Under the pieces are notes generated by a model that ran no database searches, was not told the DNA's origin, and saw only the letters and a program-made list of their open reading frames with translations. A DNA stretch of 64,000 bases. Source: Heteronotia binoei (taxonomy: Eukaryota). Below, piece after piece: positions 1 to 64,000 of this stretch; position 1 is the first letter of the stretch; every line of letters begins with the position of its first letter. The stretch is from positions 37,510,001 through 37,574,000 of the forward strand of contig NC_083237.1 in assembly GCF_032191835.1 (NCBI RefSeq), read 5' to 3'. Both the position numbers and the translations under genes were made by a program.

Positions 1-1
1 C

Positions 2-124
2 CACGCACTTTCTGCCTGCAGCAGAGCAAAGTCCAGAGCGGGAGGTAAGCGTCCCGGTGGCAGCGGTGGCAGTCAGCAGCCCCCTGGAAAAGGGGCCCAG
101 CCCCATCCGCCTGACGGCACTTAA
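2..124 (+). CDS. C-terminal end of Ngaro ORF1 (gag-like), partial
   Basis: Frame 2 reads HALSACSRAKSRAGGKRPGGSGGSQQPPGKGAQPHPPDGT*. H-x4-C fits the last half of a CCHC knuckle. Overlaps the start of the RT frame. Confidence 0.65.
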   Translation, partial: HALSACSRAKSRAGGKRPGGSGGSQQPPGKGAQPHPPDGT

Positions 125-1684
125 TAGGTTGTTGAGTGCATACCCTTGTAAGGCGGACGCCCGATACTTACAGGACGGGTTTACCTTGGGCTTTCGAATT
201 CCATACCAGGGGCCTAGGGCCCCCTTCTTAGCTCCTAATTTACGTTCGGTTGTTGGGCTTGAGCATGTGGTCTGGGCAAAAATAGCTAAAGAATGTCAGG
301 AAGGTAGGGTCCTTGGACCTTTTGATGTACCACCGGTTCCCACGTTGAGGGTGTCCCCTTTGGGGGTGGTACCCAAGAAGTCTGCGGGTGAATATCGGAT
401 TATTCACCACCTGTCGTACCCCAAGGGAGCGTCGGTGAACGACGCCATCCCTGAGGAGCTATGATCGGTGCGCTATACTTCCTTTGACCAGGCGGTCAAA
501 GTAGTACGGGGTTGCGGGGTTGGGGATGAGATGGCAAAATGCGACATTAAGTCTGCATTTCGCCTCTTGCCAGTCCACCCTGAGGATTTTGAGTTATTGG
601 GTTTTTCCTTTGAAGGGAAATACTATATGGATCGGGCGTTGCCAATGGGTTGTTCGATATCCTGTGCTGCATTTGAGCTCTTCAGTTCCTTTTTGGAATG
701 GGCGCTCAGGAACAGGACTGGGGTTAGTGATACGGCGCATTACCTGGACAACTTTTTGTCGGTCCAGCGGGGTCAGAGCAATGCGCTAGGTTGTTGACCT
801 CCTTTCAGGAGTTAGCCCTCGAACTCGGGGTGCCGTTGGCACACGAAAAAACCGAGGGACCCAGCACGGTTCTCACCTTTTTGGGCATCGAGCTGGACAC
901 TCTGCAGCAGACGTCATGTTTGCCGGAGAGCAAGGTCGTCGACCTTAAGGTCTGTTTAGCCACCTTGAGGGGACAGCGTAATGTTTCGCTGCTGGAATTG
1001 CAGCAGGTGGTGGGCCACCTTAACTTTGCTTGCAAAGTGGTGGCCCCGGGCAGGGCATTTTTGAGGCGCCTGTGTGACGCCATGGGCCGGTTGCGTCTCC
1101 CCCACCACCGGGTCCACATTACCGCTGGAATGCGAGCGGACTTGGAGGTCTGGGAAGAGTTTTTGGAGTTCTTCAATGGTGTTTCCTTCTGGAGGGAGGA
1201 CCTGAAGATTGAAGCAGAGCTCCAGATCTCTTCAGATGCGTCCGGTGCCAGTGGGTTCGGTGTATATTTTAGAGGACATTGGTGTGCGGTGCAATGGCCT
1301 GCAGAATGGTTGGATAGTGGGCTCTGTAGAGACCTGACATTTCTGGAATTTTTTCCCATTTTAGTGGCCTTTTGGCTTTGGGGGGAGTAGCTTGCCAACC
1401 ATTCTATCCTTTTTTGGTGCGATAACATGGTGGTAGTACATGTTATCAATTCTCTGACTTCTAAGTCAGTGTTAGTTATGAATTTGGTTAGGTCCTTTAC
1501 CCTGCGTTGCCTTCGGTTGAATATTTTATTCCTGGCAAGGCACGTACCAGGTGTATGCAACGGGGTGGCGGATGCTCTATCTCGCCAACAGATGGAGCGT
1601 TTTTGGCAACTGGCCCCAGAAGCAAATCCTTGGCCGGCGAAAATGCCTGCGGACTATGGCGTCTTGGGAAAAGGAAGCCGGTAG
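57..1684 (+). pseudogene. Ngaro reverse transcriptase / RNase H, disabled
   Basis: Motifs SPLGVVPKK, YRIIHHLSYP, KCDIKSAFRLLP, LPMGCSIS, FLGIELDT, SDASG, LEFFPI, HVPGVCNGVADALSR. Stops at 462-464 and 1388-1390, frameshift near 770-790, YxDD reads YLDN. Confidence 0.9.
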
Positions 1685-2627
1685 AGCCATTCAGCTGGCG
1701 CTAGCTCCTAGTACCAGAAGGGCGTACGACAGAGCTGTCACCCAATTTAGGGATTTTAGGAGTGCTGTTGCACTGCCGGATTTATTTATTTATTTGGGAT
1801 TTATATCCCGCCCTTCCCACAAATGGCTCAGGGCGGATTGTTGGCCGATCCCAGTGGCGCACATCATGCAGTTCAGCGTACACCAGAAGGAGAGAGGCTT
1901 GGGGCTGAAGACCATCAGGGGCCAGCTAGCGGCATTGGCTTTTGTTAGCAAAGCCCGCGGTTTCCCTGAATACACGGGTGATTTTAGGGTTAGGAAGATG
2001 CTGGAGGGCTGGGCCCGGGAGCGGGTCCAGCGTGTTGATGACAGACAACCCATATCCCCGTCTGTCTTTAAGGGGTTGTTTGGGGGTTGGCCCAGTGTTT
2101 GTTCTTCCCCTTTTGAGGCTGCCTTGTTTCATACTGCCTCGCTTCTGGCCTTTTTGGGGGCCTTGCGGGTGAGTGAGCTGGTAGTACAGTCCAAGACTGA
2201 TACTTCTGGGAGGGCGCTCCAGTCTGGGGACGTTAAAATTACGCAGAGTCAGCTTGTTCTGACAATTCGGCAGTCCAAGACTGATCAGCGGCAGAGGGGA
2301 ACTGTCATCACAATTGGTATGTGCTCTTTGCAGGAATTATGTCCGGTTAGGGCCGTTCACCACTACGCTCAGCTCCGGGGAGAAGCTGGGGGTCCTTTTC
2401 TTCGGCATGATGATGGCTCCCCTCTCACCAAATATCAGTTCTGGTCAGTAACAAGTAGGGCCCTAGCTAGGCTGGGTTTGAAGGGCGTCAAATTTGGGAC
2501 GCATTCCTTGCGGATTGGGGCGGCCTCCACAGCTGCTATAATGGGTTACACGCCCTCCGCCATCCGGCACATTGGCCGATGGTGGTCGGCAGCCTATAAA
2601 ACTTATGTGCGTCCACTGGTCACCTAA
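1656..2627 (+). CDS. Tyrosine recombinase of the Ngaro element
   Basis: ATG at 1656. Catalytic motifs LRVSE, HSLRIG, IGRW and YKTY present. Open frame, including a 57-nt in-frame insertion. Confidence 0.9.
   Translation: MASWEKEAGRAIQLALAPSTRRAYDRAVTQFRDFRSAVALPDLFIYLGFISRPSHKWLRADCWPIPVAHIMQFSVHQKERGLGLKTIRGQLAALAFVSKARGFPEYTGDFRVRKMLEGWARERVQRVDDRQPISPSVFKGLFGGWPSVCSSPFEAALFHTASLLAFLGALRVSELVVQSKTDTSGRALQSGDVKITQSQLVLTIRQSKTDQRQRGTVITIGMCSLQELCPVRAVHHYAQLRGEAGGPFLRHDDGSPLTKYQFWSVTSRALARLGLKGVKFGTHSLRIGAASTAAIMGYTPSAIRHIGRWWSAAYKTYVRPLVT
1783..1839 (-). mobile_element. 57-bp LINE (L2-like) 3' tail inserted in frame in the recombinase
   Basis: tatttatttatttgggatttatatcccgcccttcccacaaatggctcagggcgg matches the tail at about 45125-45185. 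CGGATT is duplicated at 1777-1782 and 1834-1839. Confidence 0.75.
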
Positions 2628-2695
2628 CGGCAAGTGGTGGGCATTGTTGGTTTGCTATGTTGCTATTATCTGCTGACAGTTGTTTGTCTTTTCAG

Positions 2696-3291
2696 GTGCT
2701 GTGGCTCATGGCGAGAGACGTCGGGTTCTCATCTGCGGGCACAGCATGGTTTTCTGGGCTGCCCATTTCGCCAGACGGTCTCCAGTGGGCACCCAGCTTG
2801 GCCTCAGTGCGTGGGCTACGGTGGAGTGGCTCGGTCGTCGGGGGCTGCGTTGGCCTGGGATTATGCCCCTGTTGTTCAGGGAGTGGAAGGCACCACCTCC
2901 ACACATTCTTGTCGTCCATTTGGGTGGGAACGACTTGGGGCTGCTGCGGGGGAAAGCTCTCTCCCAGCAGGCGTTGGCGGACCTCCGCGATATTCGGCGG
3001 ATGTGGCCTGGGGTTATTCTGGTATGGTCGGCAATTCTGCCGCGTAGGGTGTGGAGGCATGCCATTTTGCCGGGCGGTGTGGAGCGCGCTAGGCGCAAGG
3101 CCAATAGGGCCATTCAGAAAGCTATGGAAGGGGGATTGGGAATCTTTCTCCCTCATCTGGCCATACGGGTGGAGCAAGCTGACCTGTATCAGCCGGATGG
3201 TGTTCACCTTTCGGAGTTGGGCAACCGGGCCTTTTTAGATGAGATTCGGCAGGGTTTGCGGTTGGCTCTGGGCCACCCGGTGGGGCGCTAA
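2696..3291 (+). CDS. SGNH/GDSL hydrolase of the Ngaro element, predicted spliced terminal exon
   Basis: Blocks ICGHS, RRGLRW, HLGGNDL and DGVHLS are intact. Preceded by CTGAC, a pyrimidine tract and CAG at 2693-2695. Confidence 0.85.
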
Positions 3292-3656
3292 TGCCTAAGC
3301 AGAGGCTTGGCATTGGCGGTGGCTGGAGGAGGTTTGGCCATAGGGTTTTTAGGGGAGCACCTATGACCTAGCACCGTTGGTGCAGTGGTCTGTATGAACC
3401 GTAGATGGGCTACACGGCTCAGTGCGGGGAATGCAGATCGCAGGGAGCCTCACCTGGGGCAGATCTTTCCATGGGGATTTATGCTTGCCCAGGTGGTGAA
3501 TGGCTGGAGGCCTGGCCGCTCAGCTACAACCCAAATACGGCGGGCTTGTGCTGGGGGCAGGGTGGCTCGCCCTTTGGACAAGGCGGGGTCCTGGGTTGAC
3601 CCCAGGGCTTGTCTGGTTTAGGTTTTCACTCCTGCCAGTTACAGTAATTAATTGTT

Positions 3657-3662
3657 AATAAA
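3657..3662 (+). terminator. Polyadenylation signal of the Ngaro element
   Basis: AATAAA about 60 nt before the element end; the same motif context occurs in the second Ngaro copy. Confidence 0.6.
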
Positions 3663-3721
3663 GCGGCCCGGTTTAAAACCCAACACTTGTGTCTGCTTCT
3701 TCATTCCGACTGGGGGGGCAA

Positions 3722-3758
3722 AGTCCCCAGTTATTTCTTGAATTGGCCTTGGCAACAG
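3722..3758. mobile_element. hAT MITE terminal fragment, the insertion site of the Ngaro element
   Basis: agtccccagttatttcttgaattggccttggcaac matches the right end of the MITE at about 32763-32801. Confidence 0.6.
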
Positions 3759-4039
3759 TTTTACAGGCCCTACAGAAGGCTAATAAGCCTGGTAGGGCCT
3801 GAATCTCTGTAGGGAGCTGATTCCACCAGGTCAGGGCCAGGACTGAAAAAGCCCTGGCCCTAGTTGAGGCAAGGCAGGCCTGAAATGGCCAACAGATGTT
3901 GGGAGGCCGAATGTAACGACCTCCTGGGCATATATAGAAGGAAATGGTCCCGCAGGTATGTTGGTCCCAGGCTGCATAAATCTTTAAACGTTAAAACTAA
4001 AACCTCGAAGTGGATCTGGTACTCAATGGGCAACCAGTG

Positions 4040-4715
4040 CAGAAAAGAGATAACTAAAGAAAGACATGTTAGAGGCTTATAAAATTATGCATGGGGTGGA
4101 AATAATTGACAGAACTTTTTCCTCCCTCTTTCCAAATTCTAGAACTCAATGACATCCAATGAAGCTAAAGGGAAGTAGATTCAGGATAAACAAAAGGAAA
4201 TACTTCTTTAAAAGGTGATTCAAATGTGTAATTTTCAGTCAGAGAATGTAGTGATGGGCACTGGAATGTAGATTCAGGTGGGTAGCCATGTTGGTCTGCA
4301 ACGACAGAAGAAAATTTGATACCAACAAAGTTTACTCCTTGTTACAAACTTTTGTGTGCATGCACAATATATCTGAATAAGTGTGCATGCACATGAAAGC
4401 TTATACCCATTAAACTCTGTAAGTCTTAAAGGTGCCACTGGACTCACTTTGTCCACAGGAATAAACAGGATTACGGAGATTTAAGGAGAATAAGTCTAAC
4501 AATGACCAATAGCCATGGTGACTGAGGGGAACCTCCATGTAAAGGAGCTCTAAATCTCTGAATCCCATGGCCAGGAGGCAACATCAGGGAATGCCTCGGC
4601 CTCTATGCCCTGTTGTTGGCCCTCTAGAGGAACTGGTTGGCCATTGCGTGAGACAGGTTGCTGGACTAGATAGACTATTTGTCTGATTCAGTTGGGCTCT
4701 TCTTATGTTCTTAAA
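4040..4715 (+). mobile_element. CR1 LINE 3' fragment interrupted by a short repeat at about 4275-4470 (possibly a Penelope-like terminus)
   Basis: gacatgttagaggcttataaaattatgcatgg...aaaggaaatacttcttt, and the tail ending gctcttcttatgttctta. Confidence 0.65.
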
Positions 4716-5570
4716 TAAATAAATAAGTAGGGAATAGTTTGAGGTGTGCTGCATCATACTGAAGCATACATATGGTCAGTAATGGAACACAACTATCAAT
4801 TATGATTACATGTGGAAGTGCTGGATTTTGGAACTGTTGTTGGTTAGCTTGTGTTTGGTCAACACATCAGGATTCCTCATGTAGGTCATATGAAAATTTC
4901 ATTAGAAGAATCCTTGGAGAATGTAAGTAACCATTGCATTTTTTTTAATTCAATGGGGGATGAGGAAACAGTATCACCAGCAGGACAACGCCCCACTTCC
5001 CTATTTTTTGCATCATGCAACAATGAAGCCAAATGTATGATGGTGGAATGAACAGCCTATGAATGGCAAAAGTCATGAAGGTCATGACGAACTTGAAGTT
5101 TTATAATCTTAACTTTTTCATAGTGTTGCATTTGAGAAAGGAATTATAAGTCAATACTATGAGAAGAGTTACATAAATTGTAACAACAATTGGAAGACCG
5201 GTGTTGACCTATGGAGCAGGTGCCAGCATTTCCCCCACACACACACACACCTCCTCAGATGGAATCATGAGAGTGGGGGACCATATTTAGGCTCAGTGCA
5301 GGAGTGCTTTCCAATCGGGAGATGAATGGCTGGCCAGGTCTGGCAGTGACTTCCATTCCCCAATCATTCTGTCCAACATAAGCTCTCCACCAACCTACCT
5401 TCTCTTTAAAGACCATGTGCGATCAGCTAATTGCTGGTTAAAGGAATGAAAAGGAACATTTTGGGCTGAAAGGCTTTAGGGGCTGTGTTGCGGCAGCGGG
5501 ATTGTTGCTGTCTGGGGTTCCTTGAGTCAGCATTGCAGCATTGCAGTTTAGGTAAATTTGTTGAAGTTCC

Positions 5571-5805
5571 NNNNNNNNNNNNNNNNNNNNNNNNNNNNNN
5601 NNNNNNNNNNNNNNNNNNNNNNNNNNNNNNNNNNNNNNNNNNNNNNNNNNNNNNNNNNNNNNNNNNNNNNNNNNNNNNNNNNNNNNNNNNNNNNNNNNNN
5701 NNNNNNNNNNNNNNNNNNNNNNNNNNNNNNNNNNNNNNNNNNNNNNNNNNNNNNNNNNNNNNNNNNNNNNNNNNNNNNNNNNNNNNNNNNNNNNNNNNNN
5801 NNNNN
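5571..5805. other. Assembly gap (235 N)
   Basis: Run of N. Confidence 1.
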
Positions 5806-5900
5806 ACAATGCTAGAATATCTTTTTTGAGGTGTGGTGACCAGAATTGTACACAGTACACAGTACAATTCTGGTTACCACACCTCAAAAAAGATATTATA
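5806..5900 (-). mobile_element. CR1 ORF2 fragment
   Basis: Translates [14 protein letters not shown], the same as CR1 at about 27900. Confidence 0.8.
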
Positions 5901-7164
5901 ACACTTTTGGTGATGTCAGAGGTGTGGCCTCACATACTAATGAGTTTATGCTGGGCATTTTCTACAAAAAAAAAGCCCTGATCTTTGTGCTATAGCACTC
6001 ATTCTCAACTGGATTGCCTTGTCCATTTAGGAAAATCCAGTTGCAAATGATTGTTGTGGGGCAATGATAGTGGGAGATAGTGCATTCAAACACAGCCAGC
6101 ATGCGCTAATTATCTTTTTAAATTTGTGACATAATAAACATAACAATGCAGCTGAGGGAAAAGAATTTCCTCAGATTTTTCTGATTAGGGATGCCAGACC
6201 CTTGGGAGCAATTTGCAAAGACTGTACAGGCTTTAAATGAATCTCCTTTCCATGCTCAGAGAGTTTTTTCTTTCCTTCATTCATCTAGTTAGAATGAGAA
6301 ATCAGCTGCATACATTATGGGAAGCTCCATGACAAGATTCAGTGATGTAGATGAATTGAAGTATGGACTAAAGCATCTAGTGGAAAAATTAAACCTAATG
6401 TAGACATTATCCCCCAAAGTGTTTAATCTGTCATAGAAAGTAGTATTTTTAAAAGCATATTTGCAGCATTCCAGGAAAAGATTGTCAATCTTTTTAACTT
6501 CTTCTAATTTTCCTGTCTACTACTATATCTATTTGTTATCCATTTTATCTAATACTGAGTTTTGTAAATAGAGGAAACCTTGTGCCCTTCTACTTGTGTC
6601 CTTCCACTACCATCAGAAGACTGGAGAAAGGCTTCAAACTTGGCTGAGTGGTATGGCATCATACAAACGTTTATGGAGGAAAATTGATTAATGAACGTTC
6701 CCATTTAGCTTCTGAAGAGATATCCATTGTCTGAAAAATATTTTTTGCAATATTGGCATTACATCATTTAGTAAAGTTTAACTATTTTGCTATCTATGAA
6801 AGTCTCTATTCCATTATGATTACATTTTGTATAACCTTCTAATGGATAGCCCTCTTTGTAAAGACAAGGGTAGTCTCCAAGGGAAGGGGATAGAAAATGT
6901 ATTATTTGAATTTACCCTAAAAATCCCAGACAAGCAGTTAGATCCAGCCAGATACCATTCCCACAATCTTGTGCAAGTTATCTTGTCCATTATTATACAC
7001 CTGTCCCAAATGTATTTTGTCCATGCATGTGCTAAGATCCTCATCATTTTGGGTGGTTAAATAAGAATCTGTGGTCATGTGGTCATCTAGTGATCCATTT
7101 TCCCACTTTTTGTAATATGATAGATTATAAAAATTAATCATATTCATTTGTCGCATGATACAGA

Positions 7165-7440
7165 CTTGAAGAAGAAGAAGAGTGCAATTCATACTCTGCT
7201 CGTCACTCAGAGTCTCAGAGCAGCTTACAAATCTCCTTCTCTTCCTCTTCCTACAGCCGATACCTTGTGACTTAAGGTGGGCTAAGAGAGCTCTAAGAGA
7301 ACTTCTTTTGGGAGAACAGCTCTGAGAGAACTGTGATTGATCCAAGGTAACTCAGTTGGCTGCATGGAAAGGAGTAGGGAATTAAACCTATTTCCCTAGA
7401 TTATAATCCACTACTCTTAACCACTACACCAAATTGGGTC
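7165..7440 (-). mobile_element. tRNA-derived squamate SINE (Squam3-like)
   Basis: Reverse complement begins ccaatttggtgtagtggttaagagtagtgg; ttc-repeat tail. Confidence 0.7.
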
Positions 7441-7966
7441 TCACCCTGGGATTTTACTCTTACATTAGCAATCATTCCTTCACCCCTCCTGATTTCAGAC
7501 TGGTCAGATTCTATCTCAATCTTATCTTTATCATGAACTATCTTTATCATGAACTTTGTTGATGTATCTGCCTCTTATACCTTTGCTTCACCTTCATAAG
7601 CAAAGGGAATGAGTTGCTTGGAGGCACAATGAATTATGAGATTTCCCACATACACTCTGAAGCAATACAAGTAGAGTTCCCTTGTCCTGTGGCCTTGTCT
7701 GAAGATTTAGGTCCACAGGTTACCTTTCTCTCTGCCTCTGAGCAAACTGTTTGAATCTTCAGGACTGCAGAAGCACACTACTATGGATAGGGCTGAGTTC
7801 AAGGTCTTAGAACCTAGGGGTATGCAATTTATAAAATTTTCTATCTATATAGTAGACCTATGTATATGTTTATGTTTAATTTCATTTATACTCCACCCTC
7901 CCCACCAAAGATGGGGACAGAGTAAGCTAATGAGATCTTTAGCCCCCTCCACTTTCTCTTTATTTA

Positions 7967-8111
7967 NNNNNNNNNNNNNNNNNNNNNNNNNNNNNNNNNN
8001 NNNNNNNNNNNNNNNNNNNNNNNNNNNNNNNNNNNNNNNNNNNNNNNNNNNNNNNNNNNNNNNNNNNNNNNNNNNNNNNNNNNNNNNNNNNNNNNNNNNN
8101 NNNNNNNNNNN
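7967..8111. other. Assembly gap (145 N)
   Basis: Run of N. Confidence 1.
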
Positions 8112-8575
8112 GACCCAAACATGCTTACGAGAAAAAAAAACACAGAGATATAATTACAGAAATAAAGAACCAGGGTGGTTTGAGATCCAATTGGGTTGGC
8201 TAACTAAAGGCTACAGGCCTTGCAAATATATTAGAACCTAGAGCCCTACGGCAAATATATTAGAACCTCATGCCCTCACCCTTCCATAGCTTTTAAATAT
8301 ATAAAAAAGGTAACAGAGGTTAAGCCTTGATCATTTACAGATGGAAGACATGTTCTGAAGAGTCCCCCCTCTGCTTAAAGAGCCTTTGGTCACATTCAGC
8401 CTTTTCTACCTGAAACAGAAAAAGGGAAACAGAAACTCAGCTTAGATCATTTCAGGCTGACAGACTTGCTCCCATGATTTCCCTTTCCTCTCCTCATTCA
8501 ACACTCAGTTATTAAGTTGATTCTGATTTATGTGAGTAGAGTTAAAAATCTCTTGTGCTTTGTTCTACTGGTAGC

Positions 8576-9553
8576 ATGAAGATGGACATAGAGGACAAAA
8601 ATTCCAGCCTTGTCTCCACAACTGAATTTCTGCTCCTCAAATTTTCTAATTTTCAAAGACTACAGACCTTACATTTCTTTGGATTCCTGACATTGTACTT
8701 GATAGCAGTGATGGCCAATCTTCTCATCATTATGGCAGTATTATTTGACTGCCATCTGCATACGCCCATGTACTTTTTCTTAATGAACTTGGCTGTCCTG
8801 GACATTGGCTCAATTTCAGTCTTGGTACCTAAAGCTATGGCAAATTCTCTCATGGATAGCAGGACAATTTCTTATTTTGGATGTGTAGCCCAAGTTTTCC
8901 TTCTGCTCTTCTTTGTAGGGTCAGATTTTGCCCTCCTAACAGTGATGGCACATGATAGGTATGTTGCTATCTGCAATCCATTACAGTATGAAAAAATTAT
9001 GCACAAAAGAGCATGCATTAAGATGGTAGTCAGTGCATGGATCAGTGGTGTCCTTAATTCATCATTAAACACAGGAAGCACTTTTGCAATCACCTTCTGC
9101 TCCAATGTGGTCCATCAATTCTTCTGTGAAATCCCACAATTACTCAAACTCTCCTGTTCTGGCCTGGACTTTGTTCAAATTGGAGTTATTGTACTTACTT
9201 GTGGCATAGTGCAAGGATGCTTTATCTTCATCATTCTAACTTATGTGAAGATTTTTGCAACAGTGCTCAAAATCCCATCTGTGCAAAGTCAGAAGAAAGC
9301 CCTCTCCACTTGCATTCCCCACCTCACTGTGGTTTTTCTGCTTGTATTCAGTGGCATCTTTGCCTATGGAAGTTCTATGATTGATACTTCATCTGTTCTA
9401 AATATAGTCTTTGCATTTTTTTATGCTATACTGCCTCCATTTCTCAATCCATTCATCTATACCATGAGAAACAAAGAGATCAAAACTGCCTTATTGAAGT
9501 TGTTCACTATGGCAAATTTTTCTAAAATCATCTCTAGCAGAGTTGTTTTGTGA
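8576..9553 (+). CDS. Olfactory receptor, family 14-like (class II), intact, 325 aa (OR-1)
   Basis: LHTPMYFFLMNL, MAHDRYVAICNPLQY, FFCEIPQLLKLSC, KALSTCIPHL, PPFLNPFIY. Single coding exon; acceptor-like ggtag ends 1 nt before the ATG. Confidence 0.95.
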   Translation: MKMDIEDKNSSLVSTTEFLLLKFSNFQRLQTLHFFGFLTLYLIAVMANLLIIMAVLFDCHLHTPMYFFLMNLAVLDIGSISVLVPKAMANSLMDSRTISYFGCVAQVFLLLFFVGSDFALLTVMAHDRYVAICNPLQYEKIMHKRACIKMVVSAWISGVLNSSLNTGSTFAITFCSNVVHQFFCEIPQLLKLSCSGLDFVQIGVIVLTCGIVQGCFIFIILTYVKIFATVLKIPSVQSQKKALSTCIPHLTVVFLLVFSGIFAYGSSMIDTSSVLNIVFAFFYAILPPFLNPFIYTMRNKEIKTALLKLFTMANFSKIISSRVVL

Positions 9554-9850
9554 AAATGGATTTGTTTTGCAACTGAATGATTCAGCATTAAAATTGTTTA
9601 AATTTTAGGTTTCTGAAGAATGCAGCACTAATCCCCAAACTCCTGTAGATGTGGCAAGTTAATTTCACATAAAGTTATGCACTCATTATTTCAATTGCAC
9701 TTATTTATTAAGAGTATTGGTACGCCTGTTCTTTTCTTCTGATACATTTGGGACCCAAAGTGGGAATTTCCCTTTAAGTATAGTCCCTAAAATTATCATG
9801 GACTCAACCAGATCAATAAAACAAGTAAGTCAGATCCCTTTTAAAGCTCT

Positions 9851-9852
<2 letters not shown>

Positions 9853-9928
<76 letters not shown>
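9853..9928. repeat. (AT)n microsatellite
   Basis: Uninterrupted AT run of about 76 bp. Confidence 0.98.
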
Positions 9929-9931
<3 letters not shown>

Positions 9932-11212
9932 AGTTCACTTCTACAGCCTTGTTGGAATATCCCAAGGGTAGGTTTTTGCCTGTCCTCTCTAAGATAATAT
10001 TCAATGGAAAAGGTCTTGATCTGGACCATTGTGAGATCATGTCTTAGAATGAGGCAACCATTAACAAACCTTTTGATGAAGGACAACTCTTATTTTTTGT
10101 ACTGGTTAACCCATTCCAAGTTTCTTGGGCCCTCTGATAAGGAATGCTACAACATTTCTTGTTCTTTTCCAAAATCACTTCTACTGTATCTTTATTGATG
10201 CTTTTTTAAAATGCTGAGTTCTGTTTTTCTTACCTTTCAAAAATTTTTCAAGTGAAAAATAAATGACAGAAATTTCTTAAATAAACCATAACTACCAGCT
10301 CTTTTAAGTATGGTTTTCCTCCTATGCATATATTTGATACCTGCATTAACCATTTTATTTGCTTTGCTAGGACAATACTATAATGTTCTTGATACTGATT
10401 ATTGCGCAGTATTGAAATGAAACCCATATACAGAGTATCTGTCCATGTGGATGAGACTTACTTAGGTTAAGTGATACTCCATCTTCTAGGGATGAAACAT
10501 ACACAACTAGCTATGGCCTCATTTGACAACATAATGTATTTATTTTTAATTGTTACAAACCTCAGACTATGTAGAAATAAAATGTAACTACAATGGTGGC
10601 AAGTCTATCCATAGCCATCCAAATTTTTCCAAGATTTCCAAATATTTAAAAGAATTAATAAATCCATGTGAAATTGTTATGTATACATGTATACATATAT
10701 TCAATGATGGTAAGGTTGTAAACCCATTTTACTATGGGTGATGGGCTTTTATCTCTCCAGTGTTGTAATATAAGTCTTTTAGCAGCAGTAAAAACAAACA
10801 TGATCCAATTTTGTTAATCATCTTCCAGAAGACAGGGAAATATTTTAAAAGTATATCATCCTCAAAGATCATTTGACAAAGTAATTATGCATCAAGTCCA
10901 AGAAGTCTACTAAGTGGCTGGATATACTGATATTGAAGAAAGCTTTTATCAATGAGAATAATAAAACTCACAGTCAAGAGGACATAAAACCAAATTTGAT
11001 ATAGCACCAAATACTAGGATGCCCGTGGTGAAATCCATGTATTGCAAACATCCACACATATATGTAAAATTTGTGCTAACTATGAGAGCAGGATGGTGCT
11101 GATGAGGTAGAACATGGTATGAAAGCAGAAGCTTCTAGTGTAATATTCCAGGTTAAAGTTTAAAATCCTAATAAAGGATAATGCAAGATCTTGGCAGTCA
11201 GTACTATATAGC

Positions 11213-11569
11213 TGTCAAGCATCAGATCTCAAAATAACCAAGCATTGATTTTGAAACAAAGTCTTAGTTTATTGATAATCCATTGTGCTCGGGTAGGCAC
11301 CAGATTGGAAGTGATACAATGTAACTCTAGAACACTAACTTTAAGGGGGCACATCAAAGGTATTTTAGGAATTCTAACACAGGCGTGTGAAACTAACACT
11401 CTGGCTACTTTATCTAGTCTTGCAATTTAGCAACATCCTGGGTCCAGGTTTAACCCTGGGAAAGTATCCCAGGAGACCTTATCTTCAAAGAGGACATACC
11501 TGCATTTGCTACTAGTGAGAACTAAGGAATAGGTTATATGGGTTTGATGTGCAGTACATTAGAACAACA
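11213..11569 (-). mobile_element. Possible solo LTR
   Basis: TG...CA ends and a minus-strand AATAAA near 11270; no target-site duplication found. Confidence 0.3.
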
Positions 11570-12679
11570 GTCGAAAATACAGTTATACCAAGAAAGAAAC
11601 AACATGCTTGACAATAGCCCCTGTTTGTCTGTGCAAAACACAATGAAAATATGCTCCACATAAATGGGTTAGTGAGTTGTCCTGATTTTTCTTATTCTAA
11701 TTTCTTTAAAGAAAAAAAAAATCAATGACAGTTGTTTATTTTATGGCTGGATTAAAATTGCTTAAATTCTCAATGGCAAATTCACTTTCAGCTTCCCATA
11801 CATCATCATTCTCTAAAGATGTCATTATGCATAAACTCCAGGGCTAATGTAGTTTTTAGTTTAGCAGTTCCTAAATTTCAAGATATACTTTTCAGTTTTA
11901 TAACTCTGGGTTGGCAAATTCCTGGAGATTTGGGAGTCAACACTGGGGGAGGGCTGGATTTGAGAAATAGGGTACCTCAGCAGGGTATAGTGTAAGAGAG
12001 TTCACATTACAAAGCTGCTATTTTTCCCTGGGGGAATTGATCTCTGTAACCTGAAGATCAATTGTAAATAAGAATATAAGAAGAGTCCTGCTGGATCAGA
12101 CCAATGGTACATCTAGTCCAGCATTCTGTCCCACACAACTTCCAACTGGTTCCTCCATTGGTTCCCCCTAATTGGGGTGGTCTTACATTCATTTGCAATG
12201 TTTTATGTGACAGGGAACAGGAACCATAAAGATACTTTGTATATAAACATATGCATAGGGGTGTGAATCTTTTCAAGGCTATTAGCCTCATACCAGACCC
12301 TCTGGTGCCAGGAGTATAGGCATCAAAATTGAGTGATTTGGTTCTCCCCTGGACCAGAGAATTGCCATAAATTCAGCAAGTGGTATATCAAAAAGGGATA
12401 GGAGGCTAGAGACCTCCTTTGCCCCTATACAAACATCCTTTCGTGTTAATTCTTTAATTAGCATTGCTAGTAGGCCTTGATCAGTCTATTTCTCATACCT
12501 GTGTCACTGGCCAGAGCTATTTTCTAACAAGGTCATCCAGATAAGAAAGGAACTCTCTGTGTGTCCATATGTGTGCTTGCATAGCTTTCAATAAACCAGA
12601 AAGGACAGGAGCTAAATATATAATATCTTACTATTCAAATATAATGTTTCCTTATGTTATTTAAAGCAAAGATAAAAAT

Positions 12680-12852
12680 CATTTATAGCCAGGCATCCTA
12701 CAGAGGCCAAGGCCTTTCCCTATATCCCTTCTGGCTCTGGGATTCAGAGGTTTAGTGCCTCTGAATGTGGAGGTTCCTTTCAGTCCCCATGGCTAGTAGC
12801 AACTGATAGATTTATCCTCCTTAAATCTACCTAATCCCCTTTGAAAGTCTTT
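12680..12852 (-). mobile_element. CR1 3' UTR fragment
   Basis: Reverse complement resembles the CR1 tail at 4490-4640. Confidence 0.6.
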
Positions 12853-12869
12853 TGGAAGCAGACAAGCCG

Positions 12870-15160
12870 GCATGTGGGCACTGGAAGGGTTTGCACCGAT
12901 GTATGACTTATGCAGCCAGAGCGGAGGGGAGGTATGTGGGGGGGGGGCTGCCCGAGCGGCACCCCGCCCAAGGGCAACGGCGCTGGAGGGCTGTGTCCAA
13001 GCATGGGCAGAAGTGAGGCGGAGTGTGGTGTTCAGAGGGGGGGTAGAGTTGGGAGCACAGCCAGGCTTAGACAGCTTCCTGAGCAGTTTGGCCCATGATA
13101 CACCCCCTCCAAGAGGTGCAACTTTACGCTTGCAAAAACAGCGCCATGCCCCATAGGCACTCGTTGAAACCAAACACAAAAGTCACTGCTGCCGCTGCTG
13201 TGGAAGCTCGCAAACCCCTTAGGGAGTGGCATGATTGCCCCGCCAATCCCCTTGCACCTCAGGCTGACAAGCCCCCTCCCCAGTACCCAATCGTGGTCTC
13301 CCCCCTCTTAGAAATACTTCCACTCTGGCCTCGCACAACTCAGCTGTTAGGGAAAGGAGTGCATGGTGGGAAGTTCTGCCGGCGAGCTCCCGGCCATACA
13401 GACTTAGAGTGAGGGACAGGCAGGCACGTTGGTGACGGGTTTTGCACCTCGCGGTTGCTTTGACAGTATCTTTGCCTTGCAAGGGGGCTAACTGCTCTTG
13501 TTTCCAGGTCTCCACAGGTTCCGGGCTCCCAGAAATACTGCATGCGAGTACTACCACCCATGGCTGGGTAAGTTCCGCTACCCTCCTCAGCCTCCCCCTC
13601 CCCTTGCTCTCAACTGCTCGGTGTGAGAGCATCTCTGGCACTTGAACCATGCAGTGAGCTCCGGCAGGGAGCATTTGCTGACCCCAATCCCCTGTGCTGC
13701 CGCCTGCTCCCTTCCCTTTGTATGCCCTTGGCCATGTTCCCAACCCCTGGCAGGGCATGGGATGTGTGTGTGTGGCAGCTGCCCCGTTGCAGGGAGGTAG
13801 GTCAGAGACTGTCCTTTTAAGAGAGTGCCCAGCTGAAATGCAGCCCAGTCTTCCAGCTGCCGCCTCTGCAGGTGCTCTTGATCTCTATCTCCATTTTGCA
13901 GGTGGGACTCCAACACAGAGGCTTCTTCATGTGCCACTCCACTGCCCCCCCACTCCCTCAACTGTTTCTGCTCATCGCTCAGAATGGAGCCCCACCCATG
14001 GTGAGACTGCCCAGCATGCGCCAGGGAGACTGTTGCACTCTGTTCTGGAAAAATAAAGTCTGAGCTGTGCCCTGTGTTGTCTCTCCCACTTGGCATCTGC
14101 TGCCCGTTCCCTGGGAACACCCCACCCTGTCAGTGGCCTCTCCGAGGGAATGTCTGGGAGGGTGGGCAGACTTAGTTTGGGGGGGTACAGTCTATGAGCC
14201 ACCACGCTGCCTCCCACATGGCTAGACAGGGGAGGAAAGTGCCACCCCTCAGCCTGCCCGGGCTGACAGCCTACCCGAACCCACAGGGCTGTTGTGTGCA
14301 GGGCACTAAGGGGGGGCTGATGAGGTGGACTCAGAGTTCTGCGGCTGAGGCACTCGCACTCTGAGTACTGCGGCCCCCGGGGGAGGTGTTCCATACACAT
14401 GGCAGGGGGTGTCAGGGCAGCACAGGGGGTCTCTGGGTGAGGGAGTGTCTGTTGCTGGGCTGCTCACTCCCAGACACACATTCCAGCCACTGTCTATGAC
14501 AGCGAACTCCTGCACTTGGCACTTCCTGCTTGTCTGCCTGCCATTGGCAGAGTCTGACAGCGGGAGGGTGTGAGGGGATTGACGGCTTCTCCGTGGTCCC
14601 ATGCGGGCCTGTCTCACCTCCACCCCCGCCTCCCCACCAAGCCAGGCTTCTCGTGCGTGCATGCCCAGCCTCACTCCTGTTCCCTCCCATGTTCATGGGA
14701 TGTCTCTCTCCTTTGCCTGTGATGGTCTGCCCATCATTGGCTCCGTTCTCTGTTTGGGGTCGGGTTGGGGATGGCTATCAGCCTCTCTGGGGCAGCCTCT
14801 CCCCATCCCTGACTGTCATGAGCTGCGGTGCATGTGCCAGGACTGGCCAATGGGGGGAGGTGGGCTGGCCCTCCCCTCCGGCTGCCTCTGCCTCCCTAAC
14901 GTGCCTCCGACAGTGGGGTTGCCATGGCAACCGTCTCCCTCATGGCAAGCTACGCCTCTCCCCTTCCCATGCTCCAGCGTGCCAAAGTCCTCAGGAAGTC
15001 TACTAGCGGTGTGGCAGCTACACAATGGCCGGCTGCTCCTTATCTCTGGATTGGGCTGCCCAAGAGGGAGCAAAAGTTCTTTTTGTCAGCTCTGTCCACC
15101 CCATGCATCATAGATATAATAAAAGCTGAATGTGTTGGATTGATCCTCAATTTTTATTGG
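12870..15160 (+). mobile_element. GC-rich decayed segment, possibly a PIF/Harbinger Myb/SANT-like accessory gene
   Basis: Exon-like units with strong splice sites; peptides SAWWEVL...QARW and RAPRNTACEYY; convergent AATAAA/TTTATT at about 15117-15158. Confidence 0.3.
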
Positions 15161-16474
15161 AAGTTGTGGCTAACACAGGAGTGGCCTTGTACTCTGTCAC
15201 TACTCTCTCCTGTCATTTGGAAGCCTTGCTGTGACCTGCCTACTGCTGGTCCTGTCAAGGCCAGAATCCCATCAGAAGATCACAGATCTTTGAGAAAGAC
15301 AGTTCTCTGCTGAGAGGTTCTCCTGGAGCCTTACTGATTACTACTGCTTCTCCTCAGGGGCTGTTGTAAGAAGTCTGGGATAGTCTGTCTACCCACCCAC
15401 CCCCACCCCCCACACACAAACAATGCTGCTGCAAAGCAAACAGTGAAGCAAACAGTAAACTGTGAGAGACATGTTCCTTAGCCCCTGTGAGAGACATGTT
15501 ACTCAGGCCCGGGAATGTTAACAGTCTTACCTCAGAGACATCATAAATTCATACTGTTGGACTCCGCAGCCATTTCACTCCATCTCATGCAGTTCTTCAG
15601 AAGATCTCAGGTTCAATGTCTGTCATCTTCAGTCGAATGGACAGGGTTGTGAAAGACCTCTGCCAGAGATCTTGGAGAGTCTCTACCAGTATGACATGGA
15701 AGACAATTCTGACTTTGATAGATTAATGATCTGATTCAGGCAGTTTTGTGTACTACAGCATCAGCCCCACATAGGTTCTGGACACAGAGCTCTCAGGTTC
15801 TCCGGCATAACATTTTGGACCTCTCCCCCATTTTCACCAGCAAGTCCAACCCCCGGATTGACAAAAAACAAAACAAAACACCCTTTGATCTAGATGATAT
15901 TCTGGAACTTAACCATTTAATTTCATTTTCCCAAATAAAACCTATGTATATTATCCAAATTGGTTTCCTTTGAAAGAAAGAGCATTGGAAACATAAGATA
16001 TTTTGTTTATTTTCAAAGTACACAGACAACACAAATGGAGGCAAAGCAGAAGTGTTTATGGAAATATAAGTATTCCCAGTACTTTCTGTCTGCTTTTCTA
16101 TTTCTCTCTTCCAGAATCTAAAATGGAAAATATGATCTCCTTTAAACACCAAAACTAGTATGCTGGGATCATGTGACCAGCCTGGACAATCAATATCTGG
16201 GTGTGGGATAGAGTAAGAAGGAGAATTGGGTGACATGGAGTGAAAAGGCTGGCTGGATCCAACCTATACAGCTGCCTCCTTCCTTCTGCACTGTCACACT
16301 ACCACCAAGTACTGATGGGCATTTGGACATACCCATGTAGTAACAATTTAAACTCATCAAGGAGATATCAACAGTCATTTAAAAACATCTCTATTCTTTT
16401 CATTATTGCTGTTTCCTTCAAGTAGGCTTCCTCCAGCCTAAATAGGAAAACCACTGTAGTTTAGTGACTAAAAA

Positions 16475-16715
16475 TGGTGTGATGTCATGGTTAAGAGCAG
16501 TGGACTGATCTGGAGAACAGGTTTTGATCCCCCCAACCCTCCACATGAAGCCTGCTGAGTGACCTTGGGCCAGTCACGGTTCTCTTAGAAATCTCTCGAC
16601 TCCACCTAATCCACAAGATGCCTGTTGTGAGGAAAAGAAGGAACATTATTGTAAGACACTTTGGAAGTCCTTAAGTTAGAGACAATAAGAATATAAATAC
16701 CTATTCTTCTTCTAA
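16475..16715 (+). mobile_element. tRNA-derived squamate SINE (Squam3-like)
   Basis: ggtgtgatgtcatggttaagagcagtggactgatctggagaacaggttttgatcccc head; ttcttcttc-type tail. Confidence 0.7.
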
Positions 16716-16978
16716 GGATTTTTTTTCCAACTGAAGTGATTTTTCCTCAAATGGAATATTCAGAGGAAGGCTTCTAATTTGAGCCAAAATAATGGAGTAT
16801 GAATATTTCAGCAAACAAACGAATCTGCACAGTGGAATGGTGTGATTCACTTCGCTATGACCCAACTATAAAGAATAAAATTTGCACTGTGCATTGATGC
16901 CCCTTTGGCTATACAATTTAAAGTTAATTTTATTGGGAAAACAGAATATTGAACAAACATAAAAAGTAGCAAACTTGA

Positions 16979-17914
16979 TTATGTATTTCTTAAAACGTAG
17001 CTAAACCCTAAAACTTTTGACATCACTTTTTTGATCTCCTTGTTTCTTATACTGTAAACCACTGGATTCAACATTGGTGGAACCATGGTATAGATCACAG
17101 TACATATCAAGTCCAGCCATGATGGGGTGTTAGAGACAGGCTTCAAGTAGGCAGCACTCCCAGTAAATATAAATGTGGAGCAAACAGTAAGGTGGGGGAT
17201 GCAAGTGGAGAAAGCCTTTTGCCTCCCCTTGGCAGAATGCAGTCTTAACACCGTGGTGAAAATGTGAACATAAGTTACAAGGATATAGACAAAGCAGCCC
17301 AGGGCAAGGACAACTCCAATCCCAATAGTAGTCATTTCAATTAGATTTTGGTCGGAACAAGTCAATTTTATTAATTGTGGGATATCACAAAAAAATTGAT
17401 TTACAACGTTAGAGCAGAAATGGGTTGCAAACGTCCCTGTGGTATGCATCCCGGAATATAGAAAACCAGCAATCCATACACCAGCCAGCATTTCAGTGCA
17501 GGCCTGCCTATTAATTATCATTTCATAACGTAATGGATTGCAAATAGCCACATATCGATCATATGCCATGACTGTCAGGATGCAGAAATCAGAAGTTATA
17601 AAGAAGAAAAAGAAGAAGACTTGAGCAACACACCCTGAATATGAAATATGCCTGGTATTTAGGAGGGAATTGATCATGGATTTGGGGACAATGACTGAAG
17701 CTTGGCCAAGGTCCAGCACAGCCAAGTTCATCAGAAAGAAGTACATGGGGGTGTGCAGGTGATGGTCTAAGGCAACTGAAGAGATGATGAGGAGGTTCCC
17801 TGTAATAGTTGCCAAGTATATCATCAGAAATACAGCAAAGTGGAGAAATTGCAGTTCCCGAACCTCTGAGATTTCCAGGAGCAGAAAATCAGACATGGTA
17901 GTGTTATTGAACAT
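16979..17914 (-). CDS. Olfactory receptor, family 14-like, intact, 311 aa (OR-A)
   Basis: LHTPMYFFLMNL, MAYDRYVAICNPLRY, KAFSTCIPHL, PPMLNPVVYSIRN. Confidence 0.96.
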   Translation of the reverse strand: MFNNTTMSDFLLLEISEVRELQFLHFAVFLMIYLATITGNLLIISSVALDHHLHTPMYFFLMNLAVLDLGQASVIVPKSMINSLLNTRHISYSGCVAQVFFFFFFITSDFCILTVMAYDRYVAICNPLRYEMIINRQACTEMLAGVWIAGFLYSGMHTTGTFATHFCSNVVNQFFCDIPQLIKLTCSDQNLIEMTTIGIGVVLALGCFVYILVTYVHIFTTVLRLHSAKGRQKAFSTCIPHLTVCSTFIFTGSAAYLKPVSNTPSWLDLICTVIYTMVPPMLNPVVYSIRNKEIKKVMSKVLGFSYVLRNT

Positions 17915-18199
17915 TTTTCATTACCATGTTGTAAAATCCTTGGAAAAGGAAACACAAGTAAGAATTACAGTTTCTTATAATATTAATCTAAATTGCTGCA
18001 ACAGAATTGGGTGACAACGACTGCATTTCAAGTCTCCACACAGTTCCTGTCATCAGTGTGTGTGGGGGGTGGGAATGTAGTTCAGTAACATTGAAGTCAA
18101 AAGTGGCACCTGCATTCCAGAAATCCCTCTCCAGGTGCTCTTGACTTAGCTATAAATGCGGAAGAATTGTTTGAGGAACCTTTATTCTTTGGAAATAAA

Positions 18200-18500
18200 T
18201 AGCCATAGCGGCACAGAGTATTAAAAGCTGCAGTGCTGCAGTCCTAAGCTCTGTTCACGACCTGAGTTCGATCCCCAGTGGAAGCTGAGTTTTCAGGTAG
18301 CCAACTCGAGGTTAACTCAGCCTTCCATACTTCCGAGGTCGGTAAAATGAGTACCCAGCTTGCTGGGGGGAAAGTGTAGATGACTGGGGAAGGCAATGGC
18401 AAACGACCCCATAAAAAGTCTGTCATGAAAACATTGCGAAAGCAACGTCACCCCAGAGTCAGAAACAACTGGTGCTTGCACAGGGGACCTTTCCTTTCCT
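18200..18500 (+). mobile_element. Sauria SINE (Squam1)
   Basis: gactcagccttccatacttccgaggtcggtaaaatgagtacccagc...ggtgcttgcacaggggacctttccttt; absent from the paralogous unit B. Confidence 0.85.
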
Positions 18501-19092
18501 ATGTATGGTAATTGCTTTCCCCATTTATGTGGTATGAATGAAGCATGCATAAATTCTTTGATTGCTTAGACAAATGTGGTTAAAAAGATTAAATTGCTTT
18601 GATGTTTTAAGACAAGTTCTTTTGGAGCAGTAGAGTAACAGGGTTGCCAACTCTTAGCTGTAAAAGCCCTGTAGATTTTGGTGTGAGCCTGGATAGGGCA
18701 AAGATTGGAGAGGAGTAGTATTACATCATAGCGTTCACCTCCCAGAGCACCGATGTATTTCTGTGGAAAAGATTTTTGGAAGATAGTTGTAAATCTGGGA
18801 GGTCTTCTGACCCTACAAAGAAGTTGGAAGTTCTACTAACAGTACCTTTACAATATTGATTTTACTTCCAAACCTATACAAATATGGCTGTTGTTGCAAA
18901 CTAAACCTGCCTCTTCTCAGTTAGAAGTGGTCATCTTCTGCAAGATCTGACACTTCAACTCTCCTACAATTAACATCTGTTAAGGAAAATCAACTGATCA
19001 CTCTGGTGAAGGACAACAACTATTTTTTTTTGGGGGGGGGGGAGCCCCTACTTTTAACAACCCATCCCTGAACAACAGACATCAGTCTTGAT

Positions 19093-19288
19093 CAGTGTTC
19101 CCTCTAAGTTGAGTGAGTGCGAGTTAGCTCACAGTTTTTTTAGCCTCTGTCACTCATTTTTGTCTTAGCCCAGGAAAAATAGCTTCAGAGCAAACTAATT
19201 CATTCAGTAGCTCACAACTTTAATACCTCTAGCTCACAAAGTAGATTTTTTGCTCACAAGACTCCACAGCTTAGACGGAGTATTGGTT
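19093..19288. mobile_element. hAT-like MITE
   Basis: cagtgttccctctaag...cagcttagacggagtattg degenerate terminal inverted repeats; related copy at about 34334-34480. Confidence 0.6.
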
Positions 19289-19452
19289 TTTATGTCAGTT
19301 TTCCTACCTAAACTTCATTTATGTAGCAGGTTGTCTACAGAAATTTTGGTCACAAAAAAGCCCCCAAAGCCCCCAAAGAACCTGCAAATTCTCTCAATTC
19401 AATGACATTACTCAGCTTACCAACAGGATGAGGAGTGGAGCAAATGAGGTAG

Positions 19453-20034
19453 TTTCAAAAGCAAAGCTGATTCAGGTGCTTCAGCAGGAGATGCTGCTTG
19501 TGGTAGGAATCAATTGCTCAAGAGATGATTTGATTGCGGAAAAAAACCTTTTTTAAAATTAATTTTAATTACCCCAAAAAGAAAGAGAGAAAAAATATAA
19601 AAAATAACACAATATAGCAACAATGGTGGGAAGTCTACTAATAAGCCTCTATAAAAGTATTGCAAACAGGGGTTTTGTAAGATCTTGGAGGATCGGCTAC
19701 ATCAGGTGTGTGTGGCCTAATATGCAAAGGAGCTCCAGCAAGAATTCTACCCCTGACTACAAATATCTACAACTATGTCCACACATACTTTCAAATGCTG
19801 ATAAAGTTGTCCCCAGTCCTCTGAATTACTAGAGGCAGGGAATTATCTTTTCTATGTTATAATGTAAATCTTTTAGCAACACTAAGAGCATAGAGGGTCC
19901 ATTTTCATTGACCATAAGTTAGGCTCTAAGGTTATAAGTTAGGCTTTTTGCAATCAAATCATCTCTTGAGCAATTGATTCCTACCACAAGCAGCATCTCC
20001 TGCTGGAGCACCTGAATCAGCTTTGCTTTTGAAA
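19453..20034. repeat. 85-bp inverted repeat pair (19453-19537 and 19950-20034)
   Basis: Arms differ at 1 of 85 positions. Confidence 0.95.
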
Positions 20035-20665
20035 TAATAATTTCAAATAATTTCAAAGTAACACAAGCATCCTCAAAGACCAATTGATATGAGTAATTGC
20101 TTCCTCCCAAAAAGACCAAATAACTGAACAGGCTCAAAACATAAGTTTAAGAGAGAGACAGAGCTGTTCTGCCAGGCCTTTGATGAGGTAGTGGACATTT
20201 GAAGATCTTGGCCTCCCCTGCCCTCATTGTCTGGATTAATGGTCCTAAAGAACTATCTGGGCATCTGTTCAATGGCCTTTACTATTGGTTTGTTATGCCT
20301 CGCCTAGTGAGAGACATTGGTAGGTGCCAGAGACAGTTATGTGCTGTTTGTTTTAAATTTTAATATGTTATTAATTGCAATGATTGTTGTTATTCCTTTT
20401 GTTGTGAGTCACCCTGAGCCTGCTTATGGGGAGGGCAGGATATAAATCCAAAGATAAATAAAACACATCTTGTAAGTTAGTGCCAACAATTGGATACAAA
20501 ATCCTGTACTAAGGAGGCTCAGTGGCATAAAATTTAGATATAAAAGTTAGGGTCATATCTCCTTGCTTTGGCCAAATAAGGCAATCTAACTCCTTATTAC
20601 ATTCATTTCTGAGACTTTGCATACCATATTTATTGACCAACATCAGAAATTTCTAAAGAGATATA

Positions 20666-20860
20666 TCAGGTTTCATTTTCTGGTTTTAAACAATTTTATT
20701 AGTAACATATGGTAACAATAGCCATTAATAACTTCTTTTATCTATCCCATATGCTAATTTCTAATTCCCCCTCCCCCCGTTACTTGACTCCCGCCGAAGT
20801 TATAAACTTAAAATGCTAACACTTAAAGGTACCCTTAAACCCTCAGGTTTCATTTTCTGG
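20666..20860 (-). mobile_element. 5'-truncated LINE 3' end (159 bp) with 18-bp target-site duplication
   Basis: TCAGGTTTCATTTTCTGG at 20666-20683 and 20843-20860; minus-strand AATAAA plus short A tail; empty site in unit C at about 56400. Confidence 0.75.
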
Positions 20861-21179
20861 ATAAATTTAATCTGAGTTGCCAAGAGGAAGGGAGATTCTG
20901 AAACAATTATTCACAGACATGCTGAGATACCTAGAGATGTAGCAGCTGTAAATATTGCCATTCATCAGAGTTTGAAATGTGATATCCAGACTTGAACAGA
21001 GAAAATAATAAAAAACTAATTGTTGGATAGTCTATTAATTGGTCCAAAATAAACCTCCCTCCCCTATCTGTCCAAGCCTTCCATTAAAAAATCTTCCCAG
21101 TTGTTAGATCTAGATTGTCCCATAGTGTTAGTTTAAGATGTGAAAATGGGTTAAATTGATAATGTCTTCACATTATTTA

Positions 21180-21436
21180 AGTGGCCCCATGGTGCAGAGT
21201 GGTAAAGCAGTAGTACTGCAGTACTGTGGTTCAGGTAGCCGGCCCAAGGTTGACTCAGCCTTCCATCCTTCTGAGGTCACTAAAATGAGTACCCAGCTTG
21301 CTAGGGGGAAAGTGTAAAAGACTGGGGAAGGCAATGACAAACCACCCTGTAAAAAGTCTGCCGTGAAAACGTGAAAGCAACATCACCCCAGAGTCATAAA
21401 CAACTGGTGCTTGCACAGGGGACTTTTCCTTTCCTT
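21180..21436 (+). mobile_element. Sauria SINE with internal deletion
   Basis: gccccatggtgcagagtggtaaagc head; ACATTATTT duplicated at 21170-21178 and 21437-21445. Confidence 0.85.
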
Positions 21437-21678
21437 ACATTATTTGTTGGGGAAAATCTTCCAGATTCTTTCAGTTCCATTCCATAATATACACTTTATA
21501 CATGAATGGTACTGAAAGAATCTAAAAGATTCCCTTGACAAAGTTCCACATGAAATGTGTACAGGTTATACAATCATTAAAGATTCTTTCCTTTGCATCA
21601 CTGGTCTTTTCTTCTTCGTTGTGCCTTGGTGAAGTCGCCTCTTTTCATCATGACATTATTCACCATAATCCTCTAACC

Positions 21679-21848
21679 AGGCCTCGGATTCAGTGGGAGC
21701 TCAGAGGAGCACAGCTCCTGAACTTTTCTGAGAGTTCCACCTCCTCCTTCTGAGAGTTCCACATCCTAGTCCATTGAATAGTATGTGTAGCTGCATAACA
21801 ATCCCTGGATGAGCTCCACCACCTGTTTTTCCCACAAAATGACCCCTG
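21679..21848. mobile_element. hAT-like MITE
   Basis: cagg...cctg ends; absent from the homologous unit C region at about 56735. Confidence 0.5.
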
Positions 21849-23554
21849 TCTCTAACTGCAGAAATCTTAGGAAGAATGGGATCAGTTTTACCATTACTAG
21901 ATTATTCCATTTAAAGAGGGGCACCAGGCAAGAGGCCTGCAAAATAGCCTAAAATGGATAGTCCAACTGGGAGGTACAGTCCTAATAACTTTAAGAATTA
22001 CAATTGTAGTTACAATTACAAGAATTACAAACTAACGAAAATGCCTGATGACATAAACTAAGATCAGGAAAACAACTCCTTCATTAAATAGTGGTTGCAT
22101 CCTCTTGAGGAACCCAAAGTGGTGACTCATAAATTTCTAAGATTAAATAATTCTGTAAATATATCTAAAAAGTATATGTTGCATAATGAGGAATCAGATA
22201 AGTGTAAGTAGGAAAATGACAGCTCATGTTTATGCCTCTGTTTTTAAAGATTATTAGAATTATTAATTATATACCAGAACAATGTAAAACATTTCACATA
22301 GAAGCATTTGATATGTTTTGCATATGGAAGACTGAAGTCAAGAGAAATTGAAATCCTCTTATCCGTTAGAAACAACCTAGAAAGTTTCATCATTGAAAAG
22401 AAAACCTAGCACTAAAATAGGGGTGCTGACATAAATCAAAATGCTACACTATGCTTCTCTTACTAAGGGGCAAAAAACATAATTCTAAGTGTTTATGTAC
22501 TTAGAAATAAGTACCACTGTGCTCAGTAAGGCTTATAAGATCTATACTAAGCTTCTTTAAGAGTGAAGTCTTAACTGAAGATTGCTTTGAGATTATTGTG
22601 GCTTTTAAAATTACTATTATTCTTTAGAATCAAATATACCACATCAACTGAATTTCCTTTCAGCGTAGTCTCTGTTTTGTGTAGATCATTAGAACGTCCA
22701 TACATCATTGAAATAGTTAAACAGGAGTGCTTTTAAAAATTAAAATGGGTTTATACATCTGCAACAGGCTGTCTGTACAGTGGTATATAGTAGCTGAAAA
22801 TGTGAAATAGGGTTTTAGAAAATCCTGGATTAAATCCTTAGTTAGCATCAAAGTTCACTAGGTAATCCTGAACAATTTCTCATGTCTCAGTTTAGATTAC
22901 TTTACAGGGCTGATTTATGGATAAAAATTAACTTTTCTTCCCAACAGGGCACACAGTGACTTAGAATATTTTTGTTTAGAGCACTGAATATTGTTCTTTC
23001 CCCATCCATTTTATCCTCAGAACAACAACCCTGTAAAGATACCTTAGGCTGAGTGAGCGGCTCAAGGTCACCTAGTGAGCTTCTGTGGCAGAGTGGAGGT
23101 TCAAATGCGAGTCTTCTAGATCCTAATACCACATTATACCATGCTGGCTCTCTATTGCACTTTAGGGTATGAGCAGAAAGGAATAAAGCTCCTTCTGCAT
23201 GTGTGACATGATCATGATGCAGAGCAGAAATTATGTACATGGGAATGGAGGATGACAGACATAACAATTATGACTTTGAAAGTGGTTCCCAAGCTGTGAG
23301 CTGTATCTCATGGACATCTACTCTAACATTCTCCATTTACATTTCTGAATCTCTGAGCCTTGTCATGTCACTAGTATGAGAAAACTAGAATATTTAAATT
23401 TATGTCAGAGTATTTGGATTAATTCTATTACAGAGAAGACTGGGGAACTGAGAAACAATAGCCTGAGAGGCAAAGTAACAATAATGAAAAAAATAAAGTG
23501 TGTGCGCGAGGGGGTAGGTTTGCTCAAAATACCTATAGAGTAGACCTAAATATA

Positions 23555-23630
23555 ACTCACCATTTTTCTTCATGTTGTCTTGAATCTTCTGGCGCAGATT
23601 TCTTTGTGATTCTCTGAAGTCACCCATTTT
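23555..23630 (-). promoter_or_regulatory. Predicted upstream exon and splice donor of OR-A
   Basis: ATG AAG AAA AAT G|GTGAGT (donor 23560-23555); conserved in unit B as G|GTAAGT. Confidence 0.55.
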
Positions 23631-24694
23631 ACCCTATCCTAACCATTAAGATGCTGACAGCATTGTGGAAAAAGGTATTAATTGCCAAACTCTGCACAGG
23701 AGTCTGAAAGATTTGTTCTCATGAGTAGAGCACAACAAAACTGAAGAAGTGTCCCTCTCTCCTTAGAAAGTTTACTGTTCTTCTAGTGTAACCTCTTTTT
23801 CAGATTCTCTAAAGAAATGTCATTTGCAAAGTCTGGATTGCTGTACATACATGAGAACAGATGTGCACCTGGTGTCAGATATGCCTACAATTGCCACTTT
23901 CACCTTATGCTGGTGAGGAATGTCCATAGCCTGCTTCATGGGACAATTAATAAAGTATATATTATTGTTGAAAGTATTAATTAAAAACAAGTGTATAAAG
24001 AACTTACTCTTTTTCTTTATAGATGTTTGAATTTCCAGATGTATTTTCTTCTACAGCCACTGCTCAGAAGGATGTGCTTCTCCATTCAATGGAACTTTAT
24101 GGGTGTCTCACACACTAACGGTGAGAAGTTGTTGCCATGGGATGGAAGAATATTAATATGCATAATTCTGTTTCTGGAGATTTGCTCTCAGGAGACCAAA
24201 AAAACTTTTTGGAGCAGGAATGACAAGTTTTCATTTTGGACAGTATTTATTATAAGCCATTTTTTTTCTTTTTTAAATATATTATTGTTTTATTTAAAAT
24301 TCCAACATGCTACATCATTAACATAGAAAAAAAAGTAAACAAAACTAAAAAAAAACACCCAAAAAACTAATAAGCCAATTTTCAAAATACTCTTTGCGGC
24401 TTTTACAACTCTGGGTTGGTAAATTCCTGGAGATTTGGGAAGGGGGTCAAGACTGGGGGAGGGCAAGATTTGACAAGTAGGGAACCTCAGCAGGATATAG
24501 TGTAATAGAATTCACCCACCAGAGCCTGGAGATCAATTGTAAATAAGTACATAAGAAGAACCCTGCTGGATCAGACCTTCTAGTCCAGCATTCTGTATCA
24601 CACAGTGGCCAACCAGCTCCTTCAAATGGTCAACAACAGGGCATAGAGGCCAAGACCTTCCCCTGAGGTTGCCTCCTGGCTCTGTGATTCAGCT

Positions 24695-24870
24695 TTACAA
24701 GACAGCCTTTATTGGCATATATCAGAATATAAGATAAAGGGACAGCCAGGTTACATATTAAAAGAATACAAAATCCATAAAGAATAAAATTAGAATTACA
24801 CAATAAAAACAAAGTAGCAACACAGTAAAACCTGATACATAGTACTACTTATCAGGATGAGTAACCATAG

Positions 24871-24903
<33 letters not shown>

Positions 24904-25470
24904 AAAACTTTGCTACTAATTCAGTTATTTCCAGATCAGAATTATCAAGCAAATAAAGCACCTTAAAATAATCAGAGGTCTCTAAAATTTGGGCCAATAT
25001 GGGGTATAAAAGATCCTGGCAGGACACTAAATAGAGAGGACACTGGAGAAGAACATGGGCTACAATCTCAACACAATCCATTTTACAGGGATAGCACCTA
25101 CTTGAATAGGGAGTCCCTTGGAATCTGCCAAATAAAATAGCAGATGGAAGGGCATTGAATCTGGCCAAGGAAAAGGCTCTGTGTAAATTTGGAGCTAGAA
25201 GTTGGTAGAGGTACACAGCTGGAATATTTGAATTTGGAACAATCCCTAAATTTAGGGGAGAACAGGTTCTGTTGGCAAGACTATAAAGAGTTGGTAGCTC
25301 TGAGCTCAGTAGACTAGATTTTATTTTAAGAAATGTCTCAGAAAGCAAGGATAAGAAATCTAAAGATAGATCCAAGGAACTTATTTTAGCTTCAATGTAA
25401 AATAGCCAGCTAGGGGTGTTTTTTACACTGGCAGTTTGTGACTCTCTAGCTCCGCATTGTAAACTCACCT
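24695..25470 (-). mobile_element. Non-LTR retrotransposon ORF2 C-terminus and 3' UTR (RTE-X-like)
   Basis: RAFSLARFNALPSA...CYPC...HVLLQCPLY zinc-knuckle end, followed by a gccaataaaggct tail. Confidence 0.6.
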
Positions 25471-27503
25471 TTTACATTACATAACGCTCTCAAAACTGTT
25501 TCACATGCTTGCTTCCCAAGGCATTTACATTTGTTTCAGTGAGATGGGTTTCGACGCCATCGCAAAAGCGTTTTTCTCGAGATTTGTTTTGGTCTGGTCT
25601 TTTTTCTATGGGTGTTTTAAACTTGTATTGTAAAAGCTTTACTGCGTTTTTTTCAGACTCCTCCCCTCTCCCTCAGAAATCCATGATCTGCGGTAACCAT
25701 TGCAGTACTGCAGGTGGCGTTTTGACATTTACAAGCTTGAACAAATCTGCTGCCTGTTTTATCTTTTTCTTACAAATGTCCTGTTTGTTCTAGAGTTTCC
25801 ACCACAACATTTCAGTAACTAAAGATTTGGTTCTCCAATTCTAATTACAAGAATCCTTCATTGGCATAGCAGTTGTGTTCTCTAGAATTTTGTTATGGAA
25901 AATCTTTTTTGGTGTCAGATCAGACTGTGCTGTTGTTCGGCAACAGTGATTTGAATGAGAACTGACAGCACGTGGCATTTTTACATTTTGTGACTTGCCT
26001 CATCTTCAATTTTTCAATTTGTATTGTTATTGCAGTATTGATACAATTTCCAAGCAATCATATACCTTAAATAATCACTGGTAATCTGGCTGCCGTGATC
26101 AGAGACACCCCCCCCCCCCATACACACACATATGGACACGGCAGAGAAAATTCCCTCCTTATGTTCTTCCTTTACAGCCAGTTGTGCGATTCAGTTTTTA
26201 TGCAGCATTTTGGTTTCTGGAAAATGTTTATGCTAAGAATCAGCACTAAACTTCACTGCAGAGCTTTGCAATGGAGAAGAGAACCACAAAAGTCTTCCTG
26301 AAGAGAAGGATTGGAGACTGGGGTTACACCCTTGCAATCACTCTTCTGTGTCTTCTCTCTATCTCCCTCTCTCCCCGCCCCCGCCCCCCCGGCTCCACAA
26401 TGGTGCTGAGGGCGGCAAGAATTTAACACAGCAGACATTATAGGCAGCTGTACAATGATGGAAACTGGTGGGGCGTTATGAGTTGCACAACCTCAGCCTC
26501 TGCTACATCGCAGGGTTGTTGTGAGGAGAAACCTTGCTTGGATTTAAAGAAAGGGTTGCTTCTATCTCAGTCAGTCCACCGACCACCAACCTCATTCCCT
26601 TCCCTCCTCCTCACCCTGTCCCCTTCTGTTAATTCCTCAAATCAAGCTGTCGCTTCTTGAGTCCTGGCGCTAATCCCACCCCCACCTTTCAAGATGCTCC
26701 CGAATGCAATGACTCTGCTCTGTGGAAATAGGCAGATTTACATTTGAATAAAATTGATTGCTGTAATTGATGCCCCATTGTGAAGGTGGTAGCCACAGCA
26801 GAAGCATGCAAATATTTGAAATCACCCAAGGAAAATGCCTCCTCATATACATTCTTTTTTCCATTCTGGTTTTAAGTCTTATTTTTTACCATGGTTGTTG
26901 CAGTGATGGATTTGTGGCAAGCTCAGCACTTCACCCTTTGCATGGTTTTAGCTAGCTTGAAAAATGCCATCATGATTTGCTCCCACTTTTTCTTTGCACT
27001 GTGTTTCAAAAGATATATAAAATGAATTGTTGGAGGAAATCAGATCATTCATAGTAATAACTCCAGCACTACTCACACTGCGCGTAGCAGTGCTCAACTG
27101 CACACATGGGTTATTATTTAGAAAACTAGGTGGTGGAGATAATCCGGGAATTGTTATACAGCCGCAACCATTATCCAATGCTCAAGTTGAGGAGGAAAAA
27201 AGTGACCCTTCAGAAAGATACATGAGCTGCGCTACTGTGGTCTCCTTCTGAATCCAAGGCCTGAGTACAAAGTTAGCATTGCGTGAGCGAAACCTCATCA
27301 ACTTTGGCAAAGCATCCCTTATACCAGGTTGGCAATTCTGGTATCAACATGTGAATAAGTAGTTTGTTGTATCATTCAATACTTACACATTAAGAACATA
27401 AGAGAAGCCATGTTGGGTCAGGCCAATGGCCCATCCAGTCCAACACTCTGTGTCACACAGTGGCCAAAAAAATTAAATACAAACACACACACACACACTG
27501 TGG

Positions 27504-30330
27504 CTAATAGCCACTGATGGACCTCTGCTCCATATTTTTATCTAACCCCCTCTTGAAGCTGTCTATGCTTGTAGCCGCCGCCACCTCCTGTGGCAGTGAA
27601 TTCCACATGTTAATCACCCTTTGAGTGAAAAAGTACTTCCTTTTATCCATTTTAACCCGACTGCTGAGCAATTTCACCGAATGCCCATGAGTTCTTGTAT
27701 TGTTAGAAAGGGAGAAAAGTACTTCTTTCTCTACTTTCTCCATCACATGCATTATCTTGTAAACCTCTATCATGTCACCCTACAGTCGACGTTTCTCCAA
27801 GCTAAAGAGCCCCAAGCATTTTAACCTTTCTTCATAGGGAAAGTGTTCCAAACCTTTAATCATTCTAGTGCCCTTTTCTGGACTTTTTCCAATGCTATAA
27901 TATCCTTTTTGAGGTGCGGTGACCAGAATTGCACACAGTATTCCAAATGAGACCGCACCATCGATTTATACAGGGGCGTTATGATACTGGCTGATTTGTT
28001 TTCAATTCCCTTCCTAATAATTCCCAGCATGGTGTTGGCCTTTTTTATTGCAATCGCACACTGTCTTGACATTTTCAGTGAGTTATCTACCACGAACCCA
28101 AGATCTCTCTCTTGGTCAGTCTCTGCCAGTTCACACCCCATCAACTTGTATTTGTAGCTGGGATTCTTGGCCCCAATGTGCATTACTTTGCATTTGGCCA
28201 CATTGAACCTCATCTGCCACGTTGACGCCCACTCACCCAGCCTCAACAGATCCCTTTGGAGTGCCTCACAATCCTCTCTGGTTCTCACCACCCTGAACAA
28301 TTTAGTGTCATCTGCAAACTTGGCCACTTCACTGCTTACTCTCAACTCTAAATCATTTATGAACAAGTTAAAGAGCATGGGACCCAGTACTGAGCCCTGT
28401 GGCACTCCACTGCTTACCTTCCTCCACTGCGAAGACTGTCCATTTATACTCACTCTCTGCTTCCTATTAATTAGCCAGTTTTTGATCCACAAGAGGACCT
28501 GTCCTTTTACTCCATGACTCTCGAGCTTACTAAGGAGCCTTTGATGAGGAACTTTATCAAAAGCTTTCTGGAACTCAAGGTAAACAATATCTATCGGGTC
28601 TCCTTTGTCCACATGTTTGTTCACCCCCTCAAAGAAATGCAACAGGTTAGTGAGGCAAGATCTTCCCCTACAGAACCCATGCTGAGTCTTCCTGAATAAC
28701 CCGTGTTCATCAATGTGCCTACTCATTCTGTCCTTGATAATGGTTTCTACCAAATTTCCCGGTATTGAGATCAGACTGACTGGCCTGTAATTTCCCGGAT
28801 CTCCTCTGGAACCCTTTTTAAAGATGGGGGTGGCATTTGCTACATTCCACTCTTCAGGAACGGAGGCAGATTTCAATGAAAGATTACATATTTTTGTCAA
28901 AAGATCCACAAGTTCAACTTTGAGGTCTTTCAGAACTCTTGGATGTATGGCATCCGGACCTGGTGACTTATTAGTTTTTAATTTGTCTATCAGTTGTAGG
29001 ATCTCCTCTCTTGTCACATCAATCTGACTCTGGTCTTTCAATACCCCTTCCAAAATTAGTGGTTCTGGGGCGGGCAAACACTTCTCATCTTCCACAGTGA
29101 AGACGAAAGAAAAAAATGCATTCAGCTTCTCAGCCATTTCCTTATCCTCCTTCAGTAATCCTTTTACCCCTTGGTCATCCAAGGGCCCCACTTCCTCCCT
29201 GGCTGTTTTCCTGCTTCTAATATATTTGAAGAAATTTTTATTGTTGGTCTTTATGTTTTTTGCAATATGCTCCTCATAGTCCCTTTTTGCCTCCCTGATC
29301 ACAGTCTTACATTTGATTTGCCACAGCCTGTGCTCCCTTTTATTAATCTCACTTGGACTAGCTTTCCACTGCTTAAAGAAGTCCTTCTTACCTTTCATAT
29401 CTTCCATTACTTTGTTTGTTAACCATGCAGGCCTTTTCGAATACCTGTTTGTGCCTTTCCTAACTTGTGGTATATATTTTATCTGAGCTTCTAGGATTGT
29501 AGTTTTAAATAGCCTCCAAGCTTCCCCAAGGGTTTTGACTGTATTTACCTTTCCTTTCAGTTTCCTCTTTACATGCCTCCTCATCTCAGAGAATTTTTCC
29601 CCTTTTAAAGTTAAATGTGGTTGTGCTGGTCTTTTGGGGCAACTCTCTATTTATACAAATGGTGAAATCAATAATGTTATGGTCTCTGCTCCCAATCGGT
29701 GCGATCACTTTTACATCTCTCAACAAGTCTTGGGCATTACTTAGGACCAAATCCAGGATCGCCCCACCCCTGGTAGTTTCTGAGACCATCTGCTCCATAC
29801 CACAGTCATTGAGAGCATCAAGAAAGTCAATCTCTTTCTCTTGACCAGAACACATATTGACCCAATCAATCTGTGGGTAGTTAAAATCACCTATTACAAC
29901 ACAGTTTTTATGTTTAGCCACTATCTTTAATCCTTCCATCATATTATAATCATCCTCTATCTTTTGATTTGGTGGGTGATAACAAACTCCCATAGTTAAA
30001 TTTCCTTTTTGACCTCTCTATTTCAACCCAAAGCATTTCTAGAAGGAAATCTAATTCTCTGACCTCAGTCTTACTGGACCGTATACCCTCTCTGACATAC
30101 AGAGCCACCCCACCTCCAACCCTTCCCTCCCTATCCTTCCAAAATAACTTATATCCAGGAATCACCGTGTCTCACTGATTCTCCTCATTCCACCAAGTTT
30201 CTGAAATTCCCACAATGTCTATGTTTTCTCCCAATACTAAACATTCCAACCAATTTTACTTCAAACACTTCTAGCATTTGCATACAAACATCTATAATTT
30301 CCCAAGCAAGCTAGGCCCGCAACCTTCCTC
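27504..30330 (-). pseudogene. CR1 ORF2 (endonuclease and reverse transcriptase), frameshifted
   Basis: 574-aa open RT segment 27860-29584 (SPGPDAIHP, NYRPVSL, YLEFQKAFDKV, GVPQGSVLGP, KFADDTKL). Frameshifts near 27860, 29585 and 29990. Confidence 0.92.
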
Positions 30331-30559
30331 CTGCCGCCTCAAGACTTTGGCAGACAGTCCACACTGTTTGTCACCATCTCAGTGGACAACTCTGATCCAT
30401 TACCCGGTAGAAAAGTAACAACTAACCCTTCATCTCTTTGAGATGTGTCCTCCCGAACCAGAGACATTTCATCTCCTGTCGGTTTTCCCCCAAGATTTAG
30501 TTTAAAAGCTAAATCCCCCAAGATTTAGTTTAAAAAAATCAAAAACTTTTTGATTTTAA

Positions 30560-31365
30560 GCAGCAGCAGCCTGGTTCCATCGGGGGACAAGTGGAGACCA
30601 TCTCTTTTGTACAGTTCCCGCTTGTTCCAGAAAGCATCCCAGTGCCTAACAAACTTAAACCCTTCCTCCCTACACCATCGCCTCATCTACAGATTGAGAC
30701 TTCTAATTTGTGCCTGTCTCTCCAGCCCAGCACGTGGAACAGGTAGCACTTCTGAGAAGGCTACCTTGGAGATCCTGGCCTTAAGTCTCCTGCCTAGCAG
30801 CCTTATTTTTTCCTCCAGGACCTCATGACTACATTTCCCCACATCGTTGATGCCAACACACACCACGACCACTGGCTCCTCCCCAGCACTGTCTATCAGC
30901 CTATCCACTACACATGTAATGTCCACTACCTTTGCACCAGGCAGGCAAGTCACCATATGGTCAGTACTCGGCTTTGCCACCCAGCTATCTACTTGCCTAA
31001 GGATCGAATCACCAACTACCAAGACCCCCCTCCCAGGGATGGTTCCTTGGTGTGAAAGGATACCTGCTCACCAACTGAAGAAGAGGTCCCTTCGGAGGGT
31101 GCATTCCCCTCATCTTCAGCACAGTGCCCTGTTCCCTCTCAACCCTCATGCTCCCTGGAAGCAATGGGGCTGCCACGTTCAGAGCGGGGCTTATCTAATA
31201 CTTCCTCAAGAGTCTTCTCCGAGAGCCTAACTGACTGTGTCTGCTTCTCCAGGTCAGTCACCTTGGCCTCAAGAGTACTAACTCATTCCCTGAGGACCAG
31301 GAGCTCCTTGCATTGAGAACACACCCAAGACTTCTGTCTGTGGGCAGATAGTCATACATGTGACA
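30560..31365 (-). pseudogene. CR1 ORF1 with SGNH esterase domain
   Basis: GDS, G, GxND and DGLH blocks; coiled-coil-like segment upstream; disrupted. Confidence 0.8.
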
Positions 31366-32100
31366 GTGCAAAACTCTGGAAAGCCCCCACCCCCCTGCTG
31401 GCATTCTACCTTCAGGATAGCTTTTAAAAAAATATACAGTCCCCTTTTAAATCCTGTTTGTTTATGTGACTCCCTTTCTGGAGGATCAATTTACCTTATT
31501 GGGAACTCAAGGAAATTAGGGATCTGGGTTCCTGGTCCTACAGAACAACAATCACCTTCAATCACCTTCAGCCCACTCAAACCAAACAGACAGCAGTTCC
31601 CCAGAAACCACAAACTCAGAATTTTCAGCAGTCACACAAACTCAGAAATTCTCAGCAACTTCCTCAGCTGCTCACCCTTATATCAGTTATTTTCTGCTCT
31701 ATCTCAGAGCTTCTCTGCTCTCTCTCAGAACTCTCTGAAATGTGCTCAGCCTCTGGCAAGGCGCAGCTTAACAATGCAAAGAGGGTGGGGAACACAGCCA
31801 CTCTGATCTCAGAGCTTCTCTGCTCTCTCTCAGAACTCAATACTCATTACTCAGAACTCATTACTTCCTTCCCTCCCTCCTTTTCTCCTTCAACCCTTCC
31901 CCCCCTCCATCTTGCAGCTCTCAAACATCTGACAAAAAAGGTTTATGGCTATCAAACATCTGATGTTTATGTGACTCTTATTTTAATCAAGGTTGGCCAC
32001 CCTCAATTTATAGATTTCAGAGCTACTACACAGTGAGCTCCTGTCCAAGAAGAGGCCTGCTCCCTTGGATGTTCACAAAATTCCTTATTTGAATTCTTCA

Positions 32101-32801
32101 TAGGGTTCCCAAATCCCCCGCTAGGCCTGGAGACTCCAGATTTGGAGCCTCCTCCCCCCGCTGGCCATAAAAGGGAAAGCGGGGGGAGGGGAGGGAGGAG
32201 AACGGCAGCCAGAGCTCTTCCGTTTTCTCAGGCTGCTTCCCGCCCCCAGTCAGCTGGCCGGTGAAGGGAGGGGAGCCCAGCCACGCCCCCAAAGGACCAT
32301 GTGCCTTTGCACCTCCGGAGGTGAGTGAGTTCTGTCCCCTGCATCAGATTTCCCAGAAACGGGGGGGGGGGGGTGGGGGGGTGGAGGGGGGGGTGGAGAG
32401 GGAAACGTCTTCTCATAGGGTATAATGGGGAATTGATCTGCAGGTTTCGGGGGCTCTGGGGGAGCTGTTTTTTGAGGTAGAGGCACCAAATTTTCAATAT
32501 AGTATCTAGTGCCTCTCCCCAAAGTATCCCCCAAATTTCAAAACGATTGGACCAGGGGGTCCAATTCTATGAGCCCCAAAAGAAGGTGCCCTTATCCTTC
32601 ATTATTTCCTATGGAAGGAAGACATTTAAAAAGGTGTGCTGTCCCTTTAAATGTGATGGCCAGAACTCTCTTGGAGTTCAGTTATGCTTGTCACACTCTT
32701 GTTCCTGGCTCCGCCCCAATGTCTCCTGGTCCACCCCCAAAGTCTCCTGGCTCCACCCCCAAAGTCCCCAAATATTTCTTGAATTGGACTTGGCAACCCT
32801 A
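32101..32801. mobile_element. hAT non-autonomous element
   Basis: TIR tagggttcccaa...ttggcaacccta; 8-bp target-site duplication ATTCTTCA at 32093-32100 and 32802-32809. Confidence 0.88.
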
Positions 32802-33532
32802 ATTCTTCATAGCAAACCTTCATTCCCCTTATCACCCACCCACCCACCCTTCACCTTGGGAACTGTTGTGTTCTCCTATGAGGATGTAAATTACAGAGTT
32901 GAGATGAGTCATGGAGGAAAATCTTCAAGTTCCATCCCTCAGGCTTCTCCAAAACTGGAGAACATAGGAACACAATGGAAGGCCTGTTGAACTATGCCAA
33001 TGTCCCAGCAAAATCAGCACTATGTCACACAGCTGCCAAAAGAGGCAGTACTAATTAATATAATTATTGGGGCAAGGTTGTCTGCATGGCTGGGTAATTT
33101 AATATGCTTGGTCCTGAACACTGTTCCCTCTATGATGATTTTGTGTGAGCTAGCTAACATATTTGAACCTCCTGTTCACACATTTCTGCCTTAGCTCAGG
33201 ATGGATGACCCCAAAGCGCAACAATTTGTGCAACAGCTAACAACGTTAATGCCAGGTCACAAAGTATATTTTTTTGCTAACTGGACTCTCCTGCTTAGAA
33301 GTTGAGCTCAAATACTAACTGCAACCTGATGGAAGCTATCAGGGTGACCTTTGGGCCACTTCAAATCTCTGAGCCTCCCCCCCACGCCCAATTGAAGCCC
33401 TCCAGCAGTAATCCTATCAACAGACTTAACCCATTGTCTGACCTTGATTGTTCCCAAGGAAAAGAAAGGCTTGCATTTGGTCTTGTTCTGATGCTAATGG
33501 CCCATCCAAAACAGCACTCTGTTTCAAAAAGA

Positions 33533-33628
33533 GGCAAAAAATCCTGGCGCCATATGGAAGTTCACCAGTGTGGCCAGTGTGGCAAAAAATCCTGGCGCCA
33601 TATGGAAGTTCACCAGTGTGGCCAGTGT
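33533..33628. repeat. Perfect 48-bp tandem duplication
   Basis: ggcaaaaaatcctggcgccatatggaagttcaccagtgtggccagtgt x2. Confidence 0.95.
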
Positions 33629-35464
33629 GCTAGAAGCCCTCACACTGTTGCCACAACTTAGCAACAAGAATAAAGAGCTTCACTGCTGCAGAGAGTTCCA
33701 ACAGTACCCTGTTGCTAATAGCCACTGATGGACCTCAGCTCCGCATGCCCATCCAATCCCCTCTTGAAGATCCCCATGTTCGCAACAACCACCACCTCCT
33801 GCGGTGTTGAACTCCATGTGTTAATCACCTACCAGATGACCAGATGTTGATGATGTATCATCTAAAACTAAGAATTCATGACCAGTCTTTATCTATGCAC
33901 TGTTGCCTGGCTGGTGAAGAATGATCACAGCGAAAATCAATATATAGCAGTCTGGATAGGAGATGCAAGTCAATCAGGTGATCAGCAGTAACAAGGAGTG
34001 TGGCATCACATGGATGAATGGAGATGCAGACAGATCGATGTTGCCTGGTGTAAGTGCATGGGTGCCAGATGCATGAAGCCACATTCCTTTAAAGCGTTAG
34101 GGATGGGGACCTCACTGGGATTTAATTGTCAGAGTAGAAATTCAAAGGAATACATTATCTCCAGCGGCAGCAAGCAATGTAATTTCTGTACGTTTGAAAT
34201 GTTTGATAGACAAAAGTAGGGGTCGTTTTGCAAAAAGGGGAAGCAAGATAACCAATTTTGTGTTCTGTGTCACCTCCAAGTCTGCCTGCTCTCCCCTCCA
34301 AGTCTCCTGGCACTCAATCCTCTACGCCAAGGGCAATGTTCCCTCTAAGCTACAGAGTATTGTTAGCAAACATCACACTTTGTGAGCGACTCGCATTACA
34401 GTTGTGAGCAACTGCATAAATTAGTGTGCTCTAGGGTCATCCTTCCTGAGCTAAGACAAATATGTGTGAGGTAGGTCATGCTAACTCAGTTAGTACACTG
34501 GCCAAGGGTAATCATCGTTTGTCTTTGCTGAGGAAGAATGTCCATTGAAAATATTGAATCATGTAGTGGCCGAAACTGTTAATGAGAGTCTATCAAAATG
34601 GTGAGTCCAGGCAAACTAGTTTCCATCACAGTATTCAAACACCTTTGATGGTGTTGAGCAAGCATATTTTTAACACCGCAACCTTGCAAAGCATTTCTCT
34701 CAAGGATAAACGATATATGCAGTATGGAGATAACATGAAATTCTGGTAAGTATGAATCAGCCTGAATTTGGAATCCCAAATTAACTGTGATCTCATTCAA
34801 GTGTGCACTTAACCACAGCCCTTTCTTCCAACTGCAAAATGGGGGTTTATAATATCTTCGACCTTACAGGGTTGTTGTGGGGAGTTAAACGTGACAGTGT
34901 CAGTGAACACTTTGAAAGCTCTGTGCAGATTCTAAAATTATCACTATTTAAAAGCCAAAGGAAGTGATAATTCCTTTGGTTAAATATATACTTGGAAAAT
35001 CTAATTAACCTATAATATGTTAACAGCTGTTTAAAATAAATCTTTGCAGTTGCAAGGTGTGAAACAGCAGGCTGTTCAACTGTGCAGTTGGAATTCAAAC
35101 ACAAGCATTTTGTGCCATGCCTCAGTGGTAGGGTGGCTTCTTGGCATGCAGCAAGTCCGAGGTTCACTCCCCAGTTAAAAGGATCAGAGAGAAGGTGATG
35201 TGAAAGACCTCTGCCTGAGACCCTGGATAACCACTGCCATTCTGAGGAGACAAGACTATAACTGGAGAGAGCCAGCTTGGTATAGTAGTTAAGAGCAGCA
35301 GACTCTAATCTGGAGAACCGGGTTATATTTCCCACTCCCCTTCCACATAAGGGAGAGTGTAAGCAGCTCCAAAACTTCTTTGCGTAGTGAAAGGCAGGGA
35401 ACGAAGCCAACTCTTCTTCTTCTTGATGGATTGATGGTCTGATTCAGTATAAGGCAGTTTTCTT

Positions 35465-35620
35465 TGCCACCTTTGTCCACCCTCTGAATAATTTTATAAA
35501 CCTTTATCATGTTACCACACCTTAGTCATCTCTTTTCTAAATGGAAAAAGCCATAGACTCTTCAGTCTTTCTTCATAGGGAAGGTGCTCCAGCCCCCAAA
35601 TCATCTTGTTTACCCTCCTC
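35465..35620 (-). mobile_element. CR1 ORF2 3' fragment
   Basis: cttcatagggaaggtgctccagcccc...atcatcttgtttaccctcctct resembles CR1 at 27830-27880; the reverse strand reads MIKVYKII. Confidence 0.7.
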
Positions 35621-37148
35621 TTTACTGGGAGGTCTATAGGCCCCAACTGGAGGTTAGGAAACCTGACTGTACATTTACAATATTTATTTTACTTGCAAAT
35701 CTATACATTGAACCCAACTCATAGTTGGCAGATTATTGCAATTTATACCTGCCTTCGCTTCTCAGTTGGAATGGGTCACCTTCTTCAAGTTCTAGTACTG
35801 AAAATCTCCTAACAATGTACACATATTAAGGAAAATCAGCTTATTACTCCGAGTCATGAACAACCACAGCATTCAGTGGAGGAAGAAAGCCTACTTTTAA
35901 CATCCATTCCTGAACAACAGATATCAATATTGATGTCAGCTTTCCCAAATATCATTTTGGGAAAGTAGCAAAGTATATTGTTTGTAATGGTCCCATAAAA
36001 GCCCTGAAGGCTCAAAGAGAACCAGCAAATGCCCATAATTCAAAGGGATGTCTGATCTTACCAACAAGATCTGGAAAGGAGTGGATGAGCTAGTTTTTGT
36101 TGTTGTTTTTTTGTTAAAGTTACTTCAGCTGTCCAGGGGGAAAAAAAAGTTACTCCAGGTGCTCTGGCAGGAGAAACACTTTGTGAGCAGAATCTTTTTT
36201 TTTCTCTAGAGATAATTAGATCGCCTCAAGAAATTGCATTCTGCTAGTAGACTCTTTACAGCTCTGTTCAGGATCTAAAGAGTTCCTTTGAGTTGTATTC
36301 TAACAAAGAGAATATAAACCTCTTCCTGTGTTGTGAAAGGAAGGTATTTGTGTGAATCATTAAAGGAGAAAGGTAGACCTCAGATTCTCAATCTGCCTTC
36401 TTAACTACCCTCAATAACAGCAGCAGTACATAATCCAACCCAGTTACTGATTAAACCTAGTTTCATTTAGTTTCAGTTTCCAAGGTATATCACATCTATA
36501 TTAAACAGCTTGGTTGCTTTTTGAAGAGAGAGCACTGGAAACTTAAGACATTTTGTAAATTTTTGTTTATTTGCGATGTACAACACAAATAGAAGAAAAG
36601 AAGCAACATTCCTAGAGGGAAGCAGATCTGCCACCTCGCATTAAAGAAACTGATCCTGTATCCCAGGGTATCATACAGTTTCCAGTGGTTTCCATCTGCT
36701 TTTCTATTTCTCTCTTTCACAACCCCTTTGCCCACCAAAAAAACCACTACGCTGAGATCATGTGACCTGCCTGGACAAACTGTATGTTGGATGCGAGACA
36801 GAGTAAGAATGAGAATTGGGTGACATGGAGTGAAAAGTCTGGTGGGAGTCAACCTATACAGCTCCCTTCTTCCATCTGCTAGGAAGGGCGCACTGTCACA
36901 CTTCCACCAAGTACATTTGATTTCCTCAAAATGTCAGAGGAGGACTTCTAACTTGAGCTAAAAAGAAAGGTGGTGTATAAATATTTTAAAAAACTAACTT
37001 TCTCAGTGGAATGGTAGGATCCACCTCACTATGAAGACTCAACCATAAAGAATCAAATTAGCACTGTACATTGGATATCCACTGCCTATGCAATTTAATG
37101 TTAGTTGCATTGAGAAAACAGAAAGAAAATGAATAAACATACACTTAC

Positions 37149-38389
37149 TGTGTTACCGGAACTCCTCTTTTAGATGGGGAAATTAGCAAGAGGGAGACTC
37201 AGGTAGAGCAAATCAGGAGCTGAGATCTTATTCACCAATGGTACAGAGGTCCAGTTTCATAAAGAAAGACTCCAGATTGAATATATTTTATAATGTTTAC
37301 TAGACAATTATGTAAAAAGTTGCAATCACACACAGAGACAATACAATATATGCAATTAAGAGGCTATGAAAATAGAGCTGAGCTATAGGAGCTTTTAGGG
37401 TTTCTATCTGTCCAGATGTGCAGAGGTCCATTTAGAAAGTAAAGATGGAGACATGCACTACCATCGAGCCATGTCTGAGGGTCCCCTTTCTTAGAGTAAT
37501 GGGGGAACAATCTGTCTACATGTGCTCAGACTTAAACAGGAGGTACGGCTTGCTCTCATGTTTTATACGGTTTGGAGGGTTGAAGATCCTCCCAGAGCTC
37601 TGATTGCTCCTTAATAGGTAATGATGTGTCTTTCTTGGGTGTCTGAATGGATTTCCAGGTTGAAAACAATAGGTGAGACTGACTCAGTATGGGTCAGGCT
37701 GAGTCTTAATGGTTTAATCAATTTAGCTGAGATATCCTGAGGAGGAGTAAGCACAGAAAACAAAGGATTTGTCCAGGTGGCAGACATTACCATATAAATA
37801 AACAAAAGAGATGCTCAGTTGCAGGAAGAAGAAGAAGAAGATATTGGATTTATATCCCGCCCTCCACTCCAAATCTCAGAGTGGTCACAATCTCCTTTAC
37901 CTTCTTCCCCCACAACAGACACCCTGTGAGGTGGGTGGGGCTGAGAGGGCTCTCACAATAGCTGCCCTTTCAAGGACAAGCTCTGCCAGAGCTATGGCTA
38001 ACCCAATACCATTCCAGCAGGTGCAAGTGGAGGAGTGGGGAATCAAACCTCGTTCTTCCAGATAAGAGTCCGCACACTTAACCACTACACCAAACTGGTA
38101 AGGAGGCAGAGAGATGGCCAATTAATCAATTGGCCAAATAATTGCAACAGAAAAATACCTACCTGTTGAATCCTTAATGATTTCATCATTCCAATGGGAG
38201 GGGAAGAGAGCCGGACCAGGAGGAAGCCTATGTTGTAATCAGAGCCAGGCCCAAGCATGTTTCTCTGCTGTTTTCCAAAGAGAGTGTTTCTTTGGCCTGT
38301 TTCTGACAAGAATCATTTTTTCCCCTTAGCTTGGGGTCCCCTTGTTTAGTTGAGGTACCCCTATAGAGATAGTCAGCGTCTCCAGGCCA
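37149..38389 (-). mobile_element. Solo LTR inserted 18 nt downstream of the OR-B stop codon, itself interrupted by a SINE
   Basis: TG...CA ends; TTAC/CTAC flanks (4-bp target-site duplication with one mismatch); empty site cacttacagtagc in unit C at about 54724. Confidence 0.7.
37825..38099 (-). mobile_element. tRNA-derived SINE (Squam3-like)
   Basis: Reverse begins ccagtttggtgtagtggttaagtgtgcggactcttatctgg; gaagaagaag tail. Confidence 0.85.
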
Positions 38390-38407
38390 CTACAGTAGCA
38401 ATCTTGA

Positions 38408-39343
38408 TCATATAATTCTAGGAATGTACCTAAATCTTAAAACCCTTGACATTGCATTTTTTATCTCTTTGTTTCTTATACTGTAAATCACTGGATTCAA
38501 CATAGGTGGAACCAAGGAATAGATCACAGTAAAAATCAACTCCAGCCATGATGGGGTGTTAGAGACAGGCTTCAGGTAGGCAACACACCCAGTAAATATA
38601 AATGTGGAGCAGACAATGAGGTGAGGAAGGCAAGTGGACAAAGCTTTCTGTCTTCCCTTTGCGGAAGGCAGTCTTAACACTGTGGTGAAAATGTGAACAT
38701 AAGTTACAAGGATATAGACGAAACAGCCTAGCAGAAGGATAATTCCAATCACAACAGCAGCCATTTCAATTAGATTTATGTCTGAACAAGTCAATTTTAT
38801 TAGTTGTGGGATTTCACAAAAAAATTGATTGACAACATTAGAGCAGAAATGGGTTGCAAAAGTCCCAGTGGTGTGCATCCCTGAATATAGAAAACCAGCA
38901 ACCCATACACCAGTCAGCATTTCAATGCAGGCCTGCCTATTAATTACCATTTCATAACGTAATGGATTGCAAATAGCCACATACCGATCATATGCCATGA
39001 CTGTCAAGATGCAGAAATCAGATGTTATAAAGAACAGAAACAAAAAGAGTTGAGCAACACACCCTGAATATGAAATGTGCCTGGTATTCAGGAGGGAATT
39101 GGTCATGGATTTGGGGACAATGACTGAAACTTGGCCAAGATCCAGCACAGCCAAGTTCATCAGAAAGAAGTACATGGGGGTGTGCAGGTGATGGTCTAAG
39201 GCAACTGAAGAGATGATGAGGAGGTTCCCTGTGACAGTTACCAAGTACACCATCAGAAACACAGTGAAGTGTAGAAACTGCAGTTCCCGAACCTCTGAGA
39301 ATTCCAGGAGCAGAAAATCAGACATGGCAGTTCTGTTGAACAT
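38408..39343 (-). CDS. Olfactory receptor, family 14-like, intact, 311 aa (OR-B)
   Basis: All OR motifs present; paralogue of OR-A and OR-C. Confidence 0.96.
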   Translation of the reverse strand: MFNRTAMSDFLLLEFSEVRELQFLHFTVFLMVYLVTVTGNLLIISSVALDHHLHTPMYFFLMNLAVLDLGQVSVIVPKSMTNSLLNTRHISYSGCVAQLFLFLFFITSDFCILTVMAYDRYVAICNPLRYEMVINRQACIEMLTGVWVAGFLYSGMHTTGTFATHFCSNVVNQFFCEIPQLIKLTCSDINLIEMAAVVIGIILLLGCFVYILVTYVHIFTTVLRLPSAKGRQKALSTCLPHLIVCSTFIFTGCVAYLKPVSNTPSWLELIFTVIYSLVPPMLNPVIYSIRNKEIKNAMSRVLRFRYIPRII

Positions 39344-39828
39344 TTTTAATTACCATGTTATAGAATCCTTTAAAAAGGGGAATCACAAGGAAACAGCAAG
39401 AATTATAATCTCTTATAATAGTAAATTGAACTGTTGCAACAGAATTGGGTGACAATGACTACATTTTCAGTCTCCACACTTAGTTCCCACCGTCAGTGTG
39501 GGGGAAAACATTGCAGTTAAGTAACACTGAAGGCAAAAGTCGCACATACATTCATTTCATTTCATTTTATTTTCATTTTATTTGATTTATATCCCGCCCT
39601 ACCCCACCAAAGTGGGCCCAGAAATCCCTCTCCAGGTGCTCTTGATTGAGCTATAATTGCAGAATAATTGCTGGAGGAACCTCCTCTCCTTGGAAATAGT
39701 CTTATGTACTTTACCCCACTTTTCCCATTTGTGTGATCTGAATGAAGCATGCATAAGGTCTTTGATTGCTGTAACAGATGTGATTTAAAAGACTCAAATG
39801 CTTCAAGGCTTTAGGAAGGAAACTCATG

Positions 39829-40114
39829 GGGCTTTTTCGCACTCACCTTCAGCCGGCGCGACCCCCCTCTTCACCGCGCAGGATCTGCGCGGATTTCGCA
39901 CTAAACGCCGCGGAGCAGCCGGAAGAGCCGGAAACTCCCGGCGCTTTTGCGGCACAAACGGAAACCGCCAAAAAGCAGTTTCCGTTTGCGTGGCTTTTGC
40001 GCCGGGAGTTTCCGGCTCTTCCAGCTGCTCCGCGGCGTTTAGTGCGAAATCCGCGCAGATCCTGCGCGGTGAAGAGGGGGGTCGCACCGGCTGAAGGTGA
40101 GTGCGAAAACGCCC
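39829..40114. mobile_element. Palindromic PIF/Harbinger MITE
   Basis: Near-perfect hairpin, gggctttttcgcac...gtgcgaaaacgccc, flanked by 3-bp ATG duplication (39826-39828, 40115-40117). Confidence 0.8.
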
Positions 40115-40689
40115 ATGGGGTCCTGTGTTTGAGCTTGAGGCTTTAAGAGACTGAGTTCCTTTGGAGCATTAAATTAATAGAGTTGCCAACTCAGGGTAGG
40201 AAAATTCATGTAGATTTGGGGAGAGCAAGATTTGGATGGGGGGGGACATCAGTGTGGTATCTTATAATACAGTTCACACTCGATAGCAGCGATGAATTCC
40301 TGTGGAACAGATCTTTGTACTCTGGAAGCCAGGTGTAACTCTGGGTTATCTGATCCTACCAGGAAGTTGGGTATCTAACAGCACATTTACAATATTTATT
40401 TTATTTGCAAATCTACACAAATATATGTAATGACGTCTGGCCACTATTACAAGCATAGACAGCTTCAAGTGGGGATTGGATAAACATATGTAGCAGAGAG
40501 CCACAGGTGACTATTAGCCATAAGGAATAGATGAAACATGATGTCCAGGGCAACAGTGGGAGGATTTCTGGTGTTCTGCCCCTGCTGATAGACTTTCTAT
40601 GGCACCTGGGTTTTGGACACTGTGTGACACAGATTGCTGGACTGGCAGGGCCATTGGCCTCATCCAACATGGCTTCTCATTGAAAGTGT

Positions 40690-41170
40690 CCAACAACAAA
40701 TATACACAGTGGTGTATTGTCTCCCAATGATATCATCTCAGATTTTGTTCAGTTAATTAAATAACCAGGCAAAGACTAAAAGTATTAATCATATTCATTA
40801 ATACAGGAGTGGAAGACAGTTCCTTAAAAAATGATAAAAGATCACCTACGTGAAAATAATTTTAAATTCTAGACAGTTCTGTACAAAGCCATGAATGTTC
40901 TTATTTTGTCTGATAGCACACACCAAAGTTTCTAATTATAAATAAAAAATAAGGAGAAATAAGAGGAAGAAATGTACCAGAACTAGTACCCCTCTCAAGA
41001 TGGAATGGTGTGGGACACATGCTGTTAGTCAGGCCTCTAGACAAATAATGAATTCTCATCCACTTCAAAATTTTGTGAGGAAAGCCAAATTTAATCAACA
41101 TAACAAAGATAAATTCCAATATATTCTGTCAAAGTATCAGATAAAAAGATGGCAACTTGGTCAGTATTTT
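40690..41170 (-). mobile_element. Old L1 RT fragment that predates the OR-unit duplication
   Basis: KFGFPHKILKWMRI...PFHLERGT; paralogous pieces at 57540-57800 and 60780-60990. Confidence 0.7.
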
Positions 41171-43238
41171 GGGGATGGAACAAAACACAACACTAACATC
41201 CCACTCCTGAACAGTAGATATCAATCTTGACATCAGTTTTCCTGAAGTTCATTTCTGTGGCAAATTATTATCAGCTACACTGATTTGGGCCCATAAAAAC
41301 CCTGAAGGTCCAAACTCCCATGATTCAAAGAAATTTCTGGTCTTACCAACAGATCTTGAATGGAGTAGATATAGGTGGTTTCAAAATAAGAGTTTCTGCA
41401 GATGCTCTGGAAGGAGAAGCTGTTGTGGGGAGGAATCTGTTTCTCAAGAGATAATTTGACTGCACTAAGAACTGGATTCTAAAAAAACAGCCTAATTTCA
41501 GCTGATTCAGGCCACTTCTTTGCACTTGTATTCTGCAGGGGACAAGGTGGAGGAGCAGGAAGAATATTCAAATATTATTCTGTTTGTGTTCTCAGTTCTT
41601 GTGACCTGCGTAATTTGTTTTGCTAGTTCAGGGGAAACACCAAGAAGGGCAGATTCGAACCATTAAATAGAAGTCACTTTGATTGTGTGTGTGTGTGAGG
41701 AAGAAGTATGCCTTTTTGAAACAAAGAAACAAAATACTACATTTTTAAAAGGCTAGTATTTCCTTTAAGCGTTCTTTAACAAAGATAAATAAAGAACAAG
41801 TGTTGTCTACAGTGTCAGACTAGACCTTCCAATCTTCAATCAGTGTCAAGCTCCCTGCATATGGGTTACTCTGGGCAAGTCATTTTTGGCCTTGCCTTCT
41901 TCACAGCATTGTTATGAGGATAAAATGGAAAATGGGATAACCTTGTATGTAGATCTAGCCCTTTGGGAAAAAAGGAAGGATTGAAAAAATAACAAATAAA
42001 GGTTTGGCAAGTGGAGGACAGTGAATATTTTGGGCGGGTTTCTCTGCTAAACAGTCTTGAAAAGTGTTGTGGTTTGGGAGAATGAGATTAACTATTTGCA
42101 AATCTGTGATTTTTATGTAAATCAATGTGTTTCTCCTGGTTCTTTGCTCTTTTAACTTACAGTAGGGCCTGAAACTTGTTTACTCAGAAGTAAATAAATG
42201 GAGCAAGATTTACTTTTAACTACATATGCATAGCAATAAAGCCTGCAATTTTTTCTTCAAATATTTCCACTAACAAATTTAGTAAGTTGGATAGAGAGGA
42301 ATCAACTGCAGATAAAGTATCTTTCCAGTATAGACAAATGATCTCCCATTTATTCCTCTTTATTTTTAAAGATTATTAGAAATTAAATGCCTTTTAATTA
42401 TAAACTAGCATTAGTGATATAGAAGCCTTTGATCTGGTTTGCATATGGAAGAGATAAGTCAAGAGAAGTTTAAATTCCATCATCAATTAGAAGCAACCCA
42501 GAAGGCTTCATGATTGCAAAGAAAACCTAACAATGCCCATTACAGAAATTCTCACTCAGGAGTATTAAAATAGGGCTGCTAACTTAAAACAAAATGCTAC
42601 ATTGTGCTTCTCTTCCTAAGAGGCTAGGCCCATATTTCTAAATATGTACTCAGTGATAAATTCCACTGTGCTCAATGGGTCTTACTTTATAGTACATGTG
42701 TCTAAGACTGTCTTAATTGGACATTAGTCTGAAATTATTGTGGCTTTTTATTATTATTACTATTAACAAAATTATTGATTATTATTAGAAACAAATATGG
42801 CATACATCAAATGAACTTTCTTTCAGCACAGTCTCTGGTTTCTGTAGATCATTAGAACGCCCATACATCATTGAAACAGTTAAGCAGGAGTCTTTTTTAA
42901 TTAATTAATTTATTATTTATTACTTTAAATTTATATCCCACCCTCTCTGCAAGCGGACTCAGGGCAGCTAAAAATCAATTATGTAAAACAATTTAAAACC
43001 AATAAAATACATTTAAAACATTATCTGGTGCTATACATTTTGATATGGCGGGATCTTTCTTTTTCTGTTGATGATCCCATGATATTCATTTTTAAAATGA
43101 AAACAGTTTAAAGATCTGCATCAGGTTGTCCATACAGTGTTGCATAGTAGCAGAAAGTGTGGAATTGAATTTTTAAAAATTCTGTATTAAATCCTTGGTT
43201 AGCTTCAAAGTTTACTCATCTTGTCTCAGTTTAGATTA

Positions 43239-44015
43239 CGTATTTTTCGCACCATAAGGCGCTCCGGACCATAGGACACACCTTCCTCCTGGGGGGCGAT
43301 TCGCTGCCTCTGCCTCCGATCCCGGCGCTTTCTCCGCGCCTGCCTACCTGGCTCCAGCTTCTTCCAGCAAGCACTGGGATTGCTCCACGCTGCCCCCACC
43401 ACAAAACCAGTGCTTTGCGAGCGCCGGCTGCGGAGGGGGCAGCGTGCTTCCTCCATGCCTGTCTGCCTGGCTCCAGCTCTGACGCTTACAGCGAGAGGAT
43501 CGCTCCCTCTGCCCTCCGATCCCAGCGCTTGCTGTAAGCATCAGAGCTGGAGCCAGGTAGACAGGCACAGAGGAAGCACGCTGCCCTCTCCACAGCCAGT
43601 GCTTGCAAAGCGCTGGGTTTGCGGAGGGGGCGGGTGCTTCCTCTGTGCCTGTCTGCCTGGCTCCAGCTCTGATGCTTACAGCAAGCACCGGGATCGGAGG
43701 GCAGAGGGAGTGATCCTGGCGCTTGCTATAAGCGTCAGAGCTGGAGCCAGGCAGACAGGCATGGAGGAAGCACGCTGCCCCCTCCGCAGCTGGCGCTCGT
43801 GAAGCACTCGGTTTGCGGTGGGGGCAGTGAGGAGCAATCCCAGTGCTTGCTGGAAAAAGCTGGAGCCAGGCAGTCAGGCGCGGGGAAAGCGCCGGGATCA
43901 GAGGCGGTGGATCCCCCCCCCAGGAAGGTACCTTCGCTCCATAAGATGCACACACTTCCCCCCCCCACCACTTTTTTGGGAGGAAAAAGTGCGTCTTATG
44001 GTGCGAAAAATACGG
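43239..44015. mobile_element. Tc1/mariner (pogo/Tigger-like) MITE with internal GC-rich repeats
   Basis: TIR cgtatttttcgcaccataag...cttatggtgcgaaaaatacgg; TA flanks (43237-43238, 44016-44017); absent from units A and C. Confidence 0.85.
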
Positions 44016-44645
44016 TACCTTACAGGGCTGGTTTGTGGGTAAAAATTCTTCCCAACAGAGCACAAAGTAACATAAAACATTGTTATTTCCCTGTGCATTT
44101 TATTCTTAGAACAATAACCCTGTAAGGTCTCTTAGGCTGAATGAGTGGCCCAAGGTCAACCAGTGAGTTTCTGTAACAGAAAGAAAATTCAAATGTGAGA
44201 CTTCTAAATCTTAATACAACACTTTGTGATGCTAGTTCCCTTCCCTGACTACTTCATTTCACGGTAACAGCCAGGAAGAATAAAGCTCCTTCTGCACATG
44301 TGACTTGATCATGATCCAGAGCATAAACCATGTACATGAAAATTGATGACAACAGACAAGACAAATATGACTTTGAGAAAGGTTCCCAACCTGTGAGCTC
44401 TATTTCATGGGCATCTGCTCTAACATTCCCTATTCCCATTTTTGAATCTGTGAGCCTTTATTGTCATGCTACCAATATGAGAAACCTGGAACATTTAGAT
44501 TGATGTCAGTGTATTCTCATTAATCCCATTTCAGGGAAGTCTGCAAAACTGAGAAACAGTAGTTTGAGAGGAAAAGCACCAATACTAAAAGGATAAAGGG
44601 GGTGGGGAACCTGCTCAAGAGATCAATAGAGTAGACATAAATGTA

Positions 44646-44720
44646 ACTTACCATTTTTCTTCATGTTGTCTTCAATTCTTAGGTGTAGGTTTATTGCTGC
44701 TTCTCTAAAGTCACTCAGTT
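44646..44720 (-). promoter_or_regulatory. Predicted upstream exon and splice donor of OR-B
   Basis: ATG AAG AAA AAT G|GTAAGT (donor 44651-44646); homologous to 23555-23630. Confidence 0.55.
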
Positions 44721-45094
44721 TGCCCTGTTCTTTATACACTAACCATTAAGATGCTGACAGCACTGTAGAAAAAGGTATTCCCAAACTCTGCAGAATAGTC
44801 CAAGAGATTTGCTCCCAAGAGTATAGCACAAGAAAACTGAAGAAGTGCTACTCCCTCAAAAAATTTACTGTTCTTCTAGTGCAACTTTTTTTTTTCAGAT
44901 TGTCTAAAGAAACTCAAACAGATCATTTGAAGATTCTGGACCACTGTACATGCATGAGAACAGGGGTGCACCGGGTGTCAGATATGCCTACAATTGCCAC
45001 TTCCAGCTTATGCTCATGAGGTATTCCTATAGCCTACCACATAGAGGAGTTGTTATGCCTGTGATAGATGGAGATACTGGTTAAGTACACCCAG

Positions 45095-45365
45095 ACTGCA
45101 ATCACACATGCTAAATAATTTTTTTTTATTTTTTATTTATTTAGAATTTATATCCCGCCCTTCCCACAAGTGGCTCAGGGCGGCTTCCAGCATTAGATCC
45201 AACATAAATTAAACAATATTTAAACATGTAAGGGAATAACTTTAAAACAGATATAATCCACTTTCAATGCACTTTCCAACTGAATTTTAATGTGTGAGCT
45301 GGCAAAATCCAATTTGAAAGTGCATTGAAAGTGGTTTGAAACTGCATTATTTAGCATGTGTGATC
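45095..45365. mobile_element. Palindromic MITE (Harbinger-like) interrupted by an L2-like tail at about 45118-45255
   Basis: cacacatgctaaataat...attatttagcatgtgtg inverted ends; internal atccactttcaatgcacttt...aaagtgcattgaaagtgg. Confidence 0.55.
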
Positions 45366-45959
45366 AGAGCTACATTGCAGCTACGTGTAGGGTAAATGCA
45401 TGTACAGAAGAACAAGAACAAGACTGCTGGCCCTCATCCCTCTCATACATATAGAGAGTGACAGTGATGGCATGCATGCATATGTGACTGCAGCTACATT
45501 GCAACTATGTGTAAGGTAAATGCATGTACAGAGGAACAAGATCAAGACTACTAGCCCTGATCTCTCATACAGATAGTAACAGTGACTGCACGCATACAAG
45601 GTATATGCATGTTGTTTCTATATGCTCATGCAACCCTGTGGGGCAAGGCCAGTGGCCTCCATGTAGGGTTGGGCTCAGTATCCCCTGAGGTGGGTGAGCT
45701 GCCGAGGCCCAGGGCTTCTGGTGGGGCCCACTGTGGCCCTTCCCTGCCATATTGACTTGCAAGTTCAGCACTCCAGGAATTCATAAAGAAGTACTTTGCG
45801 TGGTTCAGAATTAGGAATAGGCATAAAGAGTGAAAATGACATTGCTACATAATTTATTTATATTTGTTTAATTATTAAAACCTTTATATCCCATATTTTT
45901 TTTGTTCAAGGCAGTTTAGAATCATAATTAAAACACCCCAACTAAAAAAGTAGTACATA

Positions 45960-47655
45960 TAATGTCTGCTATCTCTTAAAGGAAAAATCTCAAGTGTTTT
46001 ACAAGCTCAAGGAATATATAGTGATGCTGTCCAACAGATTTGGAATAAAGCTAGAGGTCCTATTCTCAGACAATGGGGGAAAATACATGTCCAATGGGCT
46101 CCCAGGCATCGTTCATCAAAGGACTGATCCCATATGTACAGGACAGAATGGTGCAGCTGAGAGGAAGAATCGCTACCTCCTGGATGCAGTAAAGTGCATG
46201 ATTAAAAGTTCACACCTACTATATACATTTTGGGGTGAAGCAGCCCTTACAGCAAACTACCCACAAAGGCAACAGGTGTTACACCATACTGTCAACTTCT
46301 GCACAGTCCTCATCAATGCACACCTCTCTGGATTTAGCAGAATAGATTTATTGCATGATAATAAACAGGTACAGTAAGCAAGACTCCTCCTGCTGAAACT
46401 GAGGCTCGTGGCCTCAGTCCCTCCAGATATAGGTTATACATTATACATTCAAACTGCCAAGTGCCAAAATTTACCAATTGCAGACTCCTCTCCTCCCCCC
46501 AAGAGCATCCCAAGCATTAACTGCAAGAAGAAATGAAAGTACATTCCTTGAGAGTAAGATAACACTGGATGACCTTGTTACCATTGTGTGTACTTTCTCA
46601 TGACAGAAATGAATACCTCGTAAGCCACAGTCATAACAGACAAAAATATGCATGAGCAGAATAATAAGCCAAGCTTGGACCCTTAGTATTTACAGCAATC
46701 ATATAACACTGATTATTGAACTAATGGCAAGAGGCAACCTTGACACATACCAAATTTGATTTGGCTAAAGGGAAAGGTTGTCCCCTGTGCAAGCACCAGT
46801 CATTTTCGACTCTGAGGTGATGTCACTTTCATGATGTTTTCATGACAGACTTTTACGGGGTGTTTTGCCATTGCCTACCCCAGTCATTTACACATGACGC
46901 CCAGTAAGCTGGGTACTCATTTTACCAACCTCGGAAGGATGGAAGGATGAGTCAACCTTGAGTCAGCTACCTGAACCCAGCTTCTGCAGGGATTGAACTC
47001 AGGTCATGAGAAGAACTTGGACTGCAAGGCTGCAGCTTACTACTCTGCATCATGGGGCTCCTTTGATCAATTGAACATTAAGAGTTTTTGGATGCAGAGC
47101 CTATGAACATGTCCCAAAAGAAAATAGGTACAAATTTGATGACAGAACAATGGTTGGCATATTTATAGGTTATGCTACCAGCTGCAAAGGTTACAAAATC
47201 CTGAATCCTCAAACTAAAGTAGTAATCATGAGCAGATCAGTTCATTTAAAGAATGCAAAACCTCCAGGCTCAGAGGGGGCAAACCCAGATTACGCTGAGA
47301 AGCAGCTTCAATACTCTGACATTTTTAAAATCCCAGACATCAGAGAAGAGAGAGAAACAGTAAATCCAGATATAGTTCTGACAGATGAAGCTGCCCAACA
47401 AGCAATGCCTGAACCAGAGGGGTAAATAGGAGACCAAATATGTGAACAGTGCCTGAAGAACAGAGGGAACCCACAGAGGTAACACAACCAGTGCTGAGAT
47501 GATCAGAATGCTCAAATAAAGGTATTCCAGCTCCAAAGTTAAATGTAATGGTCAAGGCAGAAGAAGAACTAGAGGCCAGATTTGGGACAGACATCTCTAA
47601 CCTGCCACCTGCTGAAGCAGAACAGTAGGAAAAGACTGCAAGAACAGAGCTAAAA
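45960..47655 (+). mobile_element. Ty1/Copia pol (integrase) fragments, interrupted
   Basis: LFSDNGGKY, QNGAAERKNRYL, FWGEAALTANY (45994-46260); GIFIGYA...KGYKILNP (47150 onward); RSECSNKGIP. Confidence 0.85.
46768..47058 (-). mobile_element. Sauria SINE
   Basis: Reverse complement of the 18200-18500 SINE. Confidence 0.85.
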
Positions 47656-47660
47656 GCCAT

Positions 47661-49040
47661 TTGCCCCCCCAAGTCGGGGGGAGGGGCAAAATCTCCCCTG
47701 CAGCCACGCTGTGATGCGACGGGCCACAGGAGGCTCTGTTGCCCCCCCAAGTCAGAATAAAGAGACGGACACAATTAGATTGGTGAAACTATGGGCCACT
47801 TTATTAAATAACACGGCAAGGGCAACCGAACTGTGGCCAGGTCAGGGCCAGGGGTCTCATCAGACCGCTCCCCTGCCTTTTCCAGTGGGCGAGAGACCCG
47901 CCTCCCCAGCCAGAGCTGTGAGCCACAGCTCCCGTTAGGCAGGCCCAGCAGGGAGGCTCGCACCGGAGGGTCCAGACACCAGATGCAAGTCTCAGCGAAA
48001 GGCACCCATCTAATCAAGTCTCCAGGACAGTCTGCATTCACACACCTCGAGCCACACCCAAAGGATGATCCTGCCAGACCCCTAACTCCCCAAAAGGGGG
48101 CGGCTAACTGGTCCACCCCAGGCCGCATGGTGCCATAAACCCTGTAAAACCTGCCACAACTAAGGCTAAGTCTCTACTTAGGGCTTAGCACCACCGAAAG
48201 GCCCAAACCCAACACAAGCCCTTGCCACAAATCCCTCAGGAAAATCATATTACCCTTTTTCGAGAGATGCATATTACCCTATGTAGAGGTCAGGACATTC
48301 CCTAGAAATATCTGGATGAGGCAAATAGTGGCCCAAACCACCCTCCAAAATCTTGCGAATCTCCTTATTCGCACTGTAACGAGCCTTCCCTATCCCAGCT
48401 GGATTTCAAGCACTGCGCTACACCAAGCATGGAATCATGGCCGACCAAACTATAATGGTACCAGGCCAACTGTTCCTTATGTTCTTGAAATCATCTCGGG
48501 CTTGCAAGATCAACGCCTTGTCTTTAATCATCCTGAGATCATTCCCTCCCAGGTGAACAATTAATACCTGCGGAAGAGGGCCCACACACCCGTGAAACAA
48601 AAGGGGGAGCAAGCCAGGCCACTGAAGACCCTGGCGCCACTGCCATTCAACCGTAACATATTTGCTAAGCCCCAGCTGAGAGCCAACAGCAGTTCTCCGA
48701 GCTTGATGTGCCACCCAAATCACATAACTGTGCCCGCAGATGAGAACTCTGCTCCTCCGGCCAGGAACAACAGCATCTAAAAGGAAAAAACAGACAAGTT
48801 ATAAAACCCAAACCTTAAATTACCCCAGCTCCTAATCACAAACTACTAGCGGAGCAAAGGGCGAATATAACCTTTGTAAACCTGAGACCGCCAACAGACA
48901 AGGCACTGAATGGACGAAGTAGGATAACCCAAGGCAGCAGCCGTAGAGGCTGTGCCGATTCTAAAGGAATGGGTACCAAATCTCACTCCAGACAACCCCA
49001 ACAAGGCTAAAGCCCTGGATGTCACGACCCAAAATTGATG
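47661..49040 (-). mobile_element. Second, diverged Ngaro element, 5'-truncated (recombinase C-terminus, SGNH, 3' terminus)
   Basis: 48846-49040 reads QFWVVTSRALALLGLSGVRFGTHSFRIG...YKGYIRPLLR*; SGNH follows; terminus aataaagtggccc...gacttgggggggcaa. Confidence 0.88.
48180..48776 (-). pseudogene. SGNH hydrolase exon of the second Ngaro, disabled
   Basis: AVVPGRRSRVLICGHSYVIW...HLGGNDL; stops from 48418 onward; acceptor ttttttccttttAG at 48778-48777. Confidence 0.85.
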
Positions 49041-49043
49041 TTT

Positions 49044-49560
49044 TGTCAGAGGGCTGTCAAGTCGGCTGATTCAATAACGAGACCTTTTTGATAAAAAGTT
49101 TCTAGTTTATTGATATCATTGTTTCCAACAGCTAAAAGATTGAGAGACTGAGGAACATACAGTAAAAGGTAATCATATAAGGTATCCTTCAAAGGAATTC
49201 TTTAGGGAGGGGGTACTATGCAGGGCACATTCACACATTGATGTTACAAATCGTTCTCCGGCTGATTGGCCTTGGGCAAGGCGCCTCTCCCCTGGTGCCC
49301 AGTCTGAGAAGGCTGGGCACCTTCTGCAGATGATGAATATGCAACTCATCTCCAAAGACCCCTCAAAGCCTCAAAGGAGCCCCCCCCCCCCGGGACTCTC
49401 TTTTAACCAAGGTAAATCTCCTCAGAGTTTCCTGTGCATATCTTGGACTGATCTCTGACTGAGAAAAGTAGACAGTAGGCATTAAATTGCCCCCCACTAC
49501 CCCGAACAGAAGCCCCGCCCTGCTCCCCTTCTGAGAAGCAATTCAGCTCGGCATTTTCCA
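49044..49560 (-). mobile_element. LTR fragment (extent approximate)
   Basis: Minus strand shows CCAAT, a TATA-like motif, AATAAA and a terminal ...ctctgaca. Confidence 0.45.
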
Positions 49561-49667
49561 ACCCCGGAAGTCTAAAAAAAAAAAAAGCTGAATATATCTA
49601 AGCAGTATTAAGCTGCAGAGAAATCCAGTGGCTACTCACCAAAGACCCAGGTCTAAACATACCAACA

Positions 49668-50210
49668 CTAGGGGTTTGCATTTGCTATGGCCAAACTGAA
49701 TACACCCCCAAAAACCAGCTGATTCAGCTGTATTCAGGCTGTATAGAGTTGAATCAGATTCTCTGATCTGAATCAGGATCCGTATACAGCAGCCGCAAAA
49801 TTCGGTGGCCATTCAGTCCCATAATACCCTATGGGCCATTGAAGTAAATGGCAAAATAGCGTATAATGAAGTGCAGCTGAGGGGTAGGGGGTTTGAGGTA
49901 GAGGCTCCAAATTTGCAGGGCTGCTGCAGGTATCTCTCCCATAGAACCTCCAAGTTTCAAAAAGATTGGACCAGGGAATCCAATTCTAGGGGCACCCAAA
50001 TAGGGCTCTTTCCCCCTATGATGGGGGAAAAAACAATCAGTCACTTTCCCCACTGTGACTCAGGGGCGGGGGAGCGTTGAGTGAGAGACACCAAATTTGC
50101 AGGGCTGCTTCTAGTGCCTCTCTCACACAGGACCCCCAGCATCCAAAAGGATTGGACCAGGGGATTCAACTTTAGGAGTGGCATCTATGATGGGGAAACC
50201 TATCCCAGGT
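49668..50210. mobile_element. hAT-family non-autonomous fragment; related copy at about 54150-54598
   Basis: caaaaagattggaccagggaatccaatt core shared with the hAT element at 32101-32801. Confidence 0.6.
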
Positions 50211-50929
50211 AACAGTCAGATTATTCTAGAGAATCTCTGCAATCAACTGTGCTGAGGGTGCTAACTTGCAAGGAACATAGTTGCCCAGCAGAACAAGTGC
50301 TATTGTAGCAATGGTAGTGCAATGCACAGGACCTTAATTCAAATTAGAGAATCTCTCAGATTTAAAAATTGGGATGGGAGCTTTCTGTAAGGACTGCAGC
50401 ACAGACCAGTGCACTAAACACAAAACTGCCAAGCAACAGAGATGGGGCATGCAAAGGAGTTGCATACTAAACCATAGTCCAACATAAGAAATACCTTTGG
50501 GGAATCCTGTAACACTGCACTGTAAGAAAGAAAATTTTGGAAACTAGGACAGAACACTTGAGTTTTAAAATAAATTTCTGAGAAGTCAAGACTGCTCAAG
50601 CGGAATCTTAATTTATGTTGTAATAAGTTGCATGAATATCACCTCTAATCTTCTTTCAAAAGCAAATAACTTGGGAACCTGTCACTGCACTGTACTTATT
50701 CTAGTTCTTGGCTCTGGCATGGCACACACCTGAAGAAAAAAGCATTCCTATCTATGATAACAAAGCTGAGGGACCAGTCACTGCAAAAATACTCGACTCA
50801 GGAACCCCCAGGACTCCATAAAGATATTGGCTTCCTATCTCAGTGGACATAATAACTTGCTCAGCTCTTAATTTCCCCCAGAATTCAAACTCTGTTGGTT
50901 TTAAAAGAGCAACTGGCCTCTTTTTATAA

Positions 50930-53500
50930 ATTATCCCTGTTTAAGGTGAGTGCCTGCTTGGGGTGGATTAGGGTTTTCTTTTGGGGTGGGGGTTGGTCAA
51001 GATTTTAGAAGTTAAAGTTTTGTGCAGGGTTTTAAAGTTTGTTGTAGAAATATTTCAATACTTTCATTCAAGATATTACTGTATTATTGCTGCTATCATT
51101 TTTGTTGCTGGATGGCAGCAGGGTGTTTTGTTCACTGTTGTTAATTGTTTGGTTAAATTTCGGATCACAAGTTGTGTTAGTGGTTGCTTGCAGATTTAAC
51201 TATTGTTACTGTTTTGTGGACATAGATGTTTTTAAGGAGTTTACTGGTGTTTCCTTTGTTGCTTGGGGGTAGATGGGCAGCTGCCATTGTGAGGTTGTGG
51301 CTTGTGGTTTGGTTCTCCTGGATATTGTTGTTGCTTTTTTACTTTTTTTTTTTTTGCTGCACAGTGTGATTTGTTGTGATCCTAGGATTGTTTTTTAAAG
51401 TTCCTTCCCCCTTCCCATTCTGGTTGCTGAGGAGGGGACTAGTGGTAGGTGTTGGTGGGTTGTTGTATTTCTCTGTGTTGTTTTGTCTTATATAGACTTG
51501 TGGTTTTGCCCTTTTTCCTGGGTGGGCCTCGCAGCTGATGCTACCAATACAGTCTTGTGTTACTCTTTGTGACTTGCTTCCTCTGGTTGCCTGATCATTC
51601 TTTCTATCTTTGTTGCAGTTTGAAATCAGGTTTGGGTTCAGTTGATTTTGGCCTTATGGGGGAGGACATTGTTGCTGTTCTGTTCTTCAATTGTTTAGCC
51701 TTAGGGAAAGATTAATTTAGATTTGTATGACCTCTCTCAGTGATCTTGTTCTGCCCCTGTGTTAGTTTGGTTTTCTTTCACTGTGTTTTATACGACTGCA
51801 GTAGCATCTGAGGGTGTTTTTGGTTTGACTAGGGCCAGTAGAAAGGCTGCTCCAGTAATGTGTGCTTTGAGGAATTGTTTTTTTTCTTCTTTTAAACAAG
51901 TTTAAGAAATCCAGGTTAGGGCTGATGTTGTGTATGAGGACTCAACTGAAGACTTATGTGGGTGTTCCCGCCCAGCTCATTGGAGCTATTAGAACAGAGT
52001 TTGGGGACTTGGGAACAATGGGCAGCAGGATCCAAATCCCTGCTGCCCTGTTCCAATCATTGGCCCTCTGTTGGTTTGAATGATCCAATAACATGCTTGC
52101 GCGGGAACCCTGACTTGTATATAGTTGGCCTCTTTGGCCCAGTTCTCCAGTCTTGTAGTGCAGCCCTCTACTATGCTGTATCTAATAAAGAGCGGATAAT
52201 CACTACTACCTTGCCCCTTCAATGCGTTGAACCCACTATATCATAGCTTCAGTTTCTCATTCTCAACTGACCAGGCCAGATAGGGGATACTTTCAAAGGA
52301 GAGTAGGTTTCTCCAAAAAGTAGTGCAACTAGGCCAAAACAGGTTCCATTTAAAACAGAACAGGGTGTGTGTGCATCTGACCTTCAATTACCGAAGGCTA
52401 GTGCATTTTTACATTCCATAGGTTGAACAACAGCTTTTCTCTAGTCATAGGGGACACCTGATTTCTAGCTTAGAAATCAGTACTTCCAAAAAGGTTTGTC
52501 TTATTTCAAGGTAGCTTTAAAAAAACTGTAGCCAGGAAGAGGCAGGTTCACCTAGTTTCTTTAACCAGACTAAAACAGCACAAAAAACCCCCCAGTTTAG
52601 GGACATATAAAAACCAAAGTTTTGATGGGAGGGTTTTTAAAAAGGAGTCAGGCTCTGTTTGGTTCAGAGTACAATTGGAGTGCAACCCTACCTTGCCGCC
52701 ACATGATGCACCCTGGGTAACACCAAAGAGCTAAGTCACCATCACAAGTAAGAACAAATTTAGAGTCCATTGTAACATTTAAGATAAGCAAAGTTTTATT
52801 TAGTATTCAGCCATAACCAGGGCTTTTTCTGTAGCATGACCTGTTTGCATATTAGACCTCACCCCCCTGATGTAGCCAATCCTCCTGGAGCTTACAGTTT
52901 GCCCGGTACTAAGAACCCTGTAAGCTCTTGGAGCTTAGCTACATCAGGGGTGTGTGGCCTAATATGCAAAGGAGTTCCTGTTACAAAAAAAGCCCTGGCC
53001 ATAACACATAGGTTGTAGGGTGGGGGTTGGCTGATGGTCAGGAAGAACTGGTTAGAGTCAAGATGCATAAGACCTAGGTGTTCACCAGGTGTAAGTAAGA
53101 ATGGAGAAAGGAAAGAATACAGCAGCATACAACTACAAACCTGAACACCTAAATGTGAGAGAATGACATTTAGAAGTGTGCCAGTGGCACTTCAAGACAA
53201 GCAAAGGTCAATGCTAGGTGGTATAAGCAACAACAGTGCTTCATGAGGTTCAATGAAAAGGGTGTCCCCTTGTATTACATATGGGGGGGTGGGATTTGTT
53301 GCCAGGAAGCACCATTAGAATCTAGATGCCCAAAAGACAGAGTGGTAACTGCAGCTAAAAATGGATAAACATATTAAACAAGAGCAAAACCCCCTGCAAT
53401 TTTGGATTCAGAACAGGTACTGATGGGGTAAATAACATGCCTAAGAACTAAGTTTGATGAAGTGGCACCCTTAAAACTAACATAGTCTGTTTTCTGTGAA
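50930..53500 (-). mobile_element. Possible ERV/LTR-element 5' portion (LTR, leader, decayed gag-like region)
   Basis: Minus-strand AATAAA and U5-like sequence at about 52800-52715; GQGSS-starting ORF 51989-52222; strongly A/C-skewed downstream sequence. Confidence 0.3.
52817..53000. mobile_element. Palindromic MITE (cagggctttt family); relatives near 61150-61345 and 63230-63420
   Basis: cagggctttttctgtagc...gttacaaaaaaagccctgg hairpin. Confidence 0.7.
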
Positions 53501-54744
53501 AAGCTGAGAACTAAACAACTTAGTTACTATGTCTACCGAGATAGGAAGCCAATATCTCTGTAATGTCCTGGGGGTTCCATTCTGTTAACTGTTTTTATGA
53601 TGACGGGTCTCTCGGCTTTGTTGTGATAGAAAAAAGAATGCTTCTTTGTTTGGAAATGTGCCATGAGAGAACCAAGATGTAGGATAAGTATGGTGCAATG
53701 ACAGGTTCCCCCAGAATTCTTGCTTTTGAAAAAAGAACAGATGTGATATTTGCATGCCACTTGGCTTGTCAGTCAAGGTTCCCCTTGAGCGGCCTTGATT
53801 TTTTATCAGTTTCTTTTAAAATCCAAGTGCCCTAGTTTCCAAGGTTTTCTTTCCGTAACAAACAACAAATGGAGTGTTGAGGGATTCCACACAGATATTT
53901 TCTTTCTGTGGGGCTGTGGTTCAGTGGGCAGATGCTTGGCATGAAGGACGTCCATGCTCCATCTCTGCTGCATGGCAGTAGTGCATTCAACACACTGGTT
54001 CAGTGCAGCAGTCCTTGCAGAGAGCCACCACCCCAATTTTGAATGAGAGATATTCTCTAGTTTGATCTAATATACTGTTTGTGCCAATGACAGTAGCATG
54101 GTGGCACTGGTTCTGCTCAGGGACATGGCACTGCCTGTGGGGGGAAAGCCACTGCAGCTGCCCTGAAAATTTGGGGGCTCGCCCTCAAAGCCTCTGCTCC
54201 TCTGAATCAATTTTCCCACTGTTATGAAAATGGATTGTTTTTTTCCTACCATTGTGAGAAATGAGTATTTTGGGGGCCTCTAGAATAAGAACCCCTGGTC
54301 CAATCTTTTTGGAACTTGGAGGTTCTGTAGGGGAGAGGCCCTTCCACCCCCCTAAAAATTTGGGGCCTCTAACTCATACCACCTCCCTCCAGCTGCCTTT
54401 CATTATACCCTATTTTGCCAATGATTTCAATGGTCCATAGCATATAATGGGGCCATATATTCAGGAATAGCCAAATATCTCCCGAATCAGATTCTGTAAC
54501 CAAATCTGCTATTAGGAGATATATGGCCTCCCAAATGTTTTAGCCCCAAACACCCCAAATCTGATTTTTTTAAGTTTTTCTTCTTCTGCACAACTTTAGG
54601 ATCCACCTCATTAGGAAGACTCAACTATAAAGAATCAAATTAGCACAACACATTGGGCACTCATGGCCTATGCAATTTAATATTAGTTTTATTGGCAAAA
54701 CAGGAAAAAAATGAATAAACATACACTTACAGTAGCAAACTTGA

Positions 54745-55677
54745 TCATATTAGAGGAAAGTAGCTGAATCGCAAAACCTTTGACATTGCTTTTTTAATCT
54801 CTTTGTTTCTTATATTGTAAATTACTGGATTCAACATAGGTGGAACCAAGGAATAGATCACAGTAAATATCAACTCCAACTGTGTTGGGGTGTTAGAGAC
54901 AGGCTTCATGTAGGCAAAACATGCAGCAAATATAAATGTAGAACAGACAATGAGGTGGGGGAGGCAAGTGGACAAAGCCTTCTGTCTTCCCTTTGCAGAA
55001 GGCAGTCTTAACACTGTGGTAAAAATGTGAACATAAGTTACAGGGATATAGACAAAACAGGCCACCCCAAGGAGAAGTCCAATCCCAACAGCAGTCATTT
55101 CAATTAGATTTAGGTCAGAACAAGTCAATTTTATTAGTTGTGGGATTTCACAGAAAAATTGATTGACAATGTTAGAGCAGAAATGGATTGCAAAAGTCCC
55201 AGTGGTGTGCATCCCTGCATACAGAAAACCAGCAATCCATGCACCAGCTAGCATTTCAGTGCAGGCCTGCTGATTAATTACCATTGCATAATGTAATGGA
55301 TTGCAAATAGCCACGTACCGGTCATATGCCATGACTGTCAAGATGCATAAATCAGATGTTACGAAGAACAGAAACAGGAAGACTTGAGCAACACAGCCTG
55401 AATATGAAATGTGTCTGGTATTCAGGAGGGAATTGGTCATGGATTTGGGTACAATGACTGAAGCTTGGCCAAGGTCCAGCACAGCCAAGTTCATCAGAAA
55501 GAAGTACATGGGGGTGTGTAGATGATGGTCTAAGGCAACTGAAGTGATGATGAGGAGGTTCCCTGCAACAGTTGCCAAGTATATCATCAGAAATACAGTG
55601 AAGTGTAGAAACTGTAGTTCCCGAACCTCTGAGAATTCCAGGAGCAGAAAATCAGACATGGTAGTTCTGTTGAACAT
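54745..55677 (-). CDS. Olfactory receptor, family 14-like, intact, 310 aa (OR-C)
   Basis: All OR motifs present; paralogue of OR-A and OR-B. Confidence 0.96.
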   Translation of the reverse strand: MFNRTTMSDFLLLEFSEVRELQFLHFTVFLMIYLATVAGNLLIITSVALDHHLHTPMYFFLMNLAVLDLGQASVIVPKSMTNSLLNTRHISYSGCVAQVFLFLFFVTSDLCILTVMAYDRYVAICNPLHYAMVINQQACTEMLAGAWIAGFLYAGMHTTGTFAIHFCSNIVNQFFCEIPQLIKLTCSDLNLIEMTAVGIGLLLGVACFVYIPVTYVHIFTTVLRLPSAKGRQKALSTCLPHLIVCSTFIFAACFAYMKPVSNTPTQLELIFTVIYSLVPPMLNPVIYNIRNKEIKKAMSKVLRFSYFPLI

Positions 55678-57004
55678 TTCTTAAAAGGTAATTTGATTGC
55701 AGAAAGAAACTGGAAGAAAATAAAATTTTAATTCCACCAAACAGAAGAGATAAAATATATAAAAATATAACAACAATGGTGGTAAGTGTACTAACAAGCC
55801 TGTATAAAACGATTACAGATATTTAAGACTATGCCCATGCACAATATGCCATATATTCAGATGCTGATAGAGTTGTAAAGTCCTCAGTCCATTGGCTTAC
55901 TAGAGGTAGACATTTTATCTTTTCAGTGTTGTAATGTAAACCTTTTAACAACAGTAAGGGCAAGGGAGTTCCATCTTTGTTGATCATCAGTTAATCTCCA
56001 AGAGACAGGCAAATAGTTTCAAAGTACGTAAGTACTCTCAAAGACCATTGAACACAGAAATACGAAACTGATATGTGTAATTACTTCCTCTCAAAAAGAG
56101 GCCCAAACACGTTTTAGAGGCCCAAATACATGTTTTAGAGGTAAATCTTGCCAATAATTGGATATTTTACTTAGTCCTTTTCTAAAAATACTCAATTGTG
56201 TCCAGTGAATATGAAACAAAATTTTTCACTTAGTAAATTGCAGCTTAATTTCCAAAGAAACAACAGGTATAATATATAGGGGCCAATCACATTGCTTTGG
56301 CTCAACAGGGCAATCTATGTCCTTATTCCATTCATTTCTGAGACTTTCATATAATACATCTTGACCAACATCAAATATTTATAGAAAGATACATTTAGTT
56401 TCATTTTCTGCATTAATTCAATGAGAGTTTCTAAGACTGAGCCAGATTCTGAAATACTTAGTGCTTGCAAGGCCGTATTTAGATAAGAAGAAATGTAGTG
56501 GTTGGTAATAATTGACATTCATCAGAGTTTGACAGGTCATATCCAGACCTCAACTGAGAATATAACACAAACTCATTATCATGGTCTATTAATTGGTCTA
56601 AAGTAAAAAGCCCTCTATCTATTCAAGCCTTCCACTTCAAAAATCTTCACAATTTTTAGTTCTGGATTGGCTTATAGTGTTAGTTTAGCAGGTGAATATG
56701 GGTCAAATTGATATTGTCATGACATTTGTCATCATAATTCTCTAACTGCAGAAATTGTAGGAGGAACAGGATCAATTTTAACATAACTAGACCCTAATGC
56801 ATTCCCCATTTAAAGAGGGGCACCAGGCAAGAATCCAGCAGAATACCCTAAGATGGATAGTTGAACTGGGAGATGCAATCACAGTAATTAGTACAAGCTA
56901 ACAAATATACCTGGTGATATAAAATAAGATCAGGAAAATGAAATCTTCCTTCATACAATGAGAGTTGTGTCTTCTTGAAAAAAATCCAGAGAGGTAAGGA
57001 ATCC

Positions 57005-57800
57005 CAAATAAATTTCCAAAATTAATTAATTATGGGAATATATCCACTAGGTATAAGAAAAGGAATTGCATATAAAACATATACAATCCAAGGTACAATG
57101 TTCATTTTGAGTGAATTTACTTTACCCCCCCCCCAAAAAAAAAGTTTTAAGTTTACCCATCTGTCCAAATCTAAGGTTATATCAGCAATCAACTGGTTAA
57201 AATTTAGTATCACTATATGCTTAATATCTCTAGGAATCGCTATTCTAGGATAAGTAATGACATCTGGGCAGTATTACAAGCATCCCAAGTGGGGATCTGA
57301 TAAAGAAGTCCACTAGTGGCTGTTAGCCACAAGGTATAGATGGAACACAATGTCTGGGTAGTAATGCTCTGTAGTCTTGATGCTTGCGGGGGCGGGCAAC
57401 AGTGAGAAAGTTTCTGATGTTCTGGCTCTGTTGGTTGCCTTCCTGATGGCACCTGGGTTTTGAACACTGTGTGACAGTTTGTTGGACTGGATGGGCCATT
57501 GGCCTGATCCAACATGACTTCTCTTATGTTCATTGAAAATGTTTAACAGCAAATACACTCATGGGTATATTTTCTCCAAATGGAATCAACTGAGATTTTG
57601 TTCAGTTAATCCAATAACCAGGCAAAGATCAAAAAGTATTGATCATATTCGTTAATATAGGAGTGGAGGACAGTTCTATAATAAACAACTGCATAAAATA
57701 TTTTTTTAAAAAAAAATTCTAGGCAGTTCTGTACAAAACCATAAATGTTCTTCTTTTGTCTGATAGCACAAGCCAGAATTTCTAATAATAAATTAAACAA
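57005..57800 (-). mobile_element. Old L1 ORF2 fragments split by a CR1 tail (about 57255-57530)
   Basis: LFNLLLEILACAIRQ; LDRWVNLKL...SLKMNIVP. Confidence 0.75.
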
Positions 57801-57811
57801 ATGAGGATAAA

Positions 57812-58721
57812 GAACATAAGAACATAAGAGAAGCCATGTTGGATCAGGCCAACGGCCCATCAAGTCCAACACTCTGTGTCACACAGTGGCAAAAAATTTT
57901 ATATACACACATACACTGTGGCTAATAGCCACTGATGGACCTGTGCTCCGTATTTTATCTAAACCCTTCTTGAAGGTGGCTATACTTGTGGCCGCCACCA
58001 CCTCCTGTGGCAGTGAATTCCACATGTTAATCACCCTTTGAGTGAAGAAGTACTTACTTTTATCCGTTTTAACCTGTCTGCTCAGCAATTTCATCGAATG
58101 CCCACGAGTTCTTGTATTGTGAGAAAGGGAGAAAAGTACTTCTTTCTCTACTTTCTCCATCCCATGCATTATCTTGTAAACCTCTATCATGTCACCCCGC
58201 AGTCAACGTTTCTCCAAGCTAAAGAGTCCCAAGCGTTTCAACCTTTCTTCATAGGGAAAGTGCTCCAGCCCTTTAATCATTCTAGTTGCCCTTCTCTGGA
58301 CTTTCTCCAATGCTATAATATCCTTTTTGAGGTGCGGCGACCAGAACTGCACACAGTACTCCAAATGAGACCGCACCATCGATTTATACAGGGGCATTAT
58401 GATACTGGCTGATTTGTTTTCAATTCCCTTCCTAATAATTCCCAGCATGGCGTTGGCCTTTTTTATTGCAATCGCACACTGTCTTGACATTTTCAGTGAG
58501 TTATCTACCACGATCCCAAGATCTCTCTCTTGGTCAGTCTCTGCCACTTCACACCCCATCAACTTGTATTTGTAGCTGGGATTCTTGGCCCCAATGTGCA
58601 TTACTTTGCACTTGGCCACATTGAACCGCATCTGCCACGTTGACGCCCACTCACCCAGCCTCAACAGATCCCTTTGGAGTTCCTCACAATCCTCTTTGGT
58701 TCTCACCACCCTGAACAATTT
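57812..58721 (-). mobile_element. Young 5'-truncated CR1
   Basis: Open RT C-terminus 58203-58718 nearly identical to the CR1 at 27.5-28.3 kb; intact tail. Confidence 0.93.
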
Positions 58722-58749
58722 AAAAGGAGGAAAAGTATCTGAACTAGTA

Positions 58750-60780
58750 TTAGTATTGGAGTAGTGAGGTATGCTGGAAAGTCAATGTTTTCTCCCTTTC
58801 CTCTTTGGAATTCCTAAAAACTTTTCTGCTGGGGGGGGGGGGGCTCTGGCTGGATCAAGTGTTCTCCTTGACCCTCAAGACTGGCTCAGTGAGCATGCCT
58901 CTGTGTTTACTTGACTGTAGCTGTCGCTAAATGCCTTGGTTTGTGTGAATGAGTTAATGTCAGGTATGTCTTTTCCCCCGGCCTCTGAGGCGAGAAAGGC
59001 TAGCTTTGACAGTGCTCCCTCCCACCAAAGTCTTAGAAGTCTAGGTGCCTAATCTTTTCTTCTCCAGCATCTTGCTTCTTTCCCCCATAGGGTAGTTGGG
59101 ATTAACAAATTTCTCCAACAGTCTCACTAATGTCCACTTTTCCTTCTTCTGTCTCCAGACAGCTAGGGTGCCCATAAAAAGCATTGCTTCTTTGTCTCTT
59201 TCCGAGGGAGGGGGAAGGGCAGTGAGTGCTGCTATGCCGCCTTGCTGCTGGCCTCTGCTCTGTTCCTTTTCCACTTGTTTTTTTTTCTCTTTCTGGCAGG
59301 ATCTGATCTAAGTCTTTTGCTCTAGATGGGGTAGCAGCCTTCCCCTTGGGGTTTCGAGGAAAGAGAGATACGGGTTTTCCTCCTATCACTAGTGGTAATA
59401 AAGGAATCTCTGGATTAACTCCTTTGGAACTCTGGCTGTTGAGTCTCTTAATTTGGGCTGGAGGGACTCAACTCTTGGCACAACTTACCCTTGATCACTT
59501 TCCCTATTTCTTAGAGTCTGCCAACTCTCTCATCTCTGCTTCACAGCACGAAGCAAGACTCCACAGATTAGGATAGGCAAAATAGGTCCTACCTACCAGG
59601 GTGCTAAATCCCTCCTAATGAGGAAACCTTGCAGCCCTGGGATCCAGTTCTAAACATTTGACACACAGACAAACACATTCAACAATTCCCAACCTTCTCT
59701 TTCTCATTCTCCTGGGTCCCATCTCCGGAACCTCTCTTATCCCTTCTCGGGGCTTTCTCTGGCACCCCTCCTGCCATCTTTTCTGAAGGAGCACTGCCCT
59801 GGCCTCTTGCCAATTCAAAAGGGCTTACTAGGGACTTAGGCACTCCCCTTTACCCATCAGCTGACTCTTCTTCTTTAATCTCTGGACCCACTCCTTGGGA
59901 CCTCTGGCCTGCTTCTGCTGATCCATGGAGCCACTGCATGCTGGAGATGAACCAAAGAACTCCAGGGAAGCTGAACTCAGCCTCTTGGCACCTCTGGGTC
60001 CCCGAAGGTTGATTTTCTCCCATCCTGGTAGAGCCTCCTTGGACAGCAGAAGTCTATCTGTCCCATCTGGGTCACTAATTGCTGCACACGCCATCTATGC
60101 CAAGAGTTGAGTCCCTCCAGCCCAAATTAAGAGACTCAACAGCCAGAGTTCCAAAGGAGTTGATCCAGAGATTCCTTTATTACCACTAGTGATAGGAGGA
60201 AAACCCGTATCTCTCTATACCACTCTTCCTCCTGCGTTTTTCCTCAAAACCCATCTTTACAAACATAGCATATTTATACAATTTCTGATAACAAAGCAGG
60301 TCTCGTTGATTGGTTACAAATCTTCGCTCTTAGACTTTTGTGGTGTCTCATTGGCTTAAAGAAACCCAACTCTACCAGGGTGAGGTAATTCCTTAGGGAG
60401 TTCTTTGTTCTCTACTCCCAATCTCCCAGCTTCCTGGTATCCCGGTTTCTGGTATCGTTCCAGAGAATGTGTCAGTAAGTACAATCTCCACTGCGTGGGC
60501 GAGATGGCTCCTTTCAAACTAGGAGGTCCTTCCTTGATGCAGGGAGGAATGCTTCCCTTATCAAAGGGTGCTAACAGACCTCTGATAACGTTCTCTTGCT
60601 AGGGAAATGTGTTTCCTTTTTAAAGCAAGCCCTGCAAATATAATACTTTGAAGGTAACAGATCAAATAATTCAATGGTAGTGCAAGGTAGGTTAGAGCAA
60701 ATGAGTTCTGTGATCTGGAGTAGTGCAATTCTATTTGGCACTCTGTTCATGCTCTAATGCAAATCTGAATCTGCGTCCAA
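58750..60780 (-). mobile_element. Rearranged LTR-element fragment inserted in the old L1
   Basis: Minus-strand LTR with TATAAA, AATAAA and terminal CA at 60098, followed by TGGCG; inverted copy of the LTR end at about 59345-59479. Confidence 0.5.
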
Positions 60781-63700
60781 CACTCTCAAGATGGAATGGT
60801 GCAGGACACATGCTGTTAGTCAGGCTTCTAAATATGGGAGACAAATAAAGAATTCTCATCCACTTTAAAATTTTGTGAGGAAAGCCAAATATACACAATG
60901 TAACAAAGATAACTTTCCAATATATTCTTTCAAAGCATCAACTAAAAGGATGGCAACTTGATCAGTATATGGGGGAGGGAACAACACCAAACACAACACC
61001 AAACAACCCACTCCTGAACAATGGAAATCAATCTTGACATCAGTTTCCTGAATTTCATTTTTGTGGTAAATTATATCAACCATACTGATTTTGGCCCCAT
61101 AACAAACCCAGAAGATCCAGACCAGTAAACTCCCAATGATCAAAGCAGAACAAATTTTTTGGTAGAAAAAGCCAGCAAGAACTCATTTGCATGTAAGGCC
61201 ACACCCTCTGATGTCACCATTGTTTCACACAGGGCTTTTTTGTAGAAAAAGCTCAGCAGGAACTCATTTGCATATTAGGCCACATCCCTGGCACCAAGCT
61301 AGCCAGAACTGTGTTGCTCTGCATTCCTGCTCAAAAAAACCCTGATTCAAAGGAATTTCTGGTCTTACCAACAGGATCTAAAATGGAGCAGGTGAGTTAG
61401 TTTCAAAAGAAAAGTTGTTACAGATGCTCCAGCAGGAGAAGCTGTTTGTGGGGAAGAATCTGTTTCTCAACAAATAATTTGACCACACCGAACAGCTTCA
61501 TTTCAGCTGACTTCAGGCTACTTCCTTGCACTTGTATTCTGCAAGGGAGAAAGTGGAGGAGGAAGGAGAAGAGGAGGAGGAAAAAGAAGAAGAATCTTCA
61601 GATATTATTCTGTTTGAGTTCTCAGTTCTTGTCATGGCTCTCACTTTGTTTTGCTGGTTTGGTGAAAATGCCAAAGAAGGGATCAACAGAGCAGATTTGA
61701 GTAGAAGTCACTTTGATCATGTGTGTGAGGAAAAAGCATGTCTTTTTGAAACAAAGAAACGGATACCACATTTTTAAAAAGTTAGTGTCTCCTTTAAGCT
61801 TTCTTTATCAAAGATAAAAAATAAGCAAGTGAGGTCTACAGTGTCAGACTAGACCTCTCAATCATTAACCATTGTCAAGCTCCCTGCATGTGGGTGACTC
61901 TGGGCCAGTCATTTTTGACCTTGCCTTCTTCACAGCATTGATGTCAGGATAAAATGAGGAATGGGAGAACCTTGTATATAGCTCTAGTTCAGGGGTGGCC
62001 AACAGTAGCTCTCCAGATGTTTTTTGCCTACAACTCTCATTAGCCCCAGCCATTGGCCATGCTGGCTGGGGCTGATGGAAATTGTAGGCAAAAACATCTG
62101 GAGAGCTACCGTTGCCCACACCTGCCTAGTTCTTTGCCACAAAAGAAAGGATTTTTTAAAAAAATAACAAAGGTCTGGTAAGTGGAGAACAGTGAATAGT
62201 TTTGGGGTATTTCTCTGCTAACCAGTCTTGAAAAGCTTTGTGTTTTGGGAGAATGGGATTGACTATTGACTAATGGGATTGACTAAACATCAATTTGTTT
62301 GTTAATCAATTTGTTTCCCCTGGTTCTTTGCCCTTCAAGCTTACAGTAGGACCTGAAACCTGTTTACTCAGAAGTAAATAAACTGAGCAGGATTTACTTC
62401 CAACTACATAGGTATAACAATGAAGCCTGAGGACCTTGGGGTTTTTTGGATTTTTGACAAATATTTCCACTAACAAATTGGCTAGGTTGGATTTGACTAA
62501 CGAATTGACTAGGTTGGATAGAGAAGAATCAGCTGCACATAAAGTATCTTGCCAGTATAGGCAAATGATCTCCCATTTATTCCTCCTTATCTTTAAACAT
62601 TGTTGGAATTTATTTATTTATTTTAGTATATTTGTATTCTGCCCATTCCCCGTAGGGCTCACAGCAGAGTACAAAATATGATAAAACCATAAAATACAAC
62701 AAAAACATTTTATAAACAAACAACTCAACAGCACTCAAAAAATTACCATAATCACATATTGCCCAGCCTGGCCGTCTCACATCATGATATCCCATAGAGA
62801 TGGCAGATCTCCATTTTATATGCCTTTTTAAAATGCCTTTTAATTATAAACCAAAACAGTACTGGTGATATAGAAAACCTTTGATCTGGTTTGCATATGG
62901 AAGAGAGAAGTCAAGAGAAATTTAAATTCCATCATCTATTAGAAGCAACCCAGAAGGCTTCATGATTGATAAAGAAAACCTAGCAATGCCCATTACAGAC
63001 ATTCTGACTCACACCGGAGCATTAAAACAGGGCTGCTAACTTAAAACAAAATGCTACATCATGCTTCTCTTCCTAAGGGGCTAGGACCATATTTCTAAAT
63101 ACTTACTCAGCGATAAGTTCCACTGTGCTCAATGGGTCTTACTTCATAGTGAGTGTGTTTAAGACTGAGGTCTTAATTGGACATTAGTCTGAAATTATTG
63201 TGGATTTATATTATTATTACTATCATTAGCAGGGCTTTTGGGGGGCAACAGCACACAGGAATGCAGTTCCAGCTGGCTTGATGTTAGGCCAATATGCAAA
63301 TAGGTTCCTGCTGCACTCTTTCTACAAAAAAGGCCCAGTTGAAACAATAATGATGTCAGGGAGTGTGGTCTAATAAGCAAAGTATTCCTTGCTGGTCTTT
63401 TTCTACAAAAAAAGGTCTTGATTATTAAAATCATTTGTTATTATTAGAAACAAATATGGGATACATCAAATTAACTTGCTTTCAGCAAAGTCTCTGTTTT
63501 CTGTAGATCATTAGAATGCCCATACATCATTGAAACAATTTAACAGGAGTGCTTTTTAAAATGAAAAAGAGGTTTAAAGGCTATCCATACTGTGTTGTAT
63601 AATAGCAGAAAGTGTGGAATTGGGTTTTTAAAAATCTTATATTAAATCCTTAGTTAGCTTCAAAGTTTGCTTGGTAATTTTGGTCTTGTCTCAGTTTAGA

Positions 63701-64000
63701 TTACTTTACAGGGCTGGTTTGTGGGGGGAAATTCTTCCCAACAGGAAACAAAATAACTTAGAACATTGTTCTTTCCCCATGCATTTTATCCTCAAAGCAA
63801 CAACCCACTTTACCATGCTGTCTCACTTTCTGGACAGGTGGGAGGAATAAAGTTCCTTCTGCACATGGGACTTGACCATGATCCAGAGCATAAACAATAT
63901 ACATGGAAACTGATGACAACAGACAAGACAAATATGACTGTGAGAAAGGTTTCCAACTTGTGAGCTCTATCTTATGGACATCCACTCTAATATTCCCTAT

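What the first reader, a model, noticed from the sequence alone, without database searches (positions are those of the whole stretch)
2..3291. Predicted splice fuses Ngaro Gag/ORF1 to the SGNH hydrolase, skipping RT-RNaseH-recombinase
Seen in sequence: (1) The SGNH ORF has no in-frame ATG before its nucleophile; the first ATG follows GHS (GHSM), so internal initiation would lose the catalytic serine. (2) It is preceded by a branch-like CTGAC, a pyrimidine tract and CAG (AG at 2694-2695), which leaves 2 nt (GT) before the reading frame. (3) A strong donor GAG|GTAAGC lies at 44|45, just after the H-x4-C of ORF1, and leaves exactly 1 nt of codon. Joining 44 to 2696 removes 2651 nt and reads HALSACSRAKSRAG-G-AVAHGERRRVLICGHS... 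in frame to the stop at 3291. Established: some vertebrate Ngaro elements carry an SGNH hydrolase ORF, and CR1/L2 ORF1 proteins carry one as a fused domain. Inference: the element makes both plain Gag and a Gag-esterase isoform by alternative splicing, which could give its particles a lipid- or membrane-interacting domain. I do not know of this expression route being described for Ngaro, but I cannot check the literature.
Basis: partly seen in the sequence, partly recalled or inferred. Interest (0 to 1): 0.92.

Follow-up and report, generated by a model that had tools for sequence, protein, structure and literature searches.

The report
Ngaro esterase splice: wrong donor

Summary
GAG|GTAAGC lies at 44|45 and the acceptor AG at 2694-2695. 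Joining 44 to 2696 is in frame, and there is no in-frame ATG before the GHS serine.

The acceptor looks real. A pyrimidine tract plus YAG in phase 1 sits at the same codon in 8 of 8 Ngaro elements examined, including a second diverged fragment in this window.

The donor is not supported. RefSeq models in at least 9 squamate species join the first 128-140 codons of Gag to the esterase. They use a phase-1 G|GTRAG donor about 1 kb upstream of the zinc knuckle, which is outside this window. At the site homologous to 44|45, five related elements have no GT or only a weak one. About 75% of GTs in this Gly-rich tail are phase 1 anyway. None of 204 retrieved esterase homologues contains a CCHC knuckle.

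One public 1.7-kb contig carries the intron-less Gag-N/esterase form, but I could not tell whether that run is RNA or DNA. No RNA run could be listed for this genome.

The window copy is a dead fossil with stops, frameshifts and a repeat insertion. This scan already reached the same conclusion on other copies in this genome (s1-322583, s1-325722). I found no paper describing the splice.

The parts
2..124 (+). Last 40 codons of ORF1 (Gag), from the H-x4-C end of the zinc knuckle through a Gly-rich tail to stop TAA at 122-124. The window start cuts the element here.
   Evidence: Aligns to the Eublepharis Gag tail HAFTACPRSKKRGGGRRP...GKGSQPH.
42..50 (+). It is made by the codon pair GGT-AAG (Gly-Lys). 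It looks strong but is not conserved.
   Evidence: 10.3 bits on an approximate matrix; relatives have GGG|GTAGGC, GGA GGC AAA or no GT; about 0.016 such sites expected per 120 nt.
3..1684 (+). RT/RNase H ORF remnants. The reading frame overlaps the Gag tail. There is an in-frame TGA at 462-464, a frameshift near 752-785 and an in-frame TAG at 1388-1390.
   Evidence: RVT_1, E 4.6e-06; tblastn with the Eublepharis pol: frame 3 over 84-782, frame 2 over 752-1672.
1507..2627 (+). Tyrosine recombinase ORF remnant. It has a frameshift near 1653-1656 and a repeat-derived insertion of about 65 nt at 1786-1850. Stop TAA is at 2625-2627.
   Evidence: The motifs ALRVSEL, HSLRIGAAS and GRWWSAAYKTY were read directly from the translation.
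2673..2695 (+). 3' splice signals: branch-like CTGAC (2673-2677, which contains the in-frame stop TGA 2674-2676), a pyrimidine tract, and CAG with AG at 2694-2695.
   Evidence: The same layout and phase occur in 8 of 8 elements and in a frog element.
2696..3291 (+). SGNH esterase exon, phase 1. It is intact: GHS 2737-2745, GGND 2923-2934, DGVH 3196-3207, stop 3289-3291.
3292..3730 (+). 3' non-coding part of the element, with AATAAA at 3657-3662. No second copy of a terminal repeat was found downstream. The end coordinate is approximate.
48283..49055 (-). Second, diverged Ngaro fragment holding the YR C-terminus plus an SGNH exon (56% aa identity to the first). Acceptor is ...ttttccttttAG|AT GCT GTT, with AG at 48778-48777 and the exon starting at 48776, in the same codon position and phase 1. 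It is decayed.

Best explanation
Window 1-~3730 is the 3' part of a dead Ngaro (tyrosine-recombinase) retrotransposon copy. In this element family the SGNH esterase has no start codon of its own. It is the second exon of a subgenomic, env-like spliced mRNA.

The splice works as follows. A phase-1 donor about 130-140 codons into Gag is joined to the phase-1 acceptor at 2695|2696. This removes the rest of Gag (including the zinc knuckle), RT/RNase H and the recombinase, about 3.0-3.6 kb in all. The product is a protein of about 330-345 aa. It has a basic N-terminus, two short helices, a disordered linker and a PAF-acetylhydrolase-like esterase domain.

For this copy the real donor would lie about 1.0 kb upstream of window base 1. 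The GAG|GTAAGC at 44|45 is a Gly-Lys codon pair (GGT-AAG) that happens to look like a donor.

Shown: the acceptor is conserved, the exon structures of the annotated models agree, and an intron-less contig exists. Inferred: that the splice happens in vivo in this species, and what the fusion protein does (membrane or lipid targeting, by analogy with the CR1/L2 ORF1p esterase).
For: (1) At least 30 proteins from Eublepharis, Anolis carolinensis, A. sagrei, Rhineura, Hemicordylus, Elgaria, Pogona, Heteronotia and Gekko begin MPPKKG..KGKQPAKRP..SSDDED..ILARLxALE and end in the SGNH domain. Most are RefSeq XP models.

(2) Exon mapping on genomic loci gave these donors: tgggagatg|GTAAGT (L001), tag|GTAAAG (L004), agg|GTGAGT (L005), cgg|GTGAGC (L009). 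All are phase 1, after codons 128-140 of a 468-518-aa ORF1. Introns are 3051-3615 nt. The same donor is used in L010 and L011.

(3) A phase-1 YAG acceptor with a pyrimidine tract is present in 8 of 8 elements, including both window copies, and in a frog element.

(4) The Logan contig L014 (1677 nt) holds one uninterrupted 394-aa Gag-N+SGNH ORF. It is joined at ..GGAGATG|GC.., homologous to the Eublepharis donor. A sister full-length Gag is P0228.

(5) L001 and L005 have the Ngaro split direct repeats A1...B1-A2-B2.

(6) The AlphaFold model of P0009 has helices at 37-54 and 72-92, a disordered stretch at 94-144, and a confident SGNH fold at 149-336. Its best structural matches are PAF-acetylhydrolase Ib chains. 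The only PDB sequence hit is the zebrafish L2 ORF1p esterase 4c1b.
Against: - No RNA reads were seen. The look-up of sequencing runs listed no run for this genome on two attempts, so read laying could not be used.
- I could not inspect the transcript support behind the RefSeq models, and some may be propagated by protein homology.
- The molecule type of SRR6291285 (RNA or DNA) is unknown to me.
- The canonical donor cannot be read for this copy because it lies outside the window.
- Frog models reach the same acceptor from a different donor, so donor position is not fixed across vertebrates.
Confidence: 0.75

Rival explanations
1. One reading: this family splices from GAG|GTAAGC at 44|45, just after the zinc knuckle, to 2696. 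This would give a nearly full-length Gag-esterase isoform, either as the main product or as an alternative one.
For: The site is a strong consensus match and the best of 176 GTs in 1-2690. Such a site is expected only about 0.016 times per 120 nt. It is in frame. Donor position does vary between lineages, since frogs use a donor at the RT/RH end.
Against: The homologous site is weak in L001 and has no GT in L010, L011, L005 and L009. Its phase 1 is the default for GGT codons, with 21 of 28 GTs in these tails in phase 1. None of 204 retrieved esterase homologues contains a CCHC knuckle. All mapped models use the upstream donor. Many Ngaro copies were scanned in this genome (42 notes), so a 1-in-60 chance site is expected to turn up somewhere.
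Confidence: 0.08
2. The esterase is made without splicing. Possible routes are non-AUG initiation inside the short upstream stretch (for example TTG at 2680), reinitiation after the recombinase ORF, or a frameshift from it.
For: The recombinase stop and the esterase ORF are only about 70 nt apart. In some relatives the esterase frame stays open 190 nt upstream, into the recombinase ORF. A few relatives have an in-frame ATG upstream (Anolis 2, L011 1).
Against: An in-frame stop lies 24-51 nt before the first full codon in four of the eight elements. What is conserved there is a pyrimidine tract plus YAG, not a start codon or a slippery site. Annotated models and the intron-less contig both show the spliced form.
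Confidence: 0.07
3. The Gag-N/esterase proteins are annotation artefacts. Gene predictors chain two open frames of a repeat through chance GT..AG pairs, and no such mRNA exists.
For: I saw no reads. Some models are clearly chimeric or truncated (P0001 spans 98 kb; P0010; P0056).
Against: Donor and acceptor positions and phases agree across families that are only about 40% identical, from four distant squamate lineages. The acceptor lies in non-coding sequence yet is conserved. An independent assembly from a sequencing run gives the joined form.
Confidence: 0.1

Closest known systems
Ngaro elements with a hydrolase ORF (Goodwin & Poulter 2004, as cited in PMC9210276 and PMC7192593; Xenopus DIRS-53_XT and DIRS-54_XT)
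   Same: Same ORF order (gag-like, RT/RH, YR, then an SGNH hydrolase ORF). Split direct repeats are present in intact relatives.
   Different: The papers I could read call the hydrolase an extra ORF of unknown function and do not mention splicing. Here the ORF behaves as an exon joined to the Gag N-terminus. I could not read the 2004 paper or the 2015 review.
Retroviral and LTR-retrotransposon env or ORF3 subgenomic splicing (PMC5408684 states that ORF3s of LTR retrotransposons are typically expressed from spliced messages, including GDSL esterase ORF3s in bdelloid Vesta elements)
   Same: A 5' donor near the start of gag, an acceptor just before a 3' accessory ORF, and removal of gag-pol. The accessory ORF is also a GDSL/SGNH esterase in Vesta.
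   Different: The host element is a tyrosine-recombinase (DIRS-order) retrotransposon, not an LTR/integrase element. The donor lies 130-140 codons inside Gag, so the product is a true Gag-N fusion.
Esterase-type ORF1p of CR1/L2 non-LTR retrotransposons (zebrafish ZfL2-1, PDB 4c1b; PMC3905857)
   Same: The only PDB sequence hit for the window esterase (E 6e-4). Similar layout: N-terminal helical region, linker, then an SGNH esterase of similar total size. That paper reports esterase activity and liposome binding for ZfL2-1.
   Different: In L2 the two parts are one contiguous ORF. Here they are brought together by splicing. Trimeric coiled-coil formation is not shown for the Ngaro N-terminus; the helices are predicted at low confidence.
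PAF-acetylhydrolase Ib catalytic subunits (PDB 3dt6, 1wab)
   Same: Best structural matches to the modelled esterase domain. Same Ser/Asp/His blocks.
   Different: About 18-20% sequence identity. A cellular enzyme, not an element-borne one.

Membership tests
Ngaro (DIRS-order tyrosine-recombinase retrotransposon) | ORF order gag-like, RT/RNase H, tyrosine recombinase, with no integrase or protease | tested here: met
   RVT_1 scores E 4.6e-06, below Pfam's cutoff. The recombinase was recognised by homology to the intact relatives' ORF and by the motifs ALRVSEL, HSLRIG and GRW..AY..Y read in the translation. It gave no Pfam hit.
Ngaro (DIRS-order tyrosine-recombinase retrotransposon) | Split direct repeats A1 ... 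B1-A2-B2 | tested here: inconclusive
   In the window the 5' end is cut off and no direct repeat was found in 3250-5200. In the relatives it is met: L001 has A1 1653-1822, B1 7159-7590, A2 7588-7757 and B2 7932-8363, and L005 is likewise.
SGNH/GDSL hydrolase | Conserved blocks with catalytic Ser (GxS), Gly, Asn (GxND) and Asp-x-x-His | tested here: met
   GHS 2737-2745, GGND 2923-2934, DGVH 3196-3207. PF13472 scores 40.1 bits, above the 32.9 cutoff. The fold of relative P0009 matches PAF-AH.
env-like subgenomic spliced mRNA of a retroelement | Conserved 3' splice site immediately upstream of the accessory ORF | tested here: met
   8 of 8 elements, all phase 1; also a frog element.
env-like subgenomic spliced mRNA of a retroelement | Conserved 5' splice site in the leader or early gag | tested here: inconclusive
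   Met in six related loci. For this copy the site lies upstream of window base 1 and cannot be read.
env-like subgenomic spliced mRNA of a retroelement | Spliced RNA observed | tested here: inconclusive
   The intron-less contig L014 comes from run SRR6291285, whose molecule type is unknown to me. RefSeq models exist. No run could be listed for this genome.
Esterase-type ORF1p (CR1/L2) | N-terminal trimeric coiled coil followed by an esterase in one polypeptide | tested here: inconclusive
   Esterase homology is weak but specific (4c1b). Two helices are predicted in Gag-N at pLDDT 50-66. Oligomerisation was not tested.

The most novel reading that the evidence does not exclude
Ngaro elements of squamates, and with another donor those of frogs, regularly make a retrovirus-like subgenomic spliced mRNA. 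Its product fuses the N-terminal module of Gag to an SGNH esterase. The papers I could search do not describe this route for tyrosine-recombinase retrotransposons. The fusion recreates by splicing the helix-linker-esterase layout of CR1/L2 ORF1p, so the shared Gag N-terminus may bring the esterase into Gag assemblies.
Probability: 0.6. Interest if true: 0.6.

Novelty: new variant of a known kind. Interest (0 to 1): 0.4.

Why it matters
The hydrolase ORF of Ngaro elements is listed as "function unknown" in the papers I could read, and none of them says how it is expressed. A conserved Gag-N/esterase splice would make three things testable:
- how the ORF is translated;
- that DIRS-order elements use subgenomic splicing, as retroviruses do;
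- whether an esterase tethered to a Gag module is a recurrent solution, as in CR1/L2 ORF1p and the bdelloid Vesta ORF3.

For annotation, it explains hundreds of "uncharacterized protein LOC..." and "1-alkyl-2-acetylglycerophosphocholine esterase" models in lizard genomes. It also explains host-gene isoforms that end in an esterase exon.

For this particular window the lesson is narrower. The proposed zinc-knuckle donor should not be carried forward.

Tried and rejected
- RNA evidence. The look-up of sequencing runs was tried on 1-3300 (kind rna) and on 2640-3300 (kind any). No run was listed either time, so read laying was never usable.
- Spliced transcripts in Logan. A search with a 16-sequence fusion profile gave only genome-based models plus unspliced short ORFs. 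P0053, P0046 and P0081 read through the pyrimidine tract, so they are unspliced. Only P0069/L014 is intron-less.
- Literature. Six searches found no description of the splice. Goodwin & Poulter 2004 is not held. The run id appears in no paper.
- Elgaria P0030 is not on record for a locus look-up.
- P0001 turned out to be a 98-kb chimeric model. I used it only for its last element.
- Terminal repeats. A search downstream of the esterase in the window found none.
- Frog-type donor. I considered whether the donor at the RT/RH end exists here. The window has GGC GTC at that spot, with no GT.
- Donor scores come from an approximate matrix written from memory, not from MaxEntScan. They are good for ranking only.
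Full report
**What is in the window**

Bases 1 to about 3730 are the 3' part of a Ngaro-type tyrosine-recombinase retrotransposon. The window start cuts it inside ORF1.
- Frame 2 of 2-124 is the last 40 codons of Gag (HALSACSRAKSRAGGKRPGG...GKGAQPH..*). It aligns to the tail of the 518-aa Gag of an intact Eublepharis macularius element.
- The RT/RNase H ORF follows. It carries an in-frame TGA at 462-464, a frameshift near 752-785 and an in-frame TAG at 1388-1390.
- The recombinase ORF comes next. It has a frameshift near 1653 and a repeat-derived insertion at 1786-1850.
- The SGNH esterase ORF is intact. It matches PF13472 above Pfam's cutoff and keeps GHS, GGND and DGVH.

As an autonomous element this copy is dead.

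**Checking the observation**

- GAG|GTAAGC lies at 44|45, in phase 1.
- CTGAC lies at 2673-2677 and the pyrimidine tract follows it.
- AG is at 2694-2695 and exon 2 starts at 2696.
- Joining 44 to 2696 reads ...SRAG-G-AVAHGERRRVLICGHS in frame to the stop at 3289-3291.
- The in-frame stop TGA at 2674-2676 closes the esterase frame upstream.
- The first in-frame ATG follows the catalytic serine.

**The acceptor looks real**

A second, diverged Ngaro fragment lies on the minus strand at 48283-49055, with 56% amino-acid identity in the esterase. After its recombinase stop it has ttataac, a long pyrimidine tract and TAG. These are followed by two bases and then GCT GTT, which is the same codon position and phase. 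The same layout is present in six further elements from Eublepharis, Anolis, Rhineura and Hemicordylus and in a Leptodactylus frog element. This sequence is non-coding, so the conservation points to a splice signal.

**The donor is elsewhere**

A protein search with the esterase returned many RefSeq models of about 330-345 aa from at least nine squamate species. Their N-terminal 130-140 residues (MPPKKG..KGKQPAKRP..SSDDED..ILARLxALE..) are followed directly by the esterase.

I fetched the genomic loci and mapped the exons.
- In each locus ORF1 starts with that N-terminal sequence and runs on for 468-518 codons to a zinc knuckle at its very end.
- The models leave ORF1 after codon 128-140 at a phase-1 donor: G|GTAAGT, G|GTAAAG, G|GTGAGT or G|GTGAGC.
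- They then skip 3051-3615 nt, which holds the rest of Gag, RT/RH and YR, and enter the esterase at the conserved acceptor.
- By homology with L001, the donor of the window copy would lie about 1.0 kb before window base 1.

The Eublepharis and Rhineura elements carry the A1...B1-A2-B2 split direct repeats that define Ngaro.

On an approximate 5' splice-site matrix written from memory, 44|45 scores 10.3 bits. That is the best of 176 GTs in 1-2690, and only about 0.016 such sites are expected per 120 nt. It is therefore a good-looking site. Three results speak against it as a functional donor.
- It is not conserved. At the homologous codon pair the relatives have GGG|GTAGGC (5.4 bits, L001), GGA GGC AAA (L010), and no GT in L011, L005 or L009.
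- Its phase carries little information. In these Gly-rich tails 21 of 28 GTs are phase 1 because they come from GGT-type codons, so being in frame with a phase-1 acceptor is the expected outcome.
- None of the 204 esterase homologues retrieved contains a C-x2-C-x3/4-H-x4-C knuckle anywhere. These include proteins up to 3112 aa from a search with no length limit.

The scan holds 42 notes on Ngaro in this genome, so a roughly 1-in-60 chance site is also expected to appear in some truncated copy.

**Direct evidence for the spliced form**

No sequencing run could be listed for this genome, so I saw no reads.

One Logan contig does bear on the question: L014, SRR6291285_43862, 1677 nt. It carries a single uninterrupted 394-aa ORF made of a Gag-N region and the esterase. 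The two parts are joined at ..GGAGATG|GC.., the position homologous to the Eublepharis donor TTGGGAGATG|GTAAGT. A sister full-length Gag is on another Logan contig (P0228). I do not know whether that run is RNA or DNA. Either way, a join exactly at the splice sites is what a spliced RNA, or its reverse-transcribed copy, would leave.

**How it most likely works**

The element makes full-length RNA for Gag and Pol, and a spliced subgenomic RNA for a Gag-N/esterase fusion.
- The AlphaFold model of the Eublepharis fusion has a disordered basic N-terminus, two helices (37-54 and 72-92, low confidence) and a disordered linker (94-144). The SGNH domain (149-336) is modelled with confidence.
- The esterase domain's best structural matches are PAF-acetylhydrolase Ib chains.
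- The only PDB hit by sequence for the window esterase is the zebrafish L2 ORF1p esterase 4c1b. According to PMC3905857, that protein is an active esterase that binds negatively charged liposomes and sits behind a coiled coil.

The idea that the Ngaro fusion targets membranes or lipids, and joins Gag assemblies through the shared N-terminus, is inference by analogy.

**Comparison with what is known**

The papers I could read describe the Ngaro hydrolase only as an extra ORF of unknown function (PMC9210276, PMC7192593, PMC6681497). Splicing of 3' accessory ORFs, including GDSL esterases, is stated for LTR retrotransposons (PMC5408684). I could not read Goodwin & Poulter 2004 or Poulter & Butler 2015, so earlier mention cannot be excluded. 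Two earlier follow-ups of this scan on other copies in this genome reached the same reading (s1-322583, s1-325722). I retested their claims independently here.

**Verdict**

The better-supported product is a short Gag-N/esterase fusion whose donor lies outside this window.

Noticed in passing
window 48283-49055 (minus strand): A second, diverged and decayed Ngaro fragment holding the YR C-terminus and an SGNH exon (56% aa identity to the first). It is 5'-truncated and has the same phase-1 acceptor (exon start 48776).
   Followed up: partly
L013:6001-8560 (Leptodactylus fuscus); proteins P0045, P0092, P0209: Frog gene models reach the same phase-1 acceptor (ttattAG|GT GTT CAG) from a different phase-1 donor, TATG|GTAAGG, at the very end of the RT/RNase H ORF (..TWAGYG|). 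Only the recombinase ORF is skipped. The window has GGC GTC at that spot.
   Followed up: partly
proteins P0054, P0063, P0064, P0089 (RefSeq): Host-gene isoforms end in a Ngaro-type SGNH exon: DUSP12 in Heteronotia, VGLL4 in Erythrolamprus, and ZNF318-like in both Elgaria and Eublepharis. This looks like exon capture through the element's acceptor. The ZNF318-like case in two distant lizards might be an old domestication.
   Followed up: no
L014:1-1677 (Logan contig SRR6291285_43862): An intron-less Gag-N/esterase ORF (449-1633) with 448 nt of upstream sequence. The species and molecule type of the run are unknown to me.
   Followed up: partly
L012:2001-10201 (Cyprinodon tularosa): A three-exon SGNH gene with no RT or YR similarity anywhere in the 12.2-kb locus fetched (gene range 8.2 kb), but with the same acceptor phase (ttttag|GT AAA CCA). 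It may be a domesticated or non-autonomous derivative.
   Followed up: no
window 1786-1850 and 45129-45182: A repeat fragment of about 65 nt (tttatttatttatttgggatttatatcccgcccttccc...) is inserted in frame in the recombinase ORF. The same repeat occurs again on the minus strand near 45.1 kb.
   Followed up: no
L002 compared with L001 and L003 (Eublepharis macularius): One of three near-identical copies ends right after B1 and lacks A2-B2. The window copy likewise shows no repeated terminal segment after its 3' region.
   Followed up: no
window 5571-5805 and 7967-8111: Two runs of N (assembly gaps or masked stretches).
   Followed up: no
window 3-124 and L001:3759-4057: The RT/RH reading frame is open across the whole Gag tail (about 300 nt of overlap in the intact relative). 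The zinc-knuckle region is therefore dual-coding. How Pol is translated was not examined.
   Followed up: no
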